Below are positions 1 through 64,000 of a stretch of 64,000 nucleotides of DNA, piece after piece (position 1 is the first letter of the stretch; each line of letters begins with the position of its first letter). The notes beneath the pieces are model-generated. The model ran no database searches, had not been told where the DNA came from, and worked only from the letters and a program-made list of their open reading frames with translations. The stretch is from Zootoca vivipara (taxonomy: Eukaryota), in NCBI RefSeq assembly GCF_963506605.1, contig NC_083286.1:51894001-51958000 (forward strand), given 5' to 3'. The translations under genes and the position numbers were made by a program.

Positions 1-840
1 CAAAAACAGTCCTCTTCTCCCAGGCTGTTGGCTAATTAAACAATCTATGCCTTTTTAAACTGGGGGTGATATTATTTATGTTTGCAACTATGTTATGTAT
101 TTTTGTGTTTTTCTGATTGTAAACCACCTTCTGATCCTCAGATGAAGGATGGTACAGAAATTTAATACATCACCCTCATCCTCATCCTCATTTTATATTC
201 CTCTTTCCTGCCAAAATTTGCTCTTAAAGTCACTTACAGTTAAAATCCTGTGACCTGTGACCCCTTGGGGGGTGACTTGGGAGCCACATTTGTCCCTGGG
301 TCTGAAGTTTCCTATCTGTACCCAGCAGGTAGGCCTAAATAAATACTTCTCTCCCCTCCCTCCAATCTCCCTCTACATAATCAGTCCGTTTGGAAAGTTG
401 GCAATTATTATAATAAACGTGAACCCCACATTTCTGCCTTCTGCTCTGCAAAGCAGAGGATAGATTTAAATGAGCGATTCAACAGATACGCAGCCTGCAT
501 TCTTTTCTTTTTTAAAAAAATATGAATTAAGCTAAGGAGAATACTTTATTCATTTTCTCCTTCAATCTCGCTTGCAGGGCTGTCAGGAGGGGGGCGACGG
601 TGCTGCAGGGAGGTAGTGTACACAACTTGGTAATTACGAAGCCAAGCATGAGGAATTATCTAAATTACAGACAAGACATGTAAGGAATAAAGAACAAAGG
701 GTTCTCTGGGTGATCATCTTCTAGTAGCTAGCGAGGGATAATACTGTGAAGTGAGGGAGCGTCAGGGAAGAACTACAGGAAAATGGGAGAGAGGGAAGGG
801 AAAGCTTAGTCGGATCATTGGGTTCATCTAGCTCTGTACT

Positions 841-1475
841 TCCAGTTGCATCAAATGGTAATGTGCATGCCATCAAATACCCACGGTGCCCTTCAGCTCT
901 CTATATTGGACAAACAGGCCAAACCCTACGCCAAAGGATAAATGGACATAAATCTGACATCAGGAATCACAAGATAAGAGACACCAGTAGGAGAACACTT
1001 CAATCTCCCTATACAAGATCTCAAAGTAGATGGTTTATTACAGAAAAATTTCAGAAACAGACTGGAAAGAGAAGTTGCTGAATTGCAACTCATTACCAAG
1101 CTTAAAACCATGGAGAGACCTGGTCTGAATAAGGACACTGGATTCTTATCTCTTTATATATGATCAAGCTTTCTTTAGCACCTCAGCCCTTGTTTTTTCC
1201 TGCAAGCCCAATTGCAGTCGTTAACAGTCACCAACAGGTTTACCACTCCTATCAGCCAATCACCCATTCCCACCACCCTTCTGAGTAATACCCCTCCCCA
1301 CCCTCTGACTATACATAAGGGTCTGGTGACTTCTGTTTCAGTGTATCTGAAGAAGTGTGCATGCACACGAAAGCTCATACCTATGACAAACTTAGTTGGT
1401 CTCTAAGGTGCTACTGGAAGGATTTTTTAAATTTTGTTTTGACTACGTCAGACCAACACGGCTACCTACCTGTAA
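841..1475 (+). mobile_element. 5'-truncated Penelope-like element (GIY-YIG endonuclease C-terminus plus pLTR)
   Basis: ORF 818-1081 contains NVHAIKYPRCPSALYIGQTGQTLRQRINGHKSDIRN (GIY-YIG). Flanked by the 13-bp direct repeat CTAGCTCTGTACT (828-840, 1476-1488). Confidence 0.9.
1343..1380 (+). ncRNA. Minimal type I hammerhead ribozyme motif in Penelope pLTR
   Basis: GTAT-CTGAAGA-A-GTGTG(CATG)CACAC-GAAA-GCTC-ATAC: CUGANGA and GAAA cores, helix II GTGTG/CACAC, helix I GTAT/ATAC, palindromic AGCT in place of helix III. Confidence 0.75.
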
Positions 1476-2143
1476 CTAGCTCTGTACTGTTAACATTGAC
1501 TGGGAGAAGCTCTGCTTGATTTAAGATAGGGAACATTCCCAACCCGACTGGGAACATCCAGGGATCGGAGCTGAGACCTTCTGCATGCAAAGCAGATCCT
1601 CTACCAGCTGAGTTATGGCCCTTCCCCTGAACAGGATCCATGCTGATTTCGGATTTCTTCTCATGGGAAACCAGAATGGGATGAAGGAAGCATCAATGTG
1701 TTTGTAATAGAGTGTAAAGGATAAAAAAAGAATTGCTTGGAAAAAAACACAGATTAAAATAGGTTGGTATCTAAACAGAAACGTTAGGAAGGCTCCAGGG
1801 TTTGGCTCCAGGTCTTCCAGGTCCCCTCCAAAGCCAGGCCAAATAGAAACATCTCAATTCCCTCAAGAATGAACTTGGCTAGGCTAGATTCCCAGCAGGT
1901 GGGTTATTGTCACTTACTGGAAGGGAGCGAGGGAGAGGCAAGGTGGCAGGGAGCTTGGCACTGTGTAAAGGCACTCACTGGCAGGAATGTCTGATTGGCT
2001 CTGCTGTTGTGTTGCACGGTGCTCACCTCCCTACCACCTCTTTTTCCTGGTAAACATCAGTGGACCCACCTGCCAGCAGTGACTCTGCTTCTGCTTTTGA
2101 CTCCTATAGGTTTGCCAAATGTCCTTCTTTAGGTTTGCCTTTT

Positions 2144-2526
2144 AAAAAAGGTAAAGGACTCCTGAAAGTTAAGTCCAGTTGCACACAACTCTGGGGTTGC
2201 GGCACTTGTCTCGCTTTACAGGCCGAGGGAGCCGCTGTTTGTCCGCAGACTGTTTTTCCGGGTCATGTGGCCAGCATGACTAAGCCGCTTCTGGCGCAAC
2301 GGAACACCGAAACCAGAGCAGCACACGGAAACGCCGTTTACCTTCCCAATGGAGTGGTACCTATTTATCTACTTGCACTTTTTGACGTGCTTTCAGACTG
2401 CTAGGTTGGCAGGAGCTGGGACCGAGCAACGGGAGCTCACCCCGTTGCAGGGATTCAAACTGCCGACCTTCTGAACGACAAGCTCAAGAGGCTCAGTGGT
2501 TTAGACCACAGCGCCACCCATGTCCC
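2144..2526 (-). mobile_element. Sauria SINE
   Basis: Reverse complement of the GGGAC..GGTGGCGCTGTGG head with an AAAGGTAAAGG tail. TSD TAGG(T/C)TTGCCTTT on both sides. Confidence 0.92.
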
Positions 2527-2954
2527 TAGGCTTGCCTTTGGCAGTGGTTTAAAATGGAGAAACTTGCATGTAAATATTTTCATGGAATGGTGGGAAGCAG
2601 CAGTGGGACAGTCTATCCATGTGGATATTACACCACCAGTTGCGCTGTGCGTCAATAAGCCCCCCCAGGCCAAGCTTCCAGGCTTAAGGTTTTGGTGTCG
2701 ATGTATAAAACTGTAAACAACTTTGGGACCAGGATACCTGAAGGAGCACCTTTCTCTGCACCTGGGGTGGGGAATCTTTGTAGCTCCACAGGCCAGATCC
2801 TTATTAGGAGTAGCCTTATGGTCCACGTGGACATCCCTGGTAGCATCTGGTACATCTTGGAAATATAGGAATCTCTTAACTCCTCTCTCCTCCCCACCTC
2901 CCACCCCAACTGAAAGAACAAAAAGGTTCAATCTCCAGGTAAATTTGTTGGGAG

Positions 2955-3480
2955 TTGTTAAATACTCAGCTTGGAAGGAGACAGAGTCAGCATTGGTTCC
3001 AAAATTTCCTTTTATTTGCTCACACGAGGGTTAAACAACAACTCAACAACAACAACAAAAACCCCATACTGCGTGTGTGTCTGCCGGAGCTCAACTGCAG
3101 GCACGCGCCAAAACTCTCATCATGAGAAACGGCCTGTTGGTTAGCCTGCTTCTGATTGGAGTGTTCACCTCCTTAGCTCTTCTGTGATTGGTTGGGTTGC
3201 GCCAGGAGGCAGACCCTGTAAGGTGATTGAACAGCTCCTATTGGTCTCCATACATAACAGGAGTCAAGTGAATTCTGCTCTCAGAACACCTCTCTCTGTA
3301 ATGAAGAGGTGAGATATTATAGTTCTGGACCGTTAATGTTAATGGTCAGATCTTTATCTGTTGCTCCGATTAACTTCCCTCAGTGCATTTCCATCAGTAG
3401 AAATTAGCCAGTGTTAAAAAGGCTGTCAGGAACAATAGAAAAATGAAAAGCAAAAGGAAGTTGCAGCCTCCACCATTTTT
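2955..3480 (-). mobile_element. Possible solo LTR remnant
   Basis: Several CCAAT boxes (ATTGG at ~3156, ~3187, ~3240) upstream of an AATAAA (3011-3016) on the minus strand. Boundaries and TSD are not resolved. Confidence 0.35.
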
Positions 3481-4044
3481 TTATCATGCTTTATGATTCC
3501 TCATTCATTCCCTCCAGTTTCTAACTCTGGTCCTTATTTCGTCCACAGACCACACTTAAGGTTTGTGTTAAAAATGCAGGCTCCTGGCTGCTTTAACAGC
3601 CTGTTCTGTGATTCTGAGGAGAGAGTTGGTTGGGAATGAGTTAAAGAGGTAAACAGGAAAAGGGATGTGTATAAACAGTCTGATGAGCTGACTGGGGGGG
3701 GGAGCAGATTGAACTGTGCTGCACAGCGATTTATCACTTTGACTCTCACATTTTCCTCCCAAGGAACTCAAAGCATCTTATGCTTATCTCAAGTAGTCTC
3801 CATATCTGGACGACTTTTGCAGAATGCCCTGCACTTGCAGAATGCCAGACAAACCATAAGAATCCAGGCAACTTTTGTGGAATAGCCTTCCTTTGGAAGC
3901 TCTCTTGGCACTAGCAATTAATCCTTTTGGTACCCACTTCCAAGCTACAGCAGGTCTAGTGAGTTTTCCAAGGGTGGCAAATAGGATACCCCTCAGCTCA
4001 CAGTTCTTTCTCTAGCCTCTGCCTACTCCTCTTCCTGCAGCCTC

Positions 4045-4176
4045 NNNNNNNNNNNNNNNNNNNNNNNNNNNNNNNNNNNNNNNNNNNNNNNNNNNNNNNN
4101 NNNNNNNNNNNNNNNNNNNNNNNNNNNNNNNNNNNNNNNNNNNNNNNNNNNNNNNNNNNNNNNNNNNNNNNNNNNN
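4045..4176. other. Assembly gap (132 N)
   Basis: Run of N characters. Confidence 1.
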
Positions 4177-4700
4177 ATCTAAGTTTGGCATTACTTATCC
4201 AGCACCCTTCCTTTGGACTGTATGACTGGCCCACCCCAAACCCTTACCAAACTATGAAATCACAAAGGCCGGGAAACAAAACCAGACTTTGGAGAAACAA
4301 GACATGGTTTGTCTGATTGTCTGTGGGGCAACTCATGGTTTTTTTTAAAGCAAACCACAGCTTAGCATTACAGGCAAACCAGGAATCTGAATAACAGTGG
4401 ATCTTTACAATGTAAGACAGAGGTTTTTCTTAGCCCTGCTTTCTGTCCAGCCAAGCTTCGTGAGAACCTTTAGCTGGAGATGCCAAGATTGAATGTGACC
4501 TTCTTACCCTGGAATGCTGAGTTATACTAGGAGGATGCCTACAAAACCTTCAGAAGAGGTTTTTGTAGTTAATTAAATATTTGACTTCTTCCTCCTCCCC
4601 GTGCAGCAAGAAGGGGTGCTCTTTAAAAAATACAAAAATAACATGTAATTGGAAATGATCATTGTCACTCGATAATGATGATATCCTGCTGCAAAGACAA

Positions 4701-4705
<5 letters not shown>

Positions 4706-4751
<46 letters not shown>
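4706..4751. repeat. (TA)n microsatellite
   Basis: Direct read. Confidence 0.98.
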
Positions 4752-4753
<2 letters not shown>

Positions 4754-5052
4754 GAGATGTTTAGGCATTTTGATTGCAAGGAGAAGGGCAGAATGACCCT
4801 CTTCCCATCCCCAAATCCAATTTCAGATAGGATATTAGCTGCCTGCCAAGCCAATTACACCAAAACAACATAACAATTATTAAAAACCCAATGTGGAACA
4901 ATTCTAAGAAAACAAAGCTGGGCAATGTAATGAGTCACTTATATACCAGATGCCAAAAAGTCCGCTATCTAGCAAGCTGAATGGTGTAGAGTGAGATGTT
5001 TTTCTCCCTCTGTAATAATGTTAGAACTTGGAAACAAACTATTGAATTAAGA

Positions 5053-5445
5053 GCATAAGAACACAAAAAGAAAGTGGCCAGCATCCTGTTCTCACAGTGG
5101 CCAACCAGGTGCTTGTAAGAAGTCCTTTTCTTTCCTGCAGTTTCCAACAATTGGTTTTCAGAGAAGCATGCTGCCTCTGGCAGGGGAGGTAGAACATACC
5201 CAACAGTAGCCACTGATTAGTCTTAAATCCATAGCCTTTAAATCTTTTAAAGACATCCAAGTCAGTGGCCGTAACTGCATAGCTGCCAAGTTATCCCTTT
5301 TTTTAAGGGAAATTCCCTTATGCTGAATAGGCTTCCTCGTGAGAAAAGGGAAAACTTGGCAGCTATGCATAACTGCCTCTTGTAGGGATGAATTCCATAA
5401 ATTTGTACTGTGTGAAGAAGCACTTTCCTTTGTCTGTCCTGAATT
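5053..5445 (-). mobile_element. CR1 LINE 3' fragment, interrupted by a 90-bp hAT MITE
   Basis: CATAAGAAC...GCATCCTGTTCTCACAGTGGCCAACCAG...GAATTCCATAA..TGTGTGAAGAAG, typical of a reverse CR1 3' end. Confidence 0.65.
5278..5367. mobile_element. 90-bp hAT MITE (CATAGCTGCCAAGT TIR family)
   Basis: TIRs CATAGCTGCCAAGTT/AACTTGGCAGCTATG. 8-bp TSD CGTAACTG/CATAACTG (one CpG-type change). Confidence 0.9.
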
Positions 5446-5576
5446 GCAACGTAACCTGTAACTCAGTCTAAATACTGCAGAGAAAACTCACAAACCACTT
5501 CCCTGCTTAACCCTGCCTCCTTTTCCTACCCCTTCCCCTCTAAAGGGATCTGAAGGTCTCAGGATTCTGCAGTGGA

Positions 5577-6205
5577 GTTACGATCCATCTGGATTGAATC
5601 AGGTGCACCTGCTATGGAATCCAGGTTCTGAGGATTCTTCCCAGATCCCTCACCCTCACCCTTCCAAAGCCAGCAGACATATAGAGATACATTCATAATC
5701 CCCCCCACCAGTCAGAGTGGGTGCCAGAATCAGGTAAACAATAAGGCACAAGGTGTCAGTGAAGATAATTCTTTATTCAAAGAAATAATACAGGTTCAGG
5801 CCTAGTGAGCTCAACTCTTCCCAGTAGAGGCAGTTGTAAAGACTGAAGGTCCTTTCCACAGCTTCCTAAGTCTCCTCCTCCCCCAGGTCCTTGCCAAGCA
5901 ATCTGAGACTCTGACCCCTTGTTTGTTTTTGCTCTGCCCTCTTCCTGCCTCTTCTGGTTCTGGGAGACCAGGGTGGAGGGGAGCTGGTCACAGCAGGAGG
6001 GGAGACTCCCTGACTTCTTCAGAATCCTGCTTCATCTTTGCCTCTTGCACGCCTTCTCTCCATCCTCTGCTTCTGGACTGCTCTCTGCCGCAGCCTCTTC
6101 CTGCTCACTAAGCCCTGTTCCCTTTTCAAACACCTCCTTCTCCCAGTCTGACCCTTCTTCTTCCTCTGAGCACTCACCACCAATCCCTGGCTTTGAGCAT
6201 TACAA
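5577..6205 (-). mobile_element. Probable solo LTR (Gypsy-like)
   Basis: On the minus strand it begins TG(TTG)TAATG, has a purine-rich U3-like part, an AATAAA (5772-5777) and ends near ...CGTAAC. No clean TSD. Confidence 0.5.
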
Positions 6206-6929
6206 CACCCCCCATTCCAGTGTGTTCATCAAGAACCAAGAAGACAGCTTTGAGCATAAGCACATGCACCACTGCACATCTCTTTGTGAACTGCACATTA
6301 CCTGTTATTATTTCAGCCCCCCGGCAGATTTTCTGATCCTATTACTTTGGAAATGACTAAGAGAAACAGTGATGTCGGTTGCCCCCCCCCTCCTTTCTGC
6401 AGTCCTATCGCCATCAGTAGCCAGCGAGGGAAATGGAGGACCTAGAGGAGAGTGGCGTTCTCTGCTTCTCGTCCACTGCAGTCAAGGTGTTTTATATGGT
6501 CATTTGTAGTTTGGGCCATAAAAACAATGGAGCATATAATAAGGAGTCTCCGTTTCATTGAACGAGACCTTGAAGCTACTGTGAGGAAGTTCTTTTGGAA
6601 CATTGCTGTGATGCAGCGATTACTTTTGGTTAAGCGAGTGAGCAATCGGGGAACAGGGATGGGCTCATTGCCGAAGTGCACCAGTGCCTTTGGCCTACTT
6701 TTCTCGGTACTTTGGGTAGCTAAAGATCCCTGCAGTTAAAAACAGTCAACTTTCCAAGCTGAAAAGGTTCTTGATAAATGCCACTCTCTTTTCCTTACCT
6801 TGTCAGCAAATAACACTGTTGCTCCCGAGTTTTTTCCTCTCTCTCTCTCTCAGCCATCTGCATGCCAGTCTCAGGGTTCACCAGCATAGCAACTGTTGGC
6901 ATATTGCGTCTTCCATCAAAGAGGGCATG

Positions 6930-7606
6930 TGTTGCGGTGAGACCTGGCAACCAAACCCTTGTGTTGTGGGTGGGTACGATTGGATAGCCACAACACCCGA
7001 TTGGTAGGTCCCTTGTTGCTGGGTTTAATCTGACCAATGGAATGCTGACCAAACTGATCAAGGGACCTATATATACCCATGCACGTGACTCAGGGTTTCC
7101 TCTTTTGGTCAGTGCATCGGAACACCCACCCACCTCTCCCTACTTTTAGGGCTTGCACGCTTGACCTTGCTATGCCATCGTGTGTCGTCTGTCGTTGGGA
7201 CAGGGGCACAGCAGGAATTTTTCCCACTTGGCTGATTGGCTGGTGCCATTTGGGTTTTGCCTGCCGCATAGCAAATCGTCACAACTTGTAAGGTTGCAGA
7301 TAGGCATCCCTATGTGAAAGGGTATTCCGTTAAAGGAATCCAGGGACTCAATGGTTTGGTCAACCCTGGGTGGTGGACATAGCATGTCCCTGGCTTTCCA
7401 CTATTCCAGGTGTTCACCCTTGGCTGACCTACGATAGAGCTCTGGGTCAGCGCTACCTGCAAGGGTGCAGGGAGCTAGTCGAACCAGAGCCTATGCAACC
7501 ACTCACTTGCTGTAATCAATAAAGTTGTGCCCTAAATTCTGCCAAATACCAATCCAAAATTTGAGTCATGTCTGAATTTATTTAGGGGGAGGTCCTCTGG
7601 CAACTT
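6930..7606 (+). mobile_element. LTR-like element with promoter and poly(A) signals
   Basis: TGTTGC...GCAAC termini, CCAAT boxes, TATATATA 7068-7075, AATAAA 7518-7523. GCATG occurs near both ends. Confidence 0.6.
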
Positions 7607-7655
7607 GAGCATGGTTTAACCATGGACTGGTGACATACAGATAATCAATGGGGAT

Positions 7656-8064
7656 CAGTGCTGGATTTACATATAAGTTAAACAAGCTATAGCTTAGGGC
7701 CCCACTCTCTTGGGGGCCCCCAAAAAAATTAAAGGAAAAAAACTTGAATGTACATTTACAAAATATAAGATAAAAACAAATAAAATAAAACCTACATACA
7801 GCAACAGTGTTTTGTGTTGTGTAGGCTCCTTTGATGTAAGCCTTTTAGCCTGCTTTGCTTCCTAAAATATCACTTTGATAAAATACATATTTTGTTATGT
7901 GCAAATGGCTTTAAATACCCATTAGGTCCATAAATTACCATATAGCACATATGCAACACACAAAAAACAGCGACAATTTGTTGTTGACAAAGGACAGCTG
8001 GACATATAAAGGGCCCCATTACCTTCAGTAGCTTAGGGCCTCATCAAACCTAAATCCGGCCCTG
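7656..8064. mobile_element. Non-autonomous hAT element
   Basis: TIRs CAGTGCTGGATTTA/TAAATCCGGCCCTG. Perfect 8-bp TSD ATGGGGAT. Confidence 0.9.
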
Positions 8065-8207
8065 ATGGGGATGATGATGGCACGATCAGGGAAAATCAAT
8101 AGGCTCTCTTTTGAGCCTGAAAACTAGCACAGTCCCCTTTGACCTCCACTCTGTATCCCTGACCAGATCCCCACAAGTGACTTTCGCATGCAGATCCTAA
8201 AGTTCCT

Positions 8208-8550
8208 GTAGTAGTAGTAGTAGTAGTAGTAGTAGTTATACCCCACCCATCTGATTGAGTTGTATCAGCCACTCTGGGCAACTTCCAACACATAAAAAAA
8301 ATAAAACATCAAACATCAAAAAACTTCCCTATGCAAGGTTGCCTTCACATGTCTTTTAAAAGTCAGATAGTTCTTTATTTCCTTAACATATGAAGGGAGG
8401 GCATTCCGCAGGGACGGCGCCACTACTGAGAAGGCCCTCTGCCTGGTTCCCTGTGACTTCACTTCTCACAGTGAGGGAACTGTCAGAAGACCCTCAGAGG
8501 TGAACCTCAATGTCTGGGCTGAACAATGGGGGTGGAGACACTCCTTCAGG
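8208..8550 (-). mobile_element. L2 LINE 3' fragment with (GTA)n tail
   Basis: TTATACCCCACCCATCTG...GCCACTCTGGGC 3'-end motif and GAAGGCCCTCTGCCTGGTTCCC, the reverse of the 42980-43355 copy. Confidence 0.7.
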
Positions 8551-9669
8551 TCTTTGACAGAATAAAAATGATCTGTGTAATAAACTCAACCAGGTTCCAA
8601 AAGAGCTCTTGGTAGAATTCAAACTGCTATATTTCATCTCACAAAGAATTGATTGGAGTGAGTCTTGCAGATCTCGTTTTGGAGGGGGGTATTCCAAAGG
8701 GCAACCAACCTGTCAATCTCACGCTGTCATTATGATGTCAGATGATGGCTTCAAAGGGGTTCGGTCTTAGTGCCAGTAGTGGATCAGCATTGAGGGTGAG
8801 CTCCTTTGAAGGTGTGGTGTCAGTGCCAATCAGTGGAGGGGCGTTGCTAGAGAGCCCGCCCTGAAATTCAATTGCAAGTGCAGTTCAGATTGAACTTGTG
8901 GCTGCAATGGCACACCTTCCTGTAAAACAGCTAAAATAAATTGGGCAATGTATAGCTTGCTTGGCTGGCTTTGTGATATCTGCCTGTCTCTTTCTGGATG
9001 TTCTGCATGCAGTTGTCTCGCCTCTGATTAGGCCTCTGCCTCTCTGACTTGTTTTAGTTGTGAGATGCCCTCATTTTACCTTCAAGCAGAAAGGCCATTG
9101 GCAATGCATAAGGCGCTGAGAAGAATGTGCAAACACAAGTTTGAATGAATCCATCACCAGAGCATTTTGATTGCTGAAGTGCAGGCCAATAGCTGTATGC
9201 AAATGTTAAGTACATTATTGTTGATGGAAAACTTCGAGACGAGCGGCTTGTATTTTTATCTTGTGGTCCATTTGCATCATAACCGAGCAGCTTTATGTCA
9301 TTTTTATATGCGAATTTGCAGGCGGAAATGCAGGACAGAAAGCTTCTTAATAGACCAAAGTTCTGTTATTGTTTAATCCTTGGATAACACAAATCCTGAA
9401 CAAAACATAATTAAGTTGCACAGATTCCTTGGCTGTAAAATGTCTGGGATCTGTTAAATACAGAAACATTATGGTGAAGCATTGATTGTGGTTCCACGCC
9501 CCCCCCCCCCCCTGTGTTTTCAATATCTACTGGTCTTCTAGCCATTAACGGTCTTCTACCATTAATGGTCTTCTTCCATTAAATACATATGGTGTGGTAG
9601 ATTGCAGATATTAATATTATGCAGCATGAAGTGACTGGATGCATAAAAACTGAGTCCTTTTGAAAATAA

Positions 9670-9850
9670 AGCATTTCTGACAGTATGATCTATTTGACAG
9701 TGGAATGGTCTCTCTTGGCAGGTTGTGGACTCTCCTTCCTTGGAGGTTATTAAGCAGAGGCTGGATGGCCATCTGTCATGGATACATTGCAGGGGGTTGG
9801 ACTACATGACCCTTGAGGTCCCTTCCAACTCTACAATTCTACGATTCTAT
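9670..9850 (+). mobile_element. CR1 LINE 3' end
   Basis: TCTCCTTCCTTGGAGG..AAGCAGAGGCTGGATGGCCATCTG..CCCTTCCAACTCTACAATTCTACGATTCTA tail. Confidence 0.8.
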
Positions 9851-9866
9851 AGGATCAGGTCAAGTA

Positions 9867-10004
9867 CCATATTTTCCTGTGTATAAGACTAGGTTTCCCC
9901 CCGAAAAAGAATGTCCAAAATCTGGGGGCATCTTATACACAGATAGATTTTCTTAAACTGGAGCCCTCCCAAAATAGGGGGCATCTTATAGACGGGAAAA
10001 TACA
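9867..10004. mobile_element. Short Tc1/mariner(pogo)-type MITE
   Basis: Imperfect TIRs CCATATTTTCCTGTGTATAAGA / TCTTATAGACGGGAAAATACAG. Confidence 0.6.
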
Positions 10005-10571
10005 GAATGTATTATTGATGGGACAGGCATACACCTAGGAACTCAGAGGAGGGCAAGCGGCAGCAGAGGCAGCTGACGCATTGCATCCCAGTTGCCTAAA
10101 AAAAATTCAAGAGCACCTTTGATTTCTGCTTCCATCACAGGGGACGGCAGGCTTCAGTGCCAGTTTTCTGAGAACCTTCTTTGTTGGCCTTTAAAATAAT
10201 TCCCCACTGAGCAGCTAAAACATGGAAATGCTTCTAGCTTTCTCTTTTCAGACATCACAGACTTTGTAAAGTGGAATCCCACTGAAGATTGCAAAAAAGT
10301 TGTGTTTTTAGTCATGTTTTCTATCAAGGTCAAAAGAAGTGACGCCCCAATTGGGTCCTTACAGTTGTCCTCTTCCTGCAAACAAGCTGGTGTTCAGGAT
10401 GACCAGATTTTTAAAAAATAAATAAATCCAAGGATGCATAGCAGGACAAAAACCAAACAAACCCATACCTAATGACTGTTCTAGATTTCTTATGCCCATT
10501 TATTTGGGAGTAATTATGTACCTCTTTTGCACATTATTATATGTATATTATATGGGTATGATACATATATA

Positions 10572-10820
10572 CAGTCGTATCTTGGATCTGGAACTCCTTG
10601 TGAGTTGAACTTTTGGCTTCTGAACGCCGCCAACCCAGAAGTGAGTGTTCTGGTTTGCAAACGTTCTTTGGAACCCGAATATTCCTCGTTGCTTCCACGG
10701 CTTCCAATTGGCTGGAGGAGCTTCCTGCAGCCAATCGTAAGCCACACCTTGGTTTCCGAATGTTTTGGAAGTCGAACAGACTTCTGGAACAGATTCCATT
10801 CGGCTTCTGAGGTACCACTG
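10572..10820. mobile_element. Tc1/mariner(Tigger)-type MITE
   Basis: TA-CAGTCGTATCTT...GAGGTACCACTG-TA termini. Confidence 0.8.
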
Positions 10821-10824
10821 TACA

Positions 10825-11268
10825 CAGAGCCGTCTTTTCCATACGGCTTAGTGGTTCATTGCGCCAGGGCGACGGCCTCTCAGGGGCCCCCGGGCGAGTG
10901 GTCGAACTGCATGGCATTGCCGGCAGCCTCCCCTTTCCCTGCATGCCCGCCACCTGCACCCTGTCAACCATATGGCTGGCGGGCATGCAGCTTGCCTCCC
11001 AAGCCTCCGTGGGAGGAGAGCGATCCCTGCAGAGGCTTAGGATGGGAGCTGCACCCCACCAACTATATGGCTGGCGGGTGCGCAGCTTCCCTCCCAAGCC
11101 CCTGCAGGGATTGCTTTCCTGCAGCAGCATGGGGGAGAGTTGCATGCACACACCCCCACACCCATTGCTGGCAGTGCACAGCTTCATGCCCCCCCCCCAT
11201 CCATGGTAATTTGGGGTCGTTGAGCGGATATTTGCACCCCGGTGCCGCATCTGCTAAAGACTGCCCTG
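10825..11268. mobile_element. GC-rich non-autonomous hAT element (444 bp)
   Basis: TIRs CAGAGCCGTCTTT/AAAGACTGCCCTG. Perfect 8-bp TSD ACTGTACA (10817-10824, 11269-11276). Confidence 0.88.
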
Positions 11269-12544
11269 ACTGTACACTCCAGGTTTGCTAAAGTAACTTT
11301 CACATACACAACAGACAACATTGCATATAATTATATTAGAGTGAGGCATGGGGCCTGACATACATGCACACACACATTTTTGCATATCATTTTCATGTAG
11401 TTAATTGGGCTTTTTAAAAAGAAATCTGGGAATTCATGAGAAGCTTGAACATAAGTGACTGGTTACTCCAAGTTTGCTTCATTTGAGCAGTCTAATTTGT
11501 TATGTGTATATTAATGTGATTTTGGTGGGGGAGTCAGAAATCCTTCCTAATCTAGTGCAACTCGCCACCAGATTTCCAGAATCAACACTTGACTCTTCCT
11601 GTTGGTTCATGTTAAAATCTACTAATTGAATCATTGATTTGTGGCTACTAGAGATAGAAGAAGAAAATGAGTTCCATAACCAACTTCCTTTCAGATCTTT
11701 TTTTTTTAAATGCACAGATTTCTCTAGATTTGGTGATGTCCCCCAAAATATGTATTTTATGTGAACAATGTGTACAAAAGGCATGTTTTAGGGAAAATAC
11801 ATAAAAAAGCATTTCAATCCATTGTAAAATGTACAGGTATATTTCCCAATGCATTTCATTTTGCATTTGAGATGCATACAATTCAGAGTGCACATGAGCT
11901 GTGTACATTTTGCACACAGATTTTTAGTGTATTCTTTTGGAATAGGACCTATGACTGTGTGCCAGCAAAATGAACATGGAACATCCATCCCTCAGTGTTG
12001 TTTATCCACTTATCTCCAGTTGTACCTTTATGCATTGGTTGATCTTTATTTTGTGTAATAGTTTACATTAATCTTTCTCTCTTTTTTGAATTTTTCATTT
12101 GCCAGTAATATCTCAGCTCTCCAGTTTATCAAGATAACATTTGAATCATGGCTACAGCCTTCTTATCACGTGAAGAAGAGGAGCGTGCTAGCATGTGATA
12201 AAGCTTATCACTTGCTAAGCTAGCATATGAAAGGACCCTTGGAAACAACCCAAGTCACAGACCCGGGAGAGGGATTCTCTGCCTTTGGCCAAGTACATTT
12301 CTATGCCAAGATCTCCCTCTGTAGTCATGTCTCTTGATAAAAGATAAACCAAGGCATCTCTCTCACTGTCGCTCCAGTGCTTTCCCACTTCCTGTGGATT
12401 CCAACTGGAGCCACTGTGGAACAATGGTTTAAGAAATGCCATGTGCAACAAGTGTGTGGGAAAGCTCTAGTGTCTCCCGTTTACGGCTTTCCAGGTACTA
12501 TTCACCCACATTAAGTGCTGTGCTGAGCATTTCTTTGTTTTGAC

Positions 12545-12680
12545 CAGGCATCCCCAAACTTCGGCCCTCCAGATGTTTTGGACTACAATTCCCATAATCC
12601 CTCACCACTGGTCCTGTTAGCCAAGGATCATGGGAGTTGTAGGCCAAAACATCTGGAGGGCCACAATTTGGGGATGCCTG
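12545..12680. mobile_element. URR1-like hAT MITE
   Basis: Near-palindromic CAGGCATCCCCAAA...TTTGGGGATGCCTG. TSD GTTTTGAC/GTTTTAAC. Confidence 0.88.
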
Positions 12681-13439
12681 GTTTTAACCATTCCATCAAT
12701 TAATGGAAATGGCATTTGAAAATTATCAAAGGGGAGAGAAAACGTGAGTAGAATTCTTATCGGTGGGGTGCAGGGTTTCTGCTGTACTTTGCTTCCTTTG
12801 GAAAAGGCTGAGAGGTGTTTGTGATTCTCTTGAGTCTCCTTTCCTTCTACAAATCCATTCTATAGTGGTCTATGCTCAACAGGATTCCTAGTTTCCTCTG
12901 CTTCCTGAAAACTCATGATGTCATCAGCTGAACAGGAAGGTGGGCCTACTCTGTTTGTTTGTTTAAAAAAAAAGTGAAGTCTTTTTACTCTTAAAGAAAT
13001 CAGTGGGGAGGGATCTTTTAAACAAGGCAAAAGGACTTCCCTTTCAATAACAACCTCTGCAAAGGTACCTTCTTGCGCTTTAATTAAAGCTCAGGGGAAG
13101 GCATCAGAAGGCAGCACCCCTGGGCATTTTCAGATCAGGAAGCACTGGCAGGCAAAGTGATTGCAGAGCAATGGAGAAAAGTTTAATGGAAATGAGCACA
13201 TATACAAAGTCTCCGTGCTCAGCAAACTATTAGGAAGAACTTTTGTGGATAATAATATTGGTATTTGGGAATGAGAATGGAAGCAAAGGTCCATCAGCAG
13301 GGAGCAGGTTATTCTCTCAGCTCCAGCAGTGATGAAGGTTCCCAAGCAGGTCAGTATTGTTTTGCATAAGCAGGAGACTGCTCAGACAGTTGACTGAGCC
13401 TGAAAAGCAAGATTTGGATGCTGATAATTTGCATAAATA

Positions 13440-13735
13440 CAGTGGTGCCTCGACTTACGAATTTAATCCATTCCGAAGGCACCTTCGTAGGTCAAAAAAT
13501 TTGTAAGTCGAAAAGCGAAATTGGAAACGCGATTTCCCATAGGAATGCATTGGAAACGGAAAAATCTGTAAGTCAAAGCAACCCCATCTAAAAATTCGTA
13601 AGTCGAAAAAACCCTATCTAAAACCGCTGCGCTTTCCGTTCAGATGTTGAGAAATCCGTAAGCATGCAGCCATTTGCCCCATTCATAAGTCAAAAAATTT
13701 GGTTGGCGAGTTGTTCGTAAGTCAAGGTACCACTG
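13440..13735. mobile_element. Tc1/mariner(Tigger)-type MITE
   Basis: TA-CAGTGGTGCCTCGACTTACGAA...TTCGTAAGTCAAGGTACCACTG-TA. Confidence 0.88.
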
Positions 13736-13874
13736 TAGTCTAGTTTTGTGTGGGGGCATAGTCACTTTGTGAACAAGATCTAGTAGATATAATTTCAGTT
13801 TGTGCTCCAGATGTTGGACAGGTTATAAAAACAAAACTGGCAAATGGTGGTCATTGATACTGTCTGATGTTACA

Positions 13875-13875
<1 letters not shown>

Positions 13876-13919
<44 letters not shown>
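13876..13919. repeat. (CAA)n microsatellite
   Basis: Direct read; it explains the poly-Q and poly-C ORFs. Confidence 0.98.
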
Positions 13920-14949
13920 GGAGAGGATTGCCAGATTAATACACACCACCAAAGGTTAGCATGTTGTGATATGATAAGAACAACCTGCAAAGATGTTTGA
14001 CAAGAGTCCATATATTCTTTGCCTGCATGGTCCAGCGAATAACTCTGATTAATATTTGCTCATTGATTCATGGCTAGTAGCATGTGGGCAAGATAGGACA
14101 TCATTGAATTGCAATGATGCTCGCTGTTTTATTAATAATAAACATTGAGCCTGTTATTAAAGTTCAACCAACCACCACACACAATGTACCCAAAAATTTA
14201 CTTTAGCTGGGTTTGTGTGTGTGTTTGTGTGTGTTGGGCAGCTTTTAGAGGAAGTCTCACAGGCAGCTCAAGTAGCACTGCTTATATTTTCTTTCATGTT
14301 TTAAGGAAATTTTTTCCAGTGAGGCTCCAACTGCTGTTCTTACCGGTGGATTTGACTCCTGGCCCCTGCAAAGTCGGGTTTTCAGCAAATGGGATTGGCT
14401 CTAATGAGCTTATCCTTGCTTCAGATTTGGGAAGAATATGCCTCCTGCCTGGGAGACAACATCCTAAATCTGCAGCTGAATGGCTTTATGGGATTCCGAT
14501 GGTAAAAGGGACCAGGACTAACTCATAGGCATAATGGTGTTAAAGCAAATTCTCCCCAGGCTATTAATTTCTGAGCTGCATATCAGGAGAAAGCAGGGAG
14601 AGAAAAAGAGAAAGGGAGAGAGCATGCTCTCCTGAAAAGGAATGTGACTTTAAAAGAAATCCCCTTATAGGAGAGGAAGAACTCAAATTAAGTATGATGA
14701 GATATTCTGGTCATGAACTGAAATATCTCGTAGTCTGAGAACGCTGGGTGTTTGTTTATTCAGTTTTTGCATTAGAGAGCAGTCAGGGCTTGGGATCAGG
14801 ACCACAATGCAGGAAAGGGTTTCTAAGGCTGCATTCACATGGCAGCATATTCAATTTTTTTCCAATTTCCCCCTAACTGTTAAGTTCTCCATTATATACT
14901 TGAGCCTTCACATAATGTAAGAGCCATTTCTGGGGCTATTGTAGAACAT

Positions 14950-15270
14950 AGGTAAAGGTAAAGGGACCCCTGACCATTAGGTCCAGTCATGACCAACTCT
15001 GGGGTTGCGGCGCTCATCTCGCATTATTGGTCGAGGGAGCTGACGTACAGCTTCCAGGTCATGTGGCCAGCATGACAAAGCCGCTTCTGGCGAACCAGAG
15101 CAGCACACGGAAACGCCATTTACCTTCCCACTGTATTTATCTACTTGCACTTTGACGTGCTTTCGAACTGCTAGGTTGGCAGGAGCTGGGACTGAGCAAC
15201 GGGATTCAAACCGCCAACCTTCTGATCGGCAAGCCCTAGGCTCTGTGGTTTAACCCACTGCGCCACCCGC
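14950..15270 (-). mobile_element. Sauria SINE
   Basis: GGTAAAGGTAAAGGGACCCCTGACC tail through ...TTAACCCACTGCGCCACC head. Confidence 0.92.
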
Positions 15271-15914
15271 TGTGGTGCAAGTTTAATGTGCAAGTTTAAT
15301 GTTCCTTTCCTATTTGCAAATAAAGCGGAAATGAGTGCTGAACTTAAGCTATATATTCCACTTTAATTTTGCTATATGCCACTTCAACATCATGCGACAG
15401 CTCAAAAAAGAATGTGGAAATTGGCAGTTAGGGATTGTGGTCCTGCCCCCTCCCCTCCTCCCCCAAAGAGAAAAGTCCCTCCCTGGTTGCTATTTGCATC
15501 AGGATGCAAGTGGCTCTTTGTGCAGGTGATGGCTCACAACAGCTTTGGGAAGGTGGCAATTTTCATTTGGACCACAATATGGCAGGGAAGGGCAGAAAAT
15601 TTCCTCCCAGCCTTCACAGTGGTTGTTATCTTGATTCCTCCCCATATGGCTGCTTTCCAGTTTTTTTAAAAAAACAATGCCAAATTACTAATTTAGTGTT
15701 ACGTGTAGTTTGGCCCTGCTGCTAAACTGCCCCTTAAGGGTCAAACATATCATAACTTTGCATATTATCCATGTATTGGTCGTGTTCAGCCAGAAAGATG
15801 GTGAGATGGTGCAATAAAGGCTATTTGGGTAAGAACAGCTAAATGTTCACTCTTGTTTCAGGCTGTTCCTTGAAGAACGCTTTGACCAAACTAGCTCTTA
15901 TGCCTGATGTAAAC

Positions 15915-16370
15915 TGGCTAAAGCATCTGTTTTGTCTGCAGAAGGATAGTAGGTTCAATCCTAGACATCTCCAGGTAGGTCTGGGAATGTTCCCTTTCTG
16001 GAACTCAGGAGAAACACAGCTAGACAGTGTTGACAAGACTGCACTGGATGGACGAATGGTCTGAATCACTGGTGGACGAAGTGGGGGTGGGGGGGTGGCC
16101 TGCCCCGGGTGCCATCTGGGGGAGTGACATCATCACCACCCTGCCCCCGGAATGCTCAATGTTCACCGTGCACCCCCAGGACGCTCGCCGCGCACCCCTG
16201 GGACGACTGCCCCTTGCTGCGCATCCCCGACAAGTGCCACGCCCTCACGGGCAGCGCACCACGCCCCCTGGGACGCGCCCCAGCCACGCCCCAGGATGTA
16301 CGCCGCTCCTGGTGCTGGAGCAGGGAGCTTCGCCACTGGTCTGAATCAGTATAAGGTGCCTTCCTATGAT
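15915..16370 (+). mobile_element. Squam3-like SINE split by a hAT insertion
   Basis: B-box-like GGTTCAATCC at ~15952. The body resumes after the insertion as CTGAATCAGTATAAGG...CTTCCTATG. Confidence 0.6.
16067..16338. mobile_element. CpG-rich hAT MITE
   Basis: Perfect 8-bp TSD GTCTGAAT (16059-16066, 16339-16346). Imperfect TIR ending CTTCGCCACTG. Confidence 0.85.
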
Positions 16371-17119
16371 TTTGACACTCTGACTAGACCACCACACTTT
16401 TTAAAAGGCCCTGGGGATTGAAAGAGCTTCCCTGTAAACAGAATGCATACTTCTAATTACTTTACCTGCAAACAAAATGGTAACTTCTGCGCAAAAGCAA
16501 TCTTTCTGATGAATGTACAACTAATTTGGGGCCTAAGACATTCTAATAGCTTTATTTTCTCCTCCTTCCTCCCCCATATTGATATGGTGTTTGGAAATTC
16601 CATCGACTTAGCAGCATAAATACATTAGCGTGGAGTGAATGCATTCATTTGGCTGCTGTAATACTCTGCTTAATGCTATCTTTCCTTATCTGATGTTCAT
16701 TTTAAAAGGCTTTCCCTCCAAGTGTAAGATATGTCAAGACGTGTATGGTATAAATATGTTGGAAGACTGATGTTTCCACGTGACATTCCTTTTATCTGAG
16801 TTCTGCAAGCTCAATAGCATCCAGTGAAAAGTACAAAAGAACCAACAATTGTACACACATCCTTTCTGCGGTGTAAAATATTCTCTCTACATGCAGAGCC
16901 ATGCAGAGAAAAGCGTCGCACATTCGTAAGCATATAATTAGCACGTATCACAGTGATCCTCTTGTCTTATCATCTACTGCAAAACTAGGTGAGAGCACTT
17001 TGGAAACACTCTTTTGGTGACAGAAAATCTGGCATCTGTTCTGCAAATGGTGCCCCAGGACTTTTAATCAATATCTTGGGCCAGCTTCAACTAAAAAAAA
17101 AGGAAAGGTTAGCAATCAT

Positions 17120-17570
17120 AATAATTTTAATTTATTAGCCCCTTTGCCCTAAGGTTCCAGGGTGAGTTACAACAATTTAAGGCAGCTTGAAAACTTATAA
17201 TATAAAAGTGGAATCACAAAAGTTAGGGTGGACCTTGAAAGTGTACATCACAGGTGTCAAAGAGGAGCAGCTTCAGCACAAAAAACTATATGATGAAGTT
17301 GTCAGGCACATCTGTGTGGGGAGGGAGTTCTGCAACTTAGGGGCTGCCACGGAGAATGTCCTCTTCTGGACCAACAAGAGAACCCTCTCTGCCAGTCTTA
17401 ATACCCAAGAGGAGTCTGTAGGGAAGAAGGTGGTCTTTCAGATATGCGGGGGTTGGGTCAATCAGGGCTTTAAATACTAATGTGAGCACCTTGAATTGGC
17501 CCTGGAAATGAACTGGCAACCAGTGTGGTTGTTTTAAAACTGGGGCTAAATGTGATCTCTGCTTCCCAGG
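17120..17570 (-). mobile_element. L2 LINE 3' fragment
   Basis: ORF 17337-17618 contains HWLPVHFQGQFKVLTLVFKAL..YLKDHL, the L2 ORF2 C-terminal motif. Confidence 0.8.
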
Positions 17571-17683
17571 TACCCATTTGGTGAGAACCAACATCTTTAT
17601 CACTATCCAGTAGAACACAAGAGGTTCGAGGTACCTCTCATACTTGGGAAGACAAGCAGAAAATGAAAAGTGAGTGAAGTGTA

Positions 17684-18169
17684 CAGTGGAATCTCCGCTT
17701 ACGAACTTACCGTGTTTCTCCGAAAATAAGACACCGTCTTATATTTATTCTTCCTCAAAAAAAACACATGGTGCCTTATTTTCAGGGGATGTCTTATTTT
17801 TATAATGCGTCCAGCCTCGCCTCATCCTTGGCGGCCTCCAGAACCGCGCCTATCACTATGTCTTATTTTTGGGGTATGGCTTATATTCCGCAAATGCTTA
17901 GAAATCCTGCTACGGCTTATTTTATGGATCTGTCTTATTATCGGGGAAACAGGGTACATGTAATTCGTTCCGGAGGTCTTTTCTTAACCTGAAACCGTTC
18001 TTATCCTGAGGCGTGCTTTTGCTAATGGGGCTTCCCGCTGCCACCAGCGCGCAACTTCCACTTGCATCCTGGGGCAAAGTTCGCTACCAGGAGCATCTAC
18101 TTCCGGGTTAGCAAGCTCATTACCTGAAGCGTTTGTAAGGAGGACGGTATGTAACCCGAGGTTCCACTG
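17684..18169. mobile_element. Tigger-type MITE with a nested second TA-targeting MITE (17710-17954)
   Basis: Outer TA-CAGTGGAATCTC...GAGGTTCCACTG-TA. Inner TA-CCGTGTTTCTCCGAAAATAAGAC...GTCTTATTATCGGGGAAACAGGG-TA. Confidence 0.85.
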
Positions 18170-18934
18170 TATCTATTTCTGAAATGCAAGGAGAATAAAG
18201 CAAGTAGATTCCCATTTTGTTTCTAATTCATGCCTATAAAAATAATAGAAACAATAGAAATGTTCATTTAATTCTCTTAGGGAGCGTTCCCCAAACTGAC
18301 AAGAAGCATTGTATCGCATTAGTTAACAAATCAATATGAATTGATATGTTCCTGGATCATTTTGTAGGGAAAGGGGATATTGGAACACTCTGAAAACGAA
18401 AAGAAATGTACACTGTTCAATCTGAATCACACATCCTGCAGTTCAATGTCTGCAAATGTCTCTGAGGCATTGCATTGCTTAGCAAATTTTTACATTCCAG
18501 GAAAGTTCTGTAGTGATCTTGGAGTGCTCTGAAAGTGACAAGACGTCAGCGCTGTAATCTGAAGCACAAAGCATAGGAAGCTTAGAGAGTATTGCCCCTG
18601 CTTAATTGTTTACAAAATAGTCATGCTTTGTCCAATCTGTCCAAAACGTGGCAGGCATTATGCCTTAGAGGAGTAATAACAGCACCTGAAATCTTCATGC
18701 TCTTGGTCGGGGGTGAACAAAAGTTATAGGCATCAGAAGGCGGACTGAGTAGCCATTGTAATCAGCGTTAAAATGAAAAATGAAAGGGAAGTGACACGAA
18801 ACAATGCAATCTAAAATAAATGGTGCTGCCAAAACAAAAACCCAATGTGAGAGGGCCAAGCAACAAACAGAAAATTGTACTTTTTACTGAATATTTTGAA
18901 GGGTTTTCTCTGAGGTCATGCGTTACATATCCTT

Positions 18935-19168
18935 AGCATGTAGAGATAAGACAGCCATTTTCCAATATATAAAGGGCTGTCCCATGGAAGATGGAGCAAG
19001 CTTGTTTTTGTCTGCTCTGGAGGGTAGGACCCAAACAATGGATTCAAGTTACAAGAAAGGAGATACCATCTAAACATCAGGAAGAACTTTCTCACAGAAA
19101 GAGCTGTTTGGAAGTGGGATAGACTTGGTGGATGGTAGACTCTCCTTCCATGGAGGTTTTTAAGCAGC
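18935..19168 (+). mobile_element. CR1 LINE fragment
   Basis: GGAGCAAGCTTGTTT..GGATTCAAGTTACAAGAAAGGAGA..AACATCAGGAAGAACTTTCT, CR1 ORF2 3' region. Confidence 0.85.
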
Positions 19169-19177
19169 ATTACAAGC

Positions 19178-19648
19178 CATACCCTCCAAAACGATGCAGG
19201 CCAAATCAAAGGCACCAACTTCATGCTTCAAGATCCTGCGTGAGTCACGTGACCTGTGTGAAATCACAGACCTGGGGGGGGGGGAATTGCTTTTTTTGGG
19301 GTGGAGAGATGACATCTTGGCCTGAAATCACATGAGAGCGAGACAGGGTGTCTCAGTTTTTCCGGGGCAGTTGACGGGTATGGCAACCATGTACAGTTTA
19401 TTCGTTCTGTGAGTCAATTAGTTTTGTGAAAAATTCGTCTAGCGAATCCCATAGGAATGCATTGAAAAAAAATTTTGCCTATAGGAACGCATTAATTGAC
19501 TTTCAATGCATTCCTATGGGAAACCGTGATTTGCTAGACAAATTTTTCACAAAACGAATTTGTCTAGCGAGGCAACCTCCGCTTGAAAAATCACTTCGTT
19601 AAGCGAAAATTTAATCTTGCCGGGCATTCGTCTAGCGAGGCACCACTG
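19178..19648. mobile_element. hAT-like MITE (19178-19382) next to a partial Tigger-type MITE
   Basis: CATACCCTCCAA/TTGACGGGTATG imperfect TIRs, then a CCCATAGGAATGCATTG internal motif and a CGAGGCACCACTG-TA terminus. Confidence 0.6.
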
Positions 19649-20480
19649 TATCATCTTCTACACTGATTTTGCAACTATCCTTCTACCTTGATTCTCCTGT
19701 ACATTTTAGAAACACATTGAGGCAGGTGAAGTTCAAAACTAGCATTCAAGACGCACAAGACACAAGGTTGATTCATCCCAGTATTGATGCCTTTGCTAAT
19801 ACATTTCTTTCAGTCCAAGGGGGGACTGCAGATGGCTGTGTCATCAGTAGGCCAGGACGGAGATGATCAGATTTTAATCTCCTTTCGGTTGGGTCCAGGC
19901 CAGAATCTGGGCTGCTTCCTCTCCCTTGGGCTCAGGCTGTCCAGAAGAGTGACATTCACCTTATGGTTCTGTGAGTGTGATTTGTGCTAGGTGGGAGTAT
20001 GAATTACACACTCGGCGTTGTGCAGACAAAGTGCCCATCTGCTGAGTGGTTTGGGGTGAGGGGTTTTTTTTTGCAAACGAAGGCAGCTGAAGCAAATTGG
20101 TCAACCCCCCACATTTCCCATAGCAAAGCAATCACCCGATGCTTGCCAAAATACAAAAAGCAACAACAACTAGGAGCATTGTTGTCGTGAATTTCCCTTT
20201 ACAGCCTGGAAGTGTGAACAAGAGGAAAACAGATGCAGGCGCAGCAGGAGAAACATTATGTGAATGAGCATACGCTCCTGGTAATGTCTCTGTGTTAGCT
20301 TAGCTAGCCACAATTCCGCCCCCCCTTACCTCTCCCTTTTCTAGTAGCAAGGAGTGGGGTGCTTGGGAAAGGTGGCTCGGTTTGGCTTCATATTGGAAAT
20401 AAGGTTCCACAGAAACAAAAAAGGCTCGTGCATATGACCCACCGAAGGGGAGAGCTCAGAATCAGAAAGAGAAAAATATA

Positions 20481-21652
20481 CAGTGGTACCTTGGTTTTCA
20501 AACAGCTTAGTTCACAAACAACTTGGAACCCGAAAGCTACAAAACCGGAAGAAGGTATTCCGGTTTTCGAACTTTTTTCGGAAGCCGAACGCGCTCCGTT
20601 TTGAGTCCACCTGTGTTTCCTGTTTGTCAAGGAGTATGGGCAGGAGTCAGGCTCTGGGGCCTGTAGTGCCTTGCAGGACTGGGGCCTGCCTCAGCTTGTG
20701 CTGGAAAAGCAAGGAGTGGCCACTCAGGTGAGGCCTCAGCTTGTGCTGGAGAGGCAAGGAGTAGCCACTCAGGTGAGGCCACTTGATACCTCACTGCACC
20801 TGGTGGCAGGAGCTGGGAGGGATAAAAGCTCAACATTTCCCTTCAGCTCTTTGCCACAGCAACACTATCCCTGCCTGGTTGCCTCTGGCCTCTTGCTCCT
20901 TGGACCCTTGCCTTGCTGACGCCTTGATCCTCGACCCTTGCCTTGCCGACACCTTGCTCCTTGACTCCCAGACCTTCGCCTCTGCCTTGCTCCTTGACCC
21001 TGCGACTGCCTGCTGCTGGACCCTCAGCCCTGCACCTGTTCCTGCTTCTACACCACCATCTTGCCTCTGGTCCTGACGCCCGCCGACTGGACCATGACAC
21101 TGTTGCGCTGCTAATTTGTGTGCCCCCCCCAATTATAATTCAAGCCTCCTGTTTTCGATTGCAGTGTTCTAAGGTATATTTGGAGCTTATATTTGGTACT
21201 TTTGTTTTTGCTATTTAATATGTGTTTTTTTGTTTTGAGGCTTTTTCAGTTAATTTGTTTTTGTGACTGTGTGGATCCCAGTTCAGCTACTGATTGATTG
21301 ATTGATTGATTGTGTGACTGCAGAAGTGGACAAAAGCCTCCCCTCCAAACAATGACTATCATCAGTGCAGGTAAGAAATTTTTTTAAAAAAGTTTTTTAA
21401 TACCTACAATACTGTTTTATTTATCTTATAGTATAGTACATTGATTATTGCTTTCATTTTATGGATCAATGCTCTCATTAGATAGTAAAATTCATGTTAA
21501 ATTGCTGTTTTAGGGTTTTTAAAAGTCTGGAACGGATTAATCCATTTTGCATCACTTTCTATGGGAAAGGGCGCCTTGGTTTTAGAATGCTTTGGTTTTG
21601 GAACAGACTTCCGAAACAGATTAAGTTTGAGAACCAAGGTACAGTACCACTG
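20481..21652. mobile_element. Tigger-type non-autonomous DNA transposon hosting a solo LTR
   Basis: TA-CAGTGGTACCTTGGTTTTCAAAC...GTTTGAGAACCAAGGTACAGTACCACTG-TA. Confidence 0.85.
20625..21099. mobile_element. Solo LTR (475 bp)
   Basis: TGTCA...TGACA termini with a perfect 5-bp TSD CTGTT (20620-20624, 21100-21104). Internal 45-bp and ~24-bp tandem repeats. Confidence 0.88.
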
Positions 21653-21659
21653 TATATGA

Positions 21660-21810
21660 GTCAGTGTAGTGGTTAGCAGGTTAGATTAAGACTTGGTAGA
21701 GCAAGGTTTGAATCCCCATTCAGCCATGAAGCTCACTGGGTGACCTTGGGTTGGTCACTAGTTCTCTGCCTAGCCTTCCTCATAGGGCTGCTGTGAAGAG
21801 CGGAGAGGAG
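21660..21810 (+). mobile_element. tRNA-derived SINE (Squam2/MIR-like)
   Basis: GTGTAGTGGTTAG A-box-like and GGTTTGAATCCC B-box-like motifs, then GCCATGAAGCTCACTGGGTGACCTTGGG. Confidence 0.65.
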
Positions 21811-21983
21811 ACATATGTACACCCAGTGCTTTTCTCTTAAAAAAAAGTTTAGGGGTACTCTCATTCCATCTGAGACTCAGGAAACACCATGACAGGAGAA
21901 GAGGCTGCCATCGGCGGTAGCAACAGAACTGACAATTCACCGTGCTAGAGAGGAAACTTAAAAAAATAAAATAAAATACTGTA

Positions 21984-22381
21984 CAGTGCTACCTCAGGTT
22001 AAGAACTTTTTTCGTTGTGGAGGTCTGTTCTTAACCTGAAACTGTTCTTAACCTGAGGAACCGCTTTAGCTAATGGGGCCTCCCACTGCCACTGTGCCAC
22101 CGCCACTGACGTACGAAGGCCAGGCAGTACCCGGTGCGGCGCCTGTGCGGCAGCCCGTACGGACTGCGTACGCGTGGGATGCCACACATGCACAGTCCGT
22201 ACGGGCTGCTGCTCGTGCACGGTGGCCGTATAGGTTGCTCCCATCGCTCCCCCTTGCCATGCCCCTGGCCACCGCTGCACGGTTTCTGTTCTCATCCTGA
22301 AACAAAGTTCTTAACCCAAGGTACTATTTCTGGGTCAGCAGAGTCTGTAACCCGAAGCGTCTGTAACCTGAGGTAACGCTG
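21984..22381. mobile_element. Tigger-type MITE with GC-rich core
   Basis: TA-CAGTGCTACCTCAGGTTA...TAACCTGAGGTAACGCTG-TA; same family as 58483-58713. Confidence 0.85.
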
Positions 22382-23616
22382 TATAATTTTTAGTTTCTTC
22401 TCCTGCCACCAGAGCACCTGTTGTATATGAAGAGGTAGCCATGCAAGCCATGGCTGGCAGCACACTGGCTCTTGGGCCACATGGGTGGAGCTTCTTGTAG
22501 GTACACTACGAAGAGCTGAGGCGGCTGGTACAGGGAGATCTGATGCGCCAGAGGGGCTCCAGTTGGGTGATTGGAGTCTGCGTCCAGCAGCTCCCAGGAG
22601 AGCCTGCATCTCAGAGGTTGCACTAAAAAACAGGGGTGGAGGACCCACAGTGACATGGTGATGCTGCTGTCCCTTTTGCACCTTGCCCCGGGTGCTGGCA
22701 ACCCATGCTACGCCACTGAACTTTCATACGTTCCATTTTGGTTTTGCCCTCCAAATAGTTCAAGAAGTCAAAGTGCAAGGTGGGTTCGTCCGCTCTGGAG
22801 TTTGAGCTCTGCCTGTGAAGAGTGAAAAATGCTGGCTTAATCTCTTCCGTTCTTGATTCATTGTAAATAAATGCATATTGTTGTCATCTATATGCAGGCT
22901 CGCCTAAGTAGAGTGGAAGTAATTTCTCCTGCTGCAAGAAGAGTGCTATATATCATCAGATGCTCATTTTTTCTGTTTCTTTCTTTTGCTAACACTTCCC
23001 CTCCCGGGCCCCTCCCTTGTTTAGGAGGCACAAATGAACCTTTTTCTAGGATATGAAAATCTCGCCTAGTCAAACAGAGGAAAAATGAGTTTCTAGATGA
23101 GGAGTGCAGTGTTTCTGATGAGACCCAATTACCCCATTCAGTTCCATCAGAGTCTGAACAAAATTGCCTCGGGTTAATCTGACGCACATTTTTATTGAAA
23201 CTCTGTGATCTGGAAAGTAAAACGTTTATATTTACATATTTGAAAAGTCGAGGGATATTGACTTGCTTTGATGCCAAGTGTAATGGGAAGAGGGGTAGAT
23301 CCTGCCCATTTGAGAACTGAACTAGATATTATGTGTGAGATACAAGGAGTGTCTCCCCACCAGATTTTGTGGGGGGGGGGTGCAGTCCTGGTGGGTTCTG
23401 AGTTCAAGGAAAGCAGCAGCAGCAGCTGGGGAGATGAGGTGCTAAAGATTTTCCCCATGGGCTATTTCTCCAATCAAAATTGACCGCAGGTACCTTTCTC
23501 TATGAAGGAAAGAAATACGTGTATTATTATATTAATTTATATACCACTTAATGCCAAATTAGGCTTCTAAGTAAAAAAAAAGGTGGAAATATTAAAACAT
23601 CCATAATTAAAATACG

Positions 23617-23977
23617 GGGACCCAGGTGGCGCTGTGGGTTAAATCACAGAGTCTAGGGCTTGGTGATCAGAAGGTCGGCGGTTCGAATCCCTGCAACTGG
23701 GTGAGCTCCTGCTGCTTGGTCCCAGCTCCTGCCCACCTAGCAGTTCGAAAGCACATCAAAGTGCAAGTAGATAAATAGGGACCGCTCCGGTGGGAAGGTA
23801 AACGGCGTTTCCGTGCGCTGCTCTGATTCACCAGATGCGGCTTTGTCATGCTGACCACATGACCCGGAAGCTGTCTGCGGACAAACGCCGGCTCCCTCGG
23901 CCTATAGAGTGAGATGAGCACCGCAACCCCAGAGTCGGACACGACTGGTCCTGATGGTCAGGGGGCCCTTTACCTTT
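23617..23977 (+). mobile_element. Sauria SINE
   Basis: GGGACCCAGGTGGCGCTGTGG A box, GGTTCGAATCC B box, CCTTTACCTTT tail. TSD TAA(T/C)TAAAATAC. Confidence 0.95.
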
Positions 23978-25954
23978 TAACTAAAATACACAAAGTTTTG
24001 TTTACCATGTTGTTCCCCCACCCTCCCCTTAAATGCTTCCCAAAACTGTTGTAGGGGTTTCCCTAGCCCTGTGGATCAGATTTGAGGAAGGCATGTGGGG
24101 CACACAAGAGGAGGAGGAGAGAGGGGCAAATCCTTGCACAGATGGCACATGTTGGTTGGATAGCACCCATAATGCTAAAAACAAATGCTAGCAGCTCATT
24201 AAAACACTCGTTCAAATATTGCTGTGAGGATTGAACACCCCATTATCAAGCTACCCAAGTCTTGGTAAATAAAAGTGTCTTCAACTGATTGATGCCTGAA
24301 GATCAAGTATGGGAGATCATTCCAGAGTTAGATCTCGCCATGGAGAAGGTACCATCCAGACCAATACACTGATTTAAAAGTAATTATTCTCCTGATCTCA
24401 CATTCTCCAGATTTTGTGACACGGTTCTTGGCTCACAATATATACCAAAATGCATGGGAGGGAAAGCATATTTAAAGATAAAATACATTTATAAATGTGT
24501 ATTTTGAGATGAAGTACATATATAAATATGTATTGATGATAACATGTGTCGTAAAATATGAATTTAAATATAAATTCCTGTATGCCCCCCTTTTAAAAAA
24601 ATAAATAAATCACAGATTAATGTGGAATTGTGAGGAAAAGACTTCTGAACAAACACATGCAAAATAGGCCACAGATAGGTTCATAAGAACAAAGGCAGCT
24701 GCTTCAAACTGAGTAACTCCCTCAGTATTGCTCTCCGGAATTTCAGAAGGAGTATTCCCCCATCCTTAGCTAGTGATGCTGGGGATTGAAACTGGGACCT
24801 TCTGCACAGAAAGCATGTCCTCTACCCTTCCCCTAATACAGGATCTTCAGATGATGAAATGGATTGATCCATCCCTTCCCATCTACCACATGTCCCCCAA
24901 ATGCTGCCATTGGGATGGTGCCGTATCATGATGGAGCTTAGTTGTAGAGGCACTGCATGGAAAAGTAAGATCAGTCCCCGCTGGCCACAACACAAGACTT
25001 TGCTACTGGTCTCATTGTGTGCTCCTCAACCTCTTCAGAGGCGGACCAGTTCAGCCTCCACTTGCTGAAGCATCTGCAGCAGAAAAGTGCCTGTTGCAAC
25101 ATTTTTCAGTGAAGTCAGTGTCCTTGTTTGAAGATTCTATCCTCATTATTCTGCTCACATTTTTCTTTTACATTAATTTCTTCATTAACTGGGATGAATT
25201 GAGCCAACGTGGTCATAAGTTAATAACTTCCGTTAGCTCCTTCTATGCGCCAAGTACACCAGTATCCTTTTGACTGAAGCCGACAGGGGTCCCCTTGTCT
25301 TCAATACAACTAAATTGACTTAGAGCCACGTACACTGGCTTAGCTAGCCCATGGACTGGGATGACTCCAGCAGTTATAACCGGCAGAGCGGGGCATGTAA
25401 ATAGAAGCATTTCCCCTGAAATGTACATATATAAAATTGATGAAAGATAATTTGGTGCTAATTTTTCATGCTCCAGTTGCCCTGCTCCTCCCCTCCCAAA
25501 ATATGCCAGCTAAATGTTTAAGTCATTATTTTCTGTGCACATTAATAATGAAGAGTTTTGCGGCATAGAGGGATATATGGCCAATTGAATGCTTGATGTT
25601 CTGTCCTTGAGCAACATTCAGATCTATATCCATTTATCAGTCACGCAACAACCAAACAATTCCAGCACATCAGTCGTGTCCAAATCGGCAAGAGACTCAT
25701 TTCTCTAGCAAGGAGAGATGCTTCAGGGAGCAAAGAAGTCCTGGTTATTATACCCCTCGATATTCCCACAAAAATGACCTTGAGAAGGAAATAGATAGCG
25801 AGAACATGCAATCAGCGTGTGCTAAATAGCAGAGACGGAGTTTTAAAATAAATATTTACAGGCTGCCTGATGTATAATACTAGTTCTGAAGTTGTAGCCC
25901 ACCCTGATGTGAAAATATATGGGGAAGAGATGTAGCTCCGTGGTGAAGCATCTA

Positions 25955-26890
25955 CAGTGGTACCTTGGTTCTCAAACTTTTTTTTTTTTGCATTTTAAAT
26001 TTTTTATTGAAGTTTAGTCCAAAAACAAACACGCCAAATATTTAGAACAAATAATACATTAAATCCGAAAATCTTAACTCACCTAACAATTAATCTTCAA
26101 ACACAAAGATAACAAAATCATTTATACTGTTATTGTGATGTTGACTTCCCATCACCTCCCGTAGTGCTTCTCATCTTTTTTTGCAAAGTACATACTTTCC
26201 TCTTCGTCGTCTTATAATTTCTTTTGTACCACATTGAATCCAATCATACCCACAACTCTTATACTCTCTAATACAAAGCCGGTCATTCTATGGCTGCCAT
26301 GGAAATTACGTTATAATTATTTTTCTCTTGTGTATATCTCCTAAACACATCCCATTTTTGTGCAAACAACTGTTTGGTGGTTCCCCTTAGGTTATCTGAT
26401 AATTGGGCCAAGTTTACCATATCTGACAATTTATTTTGCCACTCATTAATAGTTGGGACAGTGTCCCATTTCCACCTGCCCGCAATTAACAGCCGAGCGG
26501 CTGCTGAGACATATAAGAAAATCTCCTTGTACTTAACCGGTATATCCTTGTTCAGAATTCCCAACAAAAAAGCTTCTGGCTTTTTTTGAAAGTTTAGCCT
26601 GAAAATCTTTTTTCATTTCTTCATATACTGCATTCCAAAAGTCTTTAACCATCCGACATCTCCACCACATATGCATAAAGTACCTTGGTTCTCAAACTTA
26701 ATCCGTTCTGGAAGTCCGTTCCAAAACCAAAGCATTCCAAAACCAAGGCACGCTTTCCCATAGAAAGTAATGCAAAATGGATTAATCCGTTCCAGACTTT
26801 AAAAAAACAACCCCTAAAACAGCAATTTAACATGAATTTTTACAATCTAACAAGACCATTGATCCATAAAATGAAAGCAATAAACAATGC
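25955..26890. mobile_element. Truncated Tigger-type element (same family as 20481-21652, opposite orientation) interrupted by L1
   Basis: Begins TA-CAGTGGTACCTTGGTTCTCAAACTT and resumes after the L1 as AATCCGTTCTGGAAGTCCGTTCC. Confidence 0.85.
25980..26679 (-). mobile_element. 5'-truncated L1-clade LINE with poly(A) tail and 20-bp TSD
   Basis: ORF2 C-terminus (HMWWRC..FW..EAFLLGI..AARLLIAGRWK..EWQNKL), AATAAA then poly(A). TSD GTACCTTGGTTCTCAAACTT at 25960-25979 and 26680-26699. Confidence 0.92.
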
Positions 26891-27205
26891 TTGAAGGAGG
26901 TGGCAGAACTGAAGGTTCTGTGACTTGTTTGCAAAGCATTCTGAGGATAAAACCGCTTGCATTCACCAGGATCTTGACTCTACTGTCTCAAGGGGTGTCC
27001 AGATCAAATTTTCTAGTTCTGTTGAACTGGATGATTTTCAGCCGGTAAGGCTCAAGAAGGTAGACAAGCTGCTTGGATCGGTTAGGGTGGCCACTTGCAC
27101 TGTGGACCCTTCCCCCTCTTGGCTGATTAAAAACTAGCAGGGAGGTTAGCTGGCTGGGCCAGGGAGGTGTTTAATGCCTCCCTGCGAGAGGGAGTGGTCC
27201 TGGGC
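26891..27205 (+). mobile_element. L2 LINE internal ORF2 fragment
   Basis: FAKHSEDKTACIHQDLDS..VDKLLGSVRVATCTVDPSPSWLIK resembles the L2 pre-RT region (TCxLDPxPSWL). Confidence 0.75.
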
Positions 27206-28415
27206 CTGAGGTTTCCCCCCCTCCACTGGATTAGAGCATCATAAAAAGTTGAATGGAGGTTCAGGTAGGAATCACTGGCAGACCATGCCAAAGAACCGGG
27301 GCCCTGGCAGTGCTGAAAGATGCTAGCCCTGTCTGACTCTTGGTGGTCTTGACTCCCCTGATAGGATTTCCACGGGGTTCCAATAATAGTGCCATTATTT
27401 GTATCCTGTCTGTTTTGGGCCATGGCTGACATTCCGGCCAATGGACAGAAGGAAGTTCAGGCTCACCCCTTGAACATCTGGAGCTGAGAGCATTCAAGGA
27501 GGCAGAAAATTTATGGATCAAAGGTAAGAATCTGGGCTATAACTTGCATCCGTTTAAATAATGCACAGTGCAAGAAATATTAAAGACAAAGGTCAGCCAA
27601 GTAGAGCATATCGCTTAAACTGTCAGCTTGACTTTCTAAAGCAAAAACACCTTGTAGCAATTCCCCCATTCTCCTTACAAAGTCCCTGCTGATTTATTAT
27701 GAGGCTTAATGTTATTTTGTTACCTGAGAAACTCAAAGGGGATTTAATTTATGAGGCCCGAAGGAGGACAGAATCTTTTTGTGCATGGAGTATAATATTC
27801 CCACTTGCCTGATAATATACTGAACCATGATAAATTTATTAGAGCCCCGCCATTTTCAATTCAAAATGAAAACCTCAACAAATACCATACATCACAGGTT
27901 GGTTTACCCTACAGTCATATTTCTCTGTGCTTAAATGTAATATAATGGAATAGGCACCCATTAATCCCTACTGACAATCCCAAATAGAATTTTCCAAGGA
28001 CTCCACAGCACAGATAGAGAAAGAAGAGGGATAGAACGTAACCCCCAGGTCTGCCATCTGGGTCATCATTCAAATATAATTAATTTTCACCTGTTGTCTA
28101 CACCATGGGGGGGGGGAGAGCAAGAGCCTTCAAGGAGGTGTTTTCTTTCTTATCAACATATTGAAGAACAAGATTCTGTAGCACAGCACTGTTTCAATAT
28201 TATGAACTTCAACCCTTTCAGCTATTTTTACTAGTATCACTAGATACCGGACCATGCCATACCAGGTGACAGCAGTGTCTCGGAGTGGTGAAGAAATTTG
28301 GTTCAGTTCACATTTAGAAGCAGACCTACCTAATTCATGCCATGAAGTAGTGATCTTGTGAGAAGGTATTGCCTAGTGGGGCCCCTCAGGCAGTTGGTAA
28401 CAATTAGTCCCCAAA

Positions 28416-28462
28416 GTCGAAACAAAATTTAAAAATTCCTTCCAGTAGCACCTTAGAGACCA
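28416..28462 (-). mobile_element. Penelope pLTR fragment
   Basis: Reverse complement of the 1398-1444 segment (TGGTCTCTAAGGTGCTACTGGAAGG..TTTTGTTTCGAC). Confidence 0.8.
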
Positions 28463-29824
28463 GGAAGGAAAGAAGGGGTGTGAGAGAGAAAGTAGGGAAG
28501 GAGGGAGACAGAGAGAAAAAGAAAGGAAGAAAGAGGGGGGAAGGAAGGATGGAAGGAAGGATGGAGCTCCCGTCCACCCACCCCCCAGCTCAGGCTGCTC
28601 CTCCCCCCTCCCACGTTCCTGTCGCTGGCTGCAGCTGCGGAGGGGGCGTAAACAGCCCGATTTCCATAAGCCGCAGCGACTTTTCCCCTTCAGTTTTCGG
28701 AGGGAAAAAGTGCGGGTTATGGTCTGTAAAATACGGTAAATTTCTTTTTACTTTTTTTGGGGGGGCAGCTGCCCCCCTGCCCCTCACTGGGTACGCCCAT
28801 GAGTGCCACTCTTTGGACTCCTTGTAAGTAAGAAAGCAGACATCTACAGGGGGCGACTGAAGTTGATGGGGTCCTGCTGCATTCACAGCAATAGACCGTC
28901 CTCCTGTGGCCCATGGAACAGATCCAATTTCCCCACCCCTGCTCTTTAAGAACCCCAAGCAAATCTGGTGTTAAAGGACAGGAGAGAGGAGCAGCATTCT
29001 CCCGCTCCAGCCGACTCCTTCAGCTATCGCAAAGCGTTGCCTCGTCAGAAGAAATCCGTATTGTGCGTGGGAGAAAGGACTATTGGATTTGCATCCAACA
29101 CCTTGGGTTGTTATGGCTTTCTCTTTTCCAGCGAGGCTTCTAAAAGCATCTTCTGAGGAATTAAGAGGAAAGGAAAACCAAACGCAAGAAACCTGCCGGA
29201 GATGGAAAGAAGCGCCATCAAGTCTGCAGCTGTCAGAACCAAAGTGGTTTCCTCTTAAGACACCCATGGTGAGCGGCTGCCTTTTTTTCCAGAGCGAAAG
29301 CTTCTCTGCTTCAAAAGTACTGTGTGAAGGTTGAGTTAAAAACACCACCTTGACAGAAAAGAATGGGGAGGGAGGCAAGATGGTATTAAATGTTTGACAG
29401 TGCAGTTCGCCAAGAGCGGTGCAGCCACTAGGCTAGCCTCCTGCCAGGTGAATCACTGTTGCTTACTGGGAGGGAAGAGGTGGCAGGGAAGTCAGCGTGG
29501 TGTAAATATGCTGGCATGAACACTGGATTGACTCAGCTGGTGCCTTTGCACCATGCTGACTCACCTGCCTCCTCTTCCTCCTGGTAAACAACAGCAAGCC
29601 ACCTGCCATGAAGCTGGCAAGCCACATCTGACGACAGCATCCAGTGCAAAGGTTGGGAACCTCTGGAATGGGGAGTCACAGCCATTGCCCTGGCCACTTT
29701 TGCCCCTGACCCTGCCCACAACTCGCAAGTGACCCCGGAAAGGCTAGTCATGAAGAAAGGAGGCCCCCGGCCTGCAAAACATCCCCCAACCCTGATTTGA
29801 TGTGTCCTCTGAGTTGTGGTAAAA

Positions 29825-30165
29825 GGGACCCAGGTGGCGCTGTGGGTTAAACCACAGAGTCTAGGGCTTGCTGATCAGAAGGTCGACAGTTCGAATCCCT
29901 GCAACGGGGTGAGCTCCTGTTGCTCGGTCCCAGCTCCTGCCCACCTAGCAGTTCGAAAGCACATCAAAGTGCAAGTAGATAAATAGGGACCGCTCCGGCG
30001 GGAAGGTAAACGGCGTTTCCGTGCTCTGCTTCGCCAGAAGCAGCTTTGTCATGCTGGCCACATGTCTGTGGAGAAACGCCGGCTCCCTCGGTCTACAGAG
30101 CGAGATGAGCGCCGCAACCCCAGAGTCGGACACGACTGGACCTGATGGTCAGGGGCCCCTTTACC
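29825..30165 (+). mobile_element. Sauria SINE
   Basis: Full head and tail. TSD CTGAGTTGTGGTA. Confidence 0.95.
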
Positions 30166-30489
30166 TGAGTTGTGGTAGTAAAAATGGCAACGAAAGCCCT
30201 TTGGGAGAAGAGAGCGACATAGTCTAGGTTCCACCACTAAGAAGACCCTGCTTTCCATGGGCACCCACAGCATTTCAAGCAGCAGGAAGATGTGTGGCAG
30301 GACCCCTGGCCTGAATGCAGGAATAGGTGCAAATAAATGAATCAAGTCTGTACGACAGGATGTCACATGACTGAGCTTGTTGCGCTTCTGGATTGAGAAT
30401 GCATATCCCAATTCACTCACACACCTGATATCCCAATTCTTTCACACCTGATGCATGAGGCCGACAGAGGTAAGTTTTGTATCAAAACT

Positions 30490-30573
30490 TTTATTTATTA
30501 AACAAAAAAATCCACCATTGGAATAACATTTCTATAAAAAAATGAATATGAGACTGTTCTACAGTACATTACA
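30490..30573 (-). terminator. Polyadenylation cassette (candidate distal DCC PAS)
   Basis: Overlapping AATAAATAAA (30499-30490), a U7-AU CPE-like element (30534-30542) and three UGUA CFIm motifs (30560-30573) upstream on the sense strand. Confidence 0.75.
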
Positions 30574-33500
30574 AAACCCCCCCTTTTTTCCTCATGTAGT
30601 AGTATACAAGATTGTGTGTAGAAACAGTCATTTATTTCCAAACCCTAAGCAAGTTCCCTTCCTCGTAGAACAAGATTTACACTTAAATATTGCAGTCACT
30701 AATCTAATTTGGTTAACAATGCTAGAGTCCAACAATTCAAAGAAAACTTTTGTGGGCTCAAAATGCCCAATTTTTAGGCTTTTTGTAACAACAAGATTCT
30801 TTTTCTCCCCCCTAAGGGTAGTTAAAACTGTGGTGTATGTCACTCCTGTTTGATAAATGCCTCCAGACTTGTATGGATTCTCTCTTGAACACTGGGCAGC
30901 GGCAGAATCTCTGTTTAATAACTGAATTAGACGGAGGATGAAACCCTGGAAGCCATGTTTTAAGATACAATCCTTAAAAGAAGAAGAAAGAAATCATCTC
31001 TGCATACCCACACACCTTTTCAATAAGAACTGAGAAGGAACAATGCTTAATATGTTACATCCTCATTTTTTTACACTGATGAAAGATATATATATATTTT
31101 TTTTACAAATGAGGGCTCTATCTGTTGGGAAGTTCTCCAGCACAAGACAGTCCCCAACGGAAATGAGCCAAAGCTGCCACTTAGCTTCCATTTCTTTCAG
31201 GAGGAGGACTTCCCAGCAGATCATGTCCAATGTTTCTGAATATCCAGTCCCTGCAAATCACTGAATACAGTGCACACCAAATACAATGTATGTGCTTAAG
31301 GCAGACAATTAAGGGAAACTCAAAAGCAAACTGCAGAATACTCTGTTATAGTCAGGAGCTCTGGAAAGCAAGTCAAAAACAAATCCCCAAATTGGGCAGC
31401 TGTGAAACCAAATGCTAAGATCAGGAGGCTAAAATCTGCCACTGGAATCGATTTTGCACATTGAGAGAAACTATGCAGCTTTCTATTGGTCTGTGTTTTA
31501 ACAAAATGTGTAGAACTGCAGTTTTCCTGAACCTTTGAGGACATTGCATTTTGCAGGTGAACACCAATCTTTTTTTCCTTTTCTCTTTTTTAATGTAAAC
31601 TTACAAATATAATGTATGAAGGAGACAAACACGTGTATCATAGAAGCGTGCACTTGTGGAGAGCCAGATTGGCTGGGCCAAAAATACTCTTGGTCACCAA
31701 CTCTGGCTTCCTGCCACATATGGGAAGGCTCTGAGTCAGTTTGCGTTGAGTCTCTAGCTAGAAACTGGGAAACAAGGTGTGTTAAGGTAAAGTCATGAGA
31801 CTAGAAGAGAAATAGAGAGAAGTGAACTCAAGGTTATACAGCCTTTACTGTCACTGGACTGAAGTTCCCATCATCCTTGACCACTGGGCCATGCTAATTG
31901 GGGCTGATGGGAGTTGGAGTCAAACAGCATCTGGATGGTCACAAAGTTGGCTACTCTTGCTCTAGAGAAATAACTGAAGTCCAGTTATTTCAAGGCATAC
32001 CTGTCTCTGAATTGTGTCCTATGTCTCCAGCCCTCATGAAGATGAGGGACGCACCAGCATATTAAAGCATCGCTTCCCGTCTGCGTTTATGTCAACGTAT
32101 ACGTAAGCACTCAAGAGAGCCAGTGTGACATGCTGCTCTCATGGGGAACCTCCAAATGAGGACTAATTTGCAAGGCCACACACACACTAACATGCCACCT
32201 GTCTTCCAATTGACATCCTATGAAGTGGGACAGGTAAAAACCATGGCTATTAAGGAACAACTGGAGGTCTTGGAGGGTGCTCCCAAATGTTGATTTGTGG
32301 GAACATCTTGCATTTGGTTCCATTTAAATTTGGTGCTGAAGGCAAGTGTGCTGGGGGTCAGATCCACCTGACTCATATGATGTCAGGTGATGAACAGACA
32401 GGTGTCACCCCCACCTGTGGAATGTGACCCATGGAAATTTCAGAAATTTCTACATAGAAAACTAGCCTGGTAGGAGAATGCCTACTGTTACATTTTTGTG
32501 AGGAGGTGGTTCTGTGTGGAATGTTTCTGCATGTCTCACCTGCACTTTGAAGAAACATAGCTCAATGAAGTTGACTACCTCATTGAGAATCTGACTTGGG
32601 TTACAGGCACAAAAACCACCTCCTGGCTTGGTCTTTTCACCCCAGGGAAATGAACACACAGCAACTGTTTGCGCATTATGATGAATAAATATCATCCAGC
32701 TTCCTAAGTACTCCTGGCTCCCAAGGCTGCTCCTTGAGCTAATTTAATTAAGTAGACACCTTTTGCAATCTCATCCTAGATGTAAGAAGAATGCCATCCT
32801 TGCTGTGGAACTTTATTCTTTTTTTAAAGCACTTTGAAATCTCATTTATTTCAACCAAAGGATTATGTATTTGCACACGCCTCTCACATTGAAATACATG
32901 GAAATTAAAAGGGATCTAGGTCCCAGTGGCATATTTTGCCATACTGATTACCTAAAATCCAAGCTTCCTTTTAGATGCTTCTTGCAGGCAGCAGTTTCAG
33001 TTAAGAATACTGCCTAGGAAGATCTGCCTGGAGAAGATTGCACCAAAGACTTGAGGCTGAGATAAGGGGAGCGCAACGTACAGCGAGATGAGATACACCA
33101 CAGCTTTAACATCCTGCTCTAGGCCTCCAACCAGATGTCCCTTTTCTCCCCACCCACCCCGATCATAAATTATCCCAAAGAAACCACTCTAAATAATAAA
33201 TTAAATATTACTTATAAAAAATTGTACCCTTCTTCCCTCCCTCCCCTCCCCTGTCCCAAACATGATGACAATTCACAAAGGTAAGAATTGCCAGGTCTAT
33301 TTTACAATAATAAAAAGAGCATTGTTCCTTCTACCTACCAGCATCGTTCCCTCACTCTTCATCAAAAGACATTTACAGCATAGCAGTGAGATAACACTGG
33401 CCTGGGTGACTTCATGGCATGTTATTTTTACCATGTTGTTATTACTGGTCTCAAGGAGAAAACAAAAGGAGTGGGGGGGGGGTGATTGAACACTTGCAAA

Positions 33501-34807
33501 ATGTCTGCTAACATAGCTAACAAGGAAGATACATAACCTCAGAGTATTATTATCATTTTTTGAATCAGAGAAGGCATAGAATTTGCTAATAGGGGGTAGG
33601 AGATTAGCTTTTTCTAATCACATCTTAAAAGACACAAGTTAGAATGGGAGGTGGAATTTTTTTTGAAGACATGACAAAAGACTGATTGTTTAAAATGCAC
33701 ATGGGAAGTCACTGCAATAGTTCTCCAGACTGGTGTAAAATCATTTGTCATCTCTCTTTCAAGCACCAGATACTCATTCATACAGGGCTTGCTCCCTTCT
33801 CTAGCCATGCACTAGAATTCAAGTAGCATCCACAGCAATTCCCATATATAACAAAGCACAGAAACCTGTGGCTTCATCAATATACAGCCTCAGCAGGGTA
33901 TTTTTTTTAAAGAGAACTCAGAACAGTTTTTCCTTTTCTTTGTTGATTCAGAGTTATCACTATGCTTATGGTCAGAAATATCCCTCCACTCCTTGCTTTT
34001 TGTAATTTTAGGGGGAATGGACTTGGGCAATCAGATCTGAGGACTTGCAGTTAAGATGGCACATTAATAGAAAAGAATGGTATCCAATGGAAAGTTTAAA
34101 TGGGAATGTGTTTATTGGAGCACAGTGTGCAATATGGCAGGCACCACTCTGCTGAGCAATATCCATGCCACAGTGAGTAGGGGCTGCTGTTATAGAGGTG
34201 AATGGTGTAGACAAATTGGAGAGGAAATAGGCAAGGTCGATATGAACAAGATGTTGAGTGCTCTGCAACCCTAAAAACATGGGACATTGTGAGGAGCCAA
34301 CAACTGCCAGGGCTTCCCTTTCTGTTCTGTCAGGGATTGGAATACACATTGGAGCCAATGAATTATGGCCACTACTTGGAATGAGCTGCTCATAGGAGGA
34401 GGAAATTGTTTGCTGGGACCTGGGAGTAGAGGGAACGAGAAGGTTAGAAAGAGTTTGAGCTCAGTTCGTAATAAACTCAGGGTTTATGAGATGGGGTTGT
34501 TTCTAAATCTCACCTATTCTGAACTTCAGCTCCACAGTCATTTATGCAGCATTAGACTAATAATGCTAGTGCAGTAATTTAGCACATTCCTGTTTATTAG
34601 TGTGATGGGAGAATAGTCTGAGTAGTAAAAAAGTAACATCCCTCAGTGTACAGATATTCTGGATGGGAACAGCAAACTGAATGTACAATTACATCCTTTG
34701 CATTTGTTTTCTATGATCAGGATTGACAAGAGGCTTACCCGTGACTGGTATTCTTTGAATGGTGATCTGTAAATGATTAATTTGAATCTGCACCCAGAAT
34801 CACTTTT

Positions 34808-35215
34808 AGCATAGAGTTGTGGAGCTGGAAGGACCATCTAGTCCGGCCCCCTGCAATGCAGGAATATCAGCAAAAGTGTCCATGGCAGATGGCCACCCAA
34901 CCTCTGCTTAAAAACCTCCAAGGAAGGAGAGTCCACCACCTCCCCAGGGAGACTGTTCCACTGCTAAACAGCTGTTACTGTCAGAAAGTTCTTCCTGATG
35001 TTTAGTTGGAATCTCCTTTCTTGTAACTTGAATCCATTGGTTCGAGACCTACCCTCCAGAGCTGGAGAAAACAAGCTTGCTCCATCTTCCATGTGACAGC
35101 CCTTGAGATATTTGAAGATGCCTATCATATCACCTCTCAGTCTCCTCTTTTCCAACTCCCTCAACTGTTTCTTGATCATCTCGGTCACCCTCCTGTGCAC
35201 ACATTCCAGCTTGTG
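34808..35215 (-). mobile_element. CR1 3' fragment inside the candidate DCC 3'UTR
   Basis: ORF 34964-35200 reads LEKRRLRGDMIGIFKYLKGCH..NGFKLQERRFQLNIRKNFLTV, CR1 ORF2 C-terminus. Confidence 0.92.
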
Positions 35216-37650
35216 CAGAGCATTTTTGGAACTTTCTTAATTCCTGTTTAGAGGTTTGCCACTCCTGTTCCTCACCTTAGGTAGGTGGGATCTGTCCATG
35301 TGCACGTGCCCTGAAGTGTGGAGAGATCACTTTGCCTCCTCAGTCCCTTCTGTTGGGCCTGATGATATCAATACGTGTGATCAGTAGGCAGGCAAAGAGG
35401 TGGGCCGTGTGTCAGCAGAAACGCCCATGTGAAGAAAACCCATTACGGGTTAATAACCGCCTTTTGTCATGAACTTTGTGCAGTCTCACAATTGGGTAAT
35501 TTCAAGGTGAATTCTGGCGATGTCCGTATAAGGTTCTTGCGGATTGTTCTATGAAATGCAGCATTTTGCATAGGGCACAGAGCTTGATTAATATTAAAGT
35601 TGAAAAGGCATGAAAAGGAACACCCCAGAGGAAAGCTGACAATGTAGCCTCTGGTACTCTGACTCTTAAGAGTAGAGGAAAGGATGGCTTCACCATTTGG
35701 TAACCAGGAGTAATAGAATAATGGAAACCAACCAACTCAATGGAACAACTTCTGGGAAGCAATGCAATTACCACATGCATTGTATCCACAGATGTTATGA
35801 AGATAGAAAGTCAGGAAATCTGGGGTATGTAAAGTCTATCTTTCTTAAGCTCCAAATAAAAAGCAGGGATGCTAATATCCTGGCACAAGTGGAATGGACA
35901 TGGCAGCTCACGGAGAATGGTAACATCAGGTTAAAGTAGCACTTTAGATGGGTGCATCAGCAGGAATGCTGGTTTAGTATGGAGGGCCAACAGCTCAACT
36001 GCTCTATGTGCAGAGTAGATTGAACTCTAAATTCGATCTTAAAGCAAAGGAGGCATAAATCACAGGGCATCACAGCTTCAGGGATCATCCATGAGTTGCA
36101 TCAGAACTAGGGAGAGGCTTCAGATTGAAAGCGGAATTCTGGCAGGCAAGTACATGGGAGCCAACCCCTTCCAGAGCAGATGGGTGAAAGTAAGAGAAGA
36201 TACAGGAACAATGTTCATAAATTGCTGACGTATGAACTCATCTTTCCCAGTATCTTCAGAAAGATATTCTAATAGAGGATTCATATGCATTCAATAATAT
36301 ATTTCAGAAGTCAGGTCTAGTATGAGTGCATTCTCCACACTTTGAAGTTTCCTATCCTACTAGGATGCAAAGAAGGAAAGTCTGGCACTGGAAAGAGATG
36401 TATAAAATAATTTCTGGACAGTTAAAGAAGGTTTGTGAGCCAAGGTTTTGGCCACCATGAGATTATGAAAATACAATTTTGGGAAGTACTTGTGGATAGA
36501 GACAATATATACCTAAGAAGCCCCATCCAATGGGACACAAATCTCAGAGAACCCCAATACCTGGTTACCTTGAACCAGAGAATTCAGCACTTGGCATTGT
36601 CTGAAGTTGCCTCTTAGGGAGATGGATACACACAGTCAGGAAGGTCATAGAAATAATGAGGGGCGGTGAATCAAAGTATAGCCCTTGGTACCAGATGCAG
36701 ACACAATTAAGATGTAACAGCTATTACCATAGACACTGTCCTGAGGGAGAAAGGCACATCTGTGAAGCATATGCAAAATGGACCCAATTCATCGAATTCT
36801 TTGTCCATATTGATGCAGACAAAAACATCAAGGGTGAAAGGAAGAGGTTTCTGTACAGTGCTTTGCTATAGATTGATAAGAATGATAGGATTCGTAGGGA
36901 AGATCAACAGGTTCTTGAAACAAGAGAAAAACGCTTATGTCTGCCAGACTCTCAGTGCCATGGGCAGGACTCAATACTGGAAGTATTTGTCCCTGGCAGC
37001 AAAGTGAAGGAATCAATGGTGTTGAAGTAACAGATGGACCCAATCAACTATCTTTCTTCAGGAGAGTGAAGTAATAAAAGTAGAAACCATATTGATGTAT
37101 GGGAATAGATTCAACAGGGTTTACAACAGGGTCCTCCTCCCAAAGCAATACTAGATTAGGACAGGTAGTCTAGAAGTGAAGTTCTGTGGAATAACCTAAT
37201 CTGACAATGGCAAACACCCAACTGTCCAAATCCATCTCTGAATGTAAACTAGAGAATGAAAAAAGATGCCTTAGCATGGAAAATTTGAAGACTATGGGTA
37301 GAAAGTGTCTAAATCTCAGGAGGTTCGCTCTTTGGCTTCTGATACTTCCTTTTGGAAGAGTATGTTTTCTTAGCTGGTAGATATTTCAAGGGCTCTGGGG
37401 GTAAGCAACTGTAGTGTCATTTGTGCTAACAGAATGAGGTGGCACCTCCCAGATATATAACTAGAAATATTCAAGAGCATCATCAGATTGTGCACTAAAT
37501 AAACCATCCGATTTTAAGCACACTCATCCAACTGCTTTGAAACCAGTGGGATAGAAAGTTTGTCCTTTGAGGGGGGAAAGCAATATTGTAGAAGCCTGTT
37601 GAGAACTGGCATCATTGCTCAGCAAGGAAGTTGTTTTGCAGATGTGCTAG

Positions 37651-37801
37651 TAGGGTTGCCATATGTCCTCTTCCCCCTGCCCCAGGACACACCCTCTTTT
37701 TCATGGGTATGTAAAATGAAAGTTGTCATAGCGATCCATAGGTAAAAGTCGAAGTCGGCAAATGTGTCCTCTTTGTTGCTCTTCAAAATATGGCAACCCT
37801 A
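37651..37801. mobile_element. Old hAT MITE
   Basis: TIRs TAGGGTTGCCATAT/ATATGGCAACCCTA; TSD not preserved. Confidence 0.7.
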
Positions 37802-40291
37802 TCTCTGTAAATGCTTTCCCTAATTGGGTCTATTCCCACATCAGGGCCCCGAATAAAAATAAATCCAGGAGAATGATTTCTTCATGTTGTGTTTGGTGTC
37901 AACATTGTACTCTTCACTAACATAGATCAGGCCCTCTGAAACAGGAACTCCTCACCATCCCAAGCTTGTTGTCATTGTTAAAAACGTGCCTTAGCTGTTC
38001 CACAGATACACAAGTTGCTGAATAAGGAAGAGTAATTCATAGGAAGCAGAATTCACAACATCTAAGACACATTGCATCTTGCCTCCCCTGCAATGGCAAC
38101 AAGTGAGAGAAAGGGAGGAAGGAAATGTCGGGTTTCATAAGGAAATTTACAGGGGGCGGGGGACACTGTAGTGATCCTGATTCCATGGAAGTCAGACATT
38201 AACTGACTGGGAGGGAATCTGTTGCATCTTCAGGGCATGTGGCAGATGGACACATCCTGCTTAACCATGGGTAGGTGCACTTGCCCTCTGACTGGTGTTC
38301 CAGAAAGTTCTGAAGATGCAGGTGCGGAACCCATTAGGGGACTTCACAACAAAGAACGAAGTGCATTCTCGTTTCAACATTCTTGCAGAACTATCTTTTC
38401 AGCTGATAGTGTTTTAAATGCAGAGTCAGATTTGCTTTTAGGAATTTAGCAGTAGGCCTTATCGGTCTACTAAAAATTCATAGATGTTTTTCTTTCCTTT
38501 CTTTCTGTTCTCTCCCAGTTGGAGGAGCAATCTTGTCATTCCTGCTTTTGTTGAAACAAGACATTGAGTTCCACGGCATCAATGCAACTGGATGCAGCTG
38601 GGTGCCATCCCAAATTGGTCGGAACATTAAAAACTCAACCTCCCATACTAAATAAGACTGCCTAGTCATTAGGAAATGTTGCATTAACATTCCAGGCTAA
38701 ATTGAATAAGAAGCATTATTTTGGGAGAACACTTTCACAAAGACACTAGCATTTCTAATGAAGCATTTAGATTCTCTCTTCTCCTACCCACCATAAGGTT
38801 GTGTGTGTGTGTATGTGTAAGTTTTCCGAATTATTACTTCTGATACTGTGCCATTTTATTCCAAATATTTTATTCAGGACTTCACATATAATTACCTTCC
38901 TAATAAAAAGAGCTATTAGGATGTAAAGATCCTCTCTCCCTTCCATGCTCTTTTAAAATTATGACCTACTCAAGCTTGAAATCAAAGGCAGTGCTGAATG
39001 CAATAACTCAGCCGAAACCTTCTCATTGGGCTTTTGCAGCCTCATAACTGATAAATATGCAAATTTAGCTCCCTTTTGGTGATTTGCCTGCGAAAACAGG
39101 GATTAACTCTGAATGAATGCAGAAAGTTCAGCACTGGGAAGCATGCACACAACATTTTGTTCATGTTACCACATATGGATGTCAATAAACACTGTAACAA
39201 AAAGCCAGAATACTGGAATGGGAGTGGGAGGTAACACTTAGAAGGCATCATTTGGGTTCATAGCCAGTATCCTGCTGTAAATGGTGCAGACCGTTCACTG
39301 GCTGCTGCCAATATGGAAACTGTTGTAGAAGGACTTTAAAAAAAAAAAAAACTTTCTGGCACCTTGTTTGTAAACATTTGCACTGGGGGGTGTTACCCCC
39401 AGTAGTGCTGGCAAAATGTCATACCTTGTGACACAGCATCCTATTTATCATCCTATTCTAGGAATTCCTTCGCCAGCACACACATCTAGCCACTGGTTCT
39501 TCATCTCAACTCACTGTCTGCACCTAGGACTTGCTTGATGTCGACAAAGCTCAGCGTTTCCCATACGTTAGACGTTTTCTTCTTTGATAGTTGTGTTGCG
39601 GAATTATGAAACCAAGCAGTATTTGGGGGGTGTCAGGATGAAGCAGAGAGAGGTCAAGAGTGAGCATCCTTTCGCACTGTGGTGCTGCTAAAGATGGCTC
39701 AGCGTGGCACAAAACCTGCATAGCCTTACACGTGCCTCAATTCCTAGCTTAGGAGCAGAACAACTGCATATCAGAGATTGTTTCAGATGTATATAGAGGT
39801 TGACAGCATGGCTCTGTTGCCAATTAACTCCCCCCTCTACTCATATCTTATGTTTAGGCATACGTTTAACTGTGGGGAGATTTGCAAATACTTGCTATGT
39901 GGGTGATTTCTCTCCATAAATGGCTCCACCACTTGTGCAAGTTGAGTGCTTAAAATAATATTTCTTGGCTTTAATTGTTTTTTTTTTTTAAAAAAGAAGA
40001 GTGTTATTGGTTTTTTTCTTCATGTTTTGTGCTGTTGAGAATACTTCCAACCCTTTGGTGCTATGCGATGATGCTTTTGCGTTGAAACGATGAAAAGCAA
40101 AAGGATCTAGATATTTTATATGATATCACAGTGGCCTACAGTGTGCATCGCAACGCACCTGGAAGATCGACACACAAAAAAACTCTCCTAGAACCCTCTT
40201 TAGCAAGTTAAAAAAAAATTGTAGGGCCTGCTACACATATTATCCTGGTGGTGTAATTATGGCGGGGAACCTGACGTACATGGGTGCTTCC

Positions 40292-40381
40292 CATAGCTGC
40301 CAAGTTTTCCCTTTTCTCGCGAGGAAGCCTATTCAGCATAAGGGAAAATCCCTTTAAAAAAGGGATAACTTGGCAGCTATG
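40292..40381. mobile_element. 90-bp hAT MITE in the candidate DCC 3'UTR
   Basis: TIRs CATAGCTGCCAAGTT/AACTTGGCAGCTATG, perfect TSD GTGCTTCC. Near-identical to 5278-5367 in opposite orientation. Confidence 0.93.
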
Positions 40382-41881
40382 GTGCTTCCTCACAGTTGAA
40401 CACGCCAATTTCAACAACACTGGAATTAAATCAGTATGAATGAAGCTAGCACAAAGCACATGAAGGCTCCCTTCCCAAAACATCAAACCACATGAGCGCT
40501 GGGTATGCGAAACATGGATAAAATTTTGCTAGCGGTTTCAAAAACTCTTTTGGCTTCCTTAGAAATTCCTACAGTGCTTCTGCCTGAGGAGAAAAATCTA
40601 GTTTTGCTTCTAATTTCATATTATGAACAATCCCGGGACAGAGAGCGATAGCTAAGCTCCCCTCCAGCTCATCTCACTATTTATTTCTCGCTAACTCAGA
40701 GACCTCTTAGAGGAGGGATGGGGGAGCCTTTAGTTCTCCATAGCTTGCTAGACTCCAGCTCTTATCAGCCCCAGTTAGCATGGCTAATGGTCAGGGCTGC
40801 TGGGAGTTGTAGTTCAGCAACACATGGAGAATTGCAGGTTCCTCACTTGGACTTAGCAAAAACTAAGGGTGTTGTTGTTTTTTTGAAAATGTTTGTAGAA
40901 TTGGTAATGCTGTAGCATCTGGCGAGCTTCCTGTCTGTTTTCTCTACTGCCCTTCCCATAAGGAGGCCAGTGGTGAGGAGGGCTGGTAGGGAGCATAAAC
41001 AGTCGTAAAGGTCCTGCTTTAAGACCCAGGCACTCCAACCTGGATGCTCATGTGGAGAATTGGTTAATGCCGGGAAAGCGAGAGATATTAGAAACTTGTT
41101 TGCACAGGCTCTCTGGCATCAATGGGTGTCATGCAATACCCCTCTCCTCTTCCCAACAGTCAGTTTTGGGAAAGGAGAAGGGCTAGAGGAAGTGATGGCT
41201 TGCTAGCAACAGAGAATGTTGACAGCAGGATGAGTCCATTACATGCTCGGTGGAACCACAGGCTTGGCTTGTAATGGGCTTCAATGGGAATGGGAGTGCC
41301 TTTACAAGTTTCCAAATTAAAATTTTTGGCAGCAGAATCACTTCTGACAATCTATGGATGAGCACTCACTCTGCAACCCACCAAGAAATGCCAGCAGTCT
41401 CTTTGACTTCCCTCAAAAGATCTCAGGAGTTTCACCTGAGGAAGAACCACCCGATTCACTTTAAATTTCACTGGGGACAAAATTGGTGGCCTCCCTCATG
41501 AGGAGAGAGGCCAGCCTAGGTCAGGTTACCATCCATCCACATGATAATGTGTGAAGCAGACCATACGTAAGATCCCACCCTGCACACTGCGAAGATCAGC
41601 AGAACAAAATAGGCCATCAGGAGGCACTGGGGTTGGGTCAAGGAGACATCTTGTTTCTTGCTTCTCAGGGCTGTTCTTTCATCACTGCTTCAGACTGTTG
41701 CTCGACCAATAGGAATGCACGATGCCATTTCAAGACTGTGAGATCTCTCCTTAGAACGGGGTTTGATGGCGCATCGGTTGGCTTTATGGCAAACGCGGGT
41801 GTTTGGTGGTGGTGTATGTGTGAAACGCTGGTATGCTGCAATGTTCCTGGGTTACTCCATTCTTCTGTTCATCCAAAGCAT

Positions 41882-42055
<174 letters not shown>

Positions 42056-42979
42056 TTATGACTGGTCACTGCAGAAACATGGAGAATTGTATTTAAGTTT
42101 AGGGGAAAAAAATAGAAAGGGACAGATCCATCCATCTCTACCCTCGATCCAGCCCTGATCTTCCCCTGTCTTGCCAGTTTTAAAAGCAGTCTTTCAGCGG
42201 ATATTTTCAATGTGACTATCCTGAATCAGTATCAGTACAACAAGGATGTAACATGGAAGAGGTTGAAAAGAATGTCCTATAAAAGATATCTTTATTTATA
42301 TGTGTTTGAAAGGGAATGGCATTATTTGAAAGTAAGTTGGGAGGATACTCAAGTGTTAATAAAAAGCCAATGTCTTTAGGATGCCCATAGAGGTTGAGTA
42401 GGACTGTGAACCTGAACTTTGCTCCTCATTGGCTCCTCTTCCATTATCTCCTCTAAGTGCGCCCACTCCTGCTGAGACTTCCCTTGGCAAATAATTTGTC
42501 CAGCCATTATGAAAAATAAGATATTTAGAGCTGAAATGTTCCACACTCCACAGCTCCTTATACCAGTCATTTCAACCAAAGTGGTCGTTTTCATTTCTTC
42601 ACTCCCTTCCCAATTGCATGACGCCAGGCTGCCTTATCTCTTGTACACAGAACGGCCGTCAAGGCTTGGAAACCATTCAGAGGCACACAAAAAAAGGCTG
42701 TGCAATAATCCAAGAGCTGCCCTGGGATGGCATTGTGCTGTGATGGCTTTTGCCCACCAGTTAGGCTGCCTATTGTGTTTCCACTCACTTCAATTACCAT
42801 TTGTTTCAGTTGCTGCTACTACTTGCAGGAGATGGCCTCTAAATCATAGTGCTTGAATTGCACTAGTGGAGCAAATGCCCTGGACAGGATCCAGAAAGGG
42901 AAATAGAACAGCAAAACACAAGAAAGAAATCACTGGAAAGATTCTTCCTTTTAGGGTGTGAGGAAAATAAGAGGGGCAG

Positions 42980-43355
42980 ATTTAAAATCCTTCTACACTG
43001 GCTCCCAGTACGTTTCCGAGCACAATTCAAAGCGTTGGTGCTGATCTTTAAAGCCCTACCTGTAAATGACATTGGCCCTATATACCTGAAGGAGTATCTC
43101 CACCTCCACCGTTCAGCCCAAACACTGAGGTCCAGCTCCGAGGGTCTTCTGGCGGTTCCCCCACTGTGAGAAGTGAAGTTACATGGAACCAGGCAGAGGA
43201 CCTTCTTGGTAGTGGTCAAGAAAATAAACAACTATCTGACTTTTAAAAGACACCTGAAGACAGCCTTGCATAGGGAAGTTTTTAATGTTTGATGTTCTAT
43301 TGTATTTTTAATATTCTGTTGGGAGCCACCCAGAGTGGCTGGGGCAACCCAGTTA
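42980..43355 (+). mobile_element. L2 LINE 3' fragment
   Basis: CTACACTGGCTCCCAGTACGTTTCCGAGCACAATTCAAAGCGTTGGTGCTGATCTTTAAAGCCCTA (LHWLPVRFRAQFK.LVL.FKAL) and a CCCAGAGTGGCTGGGG end. Confidence 0.85.
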
Positions 43356-43634
43356 CATGTGCAGAGTATGGAAAAGAAAATTATTATTAAATTCTGCTTG
43401 TGTAAGTGGCTTAATACACTTCCATGTGGCAAAGCTGTACATTCAGGGACAAAGGTTGAAACTATATAGCTTACTGTATCAGGCTCCCACATTTTGTGGA
43501 AGCTGGTAGTTGCCAAGAATGTGGGGTACAGTCACAGCCATCTATATGGCAAGTGCATTTTGAATGATGCAGCCTCCATCTGGATGGTATCTGTTCTAGA
43601 TTGCAAATTGGAATTGAAAGAGATTGGTCATGGT

Positions 43635-44077
43635 CTGTTGGACTGGTCATGTAGTGCGGATGCCTGATGATCGTCTTCCAAAGCAACTACTCTATTCCGA
43701 ACTTAAAAATGGAACGCGTAATGCTGGTGGTCAACAAAAGAGGTTCAAAGACTGTCTCAAGGCAAATCTAAAAAAAAAAAAAAGTAGTATAAACACCGAC
43801 AACTGGGAAACACTGCAAGTGCTCCAGTTGGAGAACAGCCTTTACCAAAGGTGTCAGGGGCTTTGAAGACACTCAATCTCAGGACACAAGAGAGAAACGT
43901 GCTAAGAGGAAGGCGCGCTTGACAAATCCACACTGTGGAAGGACATGTGGATCTAGAACTGGCCTCCACAGTCACTTACGGACCCATTGTTAAAACCATG
44001 TATATGGAAGACAATTTACTCGAAGAAGAAGAAGAAGAAGAAGAAGAAGAAGAAGAAGAAGAAGAAGAAGAAGAAGA
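43635..44077 (+). mobile_element. RTE-clade LINE 3' fragment with (GAA)n tail
   Basis: WTGHVVRMPDDRLPKQLLYSELKNGTRNAGGQQKRFKDCLK; (GAA)n at 44022-44077. Confidence 0.88.
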
Positions 44078-45600
44078 ATGCAAATGGGGAGAGCACTTCC
44101 ATTCAAAATAATAAAAATAAAAATAAAATCATTGTACACAGAAAACTAGCAGGCCAGCTAGGCTAAGATGTGATGCGGTCAGGTAATTTTTGACTCTGGA
44201 CTTAATGGGCTTACAGAGGACCAACTCTTTAGATGGCAACAGGCATTACTTATTTCAAAATTCCAAGTATGTTGGTAGTTGGCCAATAAATTATTCCTAT
44301 TCCTAAAATGTGAGCCAGCCCTGCTGTGTTTGGGGCTCTCCTGCTCTTTCTCCTGACTGGGTCCATGGTCCAAAGTTCTACCCCAACAGCACAGCTGCTC
44401 TTTATGATCTAGCTTTTTACATGGAGGAAATGGTTTCCATCCAACCAGAGCCAAACCAGACTCGGCAGTACTTGCATTATTGCAATCAAAGTGCACATCT
44501 TTTTTGTTATGTATTTAGAAGTCTCAGGGAAACCTGAATGGACTTGGAACCGTGGTGGTTGGGGAGGAGAAGTTTAACTCTTTCCTACCCTGCTGGGGTG
44601 ACAACAAAATCCTCTTCTGTGAAGCTGAAACTCGCATTTCAAGAAGACTTCCGACTGTCACCCACACAAGTTGCCCAACAAAGATGTGAAGGTACATAGC
44701 ATCCTTGTAGAAAACTGTGGTTCCCGTGACCTACTCCCCATGTTTGTTGAGATGCTATTGTCTTTCCCTGATGCACCTCAGAAAGATTTTGAACTTCCTT
44801 GGGGGGTTGATAAGCTTTCTCAACTGAGACAAATCTGTGCTTCTGGGGTTGGCGTGAATGGAGGGCGGACTGCGGGTTGGACAGCTCTGTCAAGCCTGGC
44901 ACTGCAGAGGTCTGTGGGGGAAGCGCTGAGGCGAGGTGTACCCCCAAAAAAGCCTCAAAGGAAAGTTTGAGGTGTCAAGAGGTCTGCAGATCACAATGGC
45001 AGCTTGGGCTCTGGTCTCTGCTTCCACTCCGAAAGGTGCGGAGAGCGTGGGGGGGGGGCAAGCCAAGGAAAAGCCGGCGATTTAGGCACCAACGCAGCTC
45101 TGCAGAGTGAAGTCTCTGAACCAGCCAGCAGCACTTACCATTCCAACTAACTTCAAACCGATTTGCAAGGTGAGAAGGAAATTAGCTATTAATTATTAAA
45201 TCAGCAAAACGGGAGGATTAAAAGGAAGTCCACTCCCATGCCTGGGTATTTAAACTGCATGAAAAACATTACAAGTGAAAAAGTTGCAGACTAGCCTTGG
45301 AAGTTAAAACAGCTAATGGCTGACAAGGACAAAGGATCTTTGAATATCAATCTGGATACTTTACAGATATTTTTTTAAAATAAAAATGAATCTGAATTTG
45401 AACAACAGACGTGAACTTGAGAGTGCGTTTGAACTTGACACAGATTATGTAATATATTAATATTGAACCTGAAAAGTAAATGCTAAGGCTCCAACTGACT
45501 GCGGGTAAGCTTTGGGAGGAAAAAAATGGGGATGAGATGTGGGAGAAATGAGTATTATCCCTTGTATTCTAAACAAGGGAAGTGAAAACTGCTATAAGGT

Positions 45601-45681
45601 GGAGGAGGAAGAGGAAGAGGAGGAGGAGGAGGAGGAGGAGGAGGAGGAGGAGGAGGAGGAGGAGGAGGAGGAGGAGGAGGA
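45601..45681. repeat. (GAG)n purine microsatellite
   Basis: Direct read; it explains the poly-E, poly-R and poly-P ORFs. Confidence 0.98.
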
Positions 45682-45830
45682 AATGGGACAGTTATTTTCA
45701 GTGCCAGACTTACTTCTCCAGTAATACCTGCCTTTGGCAGTCCCATCAATCCAATTGGTACGAGACTGGATCTACAAAACATTTCAGCTAGTGCTTCTGG
45801 ACTACAAGAGAACTATGGACTTATGCTTAC

Positions 45831-45973
45831 ATTTGCAGGATCCTCTGTTTGTTTGTGCCCCTCTTCTGAGGCTTCTGGGGCTGTCGGCACTGAGACGGGA
45901 AGCAGAGGGGATCTTGCTTTGCCAGCTAGTCCAAGTGATGCTGTCTTAACCTGAGCCTTGGGAAGGTTGGGTG
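45831..45973 (-). CDS. DCC: DCC penultimate coding exon (equivalent to human exon 28)
   Basis: Translates (A)[47 protein letters not shown]. Acceptor TTTATATTGCAG|, donor AAT|GTAAGC. 143 nt, phase 1-0. Not called in the ORF track because there is no start codon in this frame. Confidence 0.97.
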
Positions 45974-47340
45974 CTGCAATATAAATGGAGAAGGTAGGAC
46001 CATATTAGCACATGAATCATGCACTGAAGAAAGCAGAAGCAACATGAGAATACACATTAAATCAGCCATATTTTGCCCAGGCCCTTCCTTACATTTATAA
46101 TCTGTTATCACCTAAAATGTGTAGCACACATTTTTTTAAAAAAGAATGAAACCACAACAGCATATTGAATCTAAACAGCACAAGATCCAAATAGGAATCT
46201 TAAAATAAAACCCAGTTAGATTAATCCTACAGTCTTAAGCATACTTACATGGAAGTAAGTTCCACAGAAATGAATCACAACCATTTCCAAGTCAATTAGA
46301 GGTGATATCTAGGTAATAAACACTTTTAAATTTTTCTTGGATTTCGATGGGCTACCCAACTTCATGCTCAAGCCTTTCCCACTGGCAATCAATGAGTGCA
46401 AAACATTAAATCCCCCCCAGTCAAGGGATGGATGAATCTCAGTTTTGGGAAGGTTTTTGGTGGTGGAGAAATATATCAGAGCTCTTGGCAGAACATCAAA
46501 GCATATTCAGGCCTAGAAAAGAATAGGCATGTGCAATATTGACCTGAGGGACTGGCAGGCAGAAGGAAGGATTTGGTGGCCATCTCAAGTATGTATACTA
46601 AGAGTGGTTGACCTTGAGTAAAGAGAGGCAGAGAGGGCTAAGAATCTGTAACAGAGACTTCTCTGCACCCTCACAGAACCACAACTACACTAAGGAGAAT
46701 CGATCACAGTTAAGTTGGCATAAAAAGGCTGCATTTGTAGCTGGACTGAGCAGAGCCAAAATGCCAAAAATGAGAGGAAATTTTTGCAGAGTGGGAACAA
46801 TCCCGGACAATCGCAGGGATGATTATCTGCTATGGCTTTCTTTCTCTGCAGCTCTGAAAGTGGCTACTCTTTCTCTCCTTACACAGCGAGAGATAATTTC
46901 TTGGTCAGTTGGCAGGTCAATTGGTTGCAACTACCACTGTTCTCCTCCCAGAAGGTGCCGGGATGGGGCAAATATTTATTGGATTTGTTTAAAATAACTT
47001 ATACACCAGTAAATATAACAAAATCTTGAAGCAGCTCACATCAACCATGAAACCACAAGCAAAAAGTAAATACATGATTTTAAAAAGTTAATCGAAGCAT
47101 TAAAACAGAAACACTGAGCAGTGTGACCAGAGGCAGGGAAAGTCAACGGAAACTAGTATGTTTTCAGGAGCTGCTTAAATCTGGCCACAGCAGGTGCATG
47201 AGGAAGGGCAGGCCAGAGGGCTAGTGTGACTACAGACAAGTAGCTTTGTCTCAATGCAAGAAGCAGTGCCACTTCTTGGACCTTGCGAGAGAAAAATAAT
47301 GCTGATTTTCTGAAGTTTTCTCTACTCCATTGTGTTTGGG

Positions 47341-47342
<2 letters not shown>

Positions 47343-47382
<40 letters not shown>
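47343..47382. repeat. (TG)n microsatellite
   Basis: Direct read. Confidence 0.98.
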
Positions 47383-47385
<3 letters not shown>

Positions 47386-47764
47386 AAGAGAGCAGGAGCT
47401 ATTCAGTCACGAGAAACCATTATTATGTGTGGTCAGGGAGGAGAGTACTAGCTTCATCCTTGCCACCACACGTTGGAGGGTGACTTTTCAAAGGAGGCCG
47501 TGTGTTTCTGCTTATGTAGGCACCCCATGCAATGTAGAACCCTGAAATCCATGAGTCTGCATCATGCGGAGAGTCTCTATGACCATGGCAGGCTCCCTCT
47601 TTTGGATATTTGATCTTCAGCTCATGGAGGGTGACAGGCACAGTGGTGTTGGGCAGAATGGCCATCCTCGCCCCTGCTCCCTGTCCCCCTCTTGTATATC
47701 TGGATTTGTAGAACACCTAGGGCTAGAGAATGAGTGTTTTGCCAAGTACTCCCTTTAAAAGGAT

Positions 47765-48275
47765 GCTGTTGAAGCAATGATTCTTCAACATCAACTTTGT
47801 TGGACTGGTCATGTTCTGCAGATGCCTGATGATCGTCTTCCAAAGCAACTACTCTATTCCGAACTTAAAAATGGAAAGCGTAATGCTGGTGGTCAACAAA
47901 AGAGGTTCAAAGACTCTCTCAAGGCAATTATGGGTTTTTTAAATAAAAAAAGTAGTATGAACACCAACATTTGGGAAACACTTGCCTGCAAGCGCTCCAA
48001 TTGGAGAACAGCCTTTATCAAAGGTGTCATGGGCTTTGAAGACACTCGAACTCAGGGTGCAAGGGAGAAACATGCTAGGAGGAAGGCATGCTTGGCAAAT
48101 CCACACTGTGATCAACTCCCGCCCGGAAATCAATGTCCCCACTGTGGAAGAACGTGTGGATCCAGAATTGGCCTTCACAGTCACTTACGGACTAATTGTT
48201 GAAACCGTCTTTATGGAAGACAATCTTACTTGGCTACAGGTGATCACAGGAGGAGGAGGAGGAGGAGGAGGAGGC
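47765..48275 (+). mobile_element. RTE-clade LINE 3' fragment with (GGA)n tail
   Basis: ORF 47777-48202: LCWTGHVLQMPDDRLPKQLLYSEL...CPHCGRTCGSRIGLHSHLRT (terminal C2H2-like motif). Confidence 0.9.
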
Positions 48276-49407
48276 GGCAAATGGGACACTGCCTTACCAA
48301 CCTCAGTCTGCCCTCGGACTGCCCCCTTCCCACCCTCACCTGTCTGCCTGCCTACTTACAGCATGCCCAGGGGATAGCCTTGGCTGTCAGCTTCCTCCTT
48401 AGTTTCAAGTGTTGCCTTTGTATGACTCAGTAGAGATGAAGATGAGGGGCAAAACTAAAATTACTTGACTCTGCCCATCATTGACTGTGGCTCCATCAAC
48501 TGTTGGTCTCCCTGCTTTCCATTGTTCCAGCCCAATTGGACACAACCACCACCTCTCTTTAACAATTCAGCACAGCTCCCTCCCCAAATGGCCACCTCCC
48601 CAAAATAGGGTGATGAAATGGGGTGGTCCATTTGTACTCTGCTCTATTTTGCAGTGGAAATATTTCTAAATGTCTGGTTTTAAATATATATATTTGGCTA
48701 TACTTAAGAAGTGTAATTCAACACCAACAACAGGCTACAGAGAGAATGTTTAAAAATGCATTTTGATTTTCTTTTCTTTAGAACTGATTTTTTTCCCCTT
48801 TTCAAAAACCCAAACATTAATTTTAATCAAATGTTAAAGCACAGGGTGAGCGAGGCTTGCATTGCTAAATGCTGAAGAATATTCAAAGCAAAGCTCTCCC
48901 AAATTAGAGTGTCACGTTGAACTTTACCACTTATAAATATCTTTCTACTAGGAAGCATTAGACAAAAGAAGAGCCAGACATTTTTTGCATGCCTGAATCT
49001 CTTTGATAATCCAAGTTTAGCTGAAATGAAAAAGGGAAAGCTAAGAAAGAAAGTTAAATAAATTCTTCAAAAGATAACAATCCGCTTCCTATCTTCACTG
49101 TAATAAATGAGTTCCTCAATAACTAGTTTTGCTGAACTTCCTAGAATCTCAAAGAAAGAACAGACTATATAGCCATCCACAGAAGATAACGGGTATGTGT
49201 TTTAAAATAATACGATCCAAGAGGGGAAAGAGTAAAGGGAAGAAAATGTACTTAGGCACAACTGCTTGAAGGCATTTTGATACTCTCAGTTGCTCCTCTA
49301 TATGGTGTGAGAGTAGGGAAGGGAAAATCTGCCCATTTCAGGTTCTTTCAGCTTCTCATTTTATTCAGTCTTATGTTCAGTGCTTCACACCTCCCACATC
49401 AGTTTGA

Positions 49408-49539
49408 TATCTGAAGAAGTGTGCATGCACATGAAAGCTCATACCAATGACAAACTTAGCTGGACTCTAAGGTGCTACTGGAAGGAATTTTTAAATTTTG
49501 TTTCGACTACGGCAGACCAACACGGCTGCCTACCTGTAA
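49408..49539 (+). mobile_element. Penelope pLTR fragment carrying a hammerhead motif, in a DCC intron
   Basis: Near-identical to 1344-1475; TAT-CTGAAGA-AGTGTGCATGCACAT-GAAA-GCTC-ATAC. Confidence 0.88.
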
Positions 49540-50939
49540 TCAGGACTTAAAAGTTAATAAATATACAGCATAGGTGGCACAGCTGACATGAGTCTTTCAA
49601 AGCTTATGCTAATTTCTTTCATTTCAGTTTGTTCTTCACATTTGCACAGCAATGCTAATTAAAACTATTGCCAAATAAATTACAGGACTTCCGCTCTCTC
49701 TCATGGAACAAGCCAGTCATTCAAAATCCATTTAGGCCTGGCACACAAACTATATGGCAGAATAAAGTTTGCTAATATATGCCTGGCACATGGAATATTT
49801 GCACCTGTGAGCCTGCTACGGCAGGGAGGTGGTAAGGAAGGGGGTTGGATCATGTTATTCACATGTAACTCATTAATTGATGTCACTGCGCCTTAAAGAG
49901 CTGCTTCTCTGCACAAAGGCAGATGGCTCCGTTTGGGCATTGCTAATGAGAAACCAAAATGGCAATTAAGTTTCCCCTCCTCTGTCTTCGGCTTGGGAGT
50001 AGCAACAGGTAGCAATTAGAGCTCAAAATTTAAAGTAAAAAGAACACACACAGAGGGATAAATAAAGAAGAAGCAAATGTTGGGATAGCCTCTTAATCAA
50101 TGTTGTAAGAGTGAGGAATAAGCAACTGGTAGTAGGGCCAGCTCAGAAGTCTGTGCTGAATCTGCACCCCTACCCCAACTCTTCCTGAATTTCATTCTTT
50201 GCTACTTTCTCCTCATCTTCTCTCTACTATCACTGATCTCCCTCCCTCCCTCCCAAACTTACTCTTATTTTTGTTGCCATTGCATCGGCAGCTAGCTCTC
50301 CTTGTCCCCTCACTTTGCCCCGTTCTAAGAAAGGACCCAGATGGTGTGTGTGTGTGTGTGTGTTTTGGGGTTCTTCCTTAAAGCGAAGCATTTGAAGTGC
50401 TCAGCATTTTTACCTAAGTTCAAGCAGTGCTCTTAGGCCATGCAGCAAGACAGCAGAGGGGCAGGTGGTCTCCCAGCCACCTCAGTCTAAATACATCACA
50501 CTCTATGGAAGGACCTCCCTCTTTGATCCTTTCCCAGAGTAAGGCGGGGTGGGAAGGGACTGACCTGCAGAAACCTGCATAAGCCTTGCACGTGCAGCAG
50601 GAATGCTGCCACCCATGTTAGGCCAACTGTGAGTGAGCTGGTTCAGCTTTCCACAAGTAACGACTCCCGACTCCACATCTGTATGTTTACAATGTTTTAT
50701 TATACAGATATGCACAAGACAGAGCTAAAGTTCTCATGTCCATTCACTCACTTTCAGATCCCAGAAGTGGTGTCTTGCGGGAACGCCTCCAACACATTAG
50801 TCTGGGAACTGCCAGTCTCCTCCTTTCTTCCCTACATTTAATTCCCCTACATTGTTCAGGAGACGGGGCTACTACCTCCCCCTCCGTTCCTGAGCTGCTC
50901 AGCTGTCGCTCAGGCTCCCTAGAGTCAGAGAGCCCCTCC

Positions 50940-51383
50940 CATACCTGCCAAGTCTCTCGCAGATAAATCCGGGATCGGCAGCCGCGCAACACCGGAAGTT
51001 GTGTAGACGCAACTCCCGGTGTCGCTTTGCCCATCTATGGGCACCAGAAAATGGCCGACGCCGGCACCGGAAGTCGTGTCTACGCATGTCCGGAAGTGCG
51101 TAGATGCAACTTACGGCGTCGCTTTGCCCATCTATGGGCACCGAAAATGGCCGGCGCCGGAAGTCGCGTCTACGCATGTCCGGAAGTGCGTAGATGCACT
51201 TCCGGTACCAGCGCTGGCCATTTTCAGTGCCCATAGATGGGCAAAGCGACACCAGAAAAATGGCCGCCGACAGGAGCCAAAATAAGGGAGATTAATGGGA
51301 GAGTAGCTCAAACGGGAGACCAGCGGAAAAGGGTAAGAAAAAACAGGGGTTTCCCAGGAAATACGGGGTACTTGGCAGCTAGG
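50940..51383. mobile_element. 444-bp CpG-rich hAT MITE (CATAGCTGCCAAGT TIR family)
   Basis: TIRs CATACCTGCCAAGT/ACTTGGCAGCTAGG, TSD GCCCCTCC/GCCCCTCT, internal ~90-bp direct and inverted repeats. Confidence 0.9.
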
Positions 51384-53862
51384 GCCCCTCTGCCACAGGG
51401 CTCTGTATCTGCCTGTCGCGACTGCATGGCGTTCCCGAGCTGCCCTGGCGTTGCTCGGAGCTCCCAGCATCAGAGACCCCTTGCACCTCCTCGCTGGACT
51501 CTCTGCTGACCCCTGGTGGTCCCCTGACATCAACACTAAGGCAAGAGAGCAAGGAGTCCATGGTGTCACCAAATTGCTCCCTTCACCAGAGCCTGCTGGA
51601 TCAGGCAGGTCCATCAATGTGTTTTCACAGTGGCCAACCAGATGCCCATGGGAAATCTGAAGGCAGACCCAAGCAAAAGAGCACCCTCTCCTCCAGTGGT
51701 TCCCAGCAGCTGTTCAGAAGTATTATTGCCTCTGGCCATGGAGACAGAACAGAGGTACAATGCATACTGCCACTTGAGGCAGCTGCCTCAACCTGCCTCA
51801 TGATTGGGCTGGCCCTGACTCTTACACAGCCCCTGTCCTGGTTTTGTTGCTCCCCACAGTTTTTTCCTCTGGCCCCACCAGGCATGTGGCCCTCAGAAGA
51901 TTTCCCAGGAGGCAACATGGCCCTCTGGCTGGAAAAGGTTCCTCATGCTTGCGTTACAGTCTCACTTTCCTAAGCCTCGCAAGATGTGACAAAAAGTCTC
52001 ATGAGATGCCACCAGGGCCTTGCAAAACTTTGGCCAAACTGCACAGTCACTTTTTTTGGGGGGGGGCTATGTTCCACCATCCAAGTGGCTCACTCAGCAT
52101 GCCGTGGTGGGCTAGCCCCGTTCCTGGGTCTTTGCAGCTAGCCTTTGTGCTCACTCCCTGCAATCGATTCAAATGTCCAAGAAGGGTTCTTTGAATGCAA
52201 AAAACGATTCAACAGAACGACAGCAAAACAAAACGCAGCAAAACAAAGCCCGGCACACGGGAGGTTGGAACTGTAAGTAAACTGAATGAGGCTAATATAA
52301 AATTAATCAAACGAATGGCACTTGGGTCCTAACGCATGCCAATCCAGTAGGGCATCTCAAAGCGCCAGCAATATCTAGAAACATGAAAGAAAAGGCGGGT
52401 GGAGCCCTGAACAGGTTGGCAATGCGGATCAGCTGCTGCTCTGCAGAACTACAGCAGGAATTGACTGTAGGGAAATTTTATTTCCTCCATAGGGTTATTA
52501 AACATTTCATTAGCTCATTAGTTTGACGATATATGTCTGCCAGGTGCAAATACTGGCTAGCTTATTATTACCGGAAGGCCTCCTTGAGCATATTAGCTGA
52601 AGCTTGCTTTAATAGTTCGGCATTATTTCATATCGGTGCACAAACAAGAGAGACCCTAACAGATGTGACATTTTCCGCTACTTTCATAGCCTCGGTGCCT
52701 CAAAATGTCCGTCCTTTTACAATGTTGTTTACGCATATTTCGGCATCTACAAAATATCCAGGTGCCAAACACCTGTGCCATAAATCAGAGCTATATGCGC
52801 CCCTTGGCAGTACGACTACGGAGCTAATATTTGATGCTATCGTCTTGATTAATGCTATGGTTTGTATGCGTAAGGTCTACCAGGTTCAGTCTCTGGCTCT
52901 GTCCAGGTAAATCATCTCTGGAATGTGTCCTTAAACTCCCATAATACCTCTTGCTTGTAGGATCGAGGGGGTTGCATGAGTGCGTACGGAAACTGGCCTA
53001 CTGAAAGGTAATCTACATTTGTTCCTGCACTCCCACCAGCCCCAGCCAGCATGCTCAGTGGTAAGGGATAATGAGAGTTGTTGTACAACAACACCAGGAG
53101 AGTGAAAGGATCCCCATCCTTGTTTTAAACAAACACTTGTCTTTTGCTTTTATAGCAACATTTAAAAGAAAAAGAAAAAGAAATTATGCTTATTGTTGGA
53201 ATAATCTTATTTAAGCTGTTTCGCAAGGTCCACCTAAAAAGGGGTATATAAATAAAGAAATATCCCAAAGAAGTAGAACAGATTGCTCATGATGATGTGG
53301 CGAGCAGGGCTGAATAAATCTCATCCACTGGATCCCAAGATTTATTACCGGCATTAGTTAGGGAAAAGACAACATTGGAGGTCCCCTTGATGTGCAGGAT
53401 TTTCAGGCCTTATGTCTGTTGTCAGAAGTGGATTATTTAGTGATGGGCAGCAGGTGTTTGAAATGGGGGGGGGAAACACACGGTGTGGGTTTCAACTGTT
53501 GTGTAATTCTTATCTGTCAGGGATTAAGAAAACCTGGAAGACTGAGCAGCTGGGAGTAATCCGATTCCGGACACTTCAAACGATCTCCATTGTGCAGTAC
53601 ATAAACTGCAAGAAAACATGGTGTGATGGCACCTTTCATATCTTTGAGATATTCACCTCTTCGGGATGCTATGAAATTTCACAAGATCCAGTTGTAACTT
53701 GCCATTTTGAGTCCTGCTGTTTGGTTTGGCTAATGAGTGATCACTCCACAGATCTATTAGCCAGTGGCAAGACAAACAGATTACAGCAGACGTGGTCTTG
53801 GCAGACAGACCTGTCAAAAGCTGCCATGAGCATGGGAATTTAGGACATCTATCCTAATGTCT

Positions 53863-54217
53863 GGGACCCAGGTGGCGCGGTGGTTAAACCACTGAGCCTA
53901 GGGCTTGCTGATCAGAAGGTCGGCGGTTCGAATCCCTGTGACGGGGTGAGCTCCCGTTACTTGGTCCCAGCTCCTGCCAACCTAGCAGTTCGAAAGCACG
54001 TCAAATGCAAGTAGATAAATAGGAACCGCTACAGCAGGAAGGTAAATGGCGTTTCCATGTGCTGCTCTGGTTTGCCAGAAGCGGCTTTGTCATGCTGGCC
54101 ACATGACCAGGAAGCTATACGCCGGCTCCCTCGGCCAATAATGCGAGATGAGCGCGCAACCCCAGAGTCGGTCACGACTGGACCTAATGGTCAGGGGTCC
54201 CTTTACCTTTACTTTTT
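53863..54217 (+). mobile_element. Sauria SINE
   Basis: Full head and tail; flanking repeat TATCCTAAT. Confidence 0.95.
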
Positions 54218-54834
54218 TATCCTAATAGGTCAATGTATTTCTTGTCCATGTTAATGTTGCATGGTTTTCAATCATATGTCCATATTATTATTAAATTAAT
54301 GTATCAAGGCAAAATGGGTGTTTCTGTAAATATTTCCTTTTAAATGCACATGTTTCTGCATGCGTTTTCCTCCTGATACTGAATGAAGAACTGGATTGCA
54401 AAATCTGGACAAGTGTGCATTCTGAACAATAACTGCATTCTGATCCACATGTTAGTCCAAGAAGTGGGAATTCAACCAGTTTGCCAATGCCACTCATTAG
54501 AAAGAAGACACAATACTGTGTGTGATGTAATATTTACACTCTAAAACCTATAGCATGTAAATCAGAGACATATTTTTGTTTCGTGCTGTAAGCCTCCACA
54601 CTTAGCTCCATATCTGTACTGCACAACCACAGGGAGAAATAAGACATGCACATTTCCACTGCAGATATAGGTCCAGGTCGCTAGAGGCCTCAGTGGCCCA
54701 GAGTGCCCATCACCCACTTTGGTCCTACCTGGAGTTTCAACCTAGGACCTTCTGCAAGCAAACCAGAGGTTCTACCATGGGCCGAAGGGCCTTTGTTCTG
54801 TCGTGGGCACTCTACTTTTCCAGAGGTCACTTAC

Positions 54835-55047
54835 CTGTTTGAGATAAAAGGGGTGTATAAGGGACTTTCGGTTCTATTGCACTCATTGGCGGAGGTAGCA
54901 AGGGGTTGGCAAAGCTGCGCAGTGGATGTGTTGGCCGGACACATGCTGTGGGAATTGTCCTGCTTGGGGCATCTTCGCTGCTGGAGTGTTCAGGCTGTGT
55001 CTGCGGTAACATGGATGTCTGCTGCGGGACTGGTCCTTCAGTTACTG
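54835..55047 (-). CDS. DCC: DCC internal coding exon (equivalent to human exon 27), P2 proline-rich cytoplasmic region
   Basis: Translates (x)[70 protein letters not shown], recognisably the DCC cytoplasmic tail. Acceptor TTCTGTCTTGCAG|CA, donor ACAG|GTAAGT. 213 nt, phase 1-1, splices in frame to the next exon. Confidence 0.97.
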
Positions 55048-55780
55048 CTGCAAGACAGAAAATGGAAGAAGATGTAACCAGCTTGAACACCAACCTGAAC
55101 TGTAAGGTCATTTATAAATAATAAAGATAAATATTGTTAATCCAGCACCGCCACCACAACTCTTTACTGCGTCGGTTCCTGTTCTTATATTTATAAGGAG
55201 CTGGGCATTCTTTCTTAGGAGCGAAACCCTTGGCGCCATCCTGGGTGGGGATGTGTAGCAGATTGATAGATCTCTGAGCTCGCAGATACACCTTGCACTC
55301 CCTGCTTGAGCCATGCCAGCGGAGATTGGAGAAGGTTTTCCTCCACATTGCAGAAACAGTCCTAAGCTGCCTTAGCACTTAACAGGAAGACAGGGAGACT
55401 TGAATCCCATAGAGTGAGTGGCACCCGGTACCTTAACCACAAGCAAGAAAAAGGCTGTATTTGGAAATATGACTGGGGTGGAGGCGAAACCATTTTCTGG
55501 CCTTTGGTGAAAGGCAGGTCCCACCACCAAATCTACAGATTTCAGCCTGGAACAAGTGAGTCTTTAAAGTACATGTAAGGGGCATTCCATGGCTCCATAG
55601 GAATGGAGTTCCCTAACCATGAGGCCACCACAAAGAAGATCCTATCCCTTTTGCCTGCCAACCCTAATTGACCATACTTGTAGGCACTCAAGGAGGGTCT
55701 CTGGAGTTGAGAAGAACATAAGAAGATCCCTACTGGATCTTCAAATCAAAGGCCCATCTGGTCCAGAATCCCATTCTCAC

Positions 55781-57743
55781 CCAAAAGAGATAAGAAAAGG
55801 TTTTTAAAAATTTTTTTAGACAGTTGTATAAAAAAGCTGGAAAGGAAAACACAGGAAAAATGGAATAATACTTTAAAAAGAGAGAGGTGCAGCGGATTCC
55901 AACAGAGAAGAAAGACCGACTGAATGAACCAATAGGAGGAGGATGAATTCTGAAAGCAATTAAAAAATAGAAGTGGTTAAAACAATTAAATATTTGGGAA
56001 TTTGGTTAACCTCAAAGAATATAAACTTGTTTCAAGACAATTATTCATTGGTGTGGAATAAAATAAGGAGAGACCTGGAAGTATGGGGAAGAATGAAACT
56101 ATCACTCCTGGGAAGGATATCAGTAATTAAAATGAATGTGCTACCAAAGATGTTGTTTTTGTTTCAATCAATTCCAATAATCAAGGGAGTATGTATATTC
56201 AAAGATTGGCAAAAAGTAATTTCGAGATATATCTGGCAGGGAAGAAACCAAGAATCAAATTTAAATTTAAAGTGTTTACAGATTGTAAAGAAAGAGGTGG
56301 TTTTGCCCTGCCAGACCTGAAGTTGTATTATGAAGCAGCCTGCCTCTGTTGGTTAAAGGAATGGATGTTACTGGAAAAAACCAGATTTATTAGATTTAGA
56401 AGGTCATGATAACAGATTTGGGTGGCATGCGTATTTTATGGTATGATAAAACAAAGGTACATAAAGGATTTGGAAACCCCATATTCCGAAAGGCTCTCTA
56501 TGAAGTATGGGATAGGTATAAAAGCCTATTAGAAAGGAAAACACCTTGGTGGTTATCACCTTTAGAAGCTATGAGTGTTAAGAAAATAAATATGAGCAAA
56601 AACTGGGTAACATATGAAAAGTTACTCAAAAATGATGGTAACAAATGGAAATTAAAACCATACAAAGAGGTGAAAGGATTTGTTAATGATTGGTTGCATT
56701 TCTACCAAATTAATGAGATGCTTAAGGATGATCTGAAGAAAAATGGATTTGGAAATATCAAATCAAAATTTGAAATTTAAATATTGAATAGTAAATATAA
56801 AATATTGTCAAAAATGTATAAAATATTGTCAAAAATGCATAAAATATTGTTGGAATGGCATTTGAAGGATGAAGAGGTAAAGTCGGTAATGATTCATTGG
56901 GCTAAATATTTTAGTTATAATATACAGTTAGAAGATTGGGAAAAATTATGGAAAGAAGGAATAAAATTTACAGTGTGTAATGCTTTAAGAGAAAATGTGA
57001 TGGAAATGATGTATAGATGGTATATTACACCGGTGAAGCTAGCCAAACTTTATAAGGTAAATAACAAATGTTGGAAATGCAAAGAAAAAGAAGGTACCTT
57101 TTATCATATGTGGTGGGAATGTAAGAAAGTGAAAGGCTTCTGGGATATGATATATAATGATATTAAGAAAATGTTGAAATATACATATGTTAAAAAATCA
57201 GAAGCATTTCTACTGGGAATTGTAGGTACAGAAATTAACAGACAAGATATTAATTTTTACTTATACACAACAAGGGCAGCAATAATTTTATTAGCACAGA
57301 AGTGGAAACCAAAGGAATTACCGGCAAAGGAAGAATGGCAATTGAAGCTAATGGAGTATGCAGAACTGGCCAAAATGACGGGAAGAATCCGAGAACAGTG
57401 GGACCAAAAGTTCATCAAGGACTGGACCAAATTTGTAAATTATTTAAAAGACAATTGTATTCAATCAAATACGTTGGTAGGATTGCAAGAAGCTTTGGGA
57501 GGAAAGGCACAAAAACCACTGCAGATAAGAATAAGAATGTATGATGTTTTAATGGTTTTTATTTTAAAGCAATGGTTTAATAGTGAAAATGCAGAAATTT
57601 GAAATGAAAGATAGAATACCATAAGGAAGGTTTGAAGGAAGTCAGGGCCCTAAAAAGCCAAAATGTATAATATAAGAGGAGATATTGCAATAGAAAGTAT
57701 TATTGTAAAACTAATAAAAATTTTATATCTATATCTATCTATC

Positions 57744-57795
<52 letters not shown>
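55781..57795 (+). mobile_element. 5'-truncated, decayed L1-clade LINE (ORF2 3' half) inserted into a CR1 3' end
   Basis: Broken ORFs: IKYLGIWL..LSLLGRISVIKMNVLPKMLFLFQSIP; GGFALPDLKLYYEAA; CWKCKEKEGTFYHMWWEC. AATAAA then (TATC)n tail. The host CR1 (55711-55780, 57797-58140) resumes at a degenerate TSD TCC(CA/TG)TTCTCAC. Confidence 0.92.
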
Positions 57796-57797
<2 letters not shown>

Positions 57798-58482
57798 TCC
57801 TGTTCTCACAGTGGCCAACAAGATGCCTCTGGGCTTGAGTGCAAGTGTGGCTTCCCCATCTGCAATTCCAAGCAACTGGCATTCAGAGAAATAATTTCTG
57901 AGACAATATATGTGGAACATAGCCATTATGGCTAGTAACCACTAGTAGCTTTATCCTCCATGAATTTGTTTAAGCATTTTTTAACGTCGTCTAGTTCGGT
58001 GCCCATCACCACATTTAGTGGGATCAGACTCCATAGTTTAACGATGCTCTGTGAGAAGTACTTCATTTTGTTGGTCTTAAATCTTCCAACATTCTGCTTC
58101 ATGGAATGTACATAAATCCTAGTATTCTAAGAAAAGGAGATAAAGTCCCCCCCCCCCATCTTAATAAATAAGTAAGATCATAGAACTTAATGAAAGCTTC
58201 TGAGAACGAAGCCAACTAATGGAGTCATTTCATATTGTGGCTACCTTTTTAAGAATATCTATTTGCCTAGCTCATATTGTTCAGGTACAATACAAATCAA
58301 CAGCTTATAAGTACAAATACAGAAAATGAGATTCTGCACATGCAGAGGTAAATCTTATGCACTTGATTCTAATTTAGTGCCAGACACCAATTAATGCTCA
58401 AGTAGAGGAAAGTAGTTAAGCCCAGTGATGCTCTTGAGCCTTTGGGGAGGAGGAAGAGTTGACATTTTCAGGAAATCAAATA

Positions 58483-58713
58483 TAGTGGTACCTCGGGTTA
58501 AGAAATTATTTCGTTCCGGAGATCTGTTCTTAACCTGAAACTGTTCTTAACCTGAGGTACCACTTTAGCTAATGGGGCCTCCTGCTGCTGCTGCGCGATT
58601 TCTGTTCTCATCCCGAAGCAAAGTTCTTAACCCAAGGTACTATTTCTGGGTTAGCGGAGTCTGTAACCTGAAGCATCTGTAACCTGAAGCATCTGTAACC
58701 CGAGGTACCACTG
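58483..58713. mobile_element. Tigger-type MITE
   Basis: TA-(T)AGTGGTACCTCGGGTTA...TAACCCGAGGTACCACTG-TA. Confidence 0.88.
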
Positions 58714-59595
58714 TATAGTGCATCTAACATTAAGTTGTGAGCTTCTGGGGGGCAGTTCTGAAAGTTTTCTAAAAATACAATTGGTGATCTGTTTCTGAAT
58801 TGAACTCAGAGCAATATTCCCATTGCTAGCATCAACCCGTATCTATCAATTTTCTCCTGTTACAACGCACTAATGAATTTGGACAGAGCCCAGGAATTGG
58901 CTGTCTAAGCATGAATTTTCAAGGGAGAGAGGCACACACAAACACCTGGGGACTGTACTTCTTAACTTTTCTACTGTGATTTCAGGATTTGGAAAAATCA
59001 ACAAAAGACTTAAGTAAAGCAGCCCAGTAAGGAAGACAGTGACACAAATTGCTGCATACAGGATCCTTTGTGTAGAAACCTATGGCATTATGATAGCTAC
59101 ACCTTCTGACAAAGACTGTAGACAAAGGGCTTGCTTAATTAATTTCTATTTAAACCAAATGCCATATCCTTCCTTGAGACAGCTGCAATCTTGCCAGAGC
59201 TGTTGCTTTATGCTTTATTACCCTGTATTGAGAGTCAGTTTTGCTCTGATTTGAATATGCCACTTCAAACCTTCGTATTTAAATTGGGCTCTCCCATTGT
59301 CTGGAGTATTGCTTATAGATGAGGAATAAGAAAAGAAAAGAAAAGAGAAAGAAAAGAAAAGAAAAACAGCCTGTGCGCTTTCAGCCCTTAATAGTAGCAT
59401 GAATACCAAAATAGAGATATGAACCCAACTCACCCCTCTACCCTGGACACAAAGTCAGTGGGGTGACTATTTCACATGTGATGCTATTGCTGGCAATGCC
59501 ACTAGGCTCAGTCTCAGCTGGGCAGGGATGAGACTATTTCCTCTCCCAATGCAAACCCCCTATTCAAATGTGAATTTTGCCCCAGCTTTTAGTGG

Positions 59596-61192
59596 AATCA
59601 TAGAATCATAGAATTGGAAGAGACCACAAGGGCCATCCAGTCCAACCCCCTGCCAAGCAGGAAACACCATCAAAGCCATAGCTGCCAAGTATCCCGTATC
59701 TGCCAGGAAAACCCCTTTTTTCTTACCGTTTCCCGGCGGTCTCCCGTTTGGTGGAAAATCCCAGTATTGTCCCTTAAATTGGCTTCTGCCCAGCTGCCAT
59801 TTTTCTGGTGCCGCTTTGCCCTTCTATGGGCACCAGAAAATGGCGGCGCCGGAAGTCGCTTCCGCGCATGACCGGAAGTTGCGTGACGCGACTTCCGGTG
59901 GCGCTTTGCCCTTCTATGGGCATCAGAAAATGGCGGCGCCGGTGCCGGAAGTCGCTTTTACGTGTTTCCGGTCATGCGCGGAAGCGACTTCCGGAGCCGG
60001 CGCCGCCATTTTCTGATGCCCATAGAAGGGCGGAGCGCCACCGGAAGTTGCGTCACGCAACTTCCGGTCATGCGCGCGCTGCCGATCCCGGATCTTTACG
60101 ACCTGGACTTGGCAGCTATGATCAAAGCATTCCTGACAGATGGCTGTCAAGCCTCCGCTTAAAGACCTCCAAAGAAGGAGACTCCACCACACTCCTTGGT
60201 AGCAAATTCCACTGCCGAACAGCTCTTACTGTCAGGAAGTTCTTCCTAATGTTTAGGTGGAATCTTCTTTCTTGTAGTTTGATTCCATTCCTCCGTGTCC
60301 GCTTCTCTGGAGCAGCAGAAAACAACCTTTCTCCCTCCTCTATATGGCATCTTTTAATATATTTGAACATGGCTATCATATCACCCCTTAACCTTCTCTT
60401 CTCCAGGCTAAACATACACAGCTCCCTAAGCCGTTCCTCATAAGGCATTGTTTCCAGGCCTTTGACCATTTTGGTTGCCCTCCTCTGGGCACGTTCCAGC
60501 TTGTCAGTATCCTTCTTGAACTGTGGTGCCCAGAACTGGACACAGTACTCCAGGTGAGGTCTGACCAGAGCAGAATACAGTGGTACTATTACTTCCCTTG
60601 ATCTAGATGCTATACTCCTATTGATGCAGCCCAGAATTGCATTGGCTTTTTTAGCTGCTGCACCACACTGTTGACTCATGTCAGGTTTGTGGTCTACCAA
60701 GACTCCTAGATCCTTTTCACATGTACTGTTCTCAAGCCAGGTGTCACCCATCTTGTATTTGTGCCTTTCATTTTTTTTTTGTTGCCCAAGTGTAGTACTT
60801 TACATTTCTCCCTGTTAAAATTCATCCTGTTTGCTCTGGCCCAGTTCTCTAATCTATTAAGGTCATTTTGAAGTGTGATCCTGTCCTCTGGGGTATTAGC
60901 CACCCCTCCCAATTTGGTATCATCTGCAAACTTGATCAGGATGCCCTCAAGCCCATCATCCAAGTCATTTATAAAGATGTTGAATAAGACTGGGCCCAAG
61001 ACAGAACCCTGTGGCACCCCACTAGTCACTTCTCTCCAGGATGAGGAGGAGCCATTGATGAGCACCCTTTGGGTTCAGTCAGTCAGCCAGTTACAAATCC
61101 ACTGAATGGTAGCATTGTCTAGCCCGCATTTTACTAGCTTCTTTACAAGAATATCATGGGGCACCTTGTCAAAGGCCTTGCTGAATTCAAGA
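59596..61192 (-). mobile_element. Young 5'-truncated CR1 LINE (RT domain through 3' tail)
   Basis: [58 protein letters not shown]. One frameshift at the poly-T 60771-60780. (ATTCTATG)n tail at 59596-59614. Confidence 0.96.
59677..60120. mobile_element. 444-bp CpG-rich hAT MITE nested in the CR1 3' end
   Basis: Perfect 14-bp TIRs CATAGCTGCCAAGT/ACTTGGCAGCTATG. Perfect TSD ATCAAAGC (59669-59676, 60121-60128). Confidence 0.95.
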
Positions 61193-61482
61193 TATCAAGT
61201 GGAACTTCACTTTGAATCCAAGAACAAAGCCACACACCCCCCCAAAAAAACCCTGAGAGACCATGGCTTGGTCTAAGTGCTTGGAGATAACAGTGTGTGC
61301 TTTATATGCATACATGAGAAGTTGGGTGCCCCTTTTCTCAATTAAAAGAGTCCTGGTAATTAGGACCCTGAAGATCCTTGCTTGACAGCTTGGAATGTTG
61401 TTTCTAGTCAGCAAGAGATTATTGGGCTACGTTGAACACTGATATGATCCAGGGCTGTCACAGGCATTCAGGACTCTTGTAA

Positions 61483-61914
61483 TGTGTGCAGAGGATGTCG
61501 ACCAAGATGATCAAGGGTCTGGAAACCAAGCCTTATGAGGAACAGTTGAGGGAGTAGGAAAGAGAAGACTTTGAGGAGATATGATAGTCATCTTCAAATA
61601 TCGAAAGTAATGTCACATGGAAGAAGGAGCAAGCTTGTTTTCTCCTGCTCTGGAGGGTAGGATTCAACCCAATGGCTTCAAGTTACAAGAAAGGAGATTC
61701 TGATTAGACATTGGAAAGAGCTTTCTGGACAATAAGAGCTGTTTGCAATGGAATGGTCTCCCTCGGGAGGTTGTGGTCTCTCCTTCCTTGGAGATTTTTT
61801 AAGCAGAGGTTGGATGGCCATCTCTCATGGATGCTTAAGTTGAGATTCCTGCATTGCAGGTGATTAGACTTGATGGCCCTTGGGATCCCTTCCAACGCTA
61901 CAATTCTATGATTC
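61483..61914 (+). mobile_element. CR1 LINE 3' fragment
   Basis: ACCAAGATGATCAAGGGTCTGGAAACC..GGCTTCAAGTTACAAGAAAGGAGATTC..ATTCTATGATTCT tail. Confidence 0.9.
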
Positions 61915-62723
61915 TCTCTCTCACAGGCTTGTAACGGACACCCCTGGAGTGAAGCCATCATGTAAAAGATGGAGGCAGGGGTGAAAAACGAAAGATAATC
62001 CAACAGGAAAAGGTTGTTGTACACAACATAATTTCCACTTCCCTCCCTCTTCTCTAGCCACTTTGTACGCAGGCTAATAATTACAGGCTGATTATTATAG
62101 CTCAGGGCATCCTAATGAATGTGGCCCAAACTGCTCTGCCAACATGAGGCAGCCTAACTTCAGAGGGCCACCTGGAGCGGAACGAGAGTTCAGCTCAATT
62201 TTCATGTCCATTTGTTGCTTGGTTACAAGTCTGGCAAGGATAAGAACAATATTAAATTATTGCCCCCATACGTTTATTCACATCAACGAGTGTTTCATTT
62301 CCCCAAAGAGGATAAAGTTAAATGCAGAGGGCCTGTACCTGAAGTACCTGCACTGTGGGAAGTTGAGGGCCTGATACTGAGTAATCACATCAAATTGGTT
62401 TTATTAAAAAAAAAACCCACTCACTATGAGGGCTGTTAATAAATGCCACAACTTTTATTACAAACAACACAGTGACACAAAACAGAATGTCATAAAAATG
62501 TCACAGTCAGAAATGGGCTAACTGCTTTTGGCGCATTTCATAAACCATTTAAAATAAAATCTGAATGAAGGAAGGAATTGGGGTTTGCGAAAGTGGTCTG
62601 TGCCTCTAGATCTTGACACGCACCTGAAAACATATCTCCAGTTGTGTGTCAGGAATTTGACCTCTCTGTGAAACCTGTACTTTGATCAGTCTGACTACGC
62701 CCAACATCTCCCTCCATGTGCAT

Positions 62724-63013
62724 CAGGGATGGAGAATCTGTAGCTCTCCAGATGTTGTTGGACTCCAACTCTCAGCATCCCTGATCATGGTCCATACTGG
62801 CTGGAGCTGATGGGAGCTGGAGTCCATCAACATCTGGAGTGCCGTAAGTTCACCAATCCCTGATATATGTAATACTAGAGGCATCTGCTAGAGCAGGGAT
62901 GGCCAAACTTCGGGACTACAACTCCCACCATTCCTAGCTAACAAGACCAGTGGTCAGGGATGATGGGAATTGTAGTCCCAAAACAGCTGGAGGGCCAAGT
63001 TTGGCCATGCCTG
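62724..63013. mobile_element. Two adjacent URR1-like hAT MITEs (62724-62862 and 62894-63013)
   Basis: Palindromic CTCCAGATGTTG..CAACATCTGGAG core in the first; the second has a perfect TSD TGCTAGAG. Confidence 0.82.
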
Positions 63014-63349
63014 TGCTAGAGAGAAGACCCCAATTTTGGCAGAGGAGATGTAGGCTTCACGGAGGCCTTATGTATCTTGAACATTCCTGCATCATGGGAG
63101 GCTGAACCTTTCACAGATGAGGAAGGATGGAAGAGAGGCACATGTTTCATATATATCTTGGCAATGGGGCTTGGCATAAAACATCCCTGGAGTAGCAAAG
63201 CCCTTTGTGAATCTCGCACTTCTCTTGGTTTAAACCGGGTCTTCTCCACCATCCCATTATTACCTCTAATAAATGGAACAAAATTCCTCCTGAAATCTCT
63301 AGATGTAAGGAAGTTTCCATTTGGATCAGGGCCGTGACACCACGTAAGG

Positions 63350-63677
63350 CAGGGGTCAGCAACCTTTTAAAGCCATAGGCCAGCCCACCGTCCCTCAGAA
63401 CATGTGGTGGGCTGGACTATATTTTGGAAAAAAATAAAAATAATGAACAAATTCCTATGCCCCACAAATAACCCAGAGATGCATTTTTAATAAAAGCACA
63501 CATTCTACTCATGTAAAAACACCAGTCAGGTCCCACAAATAACCCAGAGATGCATTTTAAATAAAAGAACACATTCTGCTCATGTAAAAACATGCTGATT
63601 CCCAGACTGTCTGCAGGCCGAAACGAGAAGCCAATTGGGCTGCATCTGGCCCACGGGCCTTAGGTTGTCTACCCCTG
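63350..63677. mobile_element. hAT (Charlie-like) non-autonomous element
   Basis: TIRs CAGGGGTCAGCAACCT/AGGTTGTCTACCCCTG, TSD ACGTAAGG/ATGTAAGG, internal ~69-bp tandem duplication. Confidence 0.88.
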
Positions 63678-64000
63678 ATGTAAGGCTTTGTTAAACACTT
63701 CCCTATGTCCTATTTCTCCAACTGAATTCTCCCCTCCCCCAGTTGTTACTGGCTATAGAGGGAAAGGTCAGGTGCAATAATAATATTTTAATAATGATTT
63801 ATTATTTATACCCCGCCCATCTGGCTGGGTTCCCCCAGCCACTCTGGGATATTTGCCGCTCCCTACGCCCCACTGTAGATAACAGCAACTTGAAGAAAGC
63901 AATTTAAGCTTTGGGAATGGAGTGGAATAAAGGGATAACAACCTTTGTCCTTCAGTACCATATTCTCAGCCCAAATCGGACCTCCATCTTGGCTATTTTT

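Follow-up and report, generated by a model that had tools for sequence, protein, structure and literature searches.

The 444-bp element at the centre of this analysis, inserted in a DCC intron within the window (the whole 64,000-nucleotide stretch of Zootoca vivipara DNA), is a young non-autonomous hAT MITE. Promoter-type motifs have multiplied within its family, whose copies are most likely methylated passengers. The transposase would bind the TIRs together with (A/T)TCCC words lying within ~115 bases of the 5' end and ~45 bases of the 3' end, and the MITE would move by cut-and-paste. An ancestor may have taken up a short CpG-rich ETS palindrome, whose origin was not found and which is common to at least one MITE with other ends; fold-back errors would then multiply the palindrome unit and homogenise its arms. 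Germline methylation after insertion would restrict the binding of GABPA, NRF1 and partly YY1, and the consensuses would stay CpG-rich mainly because their sources change by fast repair or recombination and not during long residence in methylated DNA. Throughout, the motif labels ETS, YY1, NRF1, CRE and BANP and the repeat labels CR1-like, pogo-like and SINE stand for what we take these sequences to be.

The element, its ends and its transposase-bearing relative

The features of the window that bear on this reading are as follows (coordinates, strand, description).

59597..61200, no strand assigned: host repeat split by the MITE, a young LINE-like (putatively CR1-like) element present in many copies; on the right, 61200 marks how far the repeat was followed
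59669..59676, plus: left TSD ATCAAAGC
59677..60120, plus: non-autonomous hAT MITE of 444 bp, belonging to the young subfamily c0, whose consensus has 450 bp and 53 CpG
59677..59690, plus: left TIR CATAGCTGCCAAGT, 14 nt
59691..59791, plus: 5' subterminal region derived from the full-length hAT 5' end, with (A/T)TCCC words and without an ETS or YY1 motif
59792..60076, no strand assigned: acquired core, a ~96-bp unit three times over, with 7 ETS, 3 YY1 and 2 half-CRE matches
59863..60076, no strand assigned: long fold-back whose 95-nt arms are 95% complementary and enclose a 24-nt loop
60077..60106, plus: 3' subterminal region (GCTG..GATCCC), derived by alignment from the full-length hAT 3' end
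60107..60120, minus: right TIR, equal to the 3' TIR of the transposase-bearing copy L137
60121..60128, plus: right TSD ATCAAAGC
50940..51383, minus: second core-bearing MITE, older sister subfamily c16, 6 intact ETS sites, TSD GCCCCTCC/GCCCCTCT
45828..45974, minus: DCC coding exon, Neogenin_C positions 221-268
41882..41980, minus: last DCC coding exon, with a match (E 4e-14) to PDB chains labelled 'Netrin receptor DCC'
40292..40381, no strand assigned: 90-bp coreless MITE, TIR as in the 444-bp MITE, TSD GTGCTTCC
5278..5367, no strand assigned: 90-bp coreless MITE, TIR as in the 444-bp MITE

A first-pass annotation had described a 444-bp element with perfect TIRs and TSD, and both were found again: the TIRs are 14 nt long and 100% complementary and the TSD is 8 bp, in keeping with the short TIR and 8-bp TSD of hAT elements. 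Reads that derive from further copies of the host repeat show a skip of exactly 452 bases, equal to the MITE plus one TSD, with 8 letters fitting on either side; read contigs from 4 runs end at the host repeat, and the skips could stem from any of its copies. These copies are 92-97% identical elsewhere, and read depth is very high from 59571 onward. An AAGAA microsatellite and a 16-bp tandem repeat to the left of the host repeat (59328-59365; 58660-58700) are ordinary. The placement in a DCC intron was likewise borne out, since minus-strand Neogenin_C exons lie on both sides of the MITE and the last exon corresponds to DCC PDB chains; the MITE sits ~18 kb upstream of the last coding exon, near the 3' end of the gene.

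Genome-wide counts refer to the 1.44 Gb genome, in which the TIR pattern of the superfamily has 61,566 exact matches (0 for the backwards control) and the first 39 bases of the c0 subfamily were found 657 times with at most 2 mismatches. The best 40 scoring copies, the window MITE among them, are all full length and at least 94% identical. Most copies are 444-450 bp, and the family is short, non-coding, TIR-bounded and present in high copy number, as MITEs are; an exact 8-bp TSD flanks 26 of the 30 nearest copies, and the remaining four have 6-7-bp duplications. Private non-CpG divergence in c0 is ~0.6%, which places it among the youngest forms sampled and, together with the ends shared with a transposase-bearing hAT element, upholds the annotation of a young hAT-type MITE. 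Six of 30 copies (L104, L116, L118, L123, L124, L126) are chimeric: a TIR also occurs internally, at base 123, and leads into a short spacer of foreign sequence and then a normal core; each of the six lies within a single outer TSD, and these elements were themselves mobile.

The core-bearing forms are a minority of the superfamily. Sixty evenly spaced 10-kb stretches (600 kb) contained 21 superfamily elements, 16 of them the 90-bp coreless form and five core-bearing. Four of these five belong to c4, a subfamily with only 2 ETS sites, which has lost most of its ETS sites and yet is the commonest core-bearing type. The core is thus dispensable, being missing from the full-length element as well as from the 16 coreless elements. 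The older subfamily c3, with 1,456 exact 3' ends genome-wide, is crowded toward both ends of contig C1, and its flanks have a CpG o/e of 0.41 against 0.30 for the young subfamily, which may reflect either a preference at insertion or slower decay close to the ends of chromosomes.

A candidate source of transposase was found in a 3,484-bp hAT element with TIRs and TSD (L135:2354-5837; contig C3, 44.88 Mb), and another copy of this partner, L137, terminates in the exact TIR of the window MITE. The partner gene has several exons, the first of which encodes a sequence identical to a protein listed at NCBI for the lacertid Zootoca vivipara, and it encodes a hAT dimerisation domain (PF05699, E 6.5e-13), with a C2H2-like zinc-finger stretch recognised by eye at the N-terminus. 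When full-length copies (L134, L135, L137, L141) were aligned with seven MITE types, the outermost parts of the MITE (~115 bases on the 5' side, ~45 on the 3' side) aligned with the partner ends via intermediate MITE types, so that the MITE and a transposase-coding element have their ends in common. Of the hAT families represented by 30 PF05699 loci and 13 PF14291 loci, this is the only one whose ends match. The partner copies found are 88-97% alike and broken in this assembly, and none of them was intact and as young as the MITE.

All 29 homologues found for the partner come from lacertids or teleosts (P0001, P0003, P0008; ~80% amino acid identity to Nothobranchius), and the Lacerta homologue P0003 is 80% identical to a killifish protein over 661 residues. 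This likeness suggests horizontal transfer between fish and lizards, which is a candidate source of some 30,000 or more MITEs. In three database gene models (P0004, P0011, P0014) a KRAB domain (PF01352) is joined to the partner transposase, and these models lie in a cluster of copies at contig C2:2.2-6.8 Mb (L134, L136, L141, L142). KRAB-transposase fusions have been described (bioRxiv 10.1101/2020.05.07.082677), and it is possible that such a fusion could repress the MITE family through its ends.

Structure and origin of the core

The core is built from a ~96-bp unit comprising a GCCC-TTCTAT-GGGC hairpin, AAAATGGCGGC, CCGGAAGT, GCGCATG and the palindrome ACCGGAAGTTGCGT.ACGC.ACTTCCGGT. Two direct copies and one inverted copy of this unit form a 50-nt direct repeat and 95-nt inverted arms, and the core folds as single-strand DNA at -180.7 kcal/mol (z -23 against 100 shuffles). 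Seven ETS sites (CCGGAAGT/ACTTCCGG) start at 59849, 59872, 59891, 59945, 59987, 60041 and 60060; the three YY1 sites (AAAATGGCGGC) lie at 59837, 59927 and, in reverse, 60002; and GTGACG occurs at 59883 and in reverse at 60051. The ETS and YY1 sites are positioned as first annotated. The matches of this motif array are real, but the ten ETS and YY1 motifs are not independent: they arise from one repeated unit and amount to about two origins. Sister subfamilies carry other arrangements of the unit, some having lost ETS sites or being without a YY1 site. In 20,000 dinucleotide shuffles of the 96-bp unit, ETS occurred in 51, YY1 in 40 and both in none, and any two of 10 motifs that we take to be promoter motifs occurred in 58. 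The presence of ETS and YY1 in one unit is beyond chance for a single sequence, with the family having been picked post hoc from many.

The CpG-island sequence criteria are a GC content above 0.5, a CpG o/e above 0.6 and a length above 200 bp. With a GC content of 0.586, 44 CpG, a CpG o/e of 1.16 (0.32 for the window) and a length of 444 bp, the MITE exceeds all three values, and the designation 'CpG-island-like' holds as far as sequence goes, though germline hypomethylation fails the mutational proxy described below. The CpGs had also been called almost undecayed. This state reflects youth: the window MITE differs from its subfamily consensus at 12 positions, 6 of which are CpG transitions.

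The core was not found in the full-length hAT element, and no host source of it was found; derivation from the transposon's own promoter was ruled out, as full-length copies contain no match. A 31-letter stretch with ETS and GCATGCGCAG recurs, with 29 letters equal, in a MITE with other ends, and the core may for this reason have moved between families. Template switching can extend and homogenise inverted repeats (PMC13100816), and template switching during repair likely built the duplicated and inverted core. At the junction of end and core, the alignment suggests that a YY1-type site arose in steps, starting at GGCTCCTCAG (full-length element), passing GGCTCCATTTT and ending at CGGCCATTTT; this apparent order comes from the alignment and not from a rooted tree. 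The best YY1 match belongs to the youngest subfamily.

CpG decay and the readings weighed

Methylation-resistant copies are expected to lose CpGs no faster than other G/C sites. In a sample of 56 copies (the 30 nearest and 26 in chromosome order), CpG transitions per site exceeded those at other G/C sites 5.0-fold with a symmetric filter, 6.4-fold by parsimony and 11-fold on terminal branches, compared with 7.1-10-fold in a host LINE control on 13-24 events; ratios of 13.7-18.5-fold were discounted as products of an asymmetric filter. None of the 56 copies was without a CpG transition, a sample size at which a small unmethylated subset would escape. The motif CpGs did not behave differently: over five pooled subfamilies, 100 ETS CpGs had decayed against 114 expected from other core CpGs, and 68 YY1 CpGs against 63 expected. 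In c3, whose consensus has 5 ETS sites, 1-6 remained intact per copy (29 copies read of 30 fetched). ETS CpGs of c13 had decayed less (3 against 10.5 expected, p 0.008), in one of many tests and on a sample picked by likeness to an intact copy, and the filtered CpG ratio of c16 was only 1.9. The copies do not lie in CpG-rich flanks, where CpG o/e was 0.30-0.32 against 0.33 in a genome sample. The 90-bp MITE carries TCTCGCGAGG in its subterminal region, matching 9 of 10 letters of what we take to be the BANP motif, and its two CpGs decay fast (13 of 156 sites).

Inserted copies are thus likely methylated in the germline, a statement based on a mutational proxy that reports on the germline alone. 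The lack of germline methylation expected of a CpG island is not what this proxy, which is not a methylome, indicates (5-11-fold against 7-10-fold in the LINE). The first-pass annotation had suggested a methylation-resistant module and had named motif loss at the neutral CpG rate among the outcomes that would refute it. Since decay is CpG-biased in the copies, motif CpGs included, and the LINE control is similar, that outcome is what the proxy gives, and the suggestion is not sustained.

Changes inherited from source copies follow a different pattern. Internal branches carry 5 CpG losses and 67 other changes, against 233 and 120 on terminal branches, and neither simulation nor a tree built from all columns removed the contrast as a tree artefact. 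The inherited CpG fraction is 0.08-0.20, whereas simulation with one methylated process gave 0.58-0.72 and reached the observed fraction in 0 of 40 runs; simulated sources at the unmethylated rate fit it. Subfamily consensuses are 14-20% apart, with few CpG transitions between them (5 of 28, 5 of 25, 11 of 62 and 5 of 31), and four of the five hold a CpG o/e of 1.13-1.28. Among inherited changes, 26 of 53 fall in positions 74-112, a ~40-base spacer, and others at the paired arm positions 230-237 and 362-364. The six copies with chimeric 5' ends were excluded from the simulation, control-family, pooled motif and word-conservation analyses; the c3 alignment used 24 of 30 copies, after exclusion of five under 380 bp and one without a 5' TIR. 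The CpG-poor inheritance fits unmethylated sources as well as repair-born mutation, and repair-born mutation is the best explanation: the clustering in the spacer, the paired arm positions and the six chimeric copies are in line with sources that change fast by repair, arm conversion and recombination.

The alternative that survives best, which we nonetheless consider unlikely, is that selection at the transposon level acts on the ETS/YY1/NRF1-type core: host factors bound to it in germ cells or early embryos would keep a few sources unmethylated, open and more mobile, with most daughter copies methylated afterwards. Besides the CpG-poor inherited changes and the consensuses that remain CpG-rich despite their divergence, the apparent stepwise gain of the YY1-type site and its best match in the youngest subfamily are in line with this, as is the gain of GABPA, NRF1 and YY1 binding, partly on transposons, reported for mouse ES cells losing methylation (PMC7605266). 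Inherited non-CpG changes are also fewer than expected in the motifs (ETS 10 against 20.7, YY1 8 against 15.7; deficit 0.5-0.8), and in 12 copies of c3 ETS sites carry 1/265 non-CpG changes against 130/3094. Yet repeated words that are not motifs show an equal deficit, with hairpin words ranking alongside ETS and YY1, and motif-specific selection was set aside because motif sites are consensus-defined and non-motif repeated 8-mers do equally well. A pogo-like MITE with one ETS site shows a similar contrast of private and inherited CpG fractions (0.50 against 0.14-0.25, on few events); c13, a SINE and the LINE show either no such contrast or an ambiguous one. A fourth control family was dropped, having 2 copies only. 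The prevalence of the coreless form and the position of c4 as the commonest core type despite its ETS loss also argue against selection on the motifs.

Recurrence of the motifs in other elements was examined on a wider scale. CCGGAAGT occurs 92,472 times in the genome, twice as often as its CpG-free backwards control. By eye, ~20 of its 31 occurrences in the 600 kb lie inside pogo-like MITEs, which together with the ETS+GCATGCGCAG module in a MITE with other ends again accords with transposon-level selection. Counted by distinct contexts in the 600 kb, CCGGAAGT ranks merely 328 among 11,745 CpG 8-mers and YY1 words are unenriched (ranks 5,600 and 11,242), which counts against it; NRF1-like words rank 2, 10 and 18, and other CG-rich words rank likewise. 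A direct test of genome-wide convergence on promoter motifs was accordingly mixed, with ETS modest and YY1 unenriched. The top CpG 8-mer of this sample is TACCGGTA (18 distinct contexts against 1.2 expected), followed by TACCGTA/TACGGTA, and its enrichment perhaps represents footprints from the excision of TA-targeting elements. ETS and NRF1-like words occur in MITEs with at least four other end types. Some of these other-ended MITEs (CAGGGGTCCCC, CAGTGGTCGGCAACC, TAGGGTTACC and pogo-like CAGTGGTACCTC; drawn from L224, L229, L231, L241, L242 and L252-L311) bear CCGGAAGT near GCGCATGCGC or CGCCATTTT. It is conceivable, if rather improbable, that lizard MITEs of several unrelated superfamilies evolve and swap arrays of CpG-island factor sites (ETS, NRF1, YY1) because such arrays hold rare germline sources unmethylated and open, a selfish mimicry of CpG islands that would serve transposition and not host genes and would have spread ETS sites, silenced by methylation, across the genome by the tens of thousands.

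The annotation had named transposase-binding subterminal repeats as a simpler alternative, and it is very doubtful that the motifs are such repeats resembling host sites, or extra low-affinity transposase sites. hAT transposases do bind short end-proximal repeats, with Hermes recognising short repeated words near its ends (PMC10368747) and Ac recognising AAACGG and related words (PMC3260210), and TTCCGG resembles the end word TTCCCG. The motifs, by comparison, are interior, beginning 160 bases in, and neither CCGGAAGT nor TTCCGG occurs in the 3,484-bp full-length element or in the 90-bp MITE. Each 5' end holds 3-4 copies of the word (A/T)TCCC, each 3' end holds one and the 90-bp MITE four; the 290-bp core has none. 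As this word is common to all ends and the ETS word is missing there, the subterminal-repeat reading of the motifs is not supported, and by analogy with Hermes and Ac (A/T)TCCC rather than the ETS site is the likely site of the transposase, putatively through a BED finger.

Least probable of all is that the family equips its host with portable promoters or enhancers that resist methylation, and that the window copy regulates DCC: perfect consensus sites for GABPA and YY1-type factors of bidirectional promoters, a CpG-island-like sequence, the doubled frequency of CCGGAAGT and the in vivo binding of transcription factor sites in plant MITEs (PMC5950925) speak for it, but the copies decay at the methylated rate even at motif CpGs with 0 of 56 protected, the flanks are not rich in CpG, the very young window copy lies inside another repeat near the DCC 3' end with half of its differences being CpG transitions, and sequence-based CpG-island calls generally mispredict unmethylated DNA in lizard (PMC3583005). 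Single co-opted copies elsewhere are possible.

Relation to known systems

Multiplication of promoter-type motifs by a young MITE, most likely as methylated passengers, has several partial counterparts. In GC, CpG o/e and motif content the element resembles CpG islands and bidirectional promoters (PMC3583005, PMC4763482), and GABPA, NRF-1 and YY1 have been linked to human bidirectional promoters (PMC4763482, citing Lin 2007); it differs from them in that the lack of methylation that defines CpG islands fails the mutational test in MITE copies. Young mouse L1 and ERV promoters with YY1/GABPA sites (PMC7605266, PMC11602158) are likewise cases of housekeeping-factor sites in a transposon under methylation restriction, and work in mouse cells shows NRF1 to be restricted by methylation, and GABPA and YY1 by methylation combined with deacetylation (PMC7605266, PMC9729108). 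Those elements require transcription in order to move, whereas a DNA MITE does not, and a promoter role is therefore not required.

Closer to the hAT superfamily, the partner has in common with Hermes and other hAT transposases (PMC10368747) a dimerisation domain, an N-terminal C2H2-like finger and short words concentrated at the ends, although the match of the Lacerta homologue P0003 to Hermes is weak (E 3e-5 over ~75 aa). Maize Ds1, Ds2 and Ds-l4 similarly combine an 8-bp TSD, a short TIR and the ends of an autonomous hAT element with an unrelated filler interior, Ds1 being ~400 bp with a common filler (PMC3260210). Unlike in maize Ds, the lizard filler is a self-duplicated palindromic CpG-rich unit and copy number reaches tens of thousands.

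The literature covered, which took in few subscription papers, gave no account of this MITE family and none of vertebrate MITEs with ETS/YY1/NRF1 arrays. The family offers a clear vertebrate case of a MITE multiplying host-factor motifs. It also cautions that, in lizards, young transposons make up most of what motif scans and CpG-island calls pick up: the two long MITEs of the window (c0 and c16) hold 13 of its 14 perfect ETS sites, and this hAT MITE superfamily alone holds 15 of the first 30 on contig C1. The 90-bp coreless form, the several core-bearing forms that share its ends and a transposase closely related to fish proteins make up a matched set for testing how non-coding DNA transposons remain rich in CpG within a methylated genome. 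Should the motifs indeed protect sources, silent DNA elements that code for nothing would have a new way of escaping methylation.

The closest precedent is provided by plant MITEs that amplified E2F sites. Transcription factor motifs amplified by MITEs have been described for E2F in Brassica (Henaff 2014, cited in PMC5950925), for bZIP60/PIF3 in Prunus and for TCP15/23 in tomato (PMC5950925), and in these plants, as in the lizard, a short non-coding TIR element multiplied a host factor site to high copy number. The lizard element differs from the plant MITEs in being a vertebrate hAT element, known here from sequence alone, that carries several CpG-island-type motifs within a fold-back unit and whose copies appear to be methylated.
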